64,000 nucleotides of DNA, from contig CAVXGR010000018.1 of NCBI GenBank assembly GCA_963761335.1, forward strand, positions 832,001 to 896,000, given 5' to 3'. Positions 1-64,000 of this stretch are shown one piece after another. Numbering within the stretch: position 1 is the stretch's first letter; every line of letters starts with the position of its first letter. A program made the position numbers and the translations under genes. A model generated the notes under the pieces. That model saw only the letters and a program-made list of their open reading frames with translations, made no database searches and was not told where the DNA came from. Origin of the DNA: an uncultured delta proteobacterium (GTDB lineage: Bacteria > Desulfobacterota > Binatia > HRBIN30 > BPIQ01).

Positions 1-1
1 T

Positions 2-178
2 GGGCGGCGGAGCCTGGTGCGGTTGGGGGAGGCGGTGGGGTTGCAGCGGATGGCGCCGCCATATCAGCCGGAATTCACCGACCTGACCCGCTTTCTCCGC
101 TCGCATCTGGAGCTCGTCTACGACAGCCTGCTGGGGACGCGTGTCTTCTTTCGCAAGCCGCCCGGCCCTTCCGGCTGA
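2..178 (+). CDS. 3' end of an upstream gene (partial, product unknown)
   Basis: Frame 2 is open from the window edge (GRRSLVRLGEAVGLQRMAPPYQPEFTDLTRFLRSHLELVYDSLLGTRVFFRKPPGPSG*) with GC3-rich codons. TGA at 176-178 lies 8 bp before the next ATG. Confidence 0.55.
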   Translation, partial: GRRSLVRLGEAVGLQRMAPPYQPEFTDLTRFLRSHLELVYDSLLGTRVFFRKPPGPSG

Positions 179-186
179 GGAACCGC

Positions 187-1377
187 ATGCGCATTCACTA
201 CCTCAGCAACTCGCTCATCCCATCGCGTGCCGCCAACGCCGTGCAGGTGATGCGCATGTGCGAGGCGCTGGCGCGTCGGGGGCATGAGGTCACGCTGTTC
301 GCGCGCTCGGGGCAGGATGCGGGCGACCCGTATGCGACGTACGGCGTGACGCCTTGCTTCGACATCGCCTACTGCCGGCGGCCGGCCGCCGGGCCCGCGG
401 GGGCGCTGGCGTATGCCGTCGAGGTTCGGCGCGCCGTCGGCCAGCGCCGCAGAGCGGACCTGTTCTACTCGCGGCATGCCTGGTCTCTTGCGGCTGCCGC
501 CGGGCCGCTGGTTCCGGTCGTCTTCGAAGCCCACCAAGCGCCGGCATTCCTGGACGGAATATTGGAAGGCCGCCTTTTCAGGCGCCGGAACTTTGCGCGC
601 CTGGTGACCATCTCAGAGGCGCTGCGCCGCGAGTACCTGCGGCGCTATCCGGCCTTGCCGCCGGTGCGCGTGCAGGTCGCTCACGATGCTGCCGAACCAT
701 TCGGCGAACGGGCCATCGACCCGGTGGAGCTGCGCCGCAGCACCCGCGAGCCGCGCCTGCGGGTCGGCTACATCGGGCAGCTGTATGCCGGAAAGGGCAT
801 GGAGGTCGTCTCCGCGCTTGCACGCCGCCGCGCCGACGTGGACTTTCACGTCGTCGGCGGCGACGAAGCGGAGCTGCGTCATTGGCGGCAAGCGACCTCC
901 GGGTCGGAGAATCTCTTCTTCTATGGACATGTAGCCGCTGCCCACACCGCCGCGTATGTCCAGTCCATGGACGTGCTGCTCGCCCCCTACCAGACCCGGG
1001 TGGCACAGGCGGGAGGCGACCGGGACATCGGGCGATGGATGTCGCCACTCAAGATCTTCGAGTACATGGCCGGCGGCAAGGCGATTGTCGCCTCCGACCT
1101 TCCGGTCATCAGGGAGATTCTGCAGAACGGCGTTACCGCTTTGCTGGTGGCGCCGGCGGATCTGGACGCCTGGGGGGCGGCGTTGGTGAAGCTCGAGGAG
1201 GTGGCGACCCGCCAGCGGCTCGGGGCTGCAGCGGCCGACGTCGCCCGGCGTTTGCACACCTGGTCGGCGCGCGCCGCGCGAGTGTTGGAGGGCATCGAGC
1301 ACCGCGGCGGGCCCGTCACCCCGCCACGGCCAAAGGTTCCCTCTCCCGCATCTTTTCGCGGGAGAGGGTCAGGGTGA
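187..1377 (+). CDS. Glycosyltransferase family 4 (GT-B fold)
   Basis: N-terminal 'QVMRMCEALARRGHEVTLF', 'GYIGQLYAGKG', and C-terminal 'SPLKIFEYMAGGKAIVASD' GT4 motif. Confidence 0.93.
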   Translation: MRIHYLSNSLIPSRAANAVQVMRMCEALARRGHEVTLFARSGQDAGDPYATYGVTPCFDIAYCRRPAAGPAGALAYAVEVRRAVGQRRRADLFYSRHAWSLAAAAGPLVPVVFEAHQAPAFLDGILEGRLFRRRNFARLVTISEALRREYLRRYPALPPVRVQVAHDAAEPFGERAIDPVELRRSTREPRLRVGYIGQLYAGKGMEVVSALARRRADVDFHVVGGDEAELRHWRQATSGSENLFFYGHVAAAHTAAYVQSMDVLLAPYQTRVAQAGGDRDIGRWMSPLKIFEYMAGGKAIVASDLPVIREILQNGVTALLVAPADLDAWGAALVKLEEVATRQRLGAAAADVARRLHTWSARAARVLEGIEHRGGPVTPPRPKVPSPASFRGRGSG

Positions 1378-1380
1378 GGG
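1339..1380. repeat. REP-like palindromic element (CCCTCTCCC...GGGAGAGGG..AGGGTGAGGG type)
   Basis: CCCTCTCCCGC (1339-1349) pairs with GCGGGAGAGGG (1358-1368), followed by TCAGGGTGAGGG. Confidence 0.7.
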
Positions 1381-1459
1381 CATCGCCCTTGGGACAGCGG
1401 GGTTGAACGCTGGTCGTCCGGCTGTTACGTGCAGGCGGTTCATGATCGAGCGGCTGTAG

Positions 1460-2257
1460 ATGAGCGCGAGACCGAGCCTTCTCGATCTCGTTCGCATCAC
1501 GTGGGGAGCCTTCTTTGCCCGTGAGGAGCGGCACCGCTACGAGTGCCGGCATACGCTGCTCTCGGGCATCGCCCGCCTGTGGCAGCTGCGGGTGTACAAC
1601 AAGAACCTGTACTGGTTCACGGACCAGGAGTACCTGGAGGCCTGGCGGGCATTCCCGGAAGGCGACGGGAAGGTGCACGATCGCAAGTTCGTGCTGCTGC
1701 AGCTGGCGAAGTGGGCGGCGCGGTTGCCGGGCGACACCGCCGAATGCGGGGTGTTCAACGGCGGGAGCAGTTATCTGATCTGCTACGCGAGAGCTCGATA
1801 CGCTCCCGATCGGGTTTTCAAACACTATGCCTTCGACTCCTTCGAAGGTCTGTCGGCGCCGGCGCGCCAGGACGCACCGGAGCAGGCGCGGACCTTCCGC
1901 TGGCGGCCGCACGATCTGCGTGTGCCGGAAGAGCGCGCCCGCCGCAACCTGAGCCAGTTCCCGTTCGTCGAGATCTACAAGGGATGGATCCCGGAGACCT
2001 TCCATCACGTCAGCGACCGGCACTTTTCGCTGGTCCATCTCGACGTCGACCTCTATCAGCCGACCCGCGACTCACTCGAGTTCTTCTATCCGCGTCTGGT
2101 CGAGGGGGGCATGCTGATCTGTGACGATTACGGATCCGAAGCCTGTCCCGGGGCGCGGCAGGCGTGCGACGAGTTCGCGAAAGGCACGCCACATCCCGTG
2201 ATTCACCTGCCGACGGGGCAGGGCGTGCTCATCAAGCTCCCGTCCACAACGGGGTAG
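1460..2257 (+). CDS. TylF/MycF/NovP-family sugar O-methyltransferase
   Basis: Motifs 'ECGVFNGGS', 'FDSFEGL', 'KGWIPET', 'VHLDVDLYQPT', 'ICDDY'. Confidence 0.9.
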   Translation: MSARPSLLDLVRITWGAFFAREERHRYECRHTLLSGIARLWQLRVYNKNLYWFTDQEYLEAWRAFPEGDGKVHDRKFVLLQLAKWAARLPGDTAECGVFNGGSSYLICYARARYAPDRVFKHYAFDSFEGLSAPARQDAPEQARTFRWRPHDLRVPEERARRNLSQFPFVEIYKGWIPETFHHVSDRHFSLVHLDVDLYQPTRDSLEFFYPRLVEGGMLICDDYGSEACPGARQACDEFAKGTPHPVIHLPTGQGVLIKLPSTTG

Positions 2258-2267
2258 GAGTCGGGAG

Positions 2268-3224
2268 ATGGCGATCCCACTCGTGAACCCTTCGACGCAC
2301 AATGCGCTGGTCGCCCGTGGAGACGCTCTCTATGACTCGGTCACCGACGTGCGAGTGGCGCCGGTGGTGGATTCCCTGCCGCGCTTCTGCGACATGGGGG
2401 CGCCCGAGGCGGAGAGCTGGGCCTTCGAGTGGAACACGTGGGAGCATACGCTCAGCGACGCGCGAAGCACCGGAGACGCGAAGTACCGGGAGATTCTCAG
2501 CCGAACGCATTTCGGCGAGCTCGCACTGGAGGGCCGGACGATTCTCGAGTGCGGCTGCGGGGGAGGCGACGACACCGAGGTGCTTCTGCGGCTTCCTTTT
2601 TCCGAGGTGCATGCCATCGACCTCAGCAGGGCGATCGATCGGGCGCACAGGTACCTGAAGGACGAGCGGCTGGTTCTCTCCCAGGCCTCGATCTATGCGA
2701 TCCCGTACCGCGACCGGGCCTTCGACGTCGTCTTCTGCCACCGGGTCCTGCAGCACACTCCCGACCCACCCCGTGCCCTCCGGGCGCTGTGCAAGAAGGT
2801 GAAACCCGGTGGGGTGCTGTTCGTGCACAGCTACAACAAGAGCTGGTTCTACCTGATGAACTACAAGTACAAGTATCGCTTTCTCAGCAAGCGGCTGCCG
2901 CCGGGGTGGATCTATGCGCTGCTTCAGCGATACGGGCGAACCCTCTATAGGCTCACCGAGCGCATGCGCACCGGTAACGTCGTTCTGCAGGGGCTTTCCT
3001 GGAGCTTCGTGCCCTTCGATTGGGTGAAGTCGTACGGGAACATGAACGCCGAGCAGCGGCTCGACCTGCTCAAGCTCGTCACCTTCGATGCGCTCACGCC
3101 GCGGTACGACAGGCCGATGCGCTGGCAAACCATGCGCCGCATCCTCGAGGACGAAGGCTTCATCATCCGCTTTGCCCAGCATCGGTACGATTCCCCGCTG
3201 CTCTGCACGGCGGTGCGGCGGTAG
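2268..3224 (+). CDS. Class I SAM-dependent methyltransferase
   Basis: 'ILECGCGGG' motif I, 'AIDLS', 'FDVVFCHRVLQHTPDP', 'KPGG'. Confidence 0.88.
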   Translation: MAIPLVNPSTHNALVARGDALYDSVTDVRVAPVVDSLPRFCDMGAPEAESWAFEWNTWEHTLSDARSTGDAKYREILSRTHFGELALEGRTILECGCGGGDDTEVLLRLPFSEVHAIDLSRAIDRAHRYLKDERLVLSQASIYAIPYRDRAFDVVFCHRVLQHTPDPPRALRALCKKVKPGGVLFVHSYNKSWFYLMNYKYKYRFLSKRLPPGWIYALLQRYGRTLYRLTERMRTGNVVLQGLSWSFVPFDWVKSYGNMNAEQRLDLLKLVTFDALTPRYDRPMRWQTMRRILEDEGFIIRFAQHRYDSPLLCTAVRR

Positions 3225-3240
3225 CCTGGAGGCGCCGGCC

Positions 3241-5001
3241 ATGTGCGGCATCCTCGGGGGAACCGATCCGGCATGGGACTACGATGGTGCTGTGCAAGCG
3301 CTGCGCCATCGCGGTCCCGATCGGCAGCGAGTCAGCCGCTGCGGCGAGGTCACGCTGGGATTCGCCCGTCTGGCGATCATCGACCTGAGCGAAGCGGCGG
3401 ATCAGCCGATGTCGGCGCTCGACGGGCAGGTGTGGCTGGTCTTCAACGGAGAGATCTATGGCTACGCCGCTCTGCGCCAGCGGCTCCTGGGGCTCGGCTA
3501 TCGATTTCGGTCGCAGTCCGACACCGAGGTGCTGCTCAACGCCTACCTCCACTGGGGGGACGGCTTCGTCGAGCACGTGGACGGGATGTTTGCGGCGGTG
3601 CTCTACGATGCGCGCCGGCGTCAGCTCAAGCTGTTTCGCGACCGGCCGGGCATCAAGCCGCTGTACTACTATGCCGATGGCCGGCGCTTCGCCTTCGCTT
3701 CGGAGCTCAAGGGCATCACGGCGCTGCTCGGCGGCGCCGGGCTCGATGAGGACCCGACCGCCATCTACGATTTCCTCACCTATCGGTACATCCCCGCTCC
3801 CAAGACCCTCTATCGCAACGTGTTCAAGCTGGAGCCGGCGAGCTGGCTGACCTTCGATCTGGAACGGCGTGCCATTACCGAGCCTCGCCGTTACTGGCGG
3901 CTCGAGGTTCCCTCGGACCCGCCGCCGGTCGGCAGCCAAGAGGCCGCAGGGCAGCTGACGCGGTTGCTCGAGGAATCGGTGGACGAGCAGCTGGTGGCCG
4001 ACGTTCCGGTGGGATTCTTTCTGAGCGGCGGAGTGGACTCGAGCACGGTGGTCGCCGCCGCGGCTCGATCGCATGACCGTCTCGAGACGTTCTGCATCGG
4101 CTTCGACAGGGCCGAGAATACGGAAACGCCGTTCGCTCGCGAGGTGGCCCGCGCCTACCACACCGACCATCACGAGCGGACCCTTTCGTTCGCCGAGGCG
4201 GAGCAGCTCTTCTCGCGGCTGAAGGATTGGTACGACGAGCCCTTCTATGACAGCTCGGCGTTCCCGACGTACCTGGTGTCGAAATTCGCTCGCGAATCGG
4301 TGACCGTGGCGTTGACGGGCGACGGCGGCGATGAGGTGTTCGGCGGCTACTTGTGGCACGACCTGTTTCGCCGTTGGTCCGCCCTGTCGATCCCCGGTGG
4401 CCGCCGTCTGGCCGAGGTGCTGGCCCGCTTGAAGCGGGCGGTGCCGGTGAACTCGCTCCCCTATCGCCTCTGCGACCGGGTCGAGCTGATGGCTTCGGAC
4501 GACCTGGCGCTCTATGCCAAGCTGCTGGCCGGGATGAGCCATCACGAGAAGCGCCCGTACGCGGAGCGCTGTGGGATCGAATCCGGTTACGACGATTACT
4601 GGCACTTTCGGCGGTACTGGCGGCCCGAGCTGCCGCTGCGCACGCGGCTCCAGTACCTCGAGTTTCACACCTACCTGCCCGACGACATCCTGACGAAAGT
4701 CGATCGGGTCAGCATGGCGGTGTCGCTCGAGGCCCGTGTGCCGCTACTCAGCCGCAAGCTGGTCGAGTTCAGCTTTGCTCTCCCGGAAGAGGTGCGCTAC
4801 TGCGGCGGTCAGCCGAAGGGGCTCCTCAAGCGCGCCTGCGTGGATCGCTTACCGCCGGCCATCCTGCAGCGCCGGAAGCAGGGCTTCAGCATGCCTCGTC
4901 ACTATCGGCGCCGCGACAGGCTCTCTCGGCAAGAGCGGGTTCTCGGAGAGCTCTTCGGCTTTCCGTCCTCGGCGGCCGTCGCGGAATCGACGCGGCGATG
5001 A
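3241..5001 (+). CDS. asnB: Asparagine synthase (glutamine-hydrolysing) family amidotransferase
   Basis: Starts MCGI (Ntn Cys). Motifs 'HRGPD', 'FNGEIY', 'FLSGGVDSS', 'LTGDGGDEVFGGY', 'KVDRVSMAVSLEARVP'. Start placed at ATG 3241, not the ORF-track start. Confidence 0.93.
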   Translation: MCGILGGTDPAWDYDGAVQALRHRGPDRQRVSRCGEVTLGFARLAIIDLSEAADQPMSALDGQVWLVFNGEIYGYAALRQRLLGLGYRFRSQSDTEVLLNAYLHWGDGFVEHVDGMFAAVLYDARRRQLKLFRDRPGIKPLYYYADGRRFAFASELKGITALLGGAGLDEDPTAIYDFLTYRYIPAPKTLYRNVFKLEPASWLTFDLERRAITEPRRYWRLEVPSDPPPVGSQEAAGQLTRLLEESVDEQLVADVPVGFFLSGGVDSSTVVAAAARSHDRLETFCIGFDRAENTETPFAREVARAYHTDHHERTLSFAEAEQLFSRLKDWYDEPFYDSSAFPTYLVSKFARESVTVALTGDGGDEVFGGYLWHDLFRRWSALSIPGGRRLAEVLARLKRAVPVNSLPYRLCDRVELMASDDLALYAKLLAGMSHHEKRPYAERCGIESGYDDYWHFRRYWRPELPLRTRLQYLEFHTYLPDDILTKVDRVSMAVSLEARVPLLSRKLVEFSFALPEEVRYCGGQPKGLLKRACVDRLPPAILQRRKQGFSMPRHYRRRDRLSRQERVLGELFGFPSSAAVAESTRR

Positions 5002-5017
5002 GGCCGATAACCTCGAT

Positions 5018-5848
5018 ATGAGCGCCACACCGCCGAAGCGATTCACATCCGCTCAGCCACGGTCGGCAGGCGGCTCGATTTCCGTCCTGGCAGGAAGGCT
5101 GCTCTCGGGCGGCTTTCGCTGGACGTGGAGACTTTGCAATCTCATGTCGCGGCGCGGGATCAACCGCTTCATCGACCAGAATCTGTCCCGCGTATCGCCG
5201 CGGCACGTGGTTCTCAACATCGGCTCGGGCGGCCTGATCGCCGAGCGCATCCGCGGGTGGCGCGAGCGGACCGGCTTTCGACTGTGGTCGCTCGACATCG
5301 ATCCGACATACGGGCCCGACGTCGTCGGCGACATCACCGCCGACCCGCTCGCGGGCGACGCCTTCGATTGGATCTTCATGCTGGAAGTCCTGGAGCACGT
5401 GAAGGAGCCGCAGCGCGCCATCGAAAACATCTGCCGGGCGCTCAAGCCCGGGGGGCGGCTGGTGCTCTCCACTCCCTTTTTGTTCCCGCTGCACGATCGC
5501 CCCAACGACTACTTTCGATACACCGAGTACGGTCTGCGCCATCTCTGCCGGGACCTGCGGGCGGTCGAGGTAACGCCGAGGGATGACTGGGTGAACACGA
5601 TCTCCGTGCTCGCCGGGCGACTCTTCATGGAGCCCGGGATTCGTTACCGGATTGCGGGGCCGCCGTTGGTTCTGCTCTTGCTCGCCGTGCAGCCGGCGCT
5701 GTGGATCATCGGTCGACTGTTCCCGACGGACTACTGCGCGACGGGATATGTGCTCACCGGCCTGAAGCCCGGTGGAGATGAGGCGGGGGCGTCCGCGAAA
5801 GGGGACGGAGCCGAAGCGCGCCATGCGTCGGCTCGCGAGAGGTCCTGA
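5018..5848 (+). CDS. Class I SAM-dependent methyltransferase (Methyltransf_11-like)
   Basis: 'VLNIGSG', 'EVLEHV', 'LKPGGRLVLSTPFLFPLHDRPNDYFRYT', typical of polysaccharide-cluster methyltransferases. Confidence 0.85.
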   Translation: MSATPPKRFTSAQPRSAGGSISVLAGRLLSGGFRWTWRLCNLMSRRGINRFIDQNLSRVSPRHVVLNIGSGGLIAERIRGWRERTGFRLWSLDIDPTYGPDVVGDITADPLAGDAFDWIFMLEVLEHVKEPQRAIENICRALKPGGRLVLSTPFLFPLHDRPNDYFRYTEYGLRHLCRDLRAVEVTPRDDWVNTISVLAGRLFMEPGIRYRIAGPPLVLLLLAVQPALWIIGRLFPTDYCATGYVLTGLKPGGDEAGASAKGDGAEARHASARERS

Positions 5849-6465
5849 TGTCGTCCCCGGAAGTCGGCGCGAGCTTCTGGGTGAGTGCCACTGTGCTCGC
5901 CGTCTTTCTCGGCTACTTCGCCGTGGCGCTGGCGGCGACAATTCTGCACCGGTACCGCCGTGCACGCGAGGCCTATCTGGCGATCTTCTTTGCGCTGGTG
6001 ATCGTCCCGGGACTGACTGGAGTATGGGCGTGGCCGTTCTTCACGTGGCATCTGTACCGCTATCGGGCTCCGACGGATGTGACCTTCTACGAGATCCGGG
6101 TCGCCGACGGCGCCGGGCACGAGCTCAAGTACGATGCCCGCGCCGTGCCACCATCTCTGGCGACCCCGCTGACGCGCTTCGCGGCGCGCTTTCCCACCTA
6201 CTCGCCGAAGCATTCCCGCGCCTTCGCGAATTACCTCCTGGAGCGGGCGCGCACCTATCGTGCCCGCATTGAGACTGGAAGGCGCGGCTACTTGCGATAC
6301 CTGAGGTTTCCACGACACCAGCTGGGCTTCTATTGGACCAAGGACCTGCTTGCCGGCCTGGGACCATTCGAGAAGGTGCGCATCTATCGGGTTCACCTCA
6401 GGCTGTCGGGTGACGGAGAGGAGCTGTTGGCCAGGGAGGAGCAGCCGGTGGCCGATTATCCGTGA
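5848..6465 (+). CDS. Hypothetical membrane protein (two N-terminal TM helices, 'WPFFTWHLY' motif); probable partner of the HTTM protein
   Basis: Overlaps both neighbours (TGATG and GTGATG junctions). Hydrophobic N-terminus followed by a soluble domain. Confidence 0.7.
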   Translation: MSSPEVGASFWVSATVLAVFLGYFAVALAATILHRYRRAREAYLAIFFALVIVPGLTGVWAWPFFTWHLYRYRAPTDVTFYEIRVADGAGHELKYDARAVPPSLATPLTRFAARFPTYSPKHSRAFANYLLERARTYRARIETGRRGYLRYLRFPRHQLGFYWTKDLLAGLGPFEKVRIYRVHLRLSGDGEELLAREEQPVADYP

Positions 6466-7691
6466 TGTTCATCAACTATTTCGCACACGATACGCGGCCC
6501 TCCGGCTTCAACACGGCGGTGGCGCGGGTGCTGCTCGGCGCCTATGCGGTCTGGAAGCTGCTGAGCTACCGCTTGGACAGGTTGCAGGACTGGCCTGAAT
6601 TCCTCTTCCTCGTGCACCGGCACCGCTTCTTCCTGCCCTTTCCCGGCTATCTCGCCTATCTTCCGATCGAGCAGTGGATAGCGGTTTTTCTCCTGATTCT
6701 GTTCGCCATTGGCTGGCGCATCGGCTTCACGGCGTTCACCAGCGCCCTTCTGATCGGCCACATGATCGCGCTGCACTACGCCGTGACCAACTCGGGGGCG
6801 ACGTTTCTGCCGGCGATCTACATGTTGATCTTTTTCGCCGTCTTCCGGGAAACGGATGACCTCTCCATCGACACCGTCCGCGGCGCGAAGCACGAGCCGC
6901 TGGCCGCCTTGGTCGCAGATCTCGCGGCGAGCGCGCGCGCCCCACGCGACATGGCGATCTTGAAGTGGACGCTGGTGACCATCGCCCTGACGTATTTCTT
7001 CACCGGCTACGCCAAGCTGCTGATCGGCGGCTTGAGCTGGGCGACGGGGCAGAACCTGGCGACCTTCATCCACTCGGATTCGATCATGTATCTGAACGGT
7101 ATTCCCGTCGTCGGCCGCTTCCTCATGGACCACGCGTGGCTTGCCGACGCCTCCGCGGTAGCCACGGTGGTGCTCGAATGCGGTTTTCTGGTGGGCGTGC
7201 TGCTGGGCCTGCCCATAACGCCGTTCATTCTCGGACTGGCCGGGCTGCACGTCATGATCGCGCTCGGGATGCGCATCTTCTTCTTCGATCAGTTTCTGCT
7301 CTATTTGCTGTTCGTTCCCTGGGATCGGCTGTACGCGCGGCTGGCAGGCACCCAGCCGGTCACGGTCGTCTACGACGCCGGGTCGGAGCTCTGTGCCCGC
7401 ATCCTGCTCCTCTTCAAGCATCTGGACATCCACGACAGCATCGCCTTCCGCCCGGCGGCGGATCTCCTTGCCGGGGGCGAGCCGCCGCGCTTCGGCTCCA
7501 CCCCGAGGATACTCCTCCTGCGGGATGGAGAATCGTACGCGGGATACCACGCCTTCCGTGAGCTGCTGCGGCACTGCGGAATTTTCGCGCCGCTGGTTTG
7601 GATCATGGGTTGGCCCCCGGTCGCACGGGCCGGCGAACGCGCCTGCCGGCGGATTGCTGGCAGGGGCGTGCCTGGACATGGCGAGCGTTGA
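6462..7691 (+). CDS. HTTM-domain membrane protein fused to a degenerate DCC1/DUF393-like domain
   Basis: Multi-TM with 'YFFTGYAKL...W..G', 'TVVLECGF', 'LHVMIALGM'. C-terminal 'VVYDAGSELCAR...GYHAFRELLR' resembles DCC1. Confidence 0.72.
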   Translation: MMFINYFAHDTRPSGFNTAVARVLLGAYAVWKLLSYRLDRLQDWPEFLFLVHRHRFFLPFPGYLAYLPIEQWIAVFLLILFAIGWRIGFTAFTSALLIGHMIALHYAVTNSGATFLPAIYMLIFFAVFRETDDLSIDTVRGAKHEPLAALVADLAASARAPRDMAILKWTLVTIALTYFFTGYAKLLIGGLSWATGQNLATFIHSDSIMYLNGIPVVGRFLMDHAWLADASAVATVVLECGFLVGVLLGLPITPFILGLAGLHVMIALGMRIFFFDQFLLYLLFVPWDRLYARLAGTQPVTVVYDAGSELCARILLLFKHLDIHDSIAFRPAADLLAGGEPPRFGSTPRILLLRDGESYAGYHAFRELLRHCGIFAPLVWIMGWPPVARAGERACRRIAGRGVPGHGER

Positions 7692-7781
7692 CCGCGGTTT
7701 TCGAACCCGGATGACGCGGCAGACGATGTTGCGCACGCTGCCTCGGTCCGCTACGGTGCCTCGCGACGGTATCCGCCCCTC

Positions 7782-7797
7782 CGGCACGGTGGTTGCC
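7782..7797 (+). promoter_or_regulatory. sigma-54 (-24/-12) promoter motif
   Basis: CGGCACGGTGGTTGCC matches GGCACG-N4-TTGC, about 55 bp upstream of ATG 7852. Confidence 0.6.
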
Positions 7798-7851
7798 GGA
7801 AGGTCGGCCGGCATTCACTGTTCATCGTTCGAGTCCGAGGGAGGCTTTGAA

Positions 7852-7977
7852 ATGCGGGCGACAAGCAGATGGCTCGGTATGGCGACGGCGCTGCTGGCGG
7901 TCTCGGGTCTGATCGCCGCATGCACCGACGACTTCGACATCACCGTCTATCCGCGGGCGGGAAGAAGAAATAGCTGA
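7852..7977 (+). CDS. Small lipoprotein (41 aa)
   Basis: SD GAGGGAGG, then MRATSRWLGMATALLAVSGLIAA-CTDDFDITVYPRAGRRNS: basic n-region, hydrophobic h-region, lipobox IAAC. Confidence 0.6.
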   Translation: MRATSRWLGMATALLAVSGLIAACTDDFDITVYPRAGRRNS

Positions 7978-8067
7978 CACGGCGCAGGGCTGGCGGATGG
8001 CATGGCGATATCCCCGTTCGGCCGCTCTGCGATCAAGCGCCTGCACCTCGCATAGGATCTGCTCGCC

Positions 8068-9360
8068 GTGAATCGGAAATGGGCTCGGAGCGCTTGGACC
8101 CTGCTCGGCCTCGGCCTCGCCGGGCTGGGGGTGAGCCTTTATCTTCTCTCCGTTCACCGGGCGATCGCGGCGGCGCAGGGAGCTGGCTACACCGGCTTCT
8201 GCAACATCAACGAGACGGTGAACTGCGAGGTCGTGCTCTCCAGCCGGTACGCGTATTTGTTCGGCTATCCGGTTGCCGGCTGGGCCGCGCTCGCCTACCT
8301 CGGGCTCCTTGGCCTGGCGGCGGCGATGCTGCGCGTGTCGCGCTTCTCCACGCGCCGGCGCCTGGCACAGCTCACCTTCGGCTTCGTGGCTTGGAACGCA
8401 ATCTTCTCGTACTACATGGCGGCCGTCGCCCTCTTCTCCATCGGCGCCATCTGCATCTTGTGTACCTCGCTGTACGTCATCAACACCGCGGCACTTCCGG
8501 CCGGTTGGATGCTGTACGCTGGCGTCGAAGCCGAGGGTCGGAAGCGAGGTTCCGCTTCGCCGGACCTGGCGCGTCGCAACCGCCTGGTGATCGGCGGCTC
8601 CGTAGCCGTTCTGGTCGCCATTCTGGCGCTGGCGGCGTACGAGGGGCGGCGCGGAGGTGCGCAGACTCTCGACGAAATTCGCCGTGCCAATCCAGATTTC
8701 TACCGCTGGTACACCAGTCAGCCGATCGAGCAGGTTCCCGCCGTCGGTCGCGATCTCGGCGGCCCCGACGCCGCGGTCACCATCATCGAGTTCTCCGATT
8801 TCGAGTGCGGCCACTGCGCCGCCGCACACCGCGTTTTGCAGGAGGTCCTGCCGCGCTATCGCGGCGAGGTTCGAGTCGTGTTTCGCAACTACCCGCTCGA
8901 CAAGTCGTGCAATCCGCTGCTGACCACGCAGCTGCACGACTACGCATGCGAAGCCGCAGTGGCCGCGGAGTGCGCCGGCGAGCAGGGCAAGTTCTGGCCG
9001 TACCACGATCTTCTCTTCGAGAATCAGAGCGACCTGTCGCCCGAGAACCTGCGCCGTTTCGCGCGCCAGCTGAAGCTCGACATGGACGCTTTCCAGAGCT
9101 GCCTCGGCAGCGAGAAGGCGCACGAGCGCGTGAAGCAGGACGTCGAAGAAGGAAATCGCCTGCGCATCGAGTCGACGCCGACGATGTTCATCAACGGCCG
9201 CGTGATTCACGGCTCTCTCGACGCCGACCTGCTTCGCTACGCAATCGCCATCGAACGCGCCAAGCTGCAGTCGTTGCGAGAGAATCGCGATCGCGACGCG
9301 GTGGCGCGCGCGTTTCCGCGCCGCCCTGCCGCTCGCGTCGAGCGCCGCGCCAGCGCCTGA
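8068..9360 (+). CDS. VKOR (vitamin K epoxide reductase family)-DsbA/thioredoxin fusion
   Basis: 'FCNINETVNCEVVLSSRY' loop cysteines, TM 'CILC', then 'EFSDFECGHC' and 'STPTMFINGR'. Confidence 0.92.
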   Translation: MNRKWARSAWTLLGLGLAGLGVSLYLLSVHRAIAAAQGAGYTGFCNINETVNCEVVLSSRYAYLFGYPVAGWAALAYLGLLGLAAAMLRVSRFSTRRRLAQLTFGFVAWNAIFSYYMAAVALFSIGAICILCTSLYVINTAALPAGWMLYAGVEAEGRKRGSASPDLARRNRLVIGGSVAVLVAILALAAYEGRRGGAQTLDEIRRANPDFYRWYTSQPIEQVPAVGRDLGGPDAAVTIIEFSDFECGHCAAAHRVLQEVLPRYRGEVRVVFRNYPLDKSCNPLLTTQLHDYACEAAVAAECAGEQGKFWPYHDLLFENQSDLSPENLRRFARQLKLDMDAFQSCLGSEKAHERVKQDVEEGNRLRIESTPTMFINGRVIHGSLDADLLRYAIAIERAKLQSLRENRDRDAVARAFPRRPAARVERRASA

Positions 9361-9407
9361 GGCAATCGATGCTAGCGCCGGCGCTAACGTTTACGTTGAC
9401 ACCTCTC

Positions 9408-9423
9408 CGGCACGGCGCTTGCG
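9408..9423 (+). promoter_or_regulatory. sigma-54 promoter motif upstream of dnaA
   Basis: CGGCACGGCGCTTGCG matches GGCACG-N4-TTGC. Confidence 0.55.
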
Positions 9424-9456
9424 CGGAACGAATTTGAAGTGTTCGAGAAAATTTTC

Positions 9457-9485
9457 TTGACAACGAAAACCACTGCGACTAATTA
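9457..9485 (+). promoter_or_regulatory. sigma-70-type promoter candidate for dnaA
   Basis: TTGACA-N17-TAATTA within an AT-rich patch. Confidence 0.5.
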
Positions 9486-9592
9486 GGCAAGCTCTCGTTT
9501 CCCAAACACACAAACGAAACCAAGAATGAGTCTTTCGGCAACTCTCTTCGCCCTTCCCAAGTCGGAAGGCGAGAAGGGGCTGTTGAGCCTTG

Positions 9593-9669
9593 CTGTGCAC
9601 AGACATGTGGATGAGTGTTGCAAGTGGCGAGGAGCGGGACGCTTTCCGACTTATCCGCAGTGTGGACAA
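9593..9669. promoter_or_regulatory. Cluster of DnaA-box-like 9-mers
   Basis: TGTGGATGA (9606-9614), TTATCCGCA (9651-9659) and TGTGGACAA (9661-9669) are each one mismatch from TTATCCACA. CTGTGCACA (9593-9601) is weaker. Confidence 0.7.
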
Positions 9670-9726
9670 ACTGTTGTGGTGCAGGGAGGAACGCGGGGGA
9701 GCGTTCTTCGGGAGGGGCGGCACGCG

Positions 9727-11100
9727 ATGGGAACAATCTGGGGCCGGGTACTGCCCATTCTGCGCGAGCAGGTGGGCGAGCGCAGCTTTCAAACGTGGAT
9801 CGAGCCGCTGCGCGGCGTGGAGGAAGAAGGAGGAATCCGACTGGAGGTTCCCAGTCGGTTCCATCAGGAATGGATCTCGCGCAACTTTCTGTTGGCCATA
9901 CGGGAGGCGCTGGCGCGCCTCGCCGGAGCACCTCGGGAAGTTCGCGTCGTCATCTGCAGCGACATCGCAACGCCGCCGCCGGCGAGAGGGCCGATGCGCG
10001 CCGGCGACGGCGTGTCGCGCGAGCGGCGTCCGGTCTTCGGCCGGCTGGTGGCGACGCACACTTTCTCCAATCTGGTCGTCGGCGAGTCGAACCGGATGGC
10101 GCATGACGCGGCGCGGGCGGTGGCGCGCGAGCCGGGGCGCGAGTTCAACCCGCTCTTCATTCACGGCGGGGTAGGGCTGGGAAAGACGCATCTGGTGAAC
10201 GCGGTCGCGCACGAGTTTCTCGGCCGCTCCACCCGACAGCGGATCGCCTGCCTCGCTGCCGAGACGTTCATGAACAATCTGATCACCTGCCTTCGGCAGG
10301 ATCAGATGGGATCGTTTCGCCAGCGATTCCGAAACCTCGACGTGCTGATTCTCGACGATGTGCAGTTCCTCGCCGGGAAGGAGCGCACCCAGGAGGAGTT
10401 CTTCCACACCTTCAATGCCTTGCACGCCGAGGGAAGGCAGATCGTGCTGACGTCGGACAAGGCGCCGGGCGGAATCAAGGGGCTCGAGCAACGACTGCGG
10501 AGCCGCTTCGACGGGGGCTTGACCGCGTACATCCATCCGCCCACGTACGAGATGCGGGTGGCGATCGCCGAGCGCAAGGCCGCGGCACGCGGCGTGGATC
10601 TGCCGCGCGAAGTAGCCGTGTATCTGTCGCAGCGCGTCGGCTCGAGCGTGCGCGAGCTCGAGGGAGCGTTGACGCGAGTCGTTGCCACGGCGGCGTTGCG
10701 GCGAATGCCGATCACCTTGGCGCTGGCACAGGAATCGCTCGCCGCCTACGGAGCACAAGTAGCGGCGCTCTCGCTCGACGAGATCATCGAGCAGGTGAGC
10801 ATCGAGTTTCGCGTCGCGCCGGCGGATCTGAAGTCGTCGGGGCGGGCGCAGGCGCTGATCCTGCCGCGCCACCTCGCCATGTATCTCTGCCGCACGCTCG
10901 CCTTGGCATCGTTTGCGAGCATCGGTGAAAAGCTTGGGGGCCGGGATCACTCAACGGTGATGCACGCGGTGCGGGGGGTGGAACGGAAGAGGGAGGCCGA
11001 TTCGGCCACGGCCTCCCTCATCGCACGCCTGGAATCGGCGCTGCGGGGACGTGCCGAGGCCGCCGAGCGCGGTCCCGGCGAGCGTCGCTGCGCTCGCTGA
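9727..11100 (+). CDS. dnaA: Chromosomal replication initiator DnaA
   Basis: Domain I 'SFQTWIEPL', 'FNPLFIHGGVGLGKTHL', 'LILDDVQFLAGKERTQEEFFHTFNAL', 'RLRSRF', 'VRELEGAL', and domain IV 'GGRDHSTVMHA'. Confidence 0.95.
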   Translation: MGTIWGRVLPILREQVGERSFQTWIEPLRGVEEEGGIRLEVPSRFHQEWISRNFLLAIREALARLAGAPREVRVVICSDIATPPPARGPMRAGDGVSRERRPVFGRLVATHTFSNLVVGESNRMAHDAARAVAREPGREFNPLFIHGGVGLGKTHLVNAVAHEFLGRSTRQRIACLAAETFMNNLITCLRQDQMGSFRQRFRNLDVLILDDVQFLAGKERTQEEFFHTFNALHAEGRQIVLTSDKAPGGIKGLEQRLRSRFDGGLTAYIHPPTYEMRVAIAERKAAARGVDLPREVAVYLSQRVGSSVRELEGALTRVVATAALRRMPITLALAQESLAAYGAQVAALSLDEIIEQVSIEFRVAPADLKSSGRAQALILPRHLAMYLCRTLALASFASIGEKLGGRDHSTVMHAVRGVERKREADSATASLIARLESALRGRAEAAERGPGERRCAR

Positions 11101-11333
11101 GGCGTCGCGGAGAAGGGTGACGCGCCGTCCCGGGGTTGCCGGGGGTGGGGGAGGAGGTTGTGCGGGCGGCGCGTTCACCCGCTGTCCCTGAAGGCCGGGC
11201 CGGCGAAGGCAGGCTCTCCCAAGCCGGGAAAGCCGCGGGCCGTCGCTTGCGGGGCCCGCTTATTGACAAATCCGCATGTGGAGAGAAAAGTAGCGAACTC
11301 TCAGGGTCGCAGAGGAAGCACATCAAAGAGAAT

Positions 11334-14213
11334 ATGTACAAGCGTGCGCGCCGAGCGGCGTTACTCCTTTTGTCGCTCGTGCTCGTCACGAGTCAGGTGG
11401 CTTCGGCCAGTGTCTACCTCCTGAAAGGCAACGGCGACGGCAGCTTCGCTCCCTTTCCGAACCCGGAGATCGCCACCGGCGGGGGCGGGGGGGCCGCCAT
11501 CGTTGCCGGAGACTTCAACGGCGACCGGCGCCTGGATCTGGCGATATCCAATGCCGACACGGGCAACGTCTCCGTTCTGATCTCGAATGGCGACGGTACC
11601 TTCCAGACGCCCATCATCCTCCCCGCCGGGGATACTCCCGGGGCGCTGGTGGCCGCGGACTTCAACAGCGACGGCTTCGACGACGTGGCGGTGATCAATA
11701 CGAACGCCGACGTGGTCGACAACATCAACGTCTATCTCCGCGACCAGTCGCACAACCGCTTTGTCTCTGCTCCTGGAGACGTGGTCGTGGATGCCGGCCC
11801 GATCGGTCTGGTCGCCGCCGACTTCGACCACGATTCGGGGCGCACCATCGACTTGCTGGCCGCGCAGGGCGCCAGTGGCGGCGTTACCAACATGTTCCTC
11901 AACCTGAACGAGGGCAGCGGATCGTTCATGCCGCCGCCGGGCGGGCAGCCGAATGCCCTCAACCTGGGCACCGAGCAGGAGGCTCTCGCCACCGGCGATC
12001 TGAACGGCGACAACCTTCCCGACGTGGTGGTTTTCCCTGATCCGCCGAGCCAAATCTTCGTCCTGCGCAATACCACCACAGGCGGCACGGTCAGCTTCGG
12101 CAGAAGCAGTCTGAGCCTGTCCAGTGGGGACGACTTTCCGGATCAGGTCGATTACCCCCAAGGGATCGTCCTGGCCGACGTCAACCGCGACAGCAAGCTC
12201 GACTTGGTCATAGCGGATAACTTCGACGACCAGGTACTGATTTTGACCGGCAACGGCAACGCCACGTTCTCTGGGACTCCGATCATGATTCCGACGACCG
12301 GACTCGGTCCCTCGTCGGTGGCGGTTGCCGATTTGCGCAGCTCAAACGACATCGTGGTGACCAATCAGGACGACGATACGGTGACGGTGCTGTTGCAGGG
12401 GAACGACAACGGCAGCTTTCCCGACACGCAGACCTACGACGTCAACGGCGAGCCGATCGGCGTCGCCGTGCTCGACCTCGACGGCGACGGCAAGCTCGAC
12501 CTGGCGGTGCTGAGCCCTTTCGAGCAAGGCGTCGTTGCCACCGTCACGCCGACCTTCACGCCGGCTCCCAACGTACCCTCGGCGACGCCGACGACCCCGG
12601 CGCCGACCAACACCCCAACCATCACCTCGACCGCGACCTCCACCCCGACTCCGGTGCCGACCGCGGCGCTGGGGCTGTGCAACCTCCGCCTTCCGGGCCC
12701 GGGTCTGCCGACGGCCACTGCCGGTCCATTGACCTCGCAGCCGGATGGGGTGACCAGCGGCGACTTCGACGGCGACGCCCACATGGATATCGCCGTCAGC
12801 GACGCCCTCAATAACCGGATCCTGATCTTCTCGCAGTTTGGTGTCCTCCCCAACAGCGGCGCCTTGACGGCGCGGGCGGTGCGCAATGCGCCGCTGGCAG
12901 TGAACCCGTGCGAACCCGGTCCGCCCGACTTCCCGCAGATCCAAGTGTCCGCCGATGTTACGGAAGTGACCGGCGCCGGACTCTCCAATCCGGGCGCGCT
13001 GGTGGCCGCGGACCTGAATCGCGATGGGCGACTCGATCTCGCCGTGGCGGTCGACGGAGGCGTGGCTCTATTGTTCGGAAGCGCCCAGGGTGGCTTCGAG
13101 GCGCCGCTTCTGGTGAGCACCAGTGGCTCGGATCGACCGCGGGCGCTGATCGCCGAGGATTTGAACGGCGACACGTACCCCGACCTGGTCCTGGCCAACG
13201 GGCAGACGTCCCTGTCGCTCTTCTGCAGCGCCGGCCATTCCTCCACTGCCGCCAGCAACCTCTTTCCCACCGAGCGGCAGGTGGTCATCAGCCGGCGGGC
13301 CGACGCTCTGGTCGCGGCTCACTTCGACCAGGATGGAAAGATCGACCTGGGAACGGGGAACGAGGACGTCCCTGACGTGACCATTCTCCTGCAGGACGGT
13401 GTGGCCCAGGCGGACGGCTGTCCGGGGTTCCAGCCGCGCAGCTTTGCCCGCCGCTCGTTCCCGGTGTCGGCCCTGGTTGCCGGTGACTTCGACAGCAACG
13501 GCATCTCGGATTTCGCGCTGACGCGTCCCGGTACGGTGGACGGCACCGCGGAGCTCTGGATCGGCAGCACTCTCGGCTCGGGGGCACCCGACTTCAGCTT
13601 CTCCGACAGCCTGAGCGTGCAAGCGGCGCCGAGTGCGGCCGGTACGGCCGACTTCGACCGCGACGGCCGACTGGACCTGGTCGTCGCCAACAGTGGCTCC
13701 GACAGTCTGAGCTTTGCCTTCGGCGCCAGCGGCGGGGGCCTCTTCGCGTCGAACTCGGTGGCCGTCGGCAAGTCGCCGGTTGCCCTCAACGTCGTCGATA
13801 TCGACCGGGACGGCAAGCCGGACGTGATCACGGCCAATCCGGGCGATGGCACGATATCGATTCTGCTCAGCAGCCGTCCACCTCCAACGCCGACACCCAC
13901 ACAGACATCGACACCGACGGTCACGCCCACGGCGACCATGACCGGGACCGATACTCCGACCGGTACCTGGACGCCGACCGAGACGGCCACCGTCACCCCC
14001 ACCGCCACTCGCACCCGGCGGGAGACAGTGACGCCCGTTCCGCCGACGGCGACCCCGACAAAGATGCGCCCCTTCGATCTGGCGCCGGGCTGCGCCATCG
14101 GCCATGGAGGCTCGGCCGGCTGGGCGTGGCTGCTGTTCCCCGCTTTGCTGTGGCTGGCGCGGGGGCGCCGCCGGAGAGCGGCCACCGCGGACCGCTCGAA
14201 GATTTGGCAATGA
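11334..14213 (+). CDS. Secreted FG-GAP/VCBS-repeat protein (two repeat blocks, Pro/Thr linkers, Cys-TM-Arg C-terminal sorting tail)
   Basis: Signal peptide MYKRARRAALLLLSLVLVTSQVASA. Many 'GDFNGD..LDLA' repeats. Tail 'PGCAIGHGGSAGWAWLLFPALLWLARGRRRR'. Confidence 0.88.
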   Translation: MYKRARRAALLLLSLVLVTSQVASASVYLLKGNGDGSFAPFPNPEIATGGGGGAAIVAGDFNGDRRLDLAISNADTGNVSVLISNGDGTFQTPIILPAGDTPGALVAADFNSDGFDDVAVINTNADVVDNINVYLRDQSHNRFVSAPGDVVVDAGPIGLVAADFDHDSGRTIDLLAAQGASGGVTNMFLNLNEGSGSFMPPPGGQPNALNLGTEQEALATGDLNGDNLPDVVVFPDPPSQIFVLRNTTTGGTVSFGRSSLSLSSGDDFPDQVDYPQGIVLADVNRDSKLDLVIADNFDDQVLILTGNGNATFSGTPIMIPTTGLGPSSVAVADLRSSNDIVVTNQDDDTVTVLLQGNDNGSFPDTQTYDVNGEPIGVAVLDLDGDGKLDLAVLSPFEQGVVATVTPTFTPAPNVPSATPTTPAPTNTPTITSTATSTPTPVPTAALGLCNLRLPGPGLPTATAGPLTSQPDGVTSGDFDGDAHMDIAVSDALNNRILIFSQFGVLPNSGALTARAVRNAPLAVNPCEPGPPDFPQIQVSADVTEVTGAGLSNPGALVAADLNRDGRLDLAVAVDGGVALLFGSAQGGFEAPLLVSTSGSDRPRALIAEDLNGDTYPDLVLANGQTSLSLFCSAGHSSTAASNLFPTERQVVISRRADALVAAHFDQDGKIDLGTGNEDVPDVTILLQDGVAQADGCPGFQPRSFARRSFPVSALVAGDFDSNGISDFALTRPGTVDGTAELWIGSTLGSGAPDFSFSDSLSVQAAPSAAGTADFDRDGRLDLVVANSGSDSLSFAFGASGGGLFASNSVAVGKSPVALNVVDIDRDGKPDVITANPGDGTISILLSSRPPPTPTPTQTSTPTVTPTATMTGTDTPTGTWTPTETATVTPTATRTRRETVTPVPPTATPTKMRPFDLAPGCAIGHGGSAGWAWLLFPALLWLARGRRRRAATADRSKIWQ

Positions 14214-15739
14214 GCTCCAATAGCTGGAAAGAGAAGATGCCGATGCGCGGGTCGCGGCTGAGCGTCCTTGCGATGCTCGTCCTCATGGTCGCCGTATCGC
14301 CGGCAGGCGCGCAGCTGCCCGCGTATGGTCGTTGCGACATCTCCGTCGGGGGAAACCGCGATCTGGTGGCTGGGACGTCAGGCCTGTTCAACCAGGACTC
14401 CGTTCCGGATTTCGCGCTCGCCGACAATGCCGGTGGGCTCGTGGTGCTGAATTCCACCGCCAACGCGCTCGACGATCTCACCCAGAAGAATTGCACCGAC
14501 GCCTACGGGCCGCCGCAGGATCTCAGCGTCGCGAGCCGCCCGCTGGCGGTAACCTCCGGCCAGATCGACGGCGACGGTGCCGTCGACCTCGCGGCGGCCA
14601 CCCTCGAGACCGTCAGCCTCCTCTACGGAGATCGATCCGGAGGATTCGGTTCTCTGCAGAATCTCGCCAACTTGCAGCTGAGCAGCCCGAGCGATGTGGC
14701 CATTGCCGATCTGAACAAAGACGGACGTTCCGATCTCATCGTCGGCGACAGCGCCAACCAGTCCGTCGTCATCTTTCTTGGCCAATCGACGTCGCGCACC
14801 TTTGCTTTCTCGCAGCGGCTCATCGTCGGCCAGCCGGTGGTCAGCATCGCGGTCGCCGACTTCGACCAGGACGGCCTGCTGGACGTCGCCGCGCTCGACG
14901 ATCAGGCCGGCAATGTGACCCTGTTCTATCAGAGCTCGCTGACTCCCGGACAGTTCCCGACCCAGCCGAGCAATACCGTTGCGGTTGGAGGTGCGCCGCT
15001 CGCCATGGTGGCGGCGGTGCGGGATTTAAGCGCCGTGCCGCCGCAACCGGACTTCAATGGGGATCAGCTTCCGGATCTGGCGATTGCGACCTCGAACGGG
15101 GTGGCGGTCGTTATCAACGCCGGTGGGACGCCCACCGTCCTGCGGCGGCCGGTCACTGGGCTGACCCCGGCGGCGATTGCCGTTGCGGATCTCGACCAGG
15201 ACGGGAATCTCGATGTGGTGATCGCCGATGCCGGTGCCAGCGAAGCTCATTTCTTCGTCGGCCACGGCGACGGAACACTGACCGATGCGGGGGGCATCGA
15301 GACCGGCTCGGGGCCGACCGACGTCTTCCTGCCCGATCTCGACGGCGATGGACTTCCCGACGTGGTCACGGTCAACAATGCGGCCGGGAATGTCTCCCTG
15401 CTGTTGAGCTCCAGTGTGCCGACGCGCACGCCGACCTTGACGTCGTCGCCGACGGAAACCCCGACCGAAACGCCGACGGAAACCCCGACCGCAACGCCCA
15501 CCGAGACGCCGACGCAAACCCCCACCGCGACGCCGACGGAGACCCAGACGTTCACGCCGACCCAGACGCCGACGGCGACGGGGATCGCTCCGACCAATAC
15601 TCCGGGGCTCTTCGGAATTCAGGGTCCCTCGTGCGCGGTGCGCGCGGGTGCTCCGGTGAGCGCCGCCGACCTCGTCTGGTTGGTTCCATTGGCGGCGTAC
15701 GCCCTCGTGCGTCGCCGCAGGAGATCGCAGGTCGGATAG
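14210..15739 (+). CDS. Secreted FG-GAP/VCBS-repeat protein with PTET stalk and Cys-TM-Arg sorting tail
   Basis: ATGA overlap with the previous gene, signal peptide, '[11 protein letters not shown]'-type repeats, tail '[33 protein letters not shown]'. Start could be a downstream Met. Confidence 0.87.
15449..15580 (+). repeat. In-frame 12-bp tandem repeat (about 11 degenerate units) encoding the P-T-x-T stalk
   Basis: CCGACGGAAACC/CCGACCGAAACG/CCGACGGAAACC/CCGACCGCAACG and so on. Confidence 0.85.
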
Positions 15740-15745
15740 GGCGCC

Positions 15746-17140
15746 TTGACCGGGATTACCGCATACGGGTTCTACATCCCTCGTTTTCGCCTGGAGCGCG
15801 CCGAGATCGCTCGGGCTTGGGGCGGCCGGCAGCCGGCCGGCTCGATTGCGGTCGCCAACTACGATGAAGACGCGTTGACCCTGGGCGCGGAGGCGGCGGC
15901 GGACTGCCTGGGGCGATTCGGCTGCCACCCGGACAGCCTGCTCTTCGCCAGCACCACTTCTCCATACGCCGAGAAGCAGGTCGCCAGCTATATCGCCACC
16001 GTCTGCGATCTGCCCCGGCGCCTGTGGACGGCGGACTTCTGCGGCTCGGTGCGCGGCGGCCTCACGGCGCTGATGGCGGCCGGGCACGCCGTATCCTCGG
16101 GAGCGCGCCGCGAGGTGATGGTGACCGCCGCGGACATGCGCCTCGGCGAGCCGCAGGGCGAGCTCGAGGGGTGGTTTGGCGATGCTGCCGCGGCGGTGTG
16201 CATCGGCACCCAGGGTGTGCTCGCGGAGCTCGTCGACCAGGAGAGCGTCGCCGAGGAGTTCACCCATTTCTGGCGCCTGGATCAGGGCCGCTTCGTGCAG
16301 GCGTTCTCTGGGAAATTCTCCAACACCTACGGCTATGTCCGCGATCTCGGGGAGGCCGTAGGGGCGCTGCTGGAGAGGCGCGCCCTGAAGCCCGGAGATA
16401 TCTCCTACCTGGCGGTGGCGTCGCCCGACGGTCGCGCCTCTGCCGACCTCGCAAAGGCCCTGGGCTTCGAGCCGAAGCGCCAGCTGCGCAACCCGCCGCA
16501 CCCGTCCATCGGCAGCGCCGGGGTCGCCGACCCACTCCTGGCCTTGATCGCTGTTCTGGAAGAGGCCAAGCCCGGAGAGCTCATCGTCGCCGGCGGCTAC
16601 GGTGAGGGCGCCGACGCCGTTCTGATCCGCGTCACTGCCGATGGCTCTGGCCGGGGCATGTCGCTGAAACGCCACCTCGACGGCGGCACCAGGCTGCCGA
16701 GCTATGAGAAGTATCTGAAGTACCGCCGCATTGTGCCGACCGAGGAGACCGGTGAGGCGATCAACAACGTGCTCGAGTACAAGGAGCTGAAGCAGGACGT
16801 CCGCCTTTACGGCAGCCGTTGCGGCAGCTGCGGCACGGTCCAGTATCCGATCGCCCGCGTCTGCATCAAGTGCAGAGCCCGCGATGGCCTCACTGCCCAC
16901 AGATTGTCGCGGCGCGGCCAGGTTTTCACCTTCACGGTCGATCATCTCATCGCCAATGCCGAGCACCCTCTGCCGATGGTGGTGTTGGATCTCGAGGGAG
17001 GCGGCCGGCTCTACCTGCAGGCGACCGACGCCGAGGACGCCGAGGTTCAAGTGGGCCAGCAGATGATGCTGACGTTCCGCCATCTGCACGAGGGCGGTGG
17101 CAACCACAACTACTATTGGAAGGCCCGGCCGGAGCGCTGA
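15746..17140 (+). CDS. HMG-CoA synthase-like domain fused to DUF35 (Zn-ribbon + OB-fold)
   Basis: 'GITAYGFYIPRFRL', 'VANYDEDALTLG', 'YGEGADA'. C-terminal 'RCGSCGTVQYP...CIKC' and OB-fold ending 'YYWKARP'. Confidence 0.88.
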   Translation: MTGITAYGFYIPRFRLERAEIARAWGGRQPAGSIAVANYDEDALTLGAEAAADCLGRFGCHPDSLLFASTTSPYAEKQVASYIATVCDLPRRLWTADFCGSVRGGLTALMAAGHAVSSGARREVMVTAADMRLGEPQGELEGWFGDAAAAVCIGTQGVLAELVDQESVAEEFTHFWRLDQGRFVQAFSGKFSNTYGYVRDLGEAVGALLERRALKPGDISYLAVASPDGRASADLAKALGFEPKRQLRNPPHPSIGSAGVADPLLALIAVLEEAKPGELIVAGGYGEGADAVLIRVTADGSGRGMSLKRHLDGGTRLPSYEKYLKYRRIVPTEETGEAINNVLEYKELKQDVRLYGSRCGSCGTVQYPIARVCIKCRARDGLTAHRLSRRGQVFTFTVDHLIANAEHPLPMVVLDLEGGGRLYLQATDAEDAEVQVGQQMMLTFRHLHEGGGNHNYYWKARPER

Positions 17141-17156
17141 CCGCAGGAGGACTGGG

Positions 17157-18299
17157 ATGAAGGACCAGGTCGCCGTGATCGGCGTCGGCTGCACCAAGTT
17201 CGGAGATTTGTTCGACAAGAGCTACGAGGAGCTGATTTGCGACGCCGCCTTCGAGGCCTATGCCGACGCCGGCATCGAGCCGGAGCGAATCGACGCGGCC
17301 TACCTGGGCACGTACCTGCCGGGTCCCAACGGCGGCAAGGCGGCGGTGTCGCTCGGTGATGCACTGCGCCTGTACGATCGGCCGATCACGCGGGTCGAGA
17401 ACTATTGCGCCACCGGGACCGACGCCTTCCGCAACGGCTGTATGGCCATCGCCTCGGGAACCTGTGACGTCGTCCTCGTCCTCGGTGCCGAGAAGCTCAA
17501 GGATCGCGGCGGGCGCGGCCTGCCGCGCCTCGGCCATCCCCTGCTCGCCAAGGGCAACTCTGCGCCGGGGCTCTTTGCGCTGGCGGCCAACCGCTACATG
17601 CACACCTTTGGCATGGGACGGGAGACGCTCGCTGCAGTCGCCGTGAAGAACCACCGCAACGGCGCCAGGAATTGGCGCGCTCATCTGCGTATGGAGGTCA
17701 CCGCCGAGCAGGTCCTGAAGGCACCCATGATCGCCTGGCCATTCGGGCTCTTCGACTGCTGCCCGACCACGGACGGCGCCGCCGCGGCGATTCTCTGTCG
17801 CGCCGACCTGGCGCGCCAGCTGGGCCGAGAGCCGGTGCTGGTGAAGGGATTCGGGCTGGCGGTGACCACGGGCCGCCCGTACTTCGATCCCACCTTCGAC
17901 TATCTGGGCTTTCGCTCGACACAGCAGGCCGCAGCGCAGGCGTATCGGATGGCGGGAGTGACGCCCGCGGACATCAGCTTTGCCGAGGTCCACGACTGCT
18001 TCACCTGGACCGAGATCAGCAACACGGAAGACCTGGGCTTCTGCGCCAAGGGGCAGGGAGGCAAGCTCGTCGAGGAGGGGCGCACGGCGCTGGAAGGGGA
18101 CATTCCCATCAACCCAAGCGGCGGCCTGAAATCGTTCGGCCATCCGATCGGCGCCAGCGGCGTTCGCATGATCTTCGAGTGCGTCGAGCAGCTGCGGGGG
18201 CGCTGTGAGGAACGGCAGGTAAAGGGCGCCAAGCTGGGGCTGGCGCACAACGTCGGCGGCCCCGGCGCCGTATCCTGTGTCGTGATCCTGGGCAACTGA
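17157..18299 (+). CDS. Thiolase family protein (acetyl-CoA acetyltransferase, SCP-x/archaeal type)
   Basis: SD AGGAGG. Motifs 'RVENYCATG', 'VKNHRNG', 'DCCPTTDGAAA', 'EVHDCFT', 'NPSGGLKSFGHPIGASG'. Confidence 0.93.
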   Translation: MKDQVAVIGVGCTKFGDLFDKSYEELICDAAFEAYADAGIEPERIDAAYLGTYLPGPNGGKAAVSLGDALRLYDRPITRVENYCATGTDAFRNGCMAIASGTCDVVLVLGAEKLKDRGGRGLPRLGHPLLAKGNSAPGLFALAANRYMHTFGMGRETLAAVAVKNHRNGARNWRAHLRMEVTAEQVLKAPMIAWPFGLFDCCPTTDGAAAAILCRADLARQLGREPVLVKGFGLAVTTGRPYFDPTFDYLGFRSTQQAAAQAYRMAGVTPADISFAEVHDCFTWTEISNTEDLGFCAKGQGGKLVEEGRTALEGDIPINPSGGLKSFGHPIGASGVRMIFECVEQLRGRCEERQVKGAKLGLAHNVGGPGAVSCVVILGN

Positions 18300-18430
18300 C
18301 GCAAGGCGCAACAGGCGACCCCTGCCTGTCTCATTTCACCGCAGCCAGCTGTTTCGTTTCGCACATCCGCAGCTGCGGCAAAGCCCGCTTGGGAGGGCGT
18401 AAGCGGAGCAGCTTCCGCATCAGGGCTTGG

Positions 18431-18446
18431 TGGCATAGCTCCTGCT
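18431..18446 (+). promoter_or_regulatory. sigma-54 promoter motif
   Basis: TGGCATAGCTCCTGCT (GG-N10-GC), about 45 bp upstream of ATG 18493. Confidence 0.55.
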
Positions 18447-18492
18447 TCCCGGCTTGTGCGTTTCCCCTGAAGCGGTAAGGAGAGGAGTGCCA

Positions 18493-18978
18493 ATGGAGGC
18501 TGCTGAGCGCCTGAGTAGCTGGACAAGCAACGACGTGTCGGCGGAACGTCACGTTCCGAGGTTGGTCGAGCCCGAGGTGCTGCTACCCTCGCAGTACTTC
18601 GAGTTGCTGACCGGACACAGCATTCTCGAGGGGGAGAAGCGCCTCATGCTGGCCATTCTCGAGGATGCGGTTTCGTGCTTTCAGAAGTACGAGAGCGCCG
18701 ATCGCGGTCGCAACAAGCGCCTTTTCGAAGAGGCGGCCGAGTGGATCTTCGAGGACGAGGGCGGCTGGGTGTTTTCCTTCGAGTCGGTCTGCGATGCGCT
18801 GGGCATTGATTCGCATTTCCTGCGCAACGGCCTGCAGCGTTGGAGAGAACATCGCGGCGACGACGCGAAATCGGTCGCCAAGTTTTCCCGCGTGCGCCTG
18901 CGCGCCGCCCGCCGGCACAAGATCCTCCCCTTCCGCGAGCGCCGCCGCCGGCCGAGCGGCGCCCCCGCGGTGGCCTGA
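18493..18978 (+). CDS. Conserved-looking hypothetical protein ('LLPSQY...EKRLMLAILEDA...FSFESVCDALG' type)
   Basis: SD AGAGGAG, good codon bias, helical-looking core with an Arg-rich C-terminus. Confidence 0.75.
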   Translation: MEAAERLSSWTSNDVSAERHVPRLVEPEVLLPSQYFELLTGHSILEGEKRLMLAILEDAVSCFQKYESADRGRNKRLFEEAAEWIFEDEGGWVFSFESVCDALGIDSHFLRNGLQRWREHRGDDAKSVAKFSRVRLRAARRHKILPFRERRRRPSGAPAVA

Positions 18979-19090
18979 GACGTCGCCAATTTGCCGCCGC
19001 CACTGGCAATTTGCGTCAACGGTGACGGCGGCTAATCGCTTTTCGCGGCGCGCCAGGAGCATCTCATCTGGCGCGTGACCTGTGCCGTCG

Positions 19091-19106
19091 TGGCACCGGC
19101 TTTGCT
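19091..19106 (+). promoter_or_regulatory. sigma-54 promoter motif
   Basis: TGGCACCGGCTTTGCT matches TGGCAC-N5-TTGCT, about 30 bp upstream of ATG 19136. Confidence 0.72.
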
Positions 19107-19135
19107 GCCCCGATGTCATCAAGACAAGTGCGACG

Positions 19136-20803
19136 ATGGGGCACCGCATGCGATATGCGCCGGCCACCGCGGCTGAAGCTGGCTTCGATGCCAAGCGCAC
19201 AGTTATTCTCTTGCGCTCAGCTGTGGTCGTTTCGACCAGCTACCTGATCCTCTTTGCCGAGCCGCAAACCACTCCTTCGGGGGTGGCCTACATCCTCACT
19301 CTGCTGCTGAGCAACGTGGCGCTGGCATGTCTGCCGCGCGAGTTGTTCCACAAGCCCCACTTTGCCGCCGCGCTCCTGCTCGGCGACACCGCCGCGGTTC
19401 TCGTGGGGCTCTACCACACCGTCGGCTTTTCCCAGGACTTCCTCATCGTCTATTTCTTCACGATCTTTCTCACCACGGCTGCCGCGAACCTCGTGCAGAT
19501 CGCCACAGGAGCGACCCTCGTAGCAGGGCTGTACGGTTACTGGCTGTGGATGAGCTCTCCTCACGGCCTCACCTCTGGGGAATGGCTGCGCCTGCCGTTC
19601 TTCTTCATCATCGCCGTCTTCTACGCGTACGTCACCGAGGAGACCAAGCGGGAGCGCCGGCGCCGCGTTCACGCTGAGGCCGAGAGCGAGCAGTTGCGCT
19701 TTCTCCTCAGCCTCGGGAATACATTCTCGCAGCGAGTCGCAAATCGCGAGCTTGTCGGGCAGATCGGTTCTCTGGTGCAGGCCGCCTTTCCGCGGGTGGC
19801 ATGCGAGGTCCATCTCGACAGCCACGCCTGCCGTTCCGGTGGAGAGCTCTGGCTGCCGATTGCTGCTCATGGGCAGACCTTCGGCTGGCTGTCGGCGAAA
19901 AGCCGCGACGGCAAGCGTCTGCGCGCCGAGGAGGAGCAGTGCTGCCGCGTGGTTGCGCTGGCAGCCGGCAATGCCCTCTACACTGCCGAGCAGGTCGCCG
20001 CGGCGCGGGAGGGCGATCGCGTCAAGGAGGAGTTTCTCGGGGTCATGTCCCACGAGCTGCGGACGCCGCTGCACGCCATCCTCGGCTATGCGGAGATGGT
20101 CGACATGATGCTCGAGACCGGCGAGGGCGAATCGGCGCGCGAGAGCCTCGGCCGACTGCGTGCAAATGCCTCCCGCATGCAGGACCTGGTGGAGGAGATG
20201 CTCTGTTTTGCCGAGCTCCGCGCCGGGCAGACCTCGCTGCGAGTCGAGCCCGTCGACCTGTGCGCTCTGTTCGAGCACTTTGCCGCCGGCATGGACAGTC
20301 AGCTGGCGGGTCGTCCCATCCGCTTCGAGTGGAGCGTCGAATCGGGACTTGCAGAAGTGCGTACCGACAAACGCAAGTTGCGGCAGCTGGTCAGCGGTCT
20401 GCTGAGCAACGCCACCAAGTTCACGGAACGCGGCTTCGTCCGCCTATCGGCGCGCCTGGCCGCGGAGGGCATCGTCGAGATCGAGGTGCGCGACTCCGGC
20501 ATCGGCATCGACCCCAAGGACTTCGCTCGTATCTTCGAGAAGTTCCGCCAGCTCGACGGCTCGCTGACGCGGCGCTTCGACGGCATCGGCCTCGGCCTGC
20601 CTCTGGCGCAGGCGCTGGCGCACACGCTCGGCGGCCGCATCGAAGTCGACAGCCGCCCGCGAGAAGGGGCGAGCTTTCGCGTGCGTCTGCCGCGCGACGC
20701 CGGGAGCCCGGCCGGGGTCGGGGCGCTCGAGAAAGCCGCTGTTCCCCGAGGCGTCGACGACGATGAAATTCCAGTCTTCATCCGCCCGCAGGCGGCGGCG
20801 TGA
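19136..20803 (+). CDS. Membrane sensor histidine kinase (multi-TM input, GAF-like remnant, HisKA, HATPase_c)
   Basis: H-box '[13 protein letters not shown]', N-box 'LLSNATKFT', 'DSGIGI', 'IFEKFRQ', 'GIGLGL'. Start is ATG 19136 or 19148. Confidence 0.92.
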
Positions 20804-20804
20804 G

Positions 20805-21119
20805 TCAGACCACGAAGCCGGCGAATTTCACGCTCCAGGGGATGAAGGAGAACAGCTCGTAGATACAGGCGAGAAAGACAAGAACCCACGGCACCGCCGG
20901 ATGGCGCCTCTGCCAGAGGAGAAAGACCAGAAGCAGGCAGGCCTTCGCCTTGAAGATCAGGAGCGCCAGCCCGACCCCGAGGTGGGGGAAGATCGACAGC
21001 AGCAGTGGGTTCGCCTCTCCACAGCCCATGCGCAGCCCCTCGTAGGTGGCGATGCCGTCGAACAGCTGTAGCGCCAGGTTGAGAACGAACAGCTGATAGA
21101 CCGTGGTGTGGTCGCGCAT
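20805..21119 (-). CDS. Small membrane protein, DUF5658-like
   Basis: 'LQLFDGIATY.GL..G.GEANPLL' motif plus three hydrophobic segments. Confidence 0.7.
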   Translation of the reverse strand: MRDHTTVYQLFVLNLALQLFDGIATYEGLRMGCGEANPLLLSIFPHLGVGLALLIFKAKACLLLVFLLWQRRHPAVPWVLVFLACIYELFSFIPWSVKFAGFVV

Positions 21120-21211
21120 GGGCCCAGATCCCCGCTAGCCGACGGGCCGCCGTTTGTCGAGAAAAATGGAGCGCTGGCGGCAGATTTTGAGGTGACGGGC
21201 GGCCGGCGCTG

Positions 21212-22450
21212 CTAGTAGAGAACCCGCGCCTCCCGGAGGCGTTCGACCTCGCCTGGCGAGTAGCCGAGAATCTCGCACATCACGTAGGCAGTGTGCTCCC
21301 CGAGGCAGGGTGCCGCATGGCGCACCGCGAGCGGGCTGCCGTGCAGCTTCCAGGGAATACCGAGGTGCTGGCGAACGCCCACCTCGGGGTGCTCGATCTC
21401 GGTGAAGAAGCCGCGGCTCTGCAAGTGGGGGTCGCCTGACAGATCTCGATTGGTCATCGATGGGCAGGCGGGGATTCCCAGCGCCAGCAGGGTCCCCGCC
21501 ACCGCCTCGGGTGTCTGCTCTCGCGTCCACACCGCGACCGTGGATTCGAGCGCATCCTCGTGCTGCTTGCGGCCGGCGGTTTCGGCGAAGCGGCGATCAC
21601 CCTCGAGGCAGAGCAGGGGAGCGAGCCGCCGCCACTCGGCATCGCTGCGCACGGCGATGGCGACCCAGCGATCCCTGCCGGCGCAGCGGAACACACCATG
21701 CGGTGCCATGTGCGGATCGCGGTTGCCCTGCCGCCCCGGCTGGGTGCCGTTCATCACCTGCTCCATCAGGCCCTCGGGCAGCACGGCCACGGCGGTCTCC
21801 TCCTGGGACAGATCGATGTACTGGCCGCGTCCGGTGCGCTGGCGATAGAGCAGGGCGGCGAGCACGGCGACGGCGCCGTGCAGCCCCGCCGTCGGATCTC
21901 CGTAGGAGATGCCGACGTGCATCGGCGGCCAGCCGGCGTAGCCGGTCAGTGAGGACATTCCGGAGAGAGGTACCTGCGCCGGACCATAGGAGACGAAGTC
22001 CCGCTCGGGGCCGGTGGCACCGTAGCCGGACATGGCGATCATGATCAGGTCGGGCCGCACCTTGGCCAGGGCCGCGTAGCCCAGGCCGATGCGGTCCATG
22101 ACGCCGGCGGCGAAGTTCTCGCAGACGATGTCACTGCGGGCCACCAGCTCCTTGGCGATGCGCACGGCCTCGTCCTTCTTGAGATCCAGGCTCAGGCTCA
22201 GCTTTCCCTGGTTGTACTGATTGAAGTAGCCGCTGCGGTTGATGCCCGGTTGCCCATCCGCCCACGGCGGCAGCAGGCGGGTGACGCAGGTGCGGCTCAG
22301 GGTCTCGACGCGCACCACCTCGGCGCCGAGATGGGCGAGCTGCAAGGTGCAGAAGGGGCCGGCCCACACCCAGGTGAAGTCGGCGACCCGGATTCCCTCC
22401 AGAGGACGGCGGCGCGCGGGCATTCTCTCGGACACCTCAGATGATCTCAT
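21212..22450 (-). CDS. Class III CoA-transferase (CaiB/BaiF), catalytic-type subunit
   Basis: 'PLEGIRVADFTWVWAGP', 'LGAEVVRVE', 'NQGKLSLSLDL', and the conserved Asp in 'SYGDPTAG'. Confidence 0.93.
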   Translation of the reverse strand: MRSSEVSERMPARRRPLEGIRVADFTWVWAGPFCTLQLAHLGAEVVRVETLSRTCVTRLLPPWADGQPGINRSGYFNQYNQGKLSLSLDLKKDEAVRIAKELVARSDIVCENFAAGVMDRIGLGYAALAKVRPDLIMIAMSGYGATGPERDFVSYGPAQVPLSGMSSLTGYAGWPPMHVGISYGDPTAGLHGAVAVLAALLYRQRTGRGQYIDLSQEETAVAVLPEGLMEQVMNGTQPGRQGNRDPHMAPHGVFRCAGRDRWVAIAVRSDAEWRRLAPLLCLEGDRRFAETAGRKQHEDALESTVAVWTREQTPEAVAGTLLALGIPACPSMTNRDLSGDPHLQSRGFFTEIEHPEVGVRQHLGIPWKLHGSPLAVRHAAPCLGEHTAYVMCEILGYSPGEVERLREARVLY

Positions 22451-23714
22451 CCCGGCTCAGGCTCTGCCGTTCGGTTTCCCCGAGGCCGAGGATGTCGCCG
22501 TAGACGGCGTCGTTGTGCTGGCCGAGCAGCGGCGCCGGCGAGCGCAGGCGCCATGGGCTGGCGGACATCTTGTAGGGGGCCCCGGGGTAGAGCAGCGCAC
22601 CGGCACGCGGGTGCTCCAGGGTCGCGAAAAAGCCTCGCGCCTGCAGATGTGGCGAGGCGAGCAGATCGCCCATGGTCGACACCGGGGCCAGCGGAATCCG
22701 CCGCGCCTGACCGTCGCGGTAGAGCGCGTCGACGCTCTGCTCGCGCATCCACTCGGACATCAGCAGCTTCAGCGCGTCCCAGTTGGCGGCGCGCGACAGG
22801 CGCGAGTCGAAGAGCTCCATCTCCGCCCATTCGGGGCTGCCCATCAGCTCCACCAGCGATCTCCACTGGTGCTCCTCGACGCAGCAGACGAAGATCCAGC
22901 CGTCGCGGCACTCGAAGAAGTCCAGGGGATGTAGCGGCTTCACACCGAGGCGCGAGGCGACCAGGCCCTGGTATGGCCAGTACTCGAAGGTCAGCTCGAG
23001 GATCGACGCCAGGCACTCCTGAATCGATACCTCCACGTGTTGCCCCAGTCCCGAAATCGAGCGCTCGAAGACGGCCCCCAGGGTGGCGATGGCGGCGTTC
23101 AGGCCCCCCTGGAATCCGGCCTGGCTGCCGAAGGCCTTCAGCGGCGGCATGTCGTCACTGCCCCGACCGCCGCCGTTGAGGGCGGCGATGCCGCCGGCAT
23201 TCCACAGAGTCAGGTCGGTGGCGGCATCGTTGGCGCGCCGGCCGCTCAGGCCGAAGGGCGTGATCGAGGTCATCACCAGTCGGGGGTGGCGTTGCCCGAG
23301 GTCTCCGTAGTCGAGGCCGAGAGCCGCCATCTCCGGCGGCGGCACGTCGTGGATGAGGACATCGGCATGCCCGGCCAGATCCACCAGCAGCTCTCGTCCG
23401 CGCGGATGCCGGGCATCGAGCCGGATGCCGCGCTTGTTGGCGTTGAGGCTCAAGAACAGGCCGCTGCATTCGCGGTCGGGGATGCCGCGGGGAAAGGGGC
23501 CGCGGTGGCGCGCCGGATCGCCTTCCGGGGGCTCGACCTTGATCACCTCGGCGCCGAGATCGGCCAGCAGCTTGGCAGCGTATGCCGCCGGCACCAAGCG
23601 GCCGTACTCGACGACCCGTAAACCCGCGAGAGCCTGCTCCAGAGTGTCGACCTCGAAGGCGGCCGTGTACCAGATGACGGCGGTATCGCCAAGCGGCCCG
23701 CAGCGAGGAACCAC
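22437..23714 (-). CDS. Class III CoA-transferase (CaiB/BaiF), second subunit; true start probably near 23650
   Basis: 'LAGLRVVE', 'LADLGAEVIKVEPPEGDP', 'NANKRGIRLD', 'APLLGQHN'. Confidence 0.9.
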   Translation of the reverse strand: MVPRCGPLGDTAVIWYTAAFEVDTLEQALAGLRVVEYGRLVPAAYAAKLLADLGAEVIKVEPPEGDPARHRGPFPRGIPDRECSGLFLSLNANKRGIRLDARHPRGRELLVDLAGHADVLIHDVPPPEMAALGLDYGDLGQRHPRLVMTSITPFGLSGRRANDAATDLTLWNAGGIAALNGGGRGSDDMPPLKAFGSQAGFQGGLNAAIATLGAVFERSISGLGQHVEVSIQECLASILELTFEYWPYQGLVASRLGVKPLHPLDFFECRDGWIFVCCVEEHQWRSLVELMGSPEWAEMELFDSRLSRAANWDALKLLMSEWMREQSVDALYRDGQARRIPLAPVSTMGDLLASPHLQARGFFATLEHPRAGALLYPGAPYKMSASPWRLRSPAPLLGQHNDAVYGDILGLGETERQSLSRDEII

Positions 23715-23864
23715 CCGTCCGCACGCTACCCGGGCAGAGCTTGGCAGCGCTTCTCGCTTGACAGTGAGGAGCGGTTAATGGTCAGTGTCCGGGAGAAGAG
23801 CATTCGCAGAGCGGCCTGCGGTCGCGGCCGGACGGGGAGAAACAGAAGAGGTATCGAGGTATCT

Positions 23865-24569
23865 ATGATTCGCAAGGCGGGTAGCTGTCTCGTTTACGTG
23901 TGCTTGGTCGTGGCGATGCTGGGCTGCGGCCACAACGGTGGTGTCGTCGCCGGCCTCACCGGGCCGGAGCCGGCGCCGGATTCTCCGGTGGTGACCGGAG
24001 GCGTGTTGGCCCCCAACGGCGAGCTCGCCTACGCGCCGTCGCTCCTGCAGCGCTTCGCGGATCTCGTCCTGCCTACGGCGAGGGCGCTCGACCCCCGCGT
24101 GACCAACATCGGTGCCGGCGTCAACGTCGTCTTCGAGCAGCTCTACGACACCTCGACGCCCGGGCAGTTCGAGGAGGTGCGCCTCAGCAGCAGTCCGACC
24201 AATCTGAGCGGCCGCTTTGCGGTCGCCATTCCGGACTACATCGTCATTGGCGCCTGCCCGCCTCTCATGCTCAAGGTCGGTGAAGGCCCGACCCTGACGC
24301 GGGCCCTGGTCTACGACCAGAGCGATCAGGACGTCCGTCCGGAGAGCGAGGCGGTGGTGCGCCTGATCTTCTCTCTGCTCGCCGATCGACCCGCGGTCGG
24401 GATCTGCGATTTCTCCGCGGACGAGATCGCGCAGCTGACCGCCATGGTCGAGGACGATGCCGCCTCCACCTTCGGCGACAGCGTGCAGGACCTCAACGAC
24501 CGCGTCGAGCAGCTCGCCGCCGCCGACCCGGACGTGGTGAACGCCCTGAACGCCTTTGCCGGTCGCTAG
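23865..24569 (+). CDS. Hypothetical lipoprotein
   Basis: SD GAGGT, then MIRKAGSCLVYVCLVVAMLG-C lipobox and an acidic mature region. Confidence 0.7.
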   Translation: MIRKAGSCLVYVCLVVAMLGCGHNGGVVAGLTGPEPAPDSPVVTGGVLAPNGELAYAPSLLQRFADLVLPTARALDPRVTNIGAGVNVVFEQLYDTSTPGQFEEVRLSSSPTNLSGRFAVAIPDYIVIGACPPLMLKVGEGPTLTRALVYDQSDQDVRPESEAVVRLIFSLLADRPAVGICDFSADEIAQLTAMVEDDAASTFGDSVQDLNDRVEQLAAADPDVVNALNAFAGR

Positions 24570-24668
24570 CAGCCCGAGCCGCTGGCGAATCCGGCGGCCG
24601 GCCCTCCCGAGCGGCTCCGGAACGGGCGGAAGCGCCCAATTCCAACGCCGTAGCGAGGAGAAATTGTC

Positions 24669-24698
24669 TTGACAAATATTGGAAGCTCAGTCCATACT
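24669..24698 (+). promoter_or_regulatory. sigma-70-type promoter for the cohesin/dockerin operon
   Basis: TTGACA-N18-CATACT in an AT-rich intergenic patch. Confidence 0.6.
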
Positions 24699-24799
24699 GC
24701 GGCGCACTTTCGGCAGGGATGTATGCCGGGGTCGCGCGTCAGTGGGCCGGGACGTGGGCGGTCAAAGTTGTGGTTCAGTAAGTAGGAGAGAAACGGACT

Positions 24800-26251
24800 A
24801 TGCGACGACTCGGACTTCACGCGGCGATGGCTGCCACTGCCCTGCTGATGGCAGCCCAAATGGTCGCCGCGCAGATCCCTGCAGATACCTGTACGGCCTT
24901 TCAGTCCAGTGTTGAGTTCAGCCTGGAGTGTCCGATCGACAACCCGCCCTCCACCTGTGTGGACGATGGCCTCGGTGCCCAGGCGGTGGTCTCCGCGGAC
25001 GTGGACGGCGACGGCATCCCCGACCTGGTGATCGCCAACAACGAATCGGACAACGTCAGCGTTCTCTACGGCAACGGCGACGGGACCTTCGTCGAGCCGC
25101 CCGTCAACGTCGAGGCCTTCTTCGGCCCCTCTGCCGTGGCTGTGGCGGACATGAACCGGGACGGCAAACGCGACATCGTCGTCGCCCACGACTTCGACAG
25201 CAACGTGGCAATTCTCTTGCAGGGCGCCACGCGCGACAGCTTCACTCTGGGAGGCGACCTGGGCACCGGCGACGGACCGGAGGGATTAGTGGTGGCCGAC
25301 TTCAACGGCGACGGCTTTCCCGACGCCGCCACCGCCAATTACAGCGACGACAACAGCACGGTCTCGGTTCTGCTGGGTGCCGGCGACGGGACCTTCATGT
25401 CGCGGGCCGACTACATGACCTCCACTGAGTCTTTTGTCGGGCCCTTCGCGCTCGCCGTCGCCGACTTGAACCGCGACGGCTTTCTCGACTTGGCGGTCGC
25501 CAACGCCGACGATTCACCGAGCAGTGTCGGCGTCCTCTTGGGGGCCGGCGACGGCAACTTCGACCTGCTCTCGACCTTCCCGGTCGGCCGCGACCTCGGC
25601 GGGCCGGTTTCCATTGCGATAGCGGATTTCAACATCGACAATATTCCCGACGTGGTGACCGCCAACGAGGACGACTTCACGGTGTCGGTGCTGCTCGGAC
25701 AGGGCGATGGGCAGCTGGGAACCAAGACCGACATCGAGGTGGGGATCAGCCCGGAAGCAGTTGCCGTGTCGGATCTGAACCTCGACGGCCGTCCCGACAT
25801 CGCGGTGGCCAACTCGCTGGCGGACAGCGACGGAGTGACGGTCCTGCGCGGCGATGGCTCCGGAGCCTTTCTGGCCGGCGATGCCGGCGGTTGTGCGGAT
25901 TCGGGCAATTTCGCCATCGGCGGCTTTCTTCCCACCGGCATCGCGATCGGGGATTTCAATCGCAACGGGAAGCATGATATTGCTACCGCGAACAGCGATG
26001 ACCCTTCAATGGCGGTGTCCGTATTGCTCAACAGCGGCAATCTGCTCCTGGGCGACAGCAACGCCGACGGCAGCCTCACCACCGCCGACGTCGACCAGGT
26101 CGTTCCGGAGATATTTGACGGAGACGGGTCAAACGTGATTACTGTGGCGGGTGGAACGACGCAATCGGGGCCAGGAGTAGATGGGAACAAAGATCATGTC
26201 ATCAGCGCAGCGGACATTTTGGCAGTCGCGACCATCGTGGTCGGCGGGTGA
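24800..26251 (+). CDS. Secreted FG-GAP repeat (beta-propeller) protein with C-terminal dockerin-like domain
   Basis: SD AGGAG, signal peptide, about seven 'ADxNxDG.PD...AN' repeats. C-terminal duplicated Ca-loop/helix 'GDSNADGSLTTADVDQV...VDGNKDHVISAADILAV'. Confidence 0.85.
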   Translation: MRRLGLHAAMAATALLMAAQMVAAQIPADTCTAFQSSVEFSLECPIDNPPSTCVDDGLGAQAVVSADVDGDGIPDLVIANNESDNVSVLYGNGDGTFVEPPVNVEAFFGPSAVAVADMNRDGKRDIVVAHDFDSNVAILLQGATRDSFTLGGDLGTGDGPEGLVVADFNGDGFPDAATANYSDDNSTVSVLLGAGDGTFMSRADYMTSTESFVGPFALAVADLNRDGFLDLAVANADDSPSSVGVLLGAGDGNFDLLSTFPVGRDLGGPVSIAIADFNIDNIPDVVTANEDDFTVSVLLGQGDGQLGTKTDIEVGISPEAVAVSDLNLDGRPDIAVANSLADSDGVTVLRGDGSGAFLAGDAGGCADSGNFAIGGFLPTGIAIGDFNRNGKHDIATANSDDPSMAVSVLLNSGNLLLGDSNADGSLTTADVDQVVPEIFDGDGSNVITVAGGTTQSGPGVDGNKDHVISAADILAVATIVVGG

Positions 26252-26276
26252 AAACCCCAACGAGGAGGAGAGACCC

Positions 26277-27254
26277 ATGACAGTTTGGATGGCTCGGGTG
26301 CTTGCGGTGGCGGCGGGGGCCCTTCTGGTAGGTGCCGGCGCAAGCTACGCGCAGCTCGCGCAGTGCGCAGGGGACGGATGCGTCAACGTCTCGGTTGTCA
26401 GTCCGGCGGGCGGCCCCTTTGCCGTGGGCGACACGCTCACTGTCGGGGTGAACTTCGCGCAGGGCACTGGAGACACTCCGCCCGGCGGACGCGGTGATGT
26501 CGCGGCGATTGCCTTCACTCTCGCCATTCCCAATCTGGAGCTCGCCGATTGCAGCAGCCCGGATGCGAATGGGCTCACCCCCGCGTTCGATGTGTCCTCG
26601 GTATCGGATACGTATCGGGTCGTGATCGAGAACACCCAGTGCGTCGATGCCACTCGGACCCCTCCGCTCGACCGCACGCATTGCCTGTGCCCGACGCGAG
26701 AGGGTGACACACGCGATCCGTTCATCAACGTGGTGGTGTTCGGCCCGAAGGATCTGCCGACCCCAGGGGCTGGATCCGTCACTATTCCTCCGCTGCCGGC
26801 GAGCGGCAAGCTGCTCGACGTCAACCTGAAGGTCTCCGCCGACGCCACCGGGACGAGCTCGGCGCTTCACCTCTACAACGAGGTGAGCGATGCCGCGGCA
26901 CCGACCTTCGGTGCGCTCCTGTCGATTGGCGACACCCAGGCGGTCGACGTCACCGGCTGCCGGGGGCCAGGCGAGAGCATATCCTCGTGCACCGATCGCT
27001 CCGGGCAGTCCAACGTGACCACAGTGGACGGCCAGGTCGCCATCACCGGCACCGTCTCCTCGTGCATCGGCGACTGCAACAACGATTGCGAGATCAGCCT
27101 CCTCGAGTTGCAGCAGGCCCTGAATTTCTTCGTCAGCGATACGGAGCCGACGACTTGCCCCTCGTACGGCTCTTCGGTCAGCTTGCTCAACCTTCAAAAG
27201 GCCCTCAACGTGTTTGTTGGCCTGAACGGGGTGTGTCCACAGCCCTGTCCCTGA
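26277..27254 (+). CDS. Secreted Cys-rich protein: cohesin-like beta-sandwich plus Cys-bracketed dockerin-like C-terminus
   Basis: SD GAGGAGGAG, signal peptide. Strands 'VGDTLTVGVNF', 'VAAIAFTL', 'GKLLDVNLKV', 'DGQVAI'. Tail 'CIGDCNNDCEISLLELQQALN...VSLLNLQKALN'. Confidence 0.7.
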   Translation: MTVWMARVLAVAAGALLVGAGASYAQLAQCAGDGCVNVSVVSPAGGPFAVGDTLTVGVNFAQGTGDTPPGGRGDVAAIAFTLAIPNLELADCSSPDANGLTPAFDVSSVSDTYRVVIENTQCVDATRTPPLDRTHCLCPTREGDTRDPFINVVVFGPKDLPTPGAGSVTIPPLPASGKLLDVNLKVSADATGTSSALHLYNEVSDAAAPTFGALLSIGDTQAVDVTGCRGPGESISSCTDRSGQSNVTTVDGQVAITGTVSSCIGDCNNDCEISLLELQQALNFFVSDTEPTTCPSYGSSVSLLNLQKALNVFVGLNGVCPQPCP

Positions 27255-27356
27255 TCGGAATTGCGGCTGAGAGAAACTTTCAACTTGGGCTTTGCAGGAA
27301 CCAGATTGCGACGGAGAGTCGGTTCTTCTAACCGTCACTCGAAGATGGAGGATGAG

Positions 27357-28220
27357 ATGAGAGCATTCAAGGTAGCGGCTTGGACACTTTTGGCGGCGGT
27401 TGTCTCTTGGGCGATGCCGGGCATCGCCGCGGCAACGGTGAGCCTTTCGGTTGGGGATGCTTCCGGACAGCCCGGGGACATGGTGACGGTCGTGGTGTCG
27501 CTGGCGAAGACGGGAAGCGAGAGTGTCGGGTCGATCGCGGGTGTGCTCAACTATCAGGCCAGCACTCCGATCGCGGCGAACGGCACCACGCCGGTTTGTC
27601 AGGCGCTCGTCACCGTGGATCTGAGCAAGTTCGGCTTCCTTCCCACCGGGTGCACGGCCGATTCGTCCTGCACCTCCGTGAAGGCGACTTTGCTCAATAG
27701 CGCCGATACGGCGGCGGGTGATGTGTTCCAGTGCACTGTGGCCATCGCCGCCGATGCGACCCCAGGATCCTACGATCTCATGCTGACCGGCGCATCGTTT
27801 ACCGACCCCGCAGGGACGGTGGAGACTCAGATCGACGACGCAACCGGCACCATCATGGTCTTGGCGCCGACCGAGACGCCGCTGCCGACGGAGACGAGCA
27901 CCATTACGGTGACGCCGACCGAGACCAACACGCCGGAAGCAACCAACACGGCACTGCCGCCGACCGAGACCCCGATTCCCGCGGATACGAACACGCCGAA
28001 CCCGACGGCGACCGTTCCCGCGGCGACAGCGACTCCGGTGAAGAGTTCCACGCCGCTCCCGACGGCTACCGTGCCCGTCAATCCGACGAGCACCGCCATA
28101 CCCCCGGGTTTCCTCGAGGATGACGGCTGCCAGATCAGTGCAAGCGGCGGCACCGGGAATCCGTGGCTGTTGCTGATTCCGGCTGCGGTTCTGATCGGAG
28201 TGCGTCGCCGGCGCCGCTGA
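27357..28220 (+). CDS. Cohesin-domain surface anchor protein (signal peptide, cohesin, Pro/Thr stalk, Cys-TM-Arg sorting tail)
   Basis: SD GGAGGA. Cohesin pattern 'LSVGDASGQPGDMVTVVVSL...VGSIAGVLNY...GDVFQCTVAIAADATPGSYDL...GTIMV'. Tail 'DDGCQISASGGTGNPWLLLIPAAVLIGVRRRRR'. Confidence 0.8.
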   Translation: MRAFKVAAWTLLAAVVSWAMPGIAAATVSLSVGDASGQPGDMVTVVVSLAKTGSESVGSIAGVLNYQASTPIAANGTTPVCQALVTVDLSKFGFLPTGCTADSSCTSVKATLLNSADTAAGDVFQCTVAIAADATPGSYDLMLTGASFTDPAGTVETQIDDATGTIMVLAPTETPLPTETSTITVTPTETNTPEATNTALPPTETPIPADTNTPNPTATVPAATATPVKSSTPLPTATVPVNPTSTAIPPGFLEDDGCQISASGGTGNPWLLLIPAAVLIGVRRRRR

Positions 28221-28253
28221 TCCACAAGAGCCGTAAGCTAACAGTCTACTCAG

Positions 28254-28281
28254 AAAGGGGGCCAGAAATGGCCCCCTTTTT
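28254..28281 (+). terminator. Rho-independent terminator
   Basis: AAAGGGGGCCA-GAAA-TGGCCCCCTTT followed by further Ts. Confidence 0.9.
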
Positions 28282-28326
28282 GCTTTCTATGTCAGGCTCC
28301 GGAGGACCCGCTCAATTCGCCCGCTC

Positions 28327-30519
28327 TTGATCTTTGCGCTTCTGCTGATCGGCATACCCAGTGCCGGAGCGCAGCCGTATTCGGCGGAGATGCTGCCGAT
28401 GGGGAGGGGGGTCTCCCCGATGGTGACGGCTACCCTGGGAGCCGGGGGCAGTACCCACAGACGCGCACTGTCAGCGGCATCGCCGCCGGTGAGCCCAGCG
28501 GCACCGGCGCTGGTGGCGGTGCTCTCCTCCGCGGAGGCCGTCCGCACGCTCACCGATGCCGGTGTTCCGGTGGCTGCGCAGCTCGGGCGCGCCGTGTCCA
28601 TCATCCGCGGCGACTCCGACGTCGTCGAGCGCCTCAGCCGCATCCCGGAGGTTCTCTCGGTAAGACTGCCGCAGATGCTGCGCCTCCAGCTCGACGTACC
28701 CGGGCAGGGCTATGGAGCGGTGAAGATCCAGCAGACAGAAGGCCTCAGCGGCGCCGGCACGCTCTTCGGTATCATCGACAGCGGTATCGACTACACGCAT
28801 CTGGACCTCCGCCACGCCGACGGAACCACTCGCATCAAGGCGCTCTGGGATCAGCTGGACACGAGCTACGCCGACTCCGGGGGCACCATCGGCAGCCCGC
28901 CGCCGATGAACCAGGATGGATCGCCCGGGCGGGGGACGGTCTACACGGAGGAGCAGATCAACACCGCCCTCGACGGCTCCGGTATCGTCAACAGTGTCGA
29001 TCTGGTCGGTCACGGAACCCTGGTCGCCAGCATCGCCGCCGGCAATGGTCAGGCGACGGGGGGAGGGGAACCGTCCGGTGTCTACCTCGGCGTCGCTCCG
29101 CAGGCGGATATCATCGCCGTGCGCGCTGGAGGCGTGGACAGATCGGACACCAACATCAATGGCGACGTCATCGGCGGCCTTCAATGGATCGACGGAATGG
29201 CCACGGCCCTGGGCGAGCCAGTGGTCGTGAACATGAGCTTTGGCGGTCAGGTCGGCGCACACGATGGCACCACGCCGGAGGAGATCGCCATCGATTCGTT
29301 CGCACAACGATCTGGCCGCGCGGTGTCGGTCTCGGCAGGGAACGACGGCACCCAGGCCATTCACGCCAGTGGCTCGACTCGCAACACGGCAACCCTCGAC
29401 GTCTTCTATAGCGGGCAGAGCCCCAGGATCGTGGTCGACTGCTGGATACCCGGCTCCGACATCGTCGATCTCGGCTTCACCGATCCGGATGGCGCGGGAG
29501 TCCTCGACGCCAACGTCGCCGAGGGCCTCTGTGCCGTCACGCGCGGCAGCGTCAACAAGGTGTCCACCTGTCTCGGTGCGCCGAGTGCGCTCAACGGGGA
29601 TCGTGAGGTGATCTTCTTGGTCGAGCCGCTGACCAACTCGACACCGATTTCCTCCGGCGATTGGAAGTTCTACCTGCGCGACGAGGGTGGGGTTCAGGAC
29701 GGGACCTTCGACTGCTGGGAAGCCTCCCTGGAGCCGTTCACCAGCAACGTCGATCGCAGGGTCACCATCGGGCAGCCGGGAACGGCCAGAGGCGCGATCA
29801 CCGCCGGAGCCTGGTCGGGGCGCAGCTCGTGGCCGAGTCTCCAGGGCGAGACCGTCAAGGAAGGGCTGACGATCGGGGCCTTGGCGGCGTTCTCCAGTGT
29901 CGGGCCAACGCGCGACGGTCGCTTGAAGCCGGAGCTGACGGCCCCCGGCGAGTGGGTCCTGGGCGCCTGGTCGATTGCCGACGGCAGCGGCTCCGGTATC
30001 GCCGCCGTTCCCCCGGACCCGACGCGGGTCGCATCCGACGGCGTCCATGTGGCCGCGCGCGGTACCAGCTTCTCCGCCCCACAGGTCGCCGGAGCGATCG
30101 ACCTGCTGTTCGAGCTCGATCCGTCTCTGACGGCCGCCGACCTGCGCTCTCTGCTGACGCAGAGCGCCAGCGCCGACGAGTTCACCGGAGACGTCCCCAA
30201 TGACGATTGGGGCTTCGGCAAGCTCGACGTGCAGCAGGCGATTGCCGTCCTGCCCACGGCGCTGGCGACCTCGCCTACGGTCGAGCCGACCTCGACGCCG
30301 ACGGCGACCTCGATCCCCGCGACTGCATCGCCCACCACCACCGCGACGCACACGCTCATCCCCTCGCCAACGGCCAGCCTTCCTCGGTCGTCGGGTGGCG
30401 GTGGGAGCGGGTGCGCCGTGCGCGGCTCGGGAGGGAGGGGTGGCGGCCCACTTGCCCTCCTGGCGGCGCTCGCCGCCGTGGGGATTTCGTTTCGCCGGCG
30501 ACGGCAAACGCAATCTTGA
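28327..30519 (+). CDS. Subtilisin-like S8 serine peptidase with mid-domain insertion, Pro/Thr stalk and Cys-TM-Arg sorting tail
   Basis: Triad 'GIIDSG', 'GHGTLVASIAAG', 'GTSFSAPQVAG', plus 'SAGNDG'. Tail 'GSGCAV...PLALLAALAAVGISFRRRR'. Start codon uncertain. Confidence 0.9.
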   Translation: MIFALLLIGIPSAGAQPYSAEMLPMGRGVSPMVTATLGAGGSTHRRALSAASPPVSPAAPALVAVLSSAEAVRTLTDAGVPVAAQLGRAVSIIRGDSDVVERLSRIPEVLSVRLPQMLRLQLDVPGQGYGAVKIQQTEGLSGAGTLFGIIDSGIDYTHLDLRHADGTTRIKALWDQLDTSYADSGGTIGSPPPMNQDGSPGRGTVYTEEQINTALDGSGIVNSVDLVGHGTLVASIAAGNGQATGGGEPSGVYLGVAPQADIIAVRAGGVDRSDTNINGDVIGGLQWIDGMATALGEPVVVNMSFGGQVGAHDGTTPEEIAIDSFAQRSGRAVSVSAGNDGTQAIHASGSTRNTATLDVFYSGQSPRIVVDCWIPGSDIVDLGFTDPDGAGVLDANVAEGLCAVTRGSVNKVSTCLGAPSALNGDREVIFLVEPLTNSTPISSGDWKFYLRDEGGVQDGTFDCWEASLEPFTSNVDRRVTIGQPGTARGAITAGAWSGRSSWPSLQGETVKEGLTIGALAAFSSVGPTRDGRLKPELTAPGEWVLGAWSIADGSGSGIAAVPPDPTRVASDGVHVAARGTSFSAPQVAGAIDLLFELDPSLTAADLRSLLTQSASADEFTGDVPNDDWGFGKLDVQQAIAVLPTALATSPTVEPTSTPTATSIPATASPTTTATHTLIPSPTASLPRSSGGGGSGCAVRGSGGRGGGPLALLAALAAVGISFRRRRQTQS

Positions 30520-30553
30520 CGCTCGGATGCCTGTCGAATAAGAACGGGAGCCC

Positions 30554-31801
30554 ATGGATCGAGGTGATCGCCGCGTGGTCGTCACCGGCATTGGCCTCGT
30601 GACCCCGCTCGGTATCGGCATTGAGAGGAACTGGGAAGGTCTGATGTCGGGCCGCTCGGGGATCGGCCCAATCACGCGTTTCGACGCAGCGAAGTTTCCG
30701 TCGCGTATCGCGGGAGAGGTGCGCGATTTCGACCCACAAACGTACATCGAGAAGCGGGAGATCAAGAAGATGGACCGCTTCGTCCAGATGTCCATGGCGG
30801 CGGCACAGATGGCTCTCGAAGACTCTCATCTGCGCATCGATCTGCCCGCCGCCCACCGCGTGGGCGTGGTTCTCGGCATCGGCATGGGCGGCATCGCCAC
30901 CATCGAGGAGCAGCTGTCGAACTTCATGCAGTTCGGATTGAAACGCATGTCTCCCTTCTTCATCCCGCGGCTGATCGCCAACATGGCGCCGGGGCAGATC
31001 GCCATCCACGTCGGCGCCAAGGGGACGAACTATGCGATCGTCAGCGCCTGCGCCTCTTCGGCGCACGCCATCGGCGAGTCTTTCCGGCTGATTCGCCATG
31101 GTTACCAGGACGCGATGATCACCGGTGGAGCCGAAGCCTGCATCACTCCGACCGGAGTTGGCGGCTTTGCCGTCATGCGCGCCCTCTCGACCCGCAACCA
31201 GGACCCCGAGCGCGCCAGTCGACCCTTCGATTTGAGTCGCGACGGGTTTGTCATCGCTGAGGGGGCCGCGATCCTCGTCCTCGAGGAGGCGTCTGCGGCG
31301 GATCGGCGCGGTGCGCCGATCTATGCCGAAGTGATTGGCTACGGCGCCACCGGCGATGCCTACCACATCACCTCGCCACCCACCGATGGCGACGGCGCAA
31401 TGCGCTGCATGCAGGAGACAATGGCAGATGCCGGAATCCGTCCGGCGGACGTCGATTACATCAATGCCCACGGCACCTCGACGCCGCACAACGACTCCGC
31501 CGAGACCACGGCGATCAAGGGTGCCTTCGGAGAGCACGCCTACCGCCTCGCCGTCAGCTCCACGAAGTCGCAGACGGGCCACATGCTCGGGGGCGCCGGT
31601 GGCGCCGAGGCGGCATTCACCGCTCTGGCGATCAAGAGGGAGATGATTCCGGCAACCATGAACTACGAGGTTGCGGATCCTTCCTGCGATCTCGACTACG
31701 TTCCCAACCACCCGCGCAGCGCGTCGTTGCGAATTGCCCTCTCCAACTCGTTCGGCTTCGGCGGAACCAACGCCTGTGTCGCCCTGCGCCGCTGGGAATA
31801 G
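30554..31801 (+). CDS. fabF: Beta-ketoacyl-ACP synthase II
   Basis: 'RRVVVTGIG', 'SACASSAHAIG', 'YINAHGTST', 'STKSQTGHMLG', 'SNSFGFGGTN'. Confidence 0.96.
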   Translation: MDRGDRRVVVTGIGLVTPLGIGIERNWEGLMSGRSGIGPITRFDAAKFPSRIAGEVRDFDPQTYIEKREIKKMDRFVQMSMAAAQMALEDSHLRIDLPAAHRVGVVLGIGMGGIATIEEQLSNFMQFGLKRMSPFFIPRLIANMAPGQIAIHVGAKGTNYAIVSACASSAHAIGESFRLIRHGYQDAMITGGAEACITPTGVGGFAVMRALSTRNQDPERASRPFDLSRDGFVIAEGAAILVLEEASAADRRGAPIYAEVIGYGATGDAYHITSPPTDGDGAMRCMQETMADAGIRPADVDYINAHGTSTPHNDSAETTAIKGAFGEHAYRLAVSSTKSQTGHMLGGAGGAEAAFTALAIKREMIPATMNYEVADPSCDLDYVPNHPRSASLRIALSNSFGFGGTNACVALRRWE

Positions 31802-31804
31802 TCT

Positions 31805-32776
31805 GTGGGCGCTGCAGAGCTCTTCGAGCGCCGCCTGCTGGTCGTCGTCGGCAAGGGCGGCGTCGGCAAGACCACGGTCGCTTCCGCGCTGGCGCTGGAA
31901 TCAGCCCACCGCGGCTTCCGGACGCTGCTCATCGAGGTGGACGGTGTTGGCCGCGCCGCTCAGCTCTTCGGGGTCGCCAAGCGGGATCCCGGGGAGGTGC
32001 AGGAGATCTCGCCGCATCTCTTCCTGATGGATGTCGACGGCAAGGCCGCTCTGTCCGAGTACCTGCTGTTGATCATCCCCGTCAAGCGCGTGATCCAGGG
32101 GGTGCTGGGCAGCCGCATCTATCAGTACTTTGTCGCCGCCGCCCCGGGCCTGAAGGAGCTGATGACCATCGGCAAGATCTGGTACGAGGCCGAACGCGTC
32201 GACGAGGGCAGCGGCAAGCGCCTCTGGGACGTGGTCGTCGTCGATGCTCCTGCGACCGGACACTCCCTCCAGTATCTCAGCATGCCGCAGGCCGCCCATG
32301 ATGCCTTCGGCGCGGGATTGGTGCGGCGCGAGGCCCAGCGCATCGTCGACGTTCTCCAGGATCCGAAGAAGACCGGGGTCATCTTCGTGGCGACGGCGGA
32401 GGAGATGCCGGTCAACGAGACCGAGGAGATGTACAGCCGCGTGCGTGACGAGCTGAAGCTGCCCGCCGTCATGCTGGTGGTCAATCGCGTCCATGAAGAA
32501 TCGGTGAAGCCGGCCGACGTGGAGCGCTTGGAGAGGGCGCTCGCCGGCGACAAGCGCAATCCGCACAGGGCCTTTCTCGAAGCGGTGGCGCGCCGCGGTC
32601 GCGAGGAGGTGGGCTGGATCGGCATCAATCGGCAGAATCTCGAGCGGCTGCACCAGACGGTCAGCCTTCCAACGGTGATCCTCCCCTTCCTGTTCACCGA
32701 GGAGTTCGGATTGCATGAGATTCACTTGCTGAGCGCTGCTTTTCGTTCCCCGGCCAACCGGCGGGCGGCGAAGTGA
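31805..32776 (+). CDS. ArsA/Get3-family ATPase (subunit 1)
   Basis: 'GKGGVGKTT', 'APGLKEL', 'VVDAPATGH', 'EEMPVNET'. Confidence 0.9.
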   Translation: MGAAELFERRLLVVVGKGGVGKTTVASALALESAHRGFRTLLIEVDGVGRAAQLFGVAKRDPGEVQEISPHLFLMDVDGKAALSEYLLLIIPVKRVIQGVLGSRIYQYFVAAAPGLKELMTIGKIWYEAERVDEGSGKRLWDVVVVDAPATGHSLQYLSMPQAAHDAFGAGLVRREAQRIVDVLQDPKKTGVIFVATAEEMPVNETEEMYSRVRDELKLPAVMLVVNRVHEESVKPADVERLERALAGDKRNPHRAFLEAVARRGREEVGWIGINRQNLERLHQTVSLPTVILPFLFTEEFGLHEIHLLSAAFRSPANRRAAK

Positions 32777-32780
32777 CGAG

Positions 32781-33890
32781 ATGAAGCACGGCCTTCGCGA
32801 GGTGGTGGCGCAGCACGAGGTGATTGTCTGCGCCGGCAGTGGCGGGGTCGGCAAGACGACCACGGCCGCAGCCATCGGGCTCTACGGCGCGCGCCAAGGC
32901 CGGCGCACGGTGGTTCTCACCATCGATCCGGCGCGACGGCTGGCCGACGCCTTGGGGGTGGGCACTCTGCATGCCGACGAGGAGTCGGTGGTGGAAACGC
33001 AGGGGAAGGGCTCGCTTTCGGTGATGATGCTGGATCAGAAGAGCGCCTGGGATGCGCTGGTCAATCGTCACGCTCCCTCGGAGGAGGTCCGGGACCGGGT
33101 TCTCGCCAATCGCTTCTACCAGCATCTGTCCCAGACCTTCGCCGGCTCACAGGAGTACATGGCGATCGAGCAGCTGTGCGAGCTGCAGTCGAGCGGGCGC
33201 TACGATCTGATCGTCATCGACACGCCACCGACCCGTCATGCGCTCGACTTCCTCGAGGCGCCGCGTCGCCTGGCGGATTTCCTCGATCGCCAGGTGATCA
33301 AGTGGTTCGTGCGTCCCTACTTCTCGGCCGGCTGGGCCACCATGCGATTCATGAATCGCACCGCCAGCTTTCTGCTGCGGCGACTGGAGGACGCCACCGG
33401 GGTATCGGTTCTCGTCGAGATCTCGGATTTCTTCACCGCCATGAGCGGCCTTTTCGAAGGCTTCCAGGAGCGTGTCGATCGCGTCTACAAGATGCTCCAG
33501 GCGAAGGAGACCGCCTTCGTGCTGGTCGCCAGTCCCGAGGAGCAGGTTCTCTGCGAAGCCGAGTACTTCTGCGGCAAGATGGCCGAGCTGCACATGCCGC
33601 TGCGCGCCGTCGTCTTCAACCGCACACACGACGAGTTCGACGGAGATGGTGAGGGCAGGGCCGCCGCCGCGGCCGAGCTCACGGCGCTGCTGGACGAGAC
33701 TTCCGCCAAGCGTCTGCTGGCGAACTTCGATCGCTACGAGACCCTGGCGCGCGGAGACGTGGTCCGTATGGAGTCATTCCGCCGGGAGATCCGCAAGCGC
33801 CTCGCGGTCGTCGAGATTCCCAACTTCGACTCGGATCTGCACGACGTCAGCGGCCTCGAGCGCATGCACCCGTATCTGTTCGACGGCTGA
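32781..33890 (+). CDS. ArsA/Get3-family ATPase (subunit 2)
   Basis: 'GSGGVGKTT', '[13 protein letters not shown]', 'GSQEYMAIE', 'DTPPTRHALDFL'. Confidence 0.9.
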   Translation: MKHGLREVVAQHEVIVCAGSGGVGKTTTAAAIGLYGARQGRRTVVLTIDPARRLADALGVGTLHADEESVVETQGKGSLSVMMLDQKSAWDALVNRHAPSEEVRDRVLANRFYQHLSQTFAGSQEYMAIEQLCELQSSGRYDLIVIDTPPTRHALDFLEAPRRLADFLDRQVIKWFVRPYFSAGWATMRFMNRTASFLLRRLEDATGVSVLVEISDFFTAMSGLFEGFQERVDRVYKMLQAKETAFVLVASPEEQVLCEAEYFCGKMAELHMPLRAVVFNRTHDEFDGDGEGRAAAAAELTALLDETSAKRLLANFDRYETLARGDVVRMESFRREIRKRLAVVEIPNFDSDLHDVSGLERMHPYLFDG

Positions 33891-33939
33891 GACGACCCCG
33901 GGAGCGCCGCCAGCTTGGAAAAGTTGCCTGTCCCCGCCC

Positions 33940-35226
33940 TCAGCCGGCGAAGTCGATCGAGGCGCGGTGGGTTCCCCAGTGGTGGCAGCCGGAGCAGTAT
34001 GCCTGCCAGGTCTCGGCGGCGCGGCCGCAGGACGTGCAGTGGTAGCGGCCGACGGCGCCCTCTGCCCGGTGGTAGGCCTTGAGGGCGCGCTCCGCCTGGC
34101 CGCGCTTCTCGCTCATGTGAGCCACGGCGAGCTGGAACTCGGCGCTCTCGTTGGCTGGGGGCGGCACCGCATCCAGCTCCCGGGCCGCCTCGTCGAGCTC
34201 ACCGTCCTCGATCCACAGGCGCGCATTGACGAGGTGAACGGCGGCAGGGTCGAGCTGCTCGCCGCTGCGGCTCTTCTTGAGCGTGGCCCGCAGGCGATCG
34301 CGGGCCTGACGGCTGTCGGCCAGAGCCGCGAGCCGCTCGGCCAGAACCATCCGCGGCTGCTGCCGGAAGGTGTACTCCCAGAGGCGAGTCGCCTCGCTCT
34401 GGCGAGCCCCGGCCACCAGCTCGTCGCCGAGCTGTACGGCGCCCGGTACAAACTTGGGAAAGCGCGCCACCAGCTGCTCGAGGGCGGTGATGCGGTCAGC
34501 GCGGCTTTCCAGCTGGAGAGTGGCCTGAAAGCGCAGGCCCGCCAGCACCTCCTGCTCGTCCGCCGCCGCCGCCTGTCCGTTCAGCGACATCCTCTCCTCC
34601 TGAACGGTGGCCGCCTCGTTCCAGCGCCCGGTGTCGATATAGAGATCGCGCAGCTCGCGCAGCACGCGCGCAGCGCGCGGATAGCGACCGCGCGCATGCT
34701 CGAGAGCGGCAATTGCTCCGCTCGTGTCGCCCATGGCCTGGCTGCTCTCGGCGACGGCCAGAATGACGTCCGGGTCCTCGGCGAATGGAGCCTCGGCCGT
34801 CTGCAACAGTCGCCGGGCTTCCTCCGGCTTGTTCCCCTGCCGATGGGCCTCCGCCAGGGCGAGGAGCACCTCGCGGCGCGGCTGGGCGCGCCAGGCGCGC
34901 AGCAGGGCGGTGCGGCCGCGGTCCAAGTCACCTGCCCAGACTCGTCGCCGCCCTTCCTCGGCGAGCGCCTCGACGCGGGCCATGCGGCGCTCCTGGCGTT
35001 CGCGGCGCCAGCGCGTCATCGCCCGCCGACTGGCGCGTGCGGCGCCGCCGATCAGCATGAGAATGGCCCCCGCCAGGAAGGCGATGGTCAGCTGCGCGGC
35101 CAGCGGCGCGCGGACGACCCACTCCGGACTCAGTCGGAGCTCGACCGTTCCCGGGTTGAACCACGAGAGATAACCCAGGCCGCAGATGATCGCGACCCCC
35201 CCGACGACATAGCCTGCCCAGCGCAT
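33940..35226 (-). CDS. LapA-LapB-like fusion (two TM, TPR repeats, C-terminal rubredoxin knuckle)
   Basis: N-terminal TM-'FNPGTVELRL'-TM, TPR-like helices, then 'YHCTSCG...WQAYCSGCHHWGT'. Confidence 0.78.
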   Translation of the reverse strand: MRWAGYVVGGVAIICGLGYLSWFNPGTVELRLSPEWVVRAPLAAQLTIAFLAGAILMLIGGAARASRRAMTRWRRERQERRMARVEALAEEGRRRVWAGDLDRGRTALLRAWRAQPRREVLLALAEAHRQGNKPEEARRLLQTAEAPFAEDPDVILAVAESSQAMGDTSGAIAALEHARGRYPRAARVLRELRDLYIDTGRWNEAATVQEERMSLNGQAAAADEQEVLAGLRFQATLQLESRADRITALEQLVARFPKFVPGAVQLGDELVAGARQSEATRLWEYTFRQQPRMVLAERLAALADSRQARDRLRATLKKSRSGEQLDPAAVHLVNARLWIEDGELDEAARELDAVPPPANESAEFQLAVAHMSEKRGQAERALKAYHRAEGAVGRYHCTSCGRAAETWQAYCSGCHHWGTHRASIDFAG

Positions 35227-35266
35227 AGCGCCGAGCACTCTAGCGCAACTTTCCGCGGGGTTCGAG

Positions 35267-35674
35267 TCAGGCGTTGCTGTCGCCGCTGGCGAGGCGCAGA
35301 TCCCGAGCCTGGCTGCGGTACGGCTCCGGGAGCGCCAGGCGTGGCGCATGTCCCCACAGCCGCTCGAGATCGTAATACTCGCGCACCGGCTGAAAGAAGA
35401 TGTGCACCACGACCGAGCCGTAGTCGACCAGGACCCACTGGCCGCCCGTCAGGCCCTCGACCGACAGCGGCCGGATGCCGAGCTTGCCGAGATTCTCCTC
35501 GATCGACTGAGCAATCGCCTGCACCTGGGTGTCGGAGCGACCGCTGCAGATGACGAAGTAATCGGCCAACGACGTCAACTCCGCCACCTCCATGGCGACC
35601 AGATCGTAGGCCTTCTTCTCCAGTGCGAAGCGAACGCAAAGCAACGCGATTTCGCGAGACTCAGGCGTGCTCAA
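35267..35674 (-). CDS. rsfS: Ribosome silencing factor
   Basis: 'EKKAYDL', 'ADYFVICSGRSDTQVQAIA', 'WVLVDYGSVVVHIF...REYYDLERLW'. Confidence 0.95.
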   Translation of the reverse strand: MSTPESREIALLCVRFALEKKAYDLVAMEVAELTSLADYFVICSGRSDTQVQAIAQSIEENLGKLGIRPLSVEGLTGGQWVLVDYGSVVVHIFFQPVREYYDLERLWGHAPRLALPEPYRSQARDLRLASGDSNA

Positions 35675-36360
35675 TGGCGGTGCTTCCTCGTTTGGTAGAG
35701 CGCCTGTCGTCGGATGTAGCTCTCGACGGGGGGAGGAACGAGGTAGCGGATGGACAGGCCACGCGCCACCCGGTTACGGACATCGGATGCCGAGATCTCC
35801 AGCGCGGTGACGCGGTAGAAAGAAATCTGTTGACCCGTGTGATTCGTTCGTCCTCGATGTGTCGGACGGTAGCAAATGTGCCGGCGCACGGCAATAGGGA
35901 GTTTGCCGAGCGCCGGAGGCCCGTCATAGGGCGGCCGCGAGATCACCACCAGGTGTGCCAGGGCGAAGACCTCCTCGGGCTCCCGCCAGGTGCCGATCTC
36001 GAGGAAGGCATCCATACCGACGATGAAGAAGATCTCCACGGCTGCGCCGAAGCGGCGGCGCAGCTCGCGGAGGGTGTCGACGGAGTACGAGCGTCCGCCG
36101 CGATTCACCTCGATGGCGGAGGCGCGGAAGCGCGGGTTGCCGCGAACCGCCAAGCGGACCATGGCCAGCCGGTCCTCCGCTGGAGCGATGCCGGCCGACT
36201 TGTGCGGCGGGCTGCCGGAGGGCACGAAGAGCACGCGGTCGAGAGCAAAATTCTCTGCGATCTCTTCGGCGCATCGCAGGTGCGCCAGGTGAATGGGGTT
36301 GAAGGTCCCGCCGAAGACGCCGAGCTTGCGAATCGTGCCCGGCTTGTCGCGCCCGCGCAT
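35671..36360 (-). CDS. nadD: Nicotinate-nucleotide adenylyltransferase
   Basis: 'GVFGGTFNPIHLAH', 'PPHK', 'SYSVDTL', 'FIVGMDAF', 'ISASDVR'. Confidence 0.95.
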   Translation of the reverse strand: MRGRDKPGTIRKLGVFGGTFNPIHLAHLRCAEEIAENFALDRVLFVPSGSPPHKSAGIAPAEDRLAMVRLAVRGNPRFRASAIEVNRGGRSYSVDTLRELRRRFGAAVEIFFIVGMDAFLEIGTWREPEEVFALAHLVVISRPPYDGPPALGKLPIAVRRHICYRPTHRGRTNHTGQQISFYRVTALEISASDVRNRVARGLSIRYLVPPPVESYIRRQALYQTRKHRH

Positions 36361-37517
36361 CACCCCGGGGAATCCAGCAGGGCGAGGTCGTCTCGATGGA
36401 TGACGGCGTCGCCGATCTTGTAGCCGAGGATGGCCTCGATGCGGTTGCTGTGCTCCCCCTTGATCTTGTCGATCTCGGCGGCCGAGTAGTTGACCAGGCC
36501 GCGGGCGAACTCGCGTCCGGCCAGGGTCAGGCAGCTGACGCACTCTCCCGAGTCGAAGCGGCCGCGCACCTCGCGGATGCCCGAGGCGAGCAGGCTTCGA
36601 CCGCTGTCGCGCACGGCGGCGTGGGCGCCGTCGTCGAGTACCAGCCCGCCCGCCGGCCGCAAGGTGTAGGCGATCCAGTGCTTGCGGCGCGCCAGCCGGT
36701 CGCCGGCCGGTGGGATCAGCGTGCCCACCGAGCGTGTGGAATCGAAGATCTGCGGCAGGACGCCCTCGTGCTGGCCATCGGCGATGATGGTGGCGATGCC
36801 CGCCGCCGAGGCCTTGCGCGCTGCCGCCAGCTTTGCGGCCATGCCTCCGGTGCCGAACGGAGTGCCCGAGCTGCCGGCGAAGCTGACCGGGACGTCGCCG
36901 TCGGCGCGCCAGACGGGGAGCAGGGCCGCGCTCGCATCGGTGCGCGGGTCGCTGCTGAACACCCCGGCGACGTCACTGAGAATGACGAGCAGATCGGCCT
37001 CGACGAGCGTCGCCACCAGGGCCGAGAGGTTGTCGTTGTCGCCGAAGTTGAGCTCCTCGATGGCGACGGTGTCGTTCTCGTTGGCGACGGGAATGACGCG
37101 TGCCTGGAGCAGCGCCTCGAGAGTGTGCTTGGCGTTGAGGTAGCGCCGGCGGCTGGCGAGGTCGTCGTGGGTCAGAAGCACCTGCGCCACACGCTTGCCC
37201 GCCTGCGCGAAGTACTCCTCGTACAAGGCCATGAGCTCGATCTGGCCGATGGCGGCGGCCGCCTGCCGCTGCGGCATGTTGCGCGGCGCCACCCGCCGGC
37301 CGAGGCGGGCGTTGCCGGCGGTCACCGCACCCGAGGTGACCACCACCACGTCGACGCCTCGGTCTTGAAGTGCGGCGATCTCTCCCACCAGGGCGCGGAG
37401 GCGCTCGCGGCGGATGCCGCGCTCGTCGGACAGCAGGCTGCTGCCGATCTTGATGACGGCGCGGCGCAGGTGGGCCAGCGCCTGCACCTTCCATTCCGTC
37501 TGCTCAGACGCGCTCAT
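36360..37517 (-). CDS. proB: Glutamate 5-kinase
   Basis: 'VIKIGSSLL', 'NENDTV', 'FGDNDNLSA', 'GTGGMAAK', C-terminal PUA domain. Confidence 0.96.
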   Translation of the reverse strand: MSASEQTEWKVQALAHLRRAVIKIGSSLLSDERGIRRERLRALVGEIAALQDRGVDVVVVTSGAVTAGNARLGRRVAPRNMPQRQAAAAIGQIELMALYEEYFAQAGKRVAQVLLTHDDLASRRRYLNAKHTLEALLQARVIPVANENDTVAIEELNFGDNDNLSALVATLVEADLLVILSDVAGVFSSDPRTDASAALLPVWRADGDVPVSFAGSSGTPFGTGGMAAKLAAARKASAAGIATIIADGQHEGVLPQIFDSTRSVGTLIPPAGDRLARRKHWIAYTLRPAGGLVLDDGAHAAVRDSGRSLLASGIREVRGRFDSGECVSCLTLAGREFARGLVNYSAAEIDKIKGEHSNRIEAILGYKIGDAVIHRDDLALLDSPG

Positions 37518-38547
37518 GGTCGCCCGCAGCGTGTTTCTCGCCGCCCTGGCGCAGGCGCAGAAGCTGGCGGGTGATCTCCGCCATCAGCTCCGCAACGCCT
37601 TCGCGCGTGACCGTCGACATGGCGTGCAGCTCGACGCCTCTCTCGGCGAGCCGCGCCGCCAGCTCGGGAAGGTTGCGGCGCGATTCCTCCAGATCGATCT
37701 TGTTGGCGACCACGATCTGCGGCCGGTCGGCGAGCTCGGCACCGAAGCTCCGCAGCTCGTTGTTGATCACCTCGTAGTCGCGGAGGGGGTCCCGGCCACT
37801 CAGCCCGCTGGCGTCGATGAGGTGGACGAGCAGGGCGGTGCGCGAGAGATGCCGCAGAAAGCGGTCGCCGAGACCTTCGCCGCGGTGCGCGCCCTCGATC
37901 AAGCCGGGAATGTCCGCGAGAACGAAATCGAAGTCGCCGACGCGAACGACGCCGAGGTGCGGGACCAGGGTGGTGAAGGGATAGTCGGCGACTCGAGGCT
38001 TGGCGGAGGAGACGACGCGGATGAGACTCGACTTGCCGGCGTTTGGGTAGCCCACCAGCCCGACATCGGCGAGCAGCTGCAGCTCGAGTCGCAGACGGCG
38101 CTCCTCTCCGGGGAGTCCTGGTTGCGCCGTGCGCGGGGCCTGGTTGGTGGGGGTGGCGTAGTGGATGTTTCCCCATCCTCCCTTGCCGCCGCGGGCGGCG
38201 ACCACTGATTCCCCGGGCCGCACCAGATCCGCCAGCCTTTCGAACGTGTCGGCGTCGGTGATCACCGTGCCGGTGGGCACGCGTACGACCATGTCCTTGC
38301 CGGCACGCCCGTACTGGCTCTTGCCGCGCCCGTCCTCGCCGCGCTCGGCGTGGAGCTGTGGCTTGAACTTGAAATCGAGGAGGGTGGAGAGGCTGCGGTC
38401 CGCGATCAGGACGACGCTGCCGCCATGGCCGCCGTCGCCACCGGCCGGCCCCCCATGCGGCCGATACTTCTCGCGCAGGAAGGCGATGCAGCCGGCGCCC
38501 CCGTGACCGCCGCGCGCTTGCACCTCGACCTCGTCGATGAATTTCAT
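37504..38547 (-). CDS. obgE: GTPase Obg/CgtA
   Basis: 'MKFIDEV', Gly-rich Obg fold, 'VGYPNAGKSS', 'DYPFTTL', 'DIPG', 'NKID'. Confidence 0.97.
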   Translation of the reverse strand: MKFIDEVEVQARGGHGGAGCIAFLREKYRPHGGPAGGDGGHGGSVVLIADRSLSTLLDFKFKPQLHAERGEDGRGKSQYGRAGKDMVVRVPTGTVITDADTFERLADLVRPGESVVAARGGKGGWGNIHYATPTNQAPRTAQPGLPGEERRLRLELQLLADVGLVGYPNAGKSSLIRVVSSAKPRVADYPFTTLVPHLGVVRVGDFDFVLADIPGLIEGAHRGEGLGDRFLRHLSRTALLVHLIDASGLSGRDPLRDYEVINNELRSFGAELADRPQIVVANKIDLEESRRNLPELAARLAERGVELHAMSTVTREGVAELMAEITRQLLRLRQGGEKHAAGDHERV

Positions 38548-38683
38548 GGTCGTCGAGGAAAGGTTACCCGCCCGCGCCGGTGCCGCACAATCCTTCGTCT
38601 CCCCTCGTCGAGGTCCCGGCGCTCGGCCCGTGGAGAGCCCGGCGCACACGGCCGGCCACCAAAGCCGGGAGGGCAGGCCGGAT

Positions 38684-38938
38684 CTACTGCGGGAAGACGT
38701 GCACTCGACGGCGGTCCTTGCCGACCCGCTCGTAGCGGACGACGCCGTCGATCTTGGCGAACAGGGTGTAGTCGCGGCCCATGCCGACGTTCTGGCCGGG
38801 ATGGACGCGCGTTCCCAGCTGGCGCACCAGGATGCTCCCGGCCCTCGCCTCTTGGCCGGCGAAGAGCTTCACCCCCCGCCGCTGTCCCGGGCTGTCGCGC
38901 CCGTTGCGGCTGCTTCCTTGACCTTTTTTATGCGCCAT
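38684..38938 (-). CDS. rpmA: 50S ribosomal protein L27
   Basis: '[16 protein letters not shown]'. Confidence 0.98.
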
Positions 38939-39260
38939 GGCTCGCTCCTGCGTCGATAGCCGTGACCTGCACGGCCGTCAGCGGCTGGCGATGGCCGTAG
39001 CGGCGGCGATAGTTCTTTCGCCTCTTCTTCTTGAAGATCAAGATCTTCTTGCTCTTCTCCTGCGCCAGCACGCGCCCCGTGACGCGGGCACCGTCGAGCA
39101 GCGGACTGCCGACACGGATGCCGTCGTCGCCTCCGGCGAGCAGAACCTCGCTGAACTCGATCTCGCTGCCCGATTCGACGTCGAGCTTCTCGACGCGAAT
39201 CACATCCCCGGGGGTGACCCGGTACTGTTTCCCGCCCGAGCGGATTACGGCGTAGTTCAT
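38928..39260 (-). CDS. rplU: 50S ribosomal protein L21
   Basis: '[15 protein letters not shown]...[16 protein letters not shown]'. Confidence 0.98.
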
Positions 39261-39345
39261 CGTCTGGACTCTTTCGGAATCAATCCACTTACTCGACCCC
39301 ACCCGACTTGTCAACAGGCCCTCGGTGCGGCATGTTGTTTGGACG

Positions 39346-39594
39346 ATGGGCGTCCACCTCACCCTCTATTCTCGTGCCGAATGCCATCTGTGTGACGAGA
39401 TGAAAGCGGTCGTCCGCGACGTCTCCCGGGACCTCGGCCTGGCCCTCGAGGAGGTGGACGTCGACACCGATCCGGAGCTGCGCGCCCGCTACGATACCGA
39501 GGTCCCGGTGCTCGCCATCAACGGGCGCAAGGCATTCAAGTACCGGGTGCGCAAGCGCGATCTCCTGCGCCGCCTCGACGCGGAGCGCGGCTGA
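39346..39594 (+). CDS. Glutaredoxin-like protein (DUF836)
   Basis: 'LTLYSRAECHLCDE', 'EVDVDTDPELRARY..EVPVL'. Confidence 0.88.
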   Translation: MGVHLTLYSRAECHLCDEMKAVVRDVSRDLGLALEEVDVDTDPELRARYDTEVPVLAINGRKAFKYRVRKRDLLRRLDAERG

Positions 39595-39616
39595 GCCGGC
39601 GGCGACTCGAGCTGCG

Positions 39617-39645
39617 TTGACAGGCCCCCAGGCCGCCGCTACCTT
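39617..39645 (+). promoter_or_regulatory. sigma-70-type promoter for the plsX operon
   Basis: TTGACA-N17-TACCTT, 26 bp before the ATG. Confidence 0.6.
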
Positions 39646-39671
39646 TTCGCGCACCGGCACCCCGAAAAAGC

Positions 39672-40688
39672 ATGCCCACGATTGCAATCGACGCGATGGG
39701 CGGTGATCTCGCCCCGGATGAAGTTGTGAAGGGCGTGGCTCAGGTTTCGCTAGAGACCGATATTCAGTGCATCCTGGTCGGCGATGAGCGCGAGATCGAG
39801 CCAGTCTTGGAACGCATCGCCTACAATCCGGAGCACATCGACATCTATCATGCCAGCGAGACCATCGGCATGGTCGAGGAACCGAAGGAGGCCGTGAAGA
39901 GCAAGCGCGATGCCTCGATCCTGGTGGCTGCCCGGGCGGTCGCCGAGGGACAGGCGGACGCGCTGGTGACTGCCGGCAATACCGGGGCGGCGGTGCTGGC
40001 GTGCGCCCGCTTCTTCCGCACCGTGAAGGGGATCCGCAAGACGGCGCTGGCGAGCGTCTATCCCCGGCAGACGGAGTACGAGGGGCAGGACCATCTGGCG
40101 CTGCTTCTGGACGTCGGCGCCACCATCCGTTGCGACGCCATCGATCTGGTGCAGTTCGGGATCATGGGAAGCGCCTACGCCAGCCGTGTGTCCAAGGTGG
40201 CCAGCCCGCGCGTCGCCCTTCTCAACATGGGCTCGGAGGAGAGCAAGGGCGGCGAGGTGCTCACCGCCGCCTATCGCCGTCTGAAATCCCTTCCGTCCAT
40301 CAATTTCATCGGCAATATCGAAGGCAACGACCTCGCCAAGGGCAAGGCCGACGTCATCGTCTGTGAGGGCCTTCTCGGCAATGTCGTGCTCAAGCTGCTC
40401 GAGGGGATCTCCGAGGTGGTCTCGGATCTCGCCCACAACGCCTCGCGGGAGAATTGGCGCTGGCGGCTCGGCATGGTCATGCTGTCGAGCGGCATCGGCC
40501 GCCTGCGCGATCTGACCGACTATGCCAGCTACGGCGGGGCGCCGATCCTCGGCTTCGAGAACATCGCCATCAAGGCGCATGGGCGCTCCGGTGCGCGCGC
40601 CGTCGCCAATACCGTCAAGGTTGCCGCCAAGGCCGCCCGCGACGGCGTTCCTCAGGAGATCTCCGCCGGAATCGAGCAGTTGCTATGA
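39672..40688 (+). CDS. plsX: Phosphate:acyl-ACP acyltransferase
   Basis: 'IAIDAMGGD', 'AGNTGA', 'LLDVGA', 'LLNMGSEESKG', 'GNIEG', 'KAHGRS'. Confidence 0.92.
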   Translation: MPTIAIDAMGGDLAPDEVVKGVAQVSLETDIQCILVGDEREIEPVLERIAYNPEHIDIYHASETIGMVEEPKEAVKSKRDASILVAARAVAEGQADALVTAGNTGAAVLACARFFRTVKGIRKTALASVYPRQTEYEGQDHLALLLDVGATIRCDAIDLVQFGIMGSAYASRVSKVASPRVALLNMGSEESKGGEVLTAAYRRLKSLPSINFIGNIEGNDLAKGKADVIVCEGLLGNVVLKLLEGISEVVSDLAHNASRENWRWRLGMVMLSSGIGRLRDLTDYASYGGAPILGFENIAIKAHGRSGARAVANTVKVAAKAARDGVPQEISAGIEQLL

Positions 40689-41743
40689 CCTGGCTGCAGC
40701 GCCTCGGTCGCCGCCTCGAGGCCGCGCCCCTCGACGGGCTCGTCTTTCGCTGGGATCTCGACAAAACCTATCTGAAGAGCGAGTTCGACCGCGTTCGCGA
40801 CCTGGTGCGCATTCCCTTCGAGCGGGCCGCCGACAAGATTGCCGCACCGGGGGTCGCGGCGCTGATCCGCGCTCTTCGCGAGGATGCCCGCCGCCGCGAT
40901 CGCGATGTCCGCGTCTACTTCCTCACCGCGAGCCCGCCGCAGATCGGTCGGGCGATCAAGGAGAAGCTGACTCTCGACGGCATCGAGTACGACGGCATCG
41001 CCTTCAAGAACCAGCTCCAGAACATCGTGCGCGGCAAGTTTCGCAATCTGCGCGAGCAGGTCGGTTTCAAGCTCTCCGAGCTGCTGCTCAGCCGCAGCGC
41101 CGTGCCTTCCGGCTCGCGGGAGGTCCTCTTCGGCGACGACTGGGAATCCGATCCGCTGGTCTACTCGCTGTACGCCGATATCCTCGCCGGGCGGGTCGAG
41201 CGCCAGGAGGTGGAAGAGGTTCTGCAGACGATCCACGTCGACTCGATGCTGATTTCCAAGGTGCTGCAGGCGATGGAGGAGCTGCCGCAGCACTTCGATG
41301 CCGTGGTGCGGATCTACATCAACCTCGAGCGGCGTACACCGCCGGCAAACTTCCGCTGGTTCGGTGCGCGGCTGGTGCCGACCTTCAACTACTTCCAGAC
41401 GGCAGCGTGTCTCTTTGCCGACGGTTGCCTCGACAGCGACGGCGTCTGCTCGGTGGCGCGCTCGCTGCTCGAGCAGTCCGGCTACACGCCAGCGCGCCTG
41501 GTGAACTCGCTGGCGGACGTCGTCCGGCGCGGGCACGTCTCCGCGGAGCACGCCGCAGAGATTCGGCAGGGATTGCAGGCGCAGGGCCTCGTGGGCAAGC
41601 GCCGCCGGCCGCGGCCCCTGGGGGAGCGTGCCTGGTGGCAGCGTCTCCTCGCCTGGGTCCGAACCCGCCGCGGTCCCGCGGGCAGCGGTGCGGAGCCCAT
41701 CGATTACCGCGCCGTGGTCGCCGAGTGGCGCCCGGCGCGTTGA
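40685..41743 (+). CDS. HAD-like phosphatase, App1/DUF2183 (phosphatidate phosphatase)-like
   Basis: DxDxT 'WDLDKTY', 'FLTASP', 'GFKL', 'LFGDDWESDP'. ATGA-coupled to plsX. Confidence 0.72.
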   Translation: MTWLQRLGRRLEAAPLDGLVFRWDLDKTYLKSEFDRVRDLVRIPFERAADKIAAPGVAALIRALREDARRRDRDVRVYFLTASPPQIGRAIKEKLTLDGIEYDGIAFKNQLQNIVRGKFRNLREQVGFKLSELLLSRSAVPSGSREVLFGDDWESDPLVYSLYADILAGRVERQEVEEVLQTIHVDSMLISKVLQAMEELPQHFDAVVRIYINLERRTPPANFRWFGARLVPTFNYFQTAACLFADGCLDSDGVCSVARSLLEQSGYTPARLVNSLADVVRRGHVSAEHAAEIRQGLQAQGLVGKRRRPRPLGERAWWQRLLAWVRTRRGPAGSGAEPIDYRAVVAEWRPAR

Positions 41744-41754
41744 GGTCGGAGAGC

Positions 41755-42093
41755 ATGCCGGCGCCGAGTGAGTTCATCGTCGTCATGGTCACCGTCGGCG
41801 ACCTCGCTGAGGGGGAGCGGATCGCCGATGCCCTGGTCGAGGAGCGGCTGGCCGCCTGCGTCAACATTGTCGGGCCGCTGCGCTCCGTCTACGTCTGGGG
41901 CGGCGCCGTGCAGCGGGAGCAGGAATATCTCCTGCTGATCAAGGCGCGGCGCCGCGGCTTCGAGGCACTGGCGACGCGGGTGGGCGCGCTGCACTCCTAC
42001 GAGGTGCCCGAGATCGTCGCCGTCGATCTGGCCGCCGGCGCGCCTCCGTATCTCGCCTGGCTGGCGGCGGCCACCGGGCCGCGCCAGGACTGA
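41755..42093 (+). CDS. cutA: Divalent-cation tolerance protein CutA
   Basis: 'LVEERLAACVNI', 'SVYVWGG', 'LHSYEVPEI'. Confidence 0.93.
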   Translation: MPAPSEFIVVMVTVGDLAEGERIADALVEERLAACVNIVGPLRSVYVWGGAVQREQEYLLLIKARRRGFEALATRVGALHSYEVPEIVAVDLAAGAPPYLAWLAAATGPRQD

Positions 42094-42096
42094 CGA

Positions 42097-43251
42097 TCAC
42101 ATGCGCCGCAGAATGCTCTGCGGCGTCACCCCTTCCATGCGGAAGCCCTCCTCGTCGGGGAGGACGGTCTTGCGGGGCTTGCCGGCGTGCTTGAGGTCGA
42201 GGTTCTTGATCCGCAGTCGGATGTTGTTGGCGCTGTCGGCGTTGGCGGTCGCCTGCTCGGCGGTGATGTGTCCCCCCTCGTACAGCTCGAAGAGCGCCTG
42301 ATCGAAGGTCTGGCCTCCCTCGAGCGTGCTCTGCTCCATGGCCTCCTTGAGGGTGTCGACCTCGCCTTTCTTGATCAGGTCCTTAACCCGTGGTGTGTCG
42401 ACCAGGATCTCCAGCGCCGCTACCCGCTTCCCGTCCACGCCGCGGATCAAACGCTGCGAGATGATGGAGCGCAGGTTCAGCGAGAGCTGCAGATAGATTT
42501 CTCTGTGCCGGCTCTCGGGAAAGAAGTTCATGATGCGCTCGATCGCCTGGTTGGCGTTGTTGGAGTGCATGGTGGCCAGGCAGAGATGCCCCGTCTCGGC
42601 GAAGGTCACCGCCGCCTCCATCGTCTCCAGGTCGCGCACCTCGCCGATCAGGATCACGTCGGGAGCCTGGCGCAGGGTGTTGCGCAGGGCCTCGCCGTAC
42701 GACAGCGTGTCGAAGCCGATCTCGCGCTGGTTGACGATGCTGCGGCGGTGGGGATGGACGAACTCGATGGGGTCCTCGATGGTGACGATGTGGCCCGACT
42801 CGTTCTCGTTCCGGTAATCGATCATCGATGCCTGGGTGGTCGACTTTCCCGAGCCGGTGGCGCCGGTGACCAGCACCAGGCCGCGGCGGCTCATGATGAT
42901 CGACTTGAGGATCTGTGGCAGCTGCAGCTCGTCGATGGTCGGGATCTTGGTCTTGATCTGCCGGACCACCACCGCCACGGCGCCCCGTTGGCGGAAGACA
43001 TTGATACGGAAGCGGCCGAGGCGCTCGGAAGCGACCGCCAGGTTCATCTCCAGCTTCTCTTCGAAAGCGGCCTTTTGCTTCTCGGTCATCAGCGAGTTCG
43101 CCAGCGCCTCCACGTCGGCCGGGGTCAGGCGCGGCAGCGGCAGGGGACCGGCGACACCCTCGACGCGGAGCACCGGGGGGCTGTCGGCGGTGAGGTAGAG
43201 GTCCGACGCGCCCTGGCGCGACATCTCTTCGAGCAGCGAGCGAATGTCCAT
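42097..43251 (-). CDS. pilU: Type IV pilus retraction ATPase PilU
   Basis: 'GATGSGKST', 'TIEDPIEF', 'LRQAPDVILIGEVRD', 'ATMHSNNANQAIERI', 'LSLNLRSIISQRL'. Confidence 0.92.
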   Translation of the reverse strand: MDIRSLLEEMSRQGASDLYLTADSPPVLRVEGVAGPLPLPRLTPADVEALANSLMTEKQKAAFEEKLEMNLAVASERLGRFRINVFRQRGAVAVVVRQIKTKIPTIDELQLPQILKSIIMSRRGLVLVTGATGSGKSTTQASMIDYRNENESGHIVTIEDPIEFVHPHRRSIVNQREIGFDTLSYGEALRNTLRQAPDVILIGEVRDLETMEAAVTFAETGHLCLATMHSNNANQAIERIMNFFPESRHREIYLQLSLNLRSIISQRLIRGVDGKRVAALEILVDTPRVKDLIKKGEVDTLKEAMEQSTLEGGQTFDQALFELYEGGHITAEQATANADSANNIRLRIKNLDLKHAGKPRKTVLPDEEGFRMEGVTPQSILRRM

Positions 43252-43255
43252 GGCG

Positions 43256-44353
43256 TCAACCCCGCGCGGCGACCGGCTGCGTCAGCGTCGCCCTCGGTGC
43301 ACCCTTGTCCGCCGCCGAGCCGAAGAGGTTTGGCGTCAGCGTCCTCGACTGCGCCTCGTCGCGGGTCACCATGCCGCGGTTGACGAGCTCGACGAGCGCC
43401 GCGTCCAGCGTCTGCATGCCGACGTTCTGTCCGACCTGCATGCACGACTGCAGCTGGTGCACCTTGCCCTCGCGGATCAGGTTGCGCACCGCGGTGGTGC
43501 CGATGAGGATCTCGAGGGCGGCAATGCGCCCTCCCATCTTCTTCTTCAGCAACGACTGTGTGACCACCGCCTGGATCGATTCGGAGAACATCGTGCGGAT
43601 CTGTTCCTGCTGGGCGGCCGGGAAGACGTCGATGATGCGGTCCACGGTCTTCGGGGCGCTCGAGGTATGCAGGGTTCCGAACACCAGGTGTCCGGTCTCG
43701 GCCGCCGTCAGCGCCAGCTGGATGGTCTCCAGATCGCGCATTTCGCCGACCAGAATCACATCCGGGTCTTCGCGCAGGGCGCCGCGCAGCGCCGCGGAGA
43801 AGGAGAGGGTGTGGGAGCCGACCTCGCGCTGGTTGACCAGGCACTTCTTCGACTTGTGGACGAACTCGATCGGGTCCTCGATGGTGAGGATGTGCCCCTC
43901 AAAGGTTTCGTTGATGAAGTCGACCATCGCCGCCAGCGTGGTCGATTTGCCGGAGCCGGTCGGTCCGGTGACCAGAACCAGACCTTTCTCTTTGTTGGCC
44001 AGGTCCTTGAGCACCGGCGGCATTCCGAGCTCCGCGAGGGTCATGACCGTGGAGGGAATGGTGCGGAAGACGGCGCCCTCTCCCTTGCGCTGGCGGAAGA
44101 TGTTGACGCGGAAGCGGGCGATTTCGCCGAGCTCGAAGGAGAAGTCCAGATCGTTGGTCTCCTGGAAGTGCTTCCGCTGGCCATCGTTCATGATGTCGAA
44201 CACCATGTGGTGCACCTCGTCGGAGTTCAGCAGGGGGTGCTCGATGCGCTTCATGTCTCCGTTGATGCGCAGCATCGGCGGCTCGCCGGCCGACAGGTGG
44301 ACGTCCGAAGCGCCCTCGCGATGGGCAAAAGTCAGCAGCTGAGTGATGTCCAT
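43256..44353 (-). CDS. pilT: Type IV pilus retraction ATPase PilT
   Basis: 'MDITQLL', 'GPTGSGKSTT', 'LREDPDVILVGEMRD', 'AVRNLIRE', 'GMQTLD'. Confidence 0.95.
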   Translation of the reverse strand: MDITQLLTFAHREGASDVHLSAGEPPMLRINGDMKRIEHPLLNSDEVHHMVFDIMNDGQRKHFQETNDLDFSFELGEIARFRVNIFRQRKGEGAVFRTIPSTVMTLAELGMPPVLKDLANKEKGLVLVTGPTGSGKSTTLAAMVDFINETFEGHILTIEDPIEFVHKSKKCLVNQREVGSHTLSFSAALRGALREDPDVILVGEMRDLETIQLALTAAETGHLVFGTLHTSSAPKTVDRIIDVFPAAQQEQIRTMFSESIQAVVTQSLLKKKMGGRIAALEILIGTTAVRNLIREGKVHQLQSCMQVGQNVGMQTLDAALVELVNRGMVTRDEAQSRTLTPNLFGSAADKGAPRATLTQPVAARG

Positions 44354-44376
44354 ACCATCCTCCGGGGACACTCATT

Positions 44377-44392
44377 AGCAAAGCAGACGCCA
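44377..44392 (-). promoter_or_regulatory. sigma-54 promoter motif for pilT-pilU
   Basis: Minus strand TGGCGTCTGCTTTGCT (TGGC...TTGCT, GG-N10-GC), 23 bp upstream of ATG 44353, with SD GGAGG between. Confidence 0.65.
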
Positions 44393-44512
44393 CGTGGGCG
44401 CCCAGAAGTATAGGGGATTTTCCGCGTCAGCGGTGGCGCAAAGCCGGCCGCTGCCGTCAAAAAATGGTGGATACGGGGCCGGGTTGCTCGGTGGCTCACC
44501 GCTGAGCGAAGC

Positions 44513-45142
44513 TCAGCGGAAGCTCACCACCATGATCTGCAACAGGACATTCCCCGCGGCGTGATACAGGATCGGCGCGGCGATGCTGTCGCTGCGCTCG
44601 CGGAGCCAGCCGGCGAAGAGGCCGAAGAAGAAGACCTTGAGCTGGGTGATGTCGCCGTAGATGAGGTGGCAGAGGGCGAAGAGCAGTGCCGCCGCCGGCA
44701 GGCCCCAGCCCCAGCGGGCTCCGAGCAGCTGGTAGGGGCGGCCCCAGGCCTTGTCGAAGCTGGTCTGCAGGTAGCCGCGGAAGAAGAACTCCTCCGGCAG
44801 CGCCACGTTGATGAGCTGGCCGAGAATCAGCAGGTGCAGGTTCGCAGGAAAGCGCAGGTGGAACTGCGCCTGCTGCACCAGGCGGCCGAAGAGATAGTGG
44901 CCGGCGAGGTAGCCTCCGAGGACGATTGCGGCGACGATCAGGTGAAAGCGCAGCGAGCCGAGCCGCCAGCGCAAGCCGTAGTCGTCGAAGGATCGCTTGG
45001 TGACGACGATCAGGCCGAAGGGGACCAGCAGCCACATCGCCGAGTCCCACAGCGCCAGCGGCAGGGTGACCGCCAATACCGCCAGGCCTTCGAGCCCCGG
45101 GAGCTGCCCTCGCAGGGGACGGGCTGCGCCTTCGTCGGTCAC
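44513..45142 (-). CDS. CPBP/Abi (type II CAAX) intramembrane glutamic endopeptidase, myxosortase-like candidate
   Basis: 'LPEEFFFRGYLQ' (EExxxR), 'LFALCH' (FxxxH), 'WLRERSDS...LYHAAGN' (HxxxN). Confidence 0.88.
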   Translation of the reverse strand: MTDEGAARPLRGQLPGLEGLAVLAVTLPLALWDSAMWLLVPFGLIVVTKRSFDDYGLRWRLGSLRFHLIVAAIVLGGYLAGHYLFGRLVQQAQFHLRFPANLHLLILGQLINVALPEEFFFRGYLQTSFDKAWGRPYQLLGARWGWGLPAAALLFALCHLIYGDITQLKVFFFGLFAGWLRERSDSIAAPILYHAAGNVLLQIMVVSFR

Positions 45143-45145
45143 CGA

Positions 45146-45799
45146 CTAACGCACCACGCCGTCCTCGACGATGACCGCCGGCAGACCGAACGGCGCCAGC
45201 GCCCGGGCGTGTACCGAGGCGTCCTCGCGCTCGGGAAAGCGGCCGAGGCGGACGCGGTAGAAGCGGCTGGTGCCGTTGTCGAGCGGGCTGATGTAGACGT
45301 TGTCGAAGTGCTGCGCCAGCTGCGTGCGCAGCCGTTCGGCGTTGACGCGGTCGGCGAAGGCGCCGACCTGGACCGCGTAGGCGACCGCGGTGACCTCCGC
45401 GAAGGGACCCAGCACCTCGAGGCGTACCGGCGCCGTCCCCGGGCCGATCATCTCGAGCTGGCGCGCCGCCGCGTACGACAGATCGATCAGGCGATCGCCG
45501 ACGAACGGGCCGCGGTCGTTGATGCGGACCTCCACGGTGCGACCATTGATCAGGTTGGTGACCGCCACGCGCGTGCCCAGCGGCAAGGTGCGGTGTGCGG
45601 CGGTGAGATCGTTCTGGTCGTAGATCTCACCGCTGGTCGTCGGGTTGCCGTGGAAGCCGGGCCCGTACCAGGAGGCGATGCCCTGCTGCCAGGCCCCCTT
45701 GCGAACCTGCATCGGTGGCTCCGCGGGGCGCGGCTGCCGCTGCAAGCCGCAGCCCGACAGCGCCAGAGCAACCGCCGACACCAGCACCACCCGCCGCAT
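45146..45799 (-). CDS. rlpA: Septal ring lytic transglycosylase RlpA lipoprotein with SPOR domain
   Basis: Lipobox LSGC, 'GIASWYGPGFHG', 'TAAHRTLP', 'RINDRGPF', SPOR 'VQVGAF...YRVRLG'. Confidence 0.94.
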   Translation of the reverse strand: MRRVVLVSAVALALSGCGLQRQPRPAEPPMQVRKGAWQQGIASWYGPGFHGNPTTSGEIYDQNDLTAAHRTLPLGTRVAVTNLINGRTVEVRINDRGPFVGDRLIDLSYAAARQLEMIGPGTAPVRLEVLGPFAEVTAVAYAVQVGAFADRVNAERLRTQLAQHFDNVYISPLDNGTSRFYRVRLGRFPEREDASVHARALAPFGLPAVIVEDGVVR

Positions 45800-45809
45800 A
45801 CGGGCGCGG

Positions 45810-45837
45810 ATTATACGCCCGGGGGGAGAATTGGCAA
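45810..45837 (-). promoter_or_regulatory. sigma-70-type promoter of rlpA (near-leaderless)
   Basis: Minus strand TTGCCA-N16-TATAAT, ending 10 bp before the ATG. Confidence 0.55.
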
Positions 45838-45898
45838 ACGCGGTGCTCCCGCTCCGCCGCGGCGGCTACAGGTGGGCTCCCGAGCCTCTCCACATTTT

Positions 45899-46034
45899 CG
45901 GTTCTCATTCCCGGTTCTCATTCCGTCGTTTTCCATTTTTCTTCACGGCGCGTGAGACCTGGTGGGCTGTGCGTTGCTTGCCCGCTTTCAGAGCGAATGG
46001 AAAACGACGGAATGAGAACCGGGGATGAGAACCG
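45899..46034. repeat. Long inverted repeat (39-bp arms, one mismatch, 58-bp spacer), MITE/REP-like
   Basis: 45899-45937 CGGTTCTCATTCCCGGTTCTCATTCCGTCGTTTTCCATT matches the reverse complement of 45996-46034. Confidence 0.9.
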
Positions 46035-46081
46035 GGAACGGGATACGGTATGAAGGTCCTTGGTTTGGCCGGCTGGGTCGC

Positions 46082-47428
46082 CTAGTGGCCGGCGACGGTC
46101 ATGCGGGCGATCTTCACGGTGGGCGACGAGGTTGCCGCGTGCACTCGCAGCTCGGCGCCGACCGCCTCGATGTCGCGGTACATCTGCAGCAGGTTGCCGG
46201 CGATGGTGATCTCCTCGACCGGGTAGGTGAGCTCGCCGTTCTCGATCCACAGGCCGACGGCGCCGCGTGAGTAGTCGCCGGTGACCGGGTTGATGCCCTG
46301 GCCGATGAGCTCGGTGACGTACAGCCCCTGGCGCACCGAGCCGATGATGTCTGGCGTCGGCGTCGTTCCGGGCAGCAGGCGGAGGTTCTGGGAGCCGACG
46401 TGGGGTGCGTCGCCGATGGAGCGGGCCGCATTGCCCGTGGAGTGCGCGTGCAGCTTGCGCGCCGAGTAGGAGTCGAACAGATAGCTCGACAGGCGGCCGC
46501 GATCGACGACTGCGGTGCGCCGCGTCGCCACCCCCTCGCCGTCGAAGGGCCGCGAGCCGAGCCCCCCCTCGATGGTGCCGTCGTCGACGACGGTGACGAA
46601 GTCGGGAGCGATCGGCTCGCCCAAGCGGCCGGCGAGAAAGGAGGTACCCTTGTAGAGCGAGTAGCCGGAGACCGCGCCGGCCAGGTGTCGCAAGAGGCCT
46701 GCGGCGACCTCCGCCTCGAATACCACCGGCACCTGCTGTGTGGGCACCTGGCGGGCGCCGATGCGGCGGATGGTGCGCTCGGCGGCGGTGCGGCCGACGG
46801 CGGCGGGGTCGGCCAGCGCCGAGAACTTGCGGTCCGCCGAGTACCAGTAATCGCGCTGCATCTTGCCATCGACGGCGGCAATCGGCACCACGGTCAGGCT
46901 GAAGCTCGAGGAGCGGTAGGAGCCCATGAAGCCGTTGGTGGCTGCATAGACGACGGTGTGCGACTCGCTGCTGAACTCGGCGCCGTCCGAGTTGGTGATG
47001 CGCGGGTCGGTCTCGCGGGCTGCCGCCTCGGCGGTGCGTGCCAGCTCGAGACCCTGCTCGGCGCTGACCTCGGTGCCGTCGTACAGGTGCAGCTCGGGGA
47101 TGTCCTCGGCCAGGTCGGCTGGGTCGGGAAGCCCGGAGTACTCGTCCGGGGCGATGACCTTGGCGAGTGCGCAGGAGTCCCGCGCCAGCTTCACCAGCGA
47201 GTCGCGCGAGCAGTCGGCACTGCTGGTGATGGCGCTGCGCTTCCCCGCGAATACGCGCAGGCCGAGATGCTTGGCCCGCGAGCGCTTGAGGTTCTCGACC
47301 TCGCCGAGCCGCACGCCGGTGCTCAGCGAATCGCCTTCGGCGACGACGACGTCCGCGGCGGTGGCACCGGCCCGCTTTGCCTCGGCGAGCACGAACTCGG
47401 CGATGTCGCCGAGCGACCAGTCGCTCAT
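46082..47428 (-). CDS. pmbA: TldE/PmbA metalloprotease subunit
   Basis: 'RPFDGEG', 'STGNA', 'GINPVTGDYSRGAVG', 'EEITIAGNL'; no HExxxH. Confidence 0.93.
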   Translation of the reverse strand: MSDWSLGDIAEFVLAEAKRAGATAADVVVAEGDSLSTGVRLGEVENLKRSRAKHLGLRVFAGKRSAITSSADCSRDSLVKLARDSCALAKVIAPDEYSGLPDPADLAEDIPELHLYDGTEVSAEQGLELARTAEAAARETDPRITNSDGAEFSSESHTVVYAATNGFMGSYRSSSFSLTVVPIAAVDGKMQRDYWYSADRKFSALADPAAVGRTAAERTIRRIGARQVPTQQVPVVFEAEVAAGLLRHLAGAVSGYSLYKGTSFLAGRLGEPIAPDFVTVVDDGTIEGGLGSRPFDGEGVATRRTAVVDRGRLSSYLFDSYSARKLHAHSTGNAARSIGDAPHVGSQNLRLLPGTTPTPDIIGSVRQGLYVTELIGQGINPVTGDYSRGAVGLWIENGELTYPVEEITIAGNLLQMYRDIEAVGAELRVHAATSSPTVKIARMTVAGH

Positions 47429-48903
47429 GTCTGCGTGCCGCCCACGGTGAGACCGTCGACGCGCACGGTGGGCAGCCCGACGCCGACCGGCACCGACTGT
47501 CCGTCTTTGCCGCAGGTGCCGATTCCGTCGTCGAGTCGCAGATCGTTGCCGAGCATTTTGATACGGGTGAGCACGTCCGGACCATTGCCGATGAGTGTTG
47601 CGCCCTTCACCGGACGGGTGATCTGCCCGTTCTCGATGAGATAGGCCTCGCTGGCAGAGAAGACGAACTTGCCGCTGGTGATGTCGACCTGCCCACCGCT
47701 GAAGTAGGCGGCGTAGAGGCCCGAAGAGACGGAGCGGATGATGTCCTCCGGGGGCGTCTCGCCGGCGAGCATGAAGGTGTTGGTCATGCGCGGCAGCGGC
47801 GCGTGCGCGAAGCTCTCGCGGCGGCCGTTCCCGGTGAGCGGCATTCCCATCAGCCGGGCGTTGAGACGGTCCTGGAGATAGCCGCGCAGGATGCCGTTCT
47901 CGATGAGCACCGTGCGCCCCGTCGGCGTGCCCTCGTCATCGCAGTTGAGGGAGCCGCGGCGGTTGGAAATGGTGCCGTCGTCGACCACGGTGCACAGCGG
48001 CGCGGCGACTCGCTGCCCGAGGAGGCCGGAGAACGCCGAGGTCTTCTTGCGGTTGAAGTCTCCCTCCAAGCCGTGGCCGATGGCCTCGTGCAGCAGAACT
48101 CCGGGCCAGCCCGGGCCGAGAACGACGTTCATGGTCCCCGCCGGCGCATCGATCGCATCGAGATTGCGCACCGCTTGCGCCGCGGCGGTGCGCGCATAGC
48201 CGACGGCGCGCTCGTCGTCGGTGAGGAAGCGGAACTCGACGCGACCACCGCCGCCGGAGCTGCCCTGCTGCCGGCTCGTTCCGTCCTGCGCGATGCACAT
48301 GACGCTGAAGCGGACCAGGGGCTGCACGTCGCCGACGATGAAGCCGTCGGAGTTGACCACCATGATCCATTTTTCCTGGACGACCAGGGACGCCATCACG
48401 TTCTGGATGCGCGCGTCGTGCCGCCGTGCCTCGACGTCGACGCGACTGAGCAGCGCGATCTTCTCGTCGAGCGGCGCGGTGATTGGCGGATGCGCGAGTG
48501 CGTAGAGGTCGTGCGACGGCGATTGGCTGTGCACCGAGACCGGTCCCGGCGTGGCGGAATCGCGCGCGATGGCGTGCGCCGTCTCCGCCGCGACCCGCAG
48601 GTTCTGCAGGCTGACGTCGTCGGAGTATGCATATCCGGTCTTGTCGCCGGCGACGGCGCGAACGCCGACGCCCTGAACGATGTTCTTGGTGGCCTTCTTT
48701 ACGGTGCTCTCCTCGAGGCTGAAGCTCTCCACGGTGGCGAACTCGAAGTACAGATCGGCGAAGTCGACACCGCGGGCCACGGCGGTTCCGAGGATGCTCT
48801 CCAGCCCGTTCTCGTTGAGCCCGAAGCGTTCGAGAAAGAATTTCTGCGGCGCCGCAGTGGCGCGCTGCGTCATGCGACCGCTCTCTGGCGTGCTTGATTT
48901 CAT
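47425..48903 (-). CDS. tldD: TldD metalloprotease
   Basis: 'GPGWPGVLLHEAIGHGLEGDFNRK', 'PRMTNT', 'GTCGKDGQSVPVG'. Confidence 0.96.
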   Translation of the reverse strand: MKSSTPESGRMTQRATAAPQKFFLERFGLNENGLESILGTAVARGVDFADLYFEFATVESFSLEESTVKKATKNIVQGVGVRAVAGDKTGYAYSDDVSLQNLRVAAETAHAIARDSATPGPVSVHSQSPSHDLYALAHPPITAPLDEKIALLSRVDVEARRHDARIQNVMASLVVQEKWIMVVNSDGFIVGDVQPLVRFSVMCIAQDGTSRQQGSSGGGGRVEFRFLTDDERAVGYARTAAAQAVRNLDAIDAPAGTMNVVLGPGWPGVLLHEAIGHGLEGDFNRKKTSAFSGLLGQRVAAPLCTVVDDGTISNRRGSLNCDDEGTPTGRTVLIENGILRGYLQDRLNARLMGMPLTGNGRRESFAHAPLPRMTNTFMLAGETPPEDIIRSVSSGLYAAYFSGGQVDITSGKFVFSASEAYLIENGQITRPVKGATLIGNGPDVLTRIKMLGNDLRLDDGIGTCGKDGQSVPVGVGLPTVRVDGLTVGGTQT

Positions 48904-48975
48904 GGGTAGCTCCTGAGTAGCATACGACCTGAACGTGAGCTAGGTGGTCCCCATGACGAGCACGACGACGCAACC

Positions 48976-49278
48976 ATGAGTCGCTCCTCGCAGCAGCTCC
49001 AGTGGTCGTGTTTGCGCCGCTATCTCGGTCTCCGCGTCAATCTCTTTCGCGCCATGCACACGGAAGGCTTCTATCTCTCCGAGGACCGCGCCGTGCTCGC
49101 ACTGCGCGACGGTCAGTTCGCCCTCGTGGCCCGTACCTCCTTCGACGTCGTCTTCAACTACTTCTACGTACGCGATTGCCACTGGTATCGCTGCGATCTG
49201 GAGAAGGTTGCCGACGAGGAGGTGCCCGATCTGGTGCGCCAGGCGCTGCTGCGCCAGTTCTTGACCATTCTCTCCTGA
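48976..49278 (+). CDS. Hypothetical 100-aa protein
   Basis: Fills the gap between tldD (divergent) and lutA (convergent). GC3-rich codons and aromatic-rich globular composition. Confidence 0.6.
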   Translation: MSRSSQQLQWSCLRRYLGLRVNLFRAMHTEGFYLSEDRAVLALRDGQFALVARTSFDVVFNYFYVRDCHWYRCDLEKVADEEVPDLVRQALLRQFLTILS

Positions 49279-49310
49279 GTGGCGGCAGCGACCGGTCGGC
49301 TCGGCTGGCG

Positions 49311-50033
49311 CTAGTCCCGCTGGCGCAGGATCTCGGCCAGGTGGACGGTGCGTACCGTCGAGCCGTGCCGGGAGAGACCGCCGGCGATCTGCATGAGGCA
49401 GCCGGAGTCGTTGGCGACCAGAGTGGGGGCACCGCTGCGGCGGATGGCGTCGAGCTTGGCGCGCAGGATGGCGTCGGAGATATGCGCCAGCTTGATGGAA
49501 AAAAGGCCGCCGAAGCCGCAGCAGGTTTGCTGGTCGTCGAGCTCGACGAGCTCGAGGCCGCGAACCGCCTGCAGCAGGGCGCGGGGTTGCTGGTGAATGC
49601 CGAGCTCGCGGAGAAGATGACAGGCGTCGTGGTAGGCCACCCGTCCCGGCCACGAGGCGCCGACGTCGGTGACGCCGAGTTGGTCGACCAGGAACTCGGA
49701 GAACTCGAAGACGTTGGCACGCAGCGCCTCCAGGCGCGCCTGCTCCGCGGAGCCGGCGGGGAACAGGTCGCCGTAGAAGCGGCGAATCATCGTGCCGCAG
49801 GATCCGGAGGGCACCACCACCGGAACATCCGGGGAGAAGATGCGCAGGAAGCGCTCCGCCAGCGGTCGCGCCTGCTCGCGAAAGCCGTCGTTGAACGCCG
49901 GCTGTCCGCAGCACGTCTGCTCGTCGAGGAAGCACACCTCGACGCCCAGATGCTCGAGAACGTCGGCGACCGCCTCGCCGACCGACGGGTAGAACTGGTC
50001 GACGAGACAGGTGACGAACAGGTTGACCTTCAT
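49311..50033 (-). CDS. lutA: Lactate utilisation protein A (CCG-domain Fe-S protein)
   Basis: 'LFVTCLVDQ', 'QTCCGQPAFN', 'YHDACH', 'CCGFGGLFS', 'GCLMQIAG'. Confidence 0.92.
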   Translation of the reverse strand: MKVNLFVTCLVDQFYPSVGEAVADVLEHLGVEVCFLDEQTCCGQPAFNDGFREQARPLAERFLRIFSPDVPVVVPSGSCGTMIRRFYGDLFPAGSAEQARLEALRANVFEFSEFLVDQLGVTDVGASWPGRVAYHDACHLLRELGIHQQPRALLQAVRGLELVELDDQQTCCGFGGLFSIKLAHISDAILRAKLDAIRRSGAPTLVANDSGCLMQIAGGLSRHGSTVRTVHLAEILRQRD

Positions 50034-50047
50034 CGCTGCACCCGAGG

Positions 50048-50722
50048 TCAGCGGACCAGCACGACGTGCAGGATCTCCGGGCCATGCACGCCGAGGACGA
50101 TCTTCTTCTCGATATCGGCAGTGCGGCTCGGCCCGCTGATCAGCGTCAGGCACGATCCGAGAGCGGTGCGCTCGGCGCCGAGCACCGCGAAGAGGCCGTC
50201 GATGTCGGCAAGCAGACGCGCGCTGGGGACGATGGCGATGTGCAGACGCGGCACCAGCGAGGCCATCTGCGGCTGCTGCCGACCGCTGCCGACCACCAGC
50301 GTGCCGGTATCGGCCAGGGCCCAGTCCACCTCGGTAATCCCGGCGTCGGCGGCGATGCAGGCCTGGCGCCAGGCACCGCGATAGGCGTCGCCGTTCTCCT
50401 CGGGAAACGTCCAGGCGACGCCGGCGGCGCGCAGTGGCTCGGCATCCACCAGCCGCCGGATCAGTGGCGTCGGCCAGGCGACCACGGTGCGGGCGCCCTG
50501 GGCGCGCAGCACCGCGGCCACCGTCTCGGCGGTGGCCGCGTCGTTGTCGGCGCGGTGCAGCTCGGCGGTGAGACTGCGCAGCTCTCTCTCGAAGCGCGCC
50601 TCCGCGGACGCCGGCGAAGCCGCTGGCCCCTGCGGCAGCGGCGCTGTGGTCGCGGTGGGCTGGTGTCCGCCGCCGGGAGCGGCGGCGCGGATGCGCGCCA
50701 GGATTTCAGCGCGAGCGCCCAT
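50048..50722 (-). CDS. lutC: Lactate utilisation protein C (LUD domain)
   Basis: 'ALADTGTLV', 'ISGPSRTADIEKKIVLGVHGP'. Confidence 0.9.
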   Translation of the reverse strand: MGARAEILARIRAAAPGGGHQPTATTAPLPQGPAASPASAEARFERELRSLTAELHRADNDAATAETVAAVLRAQGARTVVAWPTPLIRRLVDAEPLRAAGVAWTFPEENGDAYRGAWRQACIAADAGITEVDWALADTGTLVVGSGRQQPQMASLVPRLHIAIVPSARLLADIDGLFAVLGAERTALGSCLTLISGPSRTADIEKKIVLGVHGPEILHVVLVR

Positions 50723-52115
50723 CGCCTCGCTTTCTCCACCGCTGGCGGAACGATTGCGGCGCCGGGGCCGGGAAATCGCGGTAGCGGGTCCAGCCGCCGA
50801 GGAACCCCGGCAGCCAACGGATCTTGCCGCCGCGCGCCAACAACGGCGCCGCCAGCCGCGCCGCGCCTCCGGCGATCTCGTAGGCGCGCCGCGAGCTGAC
50901 GCTCAGGCGCCACAGGCGCACCATCCAGCGCTCGACGGTGGCGGTCTCGCCCCGGCGCGCCGACTGGTTTCGCAGGTTCAGCAGCAGGTGCGGGATGTCG
51001 ATCTTCACCGGGCAGATCTCGCGGCAGGCGCCGCAGAGGCTGGAGGCGAACGACAGCTCGGCTGCCTGTGGACCCTGCAGCGCCGGTGACACCACGGCGC
51101 CGATCGGGCCGGGGTAGGGCGACGCATAGGCGTGACCACCGACCTTGCGGTAGACGGGGCAGACGTTCAGACAGGCGCCGCAGCGAAGGCAGTAGAGAGC
51201 CTCGCGCAGACCCGGGTCGGCCAGCATGCGGCTGCGGCCGTTGTCGAGGATGACCACGTGCATCTCCTCGGGGCCGTCGATTCTCTCGCCGCGCGGGCCG
51301 CTGACCCAGGAGATGTAGCTGGTGAGCTTCTGGCCGGTGGCGCTGCGCGGCAGCAGGCGCAGAAACACGCTCAGGTCATCGAGCCGCGGGATGACCTTCT
51401 CGATTCCCATGACGGCGACGTAGACCGGCGGCATGGTGAGCGACAGCCGGCCATTGCCCTCGTTCTCGACGACCACGAGCGTGCCGGTTTCGGCGACGGC
51501 GAAGTTGACGCCGGTGATCCCCATGTCGGCGGTGCAGAACTTCTCGCGCAGCGTGCGGCGGGCGACGCGGGTGAGATCCTCGGGGTTGTCGTAGACCGGC
51601 ACGGCAAGGCGCTCGTGAAAGAGCTGGGCGATGTCCGCCTGCGACTTGTGAATCGCCGGGGTGATGATGTGGGAAGGCGGCTCGCCGGCGAGCTGAACGA
51701 TGTACTCGCCGAGGTCGGTCTCGACCACCTCTGTGCCGATACTCTCGAGGGCGGGATTGAGCGCGATCTCCTCGGTGGTCATCGACTTGCCTTTGACCAC
51801 ACGCCGCACGCCGCGCTGGCGTGCCAGGTCGACGATGTAGTCACGGGCGCTCTCGGCATCGCTCGCCCAGAAGACGCGCACCCCGGCGTCGATCAGCTTG
51901 GTCTCCAGCTCCTCGAGCAGCTCGGCGAGTCGATCGGCGCTGCTCTCCTTGATGGCGCGCGCCTGGTCGCGCAGCGACTCGACGGTAGGGTATTCCTCGA
52001 AGGCGTGCTGGCGCTTCTCGAGAAAGCGCAGCGAGGCGTTGTCGAGGGCGCGGTGCAGCTTGGCGTTGGCAGCGGGACGCTGCGAGCGCTCGGCGAATGA
52101 GCCGGTCGGATTCAT
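50706..52115 (-). CDS. lutB: Lactate utilisation protein B (LUD + 4Fe-4S)
   Basis: 'KSMTTEEI', 'ETDLGEYIVQL', 'PSHIITPAIH', 'CLRCGACLNVCPVY', 'SSLCGACREICPVKID'. Confidence 0.94.
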   Translation of the reverse strand: MNPTGSFAERSQRPAANAKLHRALDNASLRFLEKRQHAFEEYPTVESLRDQARAIKESSADRLAELLEELETKLIDAGVRVFWASDAESARDYIVDLARQRGVRRVVKGKSMTTEEIALNPALESIGTEVVETDLGEYIVQLAGEPPSHIITPAIHKSQADIAQLFHERLAVPVYDNPEDLTRVARRTLREKFCTADMGITGVNFAVAETGTLVVVENEGNGRLSLTMPPVYVAVMGIEKVIPRLDDLSVFLRLLPRSATGQKLTSYISWVSGPRGERIDGPEEMHVVILDNGRSRMLADPGLREALYCLRCGACLNVCPVYRKVGGHAYASPYPGPIGAVVSPALQGPQAAELSFASSLCGACREICPVKIDIPHLLLNLRNQSARRGETATVERWMVRLWRLSVSSRRAYEIAGGAARLAAPLLARGGKIRWLPGFLGGWTRYRDFPAPAPQSFRQRWRKRGDGRSR

Positions 52116-52116
52116 C

Positions 52117-52539
52117 TCATGCCACCGCGAAGGTGCCGTCCTGCAGCATGCCCACGAAGGCGCGGTCGGCTTCGAGAAAGTCGAGTGCGGCGAGCTCGCG
52201 CGGCTCCGCCCAGCGGATCTCCGCGAAGCAGTTGTTGACCGGCGTGCCGTCGTAATGGCGCACGTGCACGAAGACCAGGTCGCAGGTGGGCCCCTGCGGA
52301 TAGATGTGGCGGGTGTGGCAGATCTCACGCCCCGGCTCGGCGGTGATGCCGAGCTCCTCGCGAAGCTCGCGGCGGACGCAGTCGGCTGGGGACTCTCCGG
52401 CCTCGAGCTTGCCGCCGGGGAACTCCCACTTTCCCGGATGGGCGCCGCCGAGCTTTCGCCGGCAGACGAGCACCGAGCGGCCGCGAAAGATCACACCCGC
52501 AGCGACCCGCAACGCCGCTTCTTCCCGCTGGCTCTCCAT
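52117..52539 (-). CDS. NUDIX hydrolase, MutT/NudG-like
   Basis: Nudix box 'WEFPGGKLEAGESPADCVRRELREELGI'. Confidence 0.92.
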   Translation of the reverse strand: MESQREEAALRVAAGVIFRGRSVLVCRRKLGGAHPGKWEFPGGKLEAGESPADCVRRELREELGITAEPGREICHTRHIYPQGPTCDLVFVHVRHYDGTPVNNCFAEIRWAEPRELAALDFLEADRAFVGMLQDGTFAVA

Positions 52540-52547
52540 CGCCCCTC

Positions 52548-53393
52548 TCAGTTCAGACGCGCCACCGCCTGGCGGAGCCCTGGCAGCTGGGCGCGAACGG
52601 CCTCCGCCTGCGCGTCGTCGGGGGCGAGCTGCAGGAGTCGTTCGAAATCGGCAAGAGCTGCGGCGAAGCACTCGAGTCGCTGGAAGAGGGCGCCGCGGTC
52701 GCGCAGCTCGTCCGGCGAGTCGGGGATCACCAGGAGGAGCAGCTCGCAGACCTGCAGGGCGTGCGGCCAGTCCTGGCGCTCCAGATGAGTCTGCTTCAGG
52801 TTGCGCAGCACGCGGGCGATGATCTCGCGGCTGGAGGCGGCGCGCAGGAGATCGGCGCTCAGCTTGGCCCGCGAGCCGTAGACGGTCTGCAGGCGCCGTT
52901 CGCAGTCGGCGTGCGAGAGGATGCAGCCCTGAAAGGCGTCGACGAGGACTTCCTCCGAAGGGTCAGCGTACTTCACCAGGAAATGTCCGGGAAAACAGAC
53001 CCCGTAGACCGGCAGGCCGAGCCGCTGGCCGACCTCGGTGTAGACCAGGGAGAGAGTGATCGGGATCCCGCAGCGCCGTTCGATCACGTCGTTCAGGTAG
53101 CTGTTGCGCGGATCGTAGTAGTCGTCGCGATTGCCGTGAAAGCCCTGCTCCGTAAAGAGAAAGTCGTTCAGCGCCTCGATTCGCTGCCGGCCGCCGGAAC
53201 GGCCTCCGAGGCGCGCCGCCGCAGCGCGGCTGAGATCGTCAAGCTGGGCAATGGCGGCGGCCACGTCGAGCATCGGATACTCGTGCTGCGCGATCAGCAG
53301 GGCTGCTTCGGCGACGTCGATCTGGCTCTCCGGCAGCTGCATCAGTGCCGCGAATTGTTGGTTGGCGCTGGTAGCGGTTGCGGTCGGATTCAT
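52548..53393 (-). CDS. SirB1-family transglutaminase-like/TPR protein
   Basis: 'GFHGNRDDYYDPRNSYL', 'GIPITLS', 'FPGHFLV', 'ELRDRG'. Confidence 0.9.
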   Translation of the reverse strand: MNPTATATSANQQFAALMQLPESQIDVAEAALLIAQHEYPMLDVAAAIAQLDDLSRAAAARLGGRSGGRQRIEALNDFLFTEQGFHGNRDDYYDPRNSYLNDVIERRCGIPITLSLVYTEVGQRLGLPVYGVCFPGHFLVKYADPSEEVLVDAFQGCILSHADCERRLQTVYGSRAKLSADLLRAASSREIIARVLRNLKQTHLERQDWPHALQVCELLLLVIPDSPDELRDRGALFQRLECFAAALADFERLLQLAPDDAQAEAVRAQLPGLRQAVARLN

Positions 53394-53517
53394 CAGAGTC
53401 GCCTCGTACCGTTCGAATATCGCGGAGCCCACTGGCCTTTGCAAGAGAAGCGGCGCACCTCCGGGAGCGCACCGCGGCGGGTGGACAAGCGCCGCGGCTG
53501 CGGACTAGAAGAATCGC

Positions 53518-54531
53518 ATGGGTCGCCCCAAGGGCGTGCTCTCGGCCCTGCTCGAGGTCTGTGCGAGGCCGGGAAATCTGTTCATCCTGCCACACGACAA
53601 CCCCGATCCGGACGCTCTCGCCAGCGCCGCCACCCTCAAGTACCTGCTGTCGCAAAAGCTCGGGCGGGAAGCGCGCATCGTGCTCGGCGGCATCGTCGGA
53701 CGCGCCGAGAACCGCGCCATGGTCAAGTATCTCAGCATCGAGCTGGTTCCGGTGAGCGAGGTGCAGTTCGACGGGCAGGCGCTGGTGCTCATGGTGGACA
53801 CCCAGCCGGGGCGACAGAACAACTCTCTGCCCGCGGATTTCGTGCCCGCCGCCGTGATCGATCACCACCCGGCCTATTCGGCGATGACCGACGTCCCCTT
53901 CCTGGATCTGCGCGACCAGTACGGGGCCACCTCGACGATGCTCACCGAGTATCTGGAGGAGTCGCACCTCGACGTGGAGGCCAAGATCGCCACGGCGTTG
54001 TTCTACGGCATCAACGCCGAGACCCAGGACCTCGGACGGGAGGCGACGCCGGCCGACGTGCGCGCCAGCCATTTCCTCTATCCCTTCGCCAACAAGCGCC
54101 GCCTGGCGAAGATCGAGAACGCCCGGGTGCCGCGCGAGTACTTCGGAGTTTTCCGCGAGGCCATCGACGAGGCGGTGGTCTACGACAAGGTGGTCATCTC
54201 CGCCCTGGGCGAGGTGCAGTACCCCGACATGGTCGCCGAGGTCGCCGACTTTCTCCTCCGCCTCGACGAGGTGGAATGGTCGGCGGCGATCGGTTGCTAC
54301 GGGCCCTATCTTCACGTTTCACTGCGCACCACCAACCGCGATGCCAATGCCGGCGAGGTGCTGCAACGGGTACTCGGCAGCCACTCCGCCGGCGGTCACG
54401 ACCAGATCGCGGGTGGGCGCATTCGCGTCGGCGAAGGGGCGGTGGCGCACGAGAAGGCCGGGGTGCGCATCAAGGAGCGCCTCCTCGGCATCCTCGGCGC
54501 GCGGAACTGCGCGGCGAGCAACCTGGTCTGA
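53518..54531 (+). CDS. DHH-family phosphoesterase (DHHA1 domain)
   Basis: 'HDNPDPDA', 'MVDT', 'IDHH', 'GATST', 'AGGH'. Confidence 0.92.
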   Translation: MGRPKGVLSALLEVCARPGNLFILPHDNPDPDALASAATLKYLLSQKLGREARIVLGGIVGRAENRAMVKYLSIELVPVSEVQFDGQALVLMVDTQPGRQNNSLPADFVPAAVIDHHPAYSAMTDVPFLDLRDQYGATSTMLTEYLEESHLDVEAKIATALFYGINAETQDLGREATPADVRASHFLYPFANKRRLAKIENARVPREYFGVFREAIDEAVVYDKVVISALGEVQYPDMVAEVADFLLRLDEVEWSAAIGCYGPYLHVSLRTTNRDANAGEVLQRVLGSHSAGGHDQIAGGRIRVGEGAVAHEKAGVRIKERLLGILGARNCAASNLV

Positions 54532-54533
54532 TC

Positions 54534-55649
<1,116 letters not shown>

Positions 55650-55659
55650 CCGCGCCGTT

Positions 55660-56742
55660 TCAGTCGAGCAGAGCTGCCGCGACGCTCTCCAGCGCCGCGC
55701 CCTCCGGCGTGTGGCGAATGCAGAGGCTCTGGGCGCGTTCGCTGTAGCGGTGCAGGGGATGCTCGACGACATATCCGGCACCGCCGTGCAGATGGTGCGC
55801 GCTGAAGGCCATTCGCTTGAAGCTCTGGCCGACGAAGGCGGCCGCGGCGGGAAGATCGATGGACTCGTCGCGGTCTTCGGCCACTCGCGTGATCGCCTGC
55901 CAGGCGAGATGGCGGGAGGCGGTGTAGACGGTGGCCATGTCGGCGACCTGGTGCTGGACCGCCTGAAAAACGGCGATCTTCTGGCCGAACTGCTCGCGCT
56001 CCTTCACGTAGGCGACGGTCCTCTCCAAGAGTGCCTCCATCCCGCCGATCATCTCCGCCAGCGCCAGAACGACCTGCTGGCGTTGCAGGCGCAGCAGAGC
56101 TGCCGCTCCCGCCGACGCGTCGGTGAGCCGGCGCGCCGGCGTGCCATCGAAATGGACGACCGCCTGTGCCTCACCGCTGCAGAAGCCGCGCAGGGGAGAG
56201 CGCCTGGCCTGGCTCCCGTCGGCAAGGGCCAGCGACAACCCCTCGCCATCGCGGGCCGCCACCAGCAGCAGGTCGGCGGTGTCTCCGTGGACGACGTACC
56301 ACTTCGCGCCGTGCAGGCGAGGCGGGTCTCCCTCGATGGCGGCGCGCAGAGCGCCGGCTTGCGAGGCACGCTCCTCGTCGATCGCCAGGGCGAGCCGGCG
56401 GCTGCCGCCGGCCAGCGCCGCGAGCTCCGCGGCTTCCGGGTCGACCTGCGCCAGCGCCCAGGTGCCACGGATGGCGGAGATCACCGCAGTGGGAACGAGC
56501 CCGCGGCTGCACTCGGCCAGCAGGCAGGCGACCTCGACGAGACCGCGACCGCTGCCGCCGGCGGTCGCCGGCACGCCGAGACCGAACCAGCCGAGACGGG
56601 ATACTTCGCTCCAGAAGGCGCCGTCGACCCCGTTCGGCTGCCGGTCCCACTCGCCGAGTCGTTCCGGGGTCACCCGCTCGCTGCAGAAGCGGCGCACCGC
56701 GGCGATCAGCTCCTCTTGCTCGGCGGAGTACGCGAGATTCAT
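55660..56742 (-). CDS. Acyl-CoA dehydrogenase, beta-type subunit of a heteromeric ACAD
   Basis: 'REQFGQKIAVFQAVQH', 'HLHGGAGY..EH'. ATGA-coupled to the upstream ACAD. Confidence 0.85.
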   Translation of the reverse strand: MNLAYSAEQEELIAAVRRFCSERVTPERLGEWDRQPNGVDGAFWSEVSRLGWFGLGVPATAGGSGRGLVEVACLLAECSRGLVPTAVISAIRGTWALAQVDPEAAELAALAGGSRRLALAIDEERASQAGALRAAIEGDPPRLHGAKWYVVHGDTADLLLVAARDGEGLSLALADGSQARRSPLRGFCSGEAQAVVHFDGTPARRLTDASAGAAALLRLQRQQVVLALAEMIGGMEALLERTVAYVKEREQFGQKIAVFQAVQHQVADMATVYTASRHLAWQAITRVAEDRDESIDLPAAAAFVGQSFKRMAFSAHHLHGGAGYVVEHPLHRYSERAQSLCIRHTPEGAALESVAAALLD

Positions 56743-57911
56743 TTGCGGGGTAGCCCGTAGCCGAGCATGGCGATGATGTTCCGCTGCACCTCGTTGGTGC
56801 CGCCGCCAAAGGCGAGCATGGGTGCGATGCGATAGAGCCACTGCAGGCGGCCGTGCAGAGCGGCGAGAGGCTCGTTCGGATGGAGCTGGCCGTTCAGCCC
56901 GAGGATCTCCGTGCCGGCGTCGGAGACGCGCTGCGCCAGCTCGCTCACCCATACCTTCGCCATCGAGGACTCAGAGGCCGGCACCCGTCCCTGATCGATC
57001 GCCCAGGCGGTCTGCAGGCCGATCATGCGCGCTGCTTCGATGTCGACGGCAAGGCGCGCCAGGCGCTCCCGCACCCAGGGCTGCCGGCGCAGCGGCCGGT
57101 CGTCGATCTCCAGGGTCCGGACCCGCTCGACGAGCTGGCGGAAGTAGCGCCGCACCATGGCCACCGAGCCGATGCTCAGCCGCTCGAAGTTCAAGGCCAT
57201 GGCGGCGTAGTAGAACCCCATGCCGCGCTCGCCGATGAGGTAGTCCCGCGGCACCCGCACGTCGTCGAGGAACAGGGCGTTGGTGCGCAGGCCCGGCCAG
57301 ACGTAGATCGGCTGGATGCTGACCCCGGGCGCGTCCATCGGCACGATGAACATGGATATGCCCTTGTGCTTGGGAGCCTCCGGCTCGGTGCGGACGGCGA
57401 TCCAGTTGTGGGTCGCCGTGTGCGCCATGGTGTTCCACATCTTCTGGCCGCCGATCACCCACTCGTCCCCGTCGAGCACGGCGCGGGTGCGCAGCGCCGC
57501 GAGATCGGTGCCGGCATCGGGCTCCGAGTAGCCGAGGGCAAACTCCACCTCGGCGGCCTTGATGCGCGGCAGCCAGTGCCGCTTCTGCTCCTCGGAGCCG
57601 ATCCGCATGATCGTCGGCGCCACCGAGGTTACGGTCAGGGGCAGCATCGGGGCGCCGGCGCCCTCCAGCTCGTCGACGAAGATCCACTGATCGATCGCCG
57701 AGCGCTCCATGCCCCCATAGGCTCGCGGCCAGGCGAGACCCCACCAGCCGCGATCGCGCAGGGCCAGGACGAACTGGCGCGCGTAGGTGCCGGTCCCTTC
57801 GTTGCCGAACTCGCGCAGCTCCTCGATCAGTCGAGGATCCAATTGCTCGGCCAGGAAGGCGCGGACCTCATTGCGCCAGGCCTCTTGCTCCGGGGTGAAC
57901 TCGTAGCGCAC
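56739..57911 (-). CDS. Acyl-CoA dehydrogenase, alpha-type subunit
   Basis: 'LGYSEPDAGTDLA', 'GQKMW', 'LNFER', 'FGGGTNEVQRNII'. GTG start. Confidence 0.92.
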   Translation of the reverse strand: MRYEFTPEQEAWRNEVRAFLAEQLDPRLIEELREFGNEGTGTYARQFVLALRDRGWWGLAWPRAYGGMERSAIDQWIFVDELEGAGAPMLPLTVTSVAPTIMRIGSEEQKRHWLPRIKAAEVEFALGYSEPDAGTDLAALRTRAVLDGDEWVIGGQKMWNTMAHTATHNWIAVRTEPEAPKHKGISMFIVPMDAPGVSIQPIYVWPGLRTNALFLDDVRVPRDYLIGERGMGFYYAAMALNFERLSIGSVAMVRRYFRQLVERVRTLEIDDRPLRRQPWVRERLARLAVDIEAARMIGLQTAWAIDQGRVPASESSMAKVWVSELAQRVSDAGTEILGLNGQLHPNEPLAALHGRLQWLYRIAPMLAFGGGTNEVQRNIIAMLGYGLPRK

Positions 57912-58047
57912 CGCTCTCTCCGTCGCCGCACACACAAGGCGAAAATGCGCTCGGATGCAAGCTCCTGGCGGAAGCCGCGCCTTGCGTTGCGCCCCCGGCA
58001 ACCGTGTGGTAGCCGACCTGCAATCCCACCGGCTTGCGGAGGACACG

Positions 58048-59211
58048 ATGGATTTCGGTTTTAGCGAAGAGCAGGAGATGCTGCGGCAGAGCGCCCGCGG
58101 GTTCCTCGAGCAGGAATGCCCGATCACCTACGTCCGGCAGATGATGGACGACGATACCGGCTACTCCGAGGATCGGTGGCGGAAGATGACCGAGCTGGGG
58201 TGGCAGGGCCTGATCTTCCCCGAGGAGTACGGCGGCTCGGGCCTGAGCATGGTCGACCTGGTGGTAATCCTCGAAGAGATGGGCCGCCTGGTGACCCCTG
58301 GCCCGTTCTTCTCCAGCGTGGTGCTCGGCGGACTGGGAATTCTGCTCGGCGGCTCGAAGGCCCAGAAGGAGAAGCTTCTGCCCGACATCGCCGCGGGAAA
58401 GACCAAGGCGACGCTGGCGCAGGTGGAGGAGAGCGGCCGCTGGGACGCGGGCGGCATTGCCCTGCCGGCAACCAAGACGCCGGAGGGCTTCTCACTCTCG
58501 GGAGTGAAGCTCTTCGTCCCCGACGCGCACGTGTCGGACTTGCTCCTGGTTCCGGCGCGGACCTCGGGAAAGGGGGAGAGGGGGGTGACCATGTTTCTGG
58601 TCCCCACCAACGCCGCGGGCGTGAGCATCACGCTTCTGAAGACCATGGACCAGACGCGCAAGCTCTGCGAGATCCGCTTCGACGATGTCAAGGTGCGTAA
58701 GGACGAGGTGCTCGGCGGAGTGGGCAAGGGATGGTCGTTGCTCGATCGCCTGGTGGAACGCGTCAAGGTGGCACTGTGCGCCGAGATGTGCGGCGGGGCG
58801 CAGAAGGTGCTCGAGATGAGCGTCGATTACGCCAAGGTGCGCGAGCAGTTCGGCCGTCCGATCGGCAGCTTCCAGGCAATTCAGCACAAGTGCGCCAACA
58901 TGATGGTGCAGGTCGAGAGCGCCAAGTCGGCGACCTACTACGCCGCCTGGGCCGTGGCCAACGACGTGCCCGAGGCGCATCTGGCGGCGTGCATGGCCAA
59001 GGCGTACTGCTCGGACGCCTATCGCTACGTGAGTGGGGAGGGCATTCAGATCCACGGCGGGATCGGTTTCACCTGGGAGCACGACATGCATCTGTACTTC
59101 AAGCGGGCGAAGGGGTCCGAGGTCACCTGCGGCGACGCCACCTGGAACCGCGAGCTGGTGGCCCAGATCGTCCTCGACCAGCCGGAGGAGAAAGCCGTCG
59201 CCAATGGATGA
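58048..59211 (+). CDS. Acyl-CoA dehydrogenase, beta-type subunit
   Basis: SD GGAGGA. 'MDFGFSEEQEML', 'REQFGRPIGSFQAIQH', 'IHGGIGFTWEHDMHLYFKRA'. Confidence 0.92.
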   Translation: MDFGFSEEQEMLRQSARGFLEQECPITYVRQMMDDDTGYSEDRWRKMTELGWQGLIFPEEYGGSGLSMVDLVVILEEMGRLVTPGPFFSSVVLGGLGILLGGSKAQKEKLLPDIAAGKTKATLAQVEESGRWDAGGIALPATKTPEGFSLSGVKLFVPDAHVSDLLLVPARTSGKGERGVTMFLVPTNAAGVSITLLKTMDQTRKLCEIRFDDVKVRKDEVLGGVGKGWSLLDRLVERVKVALCAEMCGGAQKVLEMSVDYAKVREQFGRPIGSFQAIQHKCANMMVQVESAKSATYYAAWAVANDVPEAHLAACMAKAYCSDAYRYVSGEGIQIHGGIGFTWEHDMHLYFKRAKGSEVTCGDATWNRELVAQIVLDQPEEKAVANG

Positions 59212-59653
59212 CGCCGCGGTCGGCCGCAAGGGGGCGCCGGTCGCCATGCGAGTCGAGCACGGCAAGATCCGCGAGTTCGCGCGCGCCATCAAGGATCCCA
59301 ACCCCGTCTACCTCGACGCGGAAGCGGCGCGCTCGATCGGGGGCATCGTCGCACCGCCGACCTTTTTGATGACGGCGGCGCACTGGGATGATGGACGCGG
59401 CCGGCCGGATCTGGGAATGGATCTGAAACGCGTGCTCCACGGCGAGCAGGAGTTCGAGTATCGGCGTCCGCTTCGCGCCGGGGACATGCTGACGGCGCAG
59501 ACGACGGTCGAGCGCGTCTACGAGAAGAAGGGCAAGCGGGGCGGCACGATGACTTTTGCGGTGACGGCGACGGAGTTTCGCGATGCCGCCGGCGAGGTGG
59601 TCGCCATCAGCCGCTCGACGGTGATCGAGACCGGCCGGGTGGTCGAGAGCTAG
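59204..59653 (+). CDS. MaoC-like dehydratase N-terminal-type (hotdog fold) subunit
   Basis: 'VEHGKIREFARAI', 'APPTF', 'VLHGEQEFEY.RPL.AGD'. Confidence 0.88.
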   Translation: MDDAAVGRKGAPVAMRVEHGKIREFARAIKDPNPVYLDAEAARSIGGIVAPPTFLMTAAHWDDGRGRPDLGMDLKRVLHGEQEFEYRRPLRAGDMLTAQTTVERVYEKKGKRGGTMTFAVTATEFRDAAGEVVAISRSTVIETGRVVES

Positions 59654-59664
59654 GTGCGCGGCGG

Positions 59665-60102
59665 ATGGCTCGGCAGTCGCAGCCGCTGTGCTTCGAGGAT
59701 GTGCGCGAAGGAGACGAGCTGCCGTCGGTCACTGTCGAGAAGCTGACCCGCACCGATCTGGTGCGTTACGCCGGAGCCTCTGGGGATTTCAATCCGATTC
59801 ACCATGATCAGACGTTCGCGGAGGCTGCGGGCCTGCCGACGGTATTCGGCCACGGCATGCTGACGGCGGCATTCGTCGGCCGCTGCGTCACCGACTACGT
59901 CGGTGCGCAGAACCTGCGCCGATTTCGCGTCCGCTTTGCCACACGTGTCTGGCCCGGCGACAGCATCCGCTGTCGCGGGCGGGTGACCCAGCGGTACGAG
60001 AGCGAGCGGCGGGGCTACATCGAAGGTGACGTGGAGGCGATCAACCAGAAGGGCGAGGTCGCCATCCAAGGCAGCTTCACTGCGGAGCTGCCGCGGCGCT
60101 AG
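59665..60102 (+). CDS. MaoC dehydratase, catalytic subunit
   Basis: Hydratase-2 motif 'YAGASGDFNPIHHD...GHGML'. Confidence 0.92.
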   Translation: MARQSQPLCFEDVREGDELPSVTVEKLTRTDLVRYAGASGDFNPIHHDQTFAEAAGLPTVFGHGMLTAAFVGRCVTDYVGAQNLRRFRVRFATRVWPGDSIRCRGRVTQRYESERRGYIEGDVEAINQKGEVAIQGSFTAELPRR

Positions 60103-60292
60103 TCGCGTCGCAGACCGCGGCGCGACGCCGCGACCATACTCGGCGTGCTCCACACGCCATCGCCGGCACCGCATCGAATGGTAAGCCTTTTCTGTCTCGC
60201 CAAAACGAGATAAAAAGGACCACGACTGGGCCAGTGCGACACAAGGCGCCGTGGTGCGCCAGACACGCTGACGTTGAAGGAGGATACCACTG

Positions 60293-60565
60293 ATGCGAGC
60301 CGATATCCGCTTGGGAGACCTGCGAGGTCGTGAGCACGCCGCGAGCAAGCTGATGAACGTGAAGATCCCCGCCGAGGTGAGTGACCGGATTCAGCGGGTG
60401 GCGAATTCACTGAAGGCGTCCAAGACGGAAGTAGTCATTGCGCTGCTCAACGAAGGGCTCGACGTATCCGCGGGTGTGCTGAAGGGAATGAGGCCGGCGG
60501 CGAGCAAGGCCGAGCCGAGCAAGCCGAAGAAAGCGCGTCGCGGCAGACCCCGGAAGAACCCCTGA
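60293..60565 (+). CDS. Small ribbon-helix-helix-like protein with C-terminal AT-hook
   Basis: SD AAGGAGGA. 'KLMNVKIPAEVSDRIQRVANSLKASKTEVVIALLNEGL' (strand-helix-helix), tail 'RRGRPRK'. Confidence 0.75.
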   Translation: MRADIRLGDLRGREHAASKLMNVKIPAEVSDRIQRVANSLKASKTEVVIALLNEGLDVSAGVLKGMRPAASKAEPSKPKKARRGRPRKNP

Positions 60566-60608
60566 GGTCGCGCGTGGTCCGCGGAAGAAAGCGCCGCGGC
60601 TCCCGCCT

Positions 60609-61667
60609 TCAGCAGTAGTGGCTTCGCCGCTTCACCGCGAGGCGGCGCTCGAGGACGAAGACCTCGACCTTCTCGTCACCGGCGTCCTTGCGGACAAACT
60701 TGTGGCCGCGCAGAACGGTTGCCAGAAGCCCGAGATCCTCGCGACCCCGGTAGTCGGCCTTCTCGGTGATCTCCGAGGTGGCGAATACGGTGTCTCCGGC
60801 GAAGATGGGCGCCGTGTGGCGCCCCGATGGATAGATGACATCGCCCAGTGAGTTGTCGGCGATGTCCGGGCAGGAGAGCCCGAGACACAGATTGAACGGA
60901 ATTCCGCCGTAGACGATCAGCTGCCCGCCGATGTACTTGTCCGGGTTCTGGTCGATCATGTGCTGATTGCAGTGTACCTGCGAAGTGTTGTCGAGCATGG
61001 CGGTGAGAGCGATGTGCTCGGAGGTGACGACGCGTCCGCGCGAATGCTCGATGGTGTCTCCGGGCGTGAAGTCCTCGAAGTAGGTGTCGGTGTTGGTGAG
61101 GGGGGCCAGCTCAGCGTAGTGCCGTCCAGCGTCGTACGGCGGCAGCTGCAGGCTGCAGGGTACCTCGGGGGCGTCGATCTTGGCGTCGTCCACCGGAGCC
61201 TCGAGATCCTTTTTCCACACCTGGACCTTGCGCTCGTAGGTGAGCACCACGGCGCCGCCCTGGTTGCGGCCGGTGGTCTGCACGTGCACCACGCCGCGGT
61301 CGCGGTCGCGACTGGAGGGCTTGACCCCGAGCACCCGGGAGGTCACCTCGAGAGTGTCACCGATATAGACGGGTGCGCCAAAGCGCATGTTGATGTATTC
61401 GAGATTGGCGCGGGCGTTTTCCGAGATGTCCTCCACGGTCTGGCTGAAGACGATGTTCATGACCAGCCCGGGAGGGAGTATCATCGAGCGGAATCCGTAG
61501 CATTCGGCGTAGCGTCGATTCTTGTGGAGCGGGTTGGTGGTCATGTCGTATCCGGTGAAGGCGTTGAACAGGCCCTCGGTGACCGTCTTGCCGACCTTGT
61601 GGTGGAAGACATGACCGACGCGAAAATCTTCGAGGAAGTTGCCTTTGGGCTTGCGGATGATTGCCAT
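60609..61667 (-). CDS. Double hotdog MaoC-family hydratase, mesaconyl-CoA hydratase (Mch)-like
   Basis: Two MaoC halves: 'GNFLEDFRVG...DISENARANL...PVYIGDTL' and 'YFEDFTPGDTIEH...APIFAGDTV'. Confidence 0.82.
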   Translation of the reverse strand: MAIIRKPKGNFLEDFRVGHVFHHKVGKTVTEGLFNAFTGYDMTTNPLHKNRRYAECYGFRSMILPPGLVMNIVFSQTVEDISENARANLEYINMRFGAPVYIGDTLEVTSRVLGVKPSSRDRDRGVVHVQTTGRNQGGAVVLTYERKVQVWKKDLEAPVDDAKIDAPEVPCSLQLPPYDAGRHYAELAPLTNTDTYFEDFTPGDTIEHSRGRVVTSEHIALTAMLDNTSQVHCNQHMIDQNPDKYIGGQLIVYGGIPFNLCLGLSCPDIADNSLGDVIYPSGRHTAPIFAGDTVFATSEITEKADYRGREDLGLLATVLRGHKFVRKDAGDEKVEVFVLERRLAVKRRSHYC

Positions 61668-61771
61668 GAAAACGCCTCCGGGGGGAATGACCGGCGGATC
61701 ATTGCGAATGAGCTTCGCCGTGTCAACGCGCACCGGCGCAGCGTTGGCGTATCGCGGGCTGCGGCGCGGCG

Positions 61772-62539
61772 ATGATGCGTGACTGGAGCGATTGCGGCGA
61801 CGGCGATCTGCGCCTGATGACCGAGGGAATCATCGCGGTGACCCGCGAGCTGTCGCGCCAGGTGCCGCCGCCGCGCGGCGCTCCCTTCTTCGCCCTCGAG
61901 TCCCTCGACGGCGACTGGTCCCCCCTCGAGCGCTTTTGCGCCCGCGGCATCTTCCGCAAGTACGAGTCCGTACTCGACCTCGATTGCGGCCTGGGCGGCG
62001 GCGGGCGCTGGTGGAACGCCTACTTCGGCTGCCGCCTGGTCGGGGTGGCGCCGACGGCCGCGGTGGCGAGTGCCGCGGCGCGCCTCTCGGATCGCTCGCG
62101 GGCAGTGGAGACGCATTTCCTCGCCGGCTCGCTGAAGTCGTTGCCTTGTCGCTCGCGCCGCTTCACCCACGTGTGGTGGGCCGAGGGCCTGGAGGATCCC
62201 TCGACGGCAGCGGATGGAATCGGCGAGGCCTATCGCGTGCTCCGCCCCGGAGGGCACCTCGGCGTGCAGCAGACCGGCGCCTTGGCCTCGTGGAGCACCG
62301 AGATCGCCGCGCAGGCGCGCGCCGCTGGATTCACCGACATCGAGAGCCATGAGACGCGGCGCTCGCGACTTCCGGAGAGCTGCCTGCTGGCGCGGGGGCA
62401 GTTGCTGCGCTGGCTGCGCCACGCCGGCGAGCGTGGCGCCGAGTGGGCGGCGCATCTGGACGAGATCCATCGGCTCCACGATCGCAGGCCGCCGCAGATC
62501 GCGCAGGTGTTCGCCCGCCGCCCTCCCGCCGGCGTCTGA
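61772..62539 (+). CDS. Class I SAM-dependent methyltransferase-like protein
   Basis: 'VLDLDCGLGG', 'SLPC..RRFTHVW', 'EAYRVLRPGG', 'AAGFTDI'. Confidence 0.75.
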   Translation: MMRDWSDCGDGDLRLMTEGIIAVTRELSRQVPPPRGAPFFALESLDGDWSPLERFCARGIFRKYESVLDLDCGLGGGGRWWNAYFGCRLVGVAPTAAVASAAARLSDRSRAVETHFLAGSLKSLPCRSRRFTHVWWAEGLEDPSTAADGIGEAYRVLRPGGHLGVQQTGALASWSTEIAAQARAAGFTDIESHETRRSRLPESCLLARGQLLRWLRHAGERGAEWAAHLDEIHRLHDRRPPQIAQVFARRPPAGV

Positions 62540-62651
62540 GACGGAGCAGGAGCGCGGTCCCGACGCTTCTGGAAGCGGCGAGACGCCGCTTCTCATCGAT
62601 CCGGGTATGTTCCTCGACCCGGGGCGATCGGTGTGAGAGAAGGTCCGCTTC

Positions 62652-64000
62652 ATGGTTCACCGGCGGACCTCGTATCTCGCCTTGCTCACGGTCATGTGGG
62701 GAGCGCTTTCCTTTCACTGGACGGTGCTCGGCAACAACATCGTGCCGACGCGGGTGCTGGATTTCTCCACGCCCGACACCAAGGGCACGATGCTGGCGAT
62801 CGTCACCGTGGCCGGCGCCTGCATGGCCATGCTGACGGCGCCGCTCGCCGGGGTGCTGAGCGACGAGTCGCGATGGCGCTGGGGGCGCCGCCGCCCGTTT
62901 CTGGCGGCGGGGACGGTGCTCAACTGCTTCGCCCTGCTGGCTCTGGTGGGTGCGCGCTCGTTCACCGGGTTCGTGCTGGCGGCCCTCGCCGTACAGCTCT
63001 TCGCCAACCTGGCCGGAAGCCCCTACACCGCCCTCATCCCCGACCAGGTGCCCGACTATCAAAAGGGGAAGGCGACCGGTTTCGCCGGCTTCTCGGAGGT
63101 GGTCGGCAGGCTGCTGGGGGCGATCGTCGGCGGTCTGCTGATCTCGCTGCCCGCCGTGGCGGCGGTGCTGGCGCCGCTCTTGTTCTTCCTGCCGCGCTAT
63201 CTGGCGCTCGATCCGATGCTGCCGCTCACCCTCATCGTGATCGTGGTGATCTCGGGGGCGATGGTGCTCACCGTCCTGCGGGTCCCCGAGGTACCCGGCG
63301 ACGGCGACAGGGGCGAAGAACGTCCGGGTCTCTGGCGGCGGGCCTTCACCTTCGACGTGCGCGCCGAGAGCAACTTCGCCTGGCTCCTGGCGGCCCGCTC
63401 GATGAACATGCTGGCGATCAACTCGATCACCACCTTTCTGCTCTACTACATTCACGACTATCTCGGCGTCGCCAGCATCGAGCAGGCAAACGCCAAGCTC
63501 GGCTATCTGTTCGCCGTCTCGGCGCTGACCACGCTCCCCAGCGCGCTGTTGGTCGGCTACGCCATCGATCGCTACCAGCGGCGCAAAGTGTGGGTGTACG
63601 CCTCCAGCTTCGGTCTGGCGCTCGTCTGCCTGGCCTTCATCGTCATCGAGCGCTTCTCCGGAGCGCTCGCCGTCGGCGCCGTCTTCGGCCTCTGCTACGG
63701 TGCCTATTTCACCAGCGACTGGTCGCTCGCCCTGATGCTTCTGCCCAAGGGTGATACGGCCGCCAAGTACATGGGAATCTGGAACATCGCCGGGACTGCT
63801 CCGCAGGTCATTGCCCCGGGGATCGGCGGCCTGCTGCTCGACCGCTTCAACCGCGTCGGCGACCATCTCGGCTACCCGGTGCTCTTCCTCACCGTGGTCG
63901 CCTATCTGCTGATCGGGACTGCCATGCTGCTCAAGGTGAAGGAGCCCCGGCCCGGCACCTCCGCGGCGAAACTCGTGGACAGAGCCGCGGGTCAGATGTA
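62652..64000 (+). CDS. MFS transporter (runs to the window edge; true frame not in the ORF track)
   Basis: Frame from ATG 62652 reads MVHRRTSYLALLTVMWGALSFHW...PLAGVLSDESRWRWGRRRPFL (MFS motif A), with multiple TM segments. The last codon is TA- at 63999-64000. Confidence 0.88.
   Translation, partial: MVHRRTSYLALLTVMWGALSFHWTVLGNNIVPTRVLDFSTPDTKGTMLAIVTVAGACMAMLTAPLAGVLSDESRWRWGRRRPFLAAGTVLNCFALLALVGARSFTGFVLAALAVQLFANLAGSPYTALIPDQVPDYQKGKATGFAGFSEVVGRLLGAIVGGLLISLPAVAAVLAPLLFFLPRYLALDPMLPLTLIVIVVISGAMVLTVLRVPEVPGDGDRGEERPGLWRRAFTFDVRAESNFAWLLAARSMNMLAINSITTFLLYYIHDYLGVASIEQANAKLGYLFAVSALTTLPSALLVGYAIDRYQRRKVWVYASSFGLALVCLAFIVIERFSGALAVGAVFGLCYGAYFTSDWSLALMLLPKGDTAAKYMGIWNIAGTAPQVIAPGIGGLLLDRFNRVGDHLGYPVLFLTVVAYLLIGTAMLLKVKEPRPGTSAAKLVDRAAGQM

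Follow-up and report, generated by a model that had tools for sequence, protein, structure and literature searches.

We consider it probable that the operon described here is the conserved core of a calcium-dependent cohesin-dockerin surface-display kit belonging to one order of Candidatus Binatia, with an adaptor hierarchy in this genome. The same-strand trio of open reading frames (ORFs) was confirmed in an uncultured Binatia bacterium within the window (the whole 64-kb stretch of DNA that was analysed), and its ORFs, domains, stalk and anchor lie where the original prediction had put them. The features of the locus and its surroundings are the following:

23865..24569, + strand: upstream lipoprotein-like gene without cohesin, paralogous to the N-terminal domain found in the multi-cohesin lipoproteins
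24669..24698, + strand: sigma-70-like promoter candidate, TTGACA-18-CATACT, 10/12 matches
24800..26251, + strand: gene 1, FG-GAP propeller with C-terminal dockerin (ORF, 483 aa)
26277..27254, + strand: gene 2, cohesin and dockerin-type tail (ORF, 325 aa)
27357..28220, + strand: gene 3, anchoring cohesin (ORF, 287 aa)
28251..28282, + strand: terminator-like hairpin with T run, 14 pairs, 8 of them G-C
28327..30519, + strand: downstream S8 peptidase with MYXO-CTERM tail (profile matches)
44513..45142, - strand: myxosortase (CPBP intramembrane protease), NF040914 at 105.6 bits for a cut-off of 100

A hydrophobic N-terminus was read from the sequence of each of the three genes, suggesting that all three proteins would be exported by Sec, and the ATG of gene 2 is preceded by a GAGGAGG site. 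The upstream gene shares 29% identity (E 5e-9) with the N-terminal domain of the multi-cohesin lipoproteins of the genome. The trio had been described as running from a promoter to a strong terminator; the terminator-like hairpin is the strongest of 4 found (2.5 expected), and promoter-like matches are not above chance (1 found for 0.7 +/- 0.8 in shuffles) and the candidate is plausible because of its position, not its score. Contigs of a related strain from one sediment metatranscriptome cover parts of genes 1-3 and bridge both junctions, with the flanks little covered, and RNA-library contigs from a relative end at 28238, near the hairpin; such contigs give neither strand nor level information and may contain DNA, so that this RNA evidence is weak.

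Modules of the three proteins

Gene 1 reads as a secreted 7-repeat FG-GAP propeller, its Pfam match to FG-GAP_3 (E 5e-51) extending over 7 stretches. Its C-terminus holds two Ca-loop/helix repeats with a long insert between them (dockerin at approximately 26045-26248) and carries AA-type recognition residues.

No match to gene 2 was obtained in Pfam or NCBIfam. When its predicted model was compared with solved structures, the domain proved to have a cohesin fold (Z 13.5, rmsd 2.6, 138 aligned), the top 19 matches of the structure comparison (VIA) being all cohesins, with a Foldseek E of 1e-8. From the twentieth match onward, adhesins and pilins with cohesin-like folds appear at Z below 9. This cohesin (residues ~30-260) is divergent and Cys-rich, with large insertions, and is a family that Pfam misses; when the profiles of the two cohesin families were compared, the match was weak (probability 52%). 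A single-sequence scan of genome contigs with gene 2 gave no match, while an alignment-based scan did. The tail of gene 2, modelled at pLDDT below 60, retains its two helices and the first Ca loop; the second loop, present in homologues, is lost. With one cohesin and one dockerin, gene 2 has the layout of a monovalent adaptor scaffoldin.

The predicted model of the gene 3 domain (27432-27866) is also a cohesin (Z 17.0, rmsd 1.7, 129 aligned, the top 20 matches being cohesins). The beta-sandwiches of both genes model as cohesins, as predicted, and not as Ig or CBM folds; the fold comparison bore out what Pfam profiles did not, since gene 3 scores 19.7-22.1 bits for Cohesin (PF00963), under the 24.1 cut-off that paralogues elsewhere in the genome pass, and gene 2 and both tails have no match. 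Gene 3 also carries a stalk of 81 aa with 54% Pro+Thr, which would hold the cohesin outward, and a Cys-TM-Arg tail scoring 18.2 bits in the whole protein and 22.5 in the genome scan against MYXO-CTERM (TIGR03901, cut-off 20). Besides the myxosortase in the window, the genome holds 10 MYXO-CTERM tails and GspD (561 for a cut-off of 351) over cut-off, in agreement with the MYXO-CTERM-like route put forward earlier. By analogy with the passages on Myxococcus in PMC11980579, and with the machinery present, gene 3 would be lipidated at its Cys, cut by myxosortase and surfaced by type II secretion; the myxosortase at 44513..45142 is likely the processing enzyme of its tail.

Both tails were called dockerins through homologues, a purpose-built HMM and the complex model below. 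A type I-like dockerin has a duplicated Ca loop and helix with no preceding E helix; gene 1 shows both loops and both helices, gene 2 both helices but one loop. Alone, neither matches any Pfam family at E 1e-3, neither is among the 47 Dockerin_1 (PF00404) matches of the genome scan, and the top 60 PDB matches of their profiles are calmodulin and other EF-hand proteins, with no dockerins. Such results would fit tails acting as stand-alone EF-hand-like Ca-binding caps beside cohesin folds serving as non-docking spacers, a reading that we find highly improbable, given 25 Dockerin_1 and 8 Cohesin matches over cut-off in the genome, the expansion of both modules in the same 29 of 29 genomes of the order (outside it, in 4 and 6 of 191), the pass of the predicted complex, and the S8 peptidase, whose orthologues in 4 related loci (~50% identity) end in a dockerin instead of a MYXO-CTERM tail.

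Pairing of cohesins and dockerins

Cohesins bind dockerins through the face made of strands 8-3-6-5. In gene 2 this face is invariant in 30 orthologues, and the predicted complex between the gene 2 cohesin and the gene 1 dockerin places its contacts on those residues, found invariant beforehand, on the canonical face. The complex reached an ipSAE of 0.84, the best of 3 controls reaching 0.02; the runs share at least 86% of contacts with partner pLDDT of at least 55, and 116 of 157 solved pairs, against 2 of 215 mismatched pairs, came up to this mark. The cohesin-dockerin pairing anticipated from the sequence is thus supported, in the model, for these two domains, and the gene 2 cohesin would receive the dockerin of the propeller and, perhaps, that of further AA-type cargo. 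A resemblance to cohesin-dockerin complexes already solved may account for the pass, and the score says little on specificity because close cousins pass too.

In this genome the gene 1 tail and the gene 2 tail differ in type, as had been proposed: gene 2 carries LL at positions 10-11, found in 1 of 84 loops of the genome, AA being found in 31. In 25 of 25 loci where the tail is of the general type, the anchor that follows has the common strand-3 motif, and in 3 of 3 loci with a private tail, this one included, the following anchor lacks it (a fourth, read by eye, agrees); the motifs were chosen once the data had been seen, and related loci are not independent. This co-variation supports a pairing of the gene 2 tail with the gene 3 socket: the private dockerin would plug into the gene 3 cohesin, and gene 2 would act here as a monovalent type-switching adaptor. 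The dockerin and cohesin trees are poorly resolved, with long branches; a grouping that places gene 3 beside a second private anchor (support 87) was not relied on.

The invariant face of gene 2 spans genomes with differing dockerin codes, which a strict code would not predict. It could be explained if all dockerin proteins, genes 1 and 2 included, plugged straight into anchored cohesins, the cohesin-fold domain of gene 2 being itself cargo, an adhesin or structural module with a non-dockerin ligand. The large Cys-rich insertions of gene 2, the lower-Z resemblance to adhesins and pilins, and the anchors of relatives, which have 1-3 cohesins and a general code common to both tails, are consistent with such a flat arrangement, but the predicted complex sets the dockerin exactly on the invariant face and here the gene 3 cohesin, devoid of the common motif, stands beside a private tail. 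Fusions of propeller, gene-1-type dockerin, gene-2-type cohesin and dockerin, of which this genome and two database proteins give examples, also set that cohesin directly behind the gene-1-type dockerin, and we regard the flat arrangement as distinctly improbable.

The adaptor hierarchy, in the three tiers first proposed, agrees with the differing tail types of this genome but is not general, genes 1 and 2 sharing one lineage-specific dockerin type in 25 of 27 loci (families f94-f96), with a tail identity of 0.66 in the same genome and 0.52-0.55 across genomes; the three-tier switch may be special to the family of this genome. The shared signatures would suit an ancestral, order-wide mode in which the gene 2 cohesin binds the dockerin type of gene 2 itself and one gene 2 subunit after another is added head to tail to the anchor, forming a stalk of variable length capped by the propeller or other cargo, which the private tail of this genome would limit to one unit. 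We judge this self-chaining unlikely: the gene 2 cohesin is modelled as dockerin-competent, gene 2 is a core gene, mostly present once, the trio runs in the order tip, shaft, base, and the passages on R. flavefaciens ScaH describe a variable-length adaptor (PMC12270676), yet the LL tail is unique within this genome and, if all shared a single code, competition from the dozens of cargo dockerins would stop the chains early. In its broadest form, which we hold to be unlikely, the order would possess a fibre or extendable stalk built by cohesin-dockerin bonds, with a myxosortase-anchored base, a self-chaining gene 2 shaft and an FG-GAP tip or any one of 50-200 interchangeable dockerin caps; a non-cellulolytic surface proteome of plug-in proteins, of the size of the biggest cellulosome inventories, would have this structure as its hub, and private plug-socket pairs evolved in some lineages, this genome included, would turn the shaft into a one-step switch.

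Distribution in the order and known systems

What non-cellulosomal cohesins and dockerins are for has long been asked, and the published cases mostly amount to a handful of scattered genes. Of the 52 genomes of this Binatia order, 51 have gene 2, mostly in single copy (in a phylum sample of 251 genomes only 1 relative had it, hence the use of class and order searches), and synteny of the trio is kept at 26 of 29 loci, which bears out the operon conservation expected across relatives. A myxosortase-like gene occurs in 52 of 52 genomes, over cut-off in 29, and dockerin proteins number from tens to ~200 per genome across the order. The findings describe a whole diderm order with a near-universal core operon, a cohesin family missed by Pfam and natural code switching. 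The order-wide operon, the large dockerin sets and the code switching make binding, specificity and chain formation testable with small recombinant domains, and designer assemblies could draw on the modules for orthogonal cohesin-dockerin pairs stabilised by disulfides.

The passages on cellulosome scaffoldins (R. flavefaciens ScaE, ScaC and ScaH, Acetivibrio ScaB/ScaC) describe the same cohesin fold, one-cohesin-one-dockerin adaptors, single-cohesin surface anchors, tens to ~200 dockerin proteins per genome and lineage-specific recognition residues (PMC11557425, PMC12270676, PMC12484212). The Binatia host differs in being diderm, in its MYXO-CTERM/myxosortase and lipoprotein anchors in place of sortase or SLH, and in its disulfide-rich modules with an adaptor cohesin invisible to Pfam. 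As a concept, the system is not undescribed, contrary to the original prediction: the planctosome of freshwater Planctomycetes, a hypothetical three-tier, non-cellulolytic cohesin-dockerin complex proposed from few genes, is in print (PMC6461901). According to the passages on it, it shares the anchor-adaptor-cargo scheme in a diderm and the peptidases but has a lamin-tail domain anchor and another adaptor architecture, whereas in the Binatia the core operon is order-wide, the cargo sets are much larger and there are two dockerin codes. Multi-cohesin scaffoldin-like proteins with dockerin cargo outside clostridia, from genomes only, are likewise described in passages on Ca. Stygibacter (PMC8542988) and ANME archaea (PMC9012536), the former with GH18/GH57 cargo and a CBM-bearing scaffoldin, the latter with ABC binding proteins as cargo; these passages do not mention MYXO-CTERM anchoring.

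The Cys-TM-Arg tail, the single myxosortase-core protease and type II secretion are shared with Myxococcota, as the passages on them indicate (PMC11980579; 10.1101/2023.06.07.544157), while here the tail is found in Binatia and on a cohesin, neither of which, under the names 'Binatia' and 'cohesin', occurs in the main text of these two papers. The kit would be a case of myxosortase anchoring outside Myxococcota and Bradymonadales. In the literature outside subscription papers, we found nothing on Binatota/Binatia with dockerin or cohesin and nothing joining dockerin with MYXO-CTERM, and the words cohesin, cellulosome and dockerin do not occur in the main text of the paper on Binatota genomes.

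Dockerin proteins of the genome and their cargo

The genome holds 61 dockerin ORFs, with 62 dockerin and 19 cohesin domains (0 of either in a reversed-ORF control). Its dockerin proteins include propellers, proteases, a multiheme cytochrome and many of no recognised kind, in agreement with the suggestion that other dockerin proteins could serve as cargo. Contrary to what had been claimed, the trio is not self-contained: the genome has 19 further or related anchor-type cohesin domains, some of them in lipoproteins with 3 and 4 cohesins that lie outside this operon (C18:802753-808768) and are multi-cohesin scaffoldins such as a cellulosome has. The remaining ~60 dockerin proteins would probably dock mainly on these separate lipoprotein scaffoldins.

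Unlike in a cellulosome, no glycoside hydrolase or CBM family was detected at E 1e-5 in the 60 of the 61 dockerin ORFs that were scanned, 32 of which have no family at all. The 4 GH5 ORFs of the genome are all without dockerin, GH9 is absent from it (the control profile matched as expected), and the GH48 search gave 0 matches but its control also matched nowhere. Membership among the cellulosomes was rejected, dockerin-bearing hydrolases being lacking. The cell probably uses the kit to display dozens of proteins other than cellulases on its surface. Rather than a complex that degrades cellulose, the result would most likely be an outer coat of exchangeable proteins serving adhesion, proteolysis and scavenging. 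In three relatives, a thin cargo survey found the purpose-built dockerin profile in only 12 ORFs from 30 loci, and no glycoside hydrolase was found in 11 of these ORFs and 3 other cargo ORFs scanned; many Pfam Dockerin_1 matches in the three relatives may be other Ca loops. One beta-helix dockerin protein of the genome has a pectate-lyase-like match.

Operon layout and predicted cohesin folds

The genes, modelled folds, genome census, synteny and sorting enzymes observed here are probably best explained as the conserved core of a cohesin-dockerin surface-display kit, in which the propeller dockerin of gene 1 would bind the gene-2 cohesin, the gene-2 tail would bind the gene-3 cohesin at the cell surface, and other dockerin cargo would occupy lipoprotein scaffoldins, the whole possibly serving as a coat of exchangeable proteins with roles in adhesion, proteolysis and scavenging. 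The three genes, a promoter-like site and a hairpin all lie where the original prediction had placed them.

Genes of the operon (window positions)
24800-26251: gene 1, seven-repeat FG-GAP protein with a two-repeat Ca-loop/helix tail
26277-27254: gene 2, no domain-library match
27357-28220: gene 3, sub-threshold Cohesin match, Pro/Thr stalk and Cys-TM-Arg tail

The promoter-like site is present but its score is not above chance (1 found vs 0.7 expected), and the hairpin beside gene 3 is the strongest among the four found. The gene-3 stalk has 81 residues (54% Pro+Thr). In a sediment RNA library (n = 1, related strain), contigs cover parts of genes 1-3, span both junctions and end at 28238, a weak hint of operon expression. 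GC3 gives no sign of recent transfer of the three-gene stretch (window 24800-28220), its values of 0.78-0.80 being slightly under those of the upstream lipoprotein (0.88) and downstream peptidase (0.82) and similar to fabF (0.81).

AlphaFold models of both beta-sandwiches were compared with solved structures. Cohesins filled all top 20 rows for gene 3 (Z 17.0, rmsd 1.7, 129 residues) and the top 19 for gene 2 (Z 13.5, rmsd 2.6, 138 residues; first unrelated row at Z 8.9). Since both models match solved cohesins, the predicted folds are those of cohesins as proposed, and not other sandwiches. The expected Pfam assignments fared less well: the gene-3 Cohesin match is sub-threshold, gene 2 has none, and neither tail is among the 25 matches in the genome that pass the Dockerin_1 cut-off. 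Alone, the two tails matched no Pfam family; when their profiles were compared with the PDB, EF-hand proteins ranked in the top 60 rows, and their homologues are regular two-repeat modules flanked by Cys. The gene-2 tail has lost the second Ca loop and kept the duplicated helix. Judged by sequence, the identity of the tails is less clear than that of the cohesin folds.

Predicted docking and dockerin codes

Docking of the gene-1 tail into the gene-2 cohesin is supported by prediction, as the proposed pairing gave a complex with an ipSAE of 0.84 vs 0.02 for the best of three controls, with contacts agreeing by at least 86% between runs and a partner pLDDT of at least 55. Among solved complexes 116 of 157 attain the score mark, against 2 of 215 mismatched pairs; likeness to solved complexes may account for the pass, which does not demonstrate specificity. 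On the cohesin, the predicted contacts (51-54, 91-94, 126-131, 135-145, 183-201) include residues invariant in 30 orthologues, determined before the complex was predicted; on the tail they focus on the second-repeat AA pair and on the part where the first helix ends, as in the usual type I dockerin mode. The same modules also occur fused: a 1369-aa frame (L083, G000:C12:726388-730494, inside the fusion interval C12:726385-730494) runs from FG-GAP repeats through a long-insert dockerin, a gene-2-type cohesin and a Pro/Thr stalk to an AA-type dockerin, and the database proteins P0054 and P0056 combine propeller, gene-1-type dockerin, gene-2-type cohesin and second dockerin. Long-insert dockerins were observed here on FG-GAP proteins only (also at locus L075). 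That tails and cohesin-fold domains do not dock at all seems very improbable.

Docking between the gene-2 tail and the gene-3 cohesin is inferred from sequence. At positions 10-11, presumably the recognition residues, AA occurs in 31 of the 84 loops of the genome and LL in gene 2 only, in agreement with the claim that its tail is of another type than that of gene 1. Across loci, the anchor that follows a general-type tail carries the common strand-3 motif in 25/25 cases, and the anchor after a private tail lacks it in 3/3 (a fourth, by eye, is concordant), the motifs having been picked after data inspection, related loci counted as if independent, and the tail in two private cases belonging to an extra cohesin-dockerin gene. 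The predicted gene-2 binding face is invariant across genomes whose dockerin codes vary.

The claimed three-tier hierarchy is probable for this genome, with its two tail types, but is not supported in general: at 25 of 27 loci, the gene-1 and gene-2 tails of a single genome resemble each other more closely (mean identity 0.66) than do gene-1 tails from different genomes (0.52), and one code therefore serves most of the order. Under one code an adaptor could bind its own kind, and gene-2 subunits could stack through their own dockerins into a stalk or fibre. We consider such self-chaining unlikely as the general explanation; if true, it would give a cohesin-dockerin-joined fibre across the Binatia order.

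Probable scaffoldins and dockerin cargo

Contrary to the original claim, the assembly is not self-contained: an iterated HMM census found 62 dockerin domains in 61 ORFs, thereby confirming other dockerin proteins, and 19 anchor-type cohesin domains; a reversed-ORF control gave 0 matches, these same sequences being partly the HMM training set. Two tandem lipoproteins with 3 and 4 near-identical cohesins and Pro/Thr linkers (L001:7754-13769; G000:C18:802753-808768) lie about 50 kb upstream of the operon, outside the window. Their cohesins exceed the Pfam cut-off, they share an N-domain of unknown kind, of which the lipoprotein directly upstream of gene 1 carries a paralogue, and a dockerin protein comes next. 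They are likely the main scaffoldins for AA-type cargo. A flat display, with all dockerin proteins plugging straight into anchored cohesins, appears improbable next to the kit with an adaptor. In one relative (G076, L047), a similar lipoprotein-type gene directly follows the gene-2 orthologue. Two proteins paralogous to each other (L002:6053-10531, L003:5854-10130) combine three cohesins with DUF11 repeats; each sits behind a dockerin gene and has no obvious anchor, and the L003 copy is broken up by frameshifts.

Among 60 dockerin ORFs scanned with Pfam at E 1e-5 (one partial ORF excluded), 28 contain a family and 32 none. The cargo includes propellers (FG-GAP, NHL, Kelch, RCC1 and others), beta-helices, two trypsins, a sorbosone dehydrogenase, a phosphoesterase, MbnP, a multiheme cytochrome, LamG and DUF11. 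A glycoside hydrolase or CBM was found in 0/60, in line with the proposed lack of carbohydrate-active enzymes, one beta-helix having a pectate-lyase-like match; the four GH5 ORFs of the genome lack a dockerin, and a search for GH9 in the genome found none. Cellulosome identity was rejected because no dockerin-bearing glycoside hydrolases were found among the ORFs scanned. The cytochrome c (L112, G000:C21:292636-295260; 9 CxxCH, MtrC-like and Ig matches) is possibly a plug-in surface electron-transfer protein. The dockerin-like module of the MbnP protein (copper-binding family; L099, G000:C17:178941-180524) is weak.

Distribution, known kin and probable anchoring

The gene-2 cohesin, which belongs to a family of 79 representatives at 50% identity, occurs in 51/52 genomes of the order and 33/33 high-quality ones, mainly in single copy; in the class outside it, 1/191 genomes matched, by the tail. 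As for operon conservation, a propeller-dockerin gene lies upstream in 28/29 loci, a cohesin gene downstream in 27/29 and both in 26/29, one exception being cut by a contig end and one having a cohesin lipoprotein instead of the expected gene. Dockerin and anchor-cohesin profiles match 29/29 order genomes, and 4/191 and 6/191 elsewhere, respectively. Anchors of relatives carry 1-3 cohesins each, and a first look at three families gave 50-206 dockerin candidates per genome (24-28 of 28 scored ones passing). At three loci of relatives (L059:4900-7675, L057:4948-7676, L035:2-1390), the operon has been joined by an additional cohesin-dockerin gene, private in its tail type, together with 1-2 anchors; the tail type in L057 and P0062 is strongly divergent.

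The relatives are labelled Candidatus Binatia/Binatota. In the available excerpts of PMC11557425, PMC12270676 and PMC12484212, complex cellulosomes have an anchor plus monovalent adaptor tier, to which the operon, known here from genes and models, may be likened. As a concept the system is not undescribed, as excerpts of genome-based reports present non-cellulolytic or non-clostridial kits, among them a three-tier planctosome (PMC6461901) and those of Ca. Stygibacter (PMC8542988) and ANME (PMC9012536). No paper linking dockerin or cohesin to Binatota or Binatia turned up in a literature search, and such a Binatia kit is absent from the main texts of the Binatota genome paper and of the myxosortase papers. 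It is a real, order-wide variant of probable cohesin-dockerin surface display and apparently not in print.

Ten tails in the genome scan, gene 3 included, pass the MYXO-CTERM cut-off, GspD is present, and the window holds a sorting enzyme:

44513-45142, minus strand: myxosortase core, above cut-off, adjoining pilT

The suggested MYXO-CTERM-like anchoring is thus supported at the sequence level. In Myxococcus, proteins on this route are cleaved and carried to the surface by type II secretion, with lipidation proposed, according to excerpts of PMC11980579. A myxosortase-like gene was detected in 52/52 order genomes (above cut-off in 29), and the sorting system, as judged from these genes, extends to Binatia. 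The S8 peptidase after the terminator (window 28327-30519) has a MYXO-CTERM end here and a dockerin end in four related loci (about 50% identity; a fifth ends before the tail), and this swap suggests that both tails serve surface retention. A second MYXO-CTERM-anchored cohesin of general type (G000:C11:606409-607402, minus strand) extends over two frames, being either an assembly error or a pseudogene.
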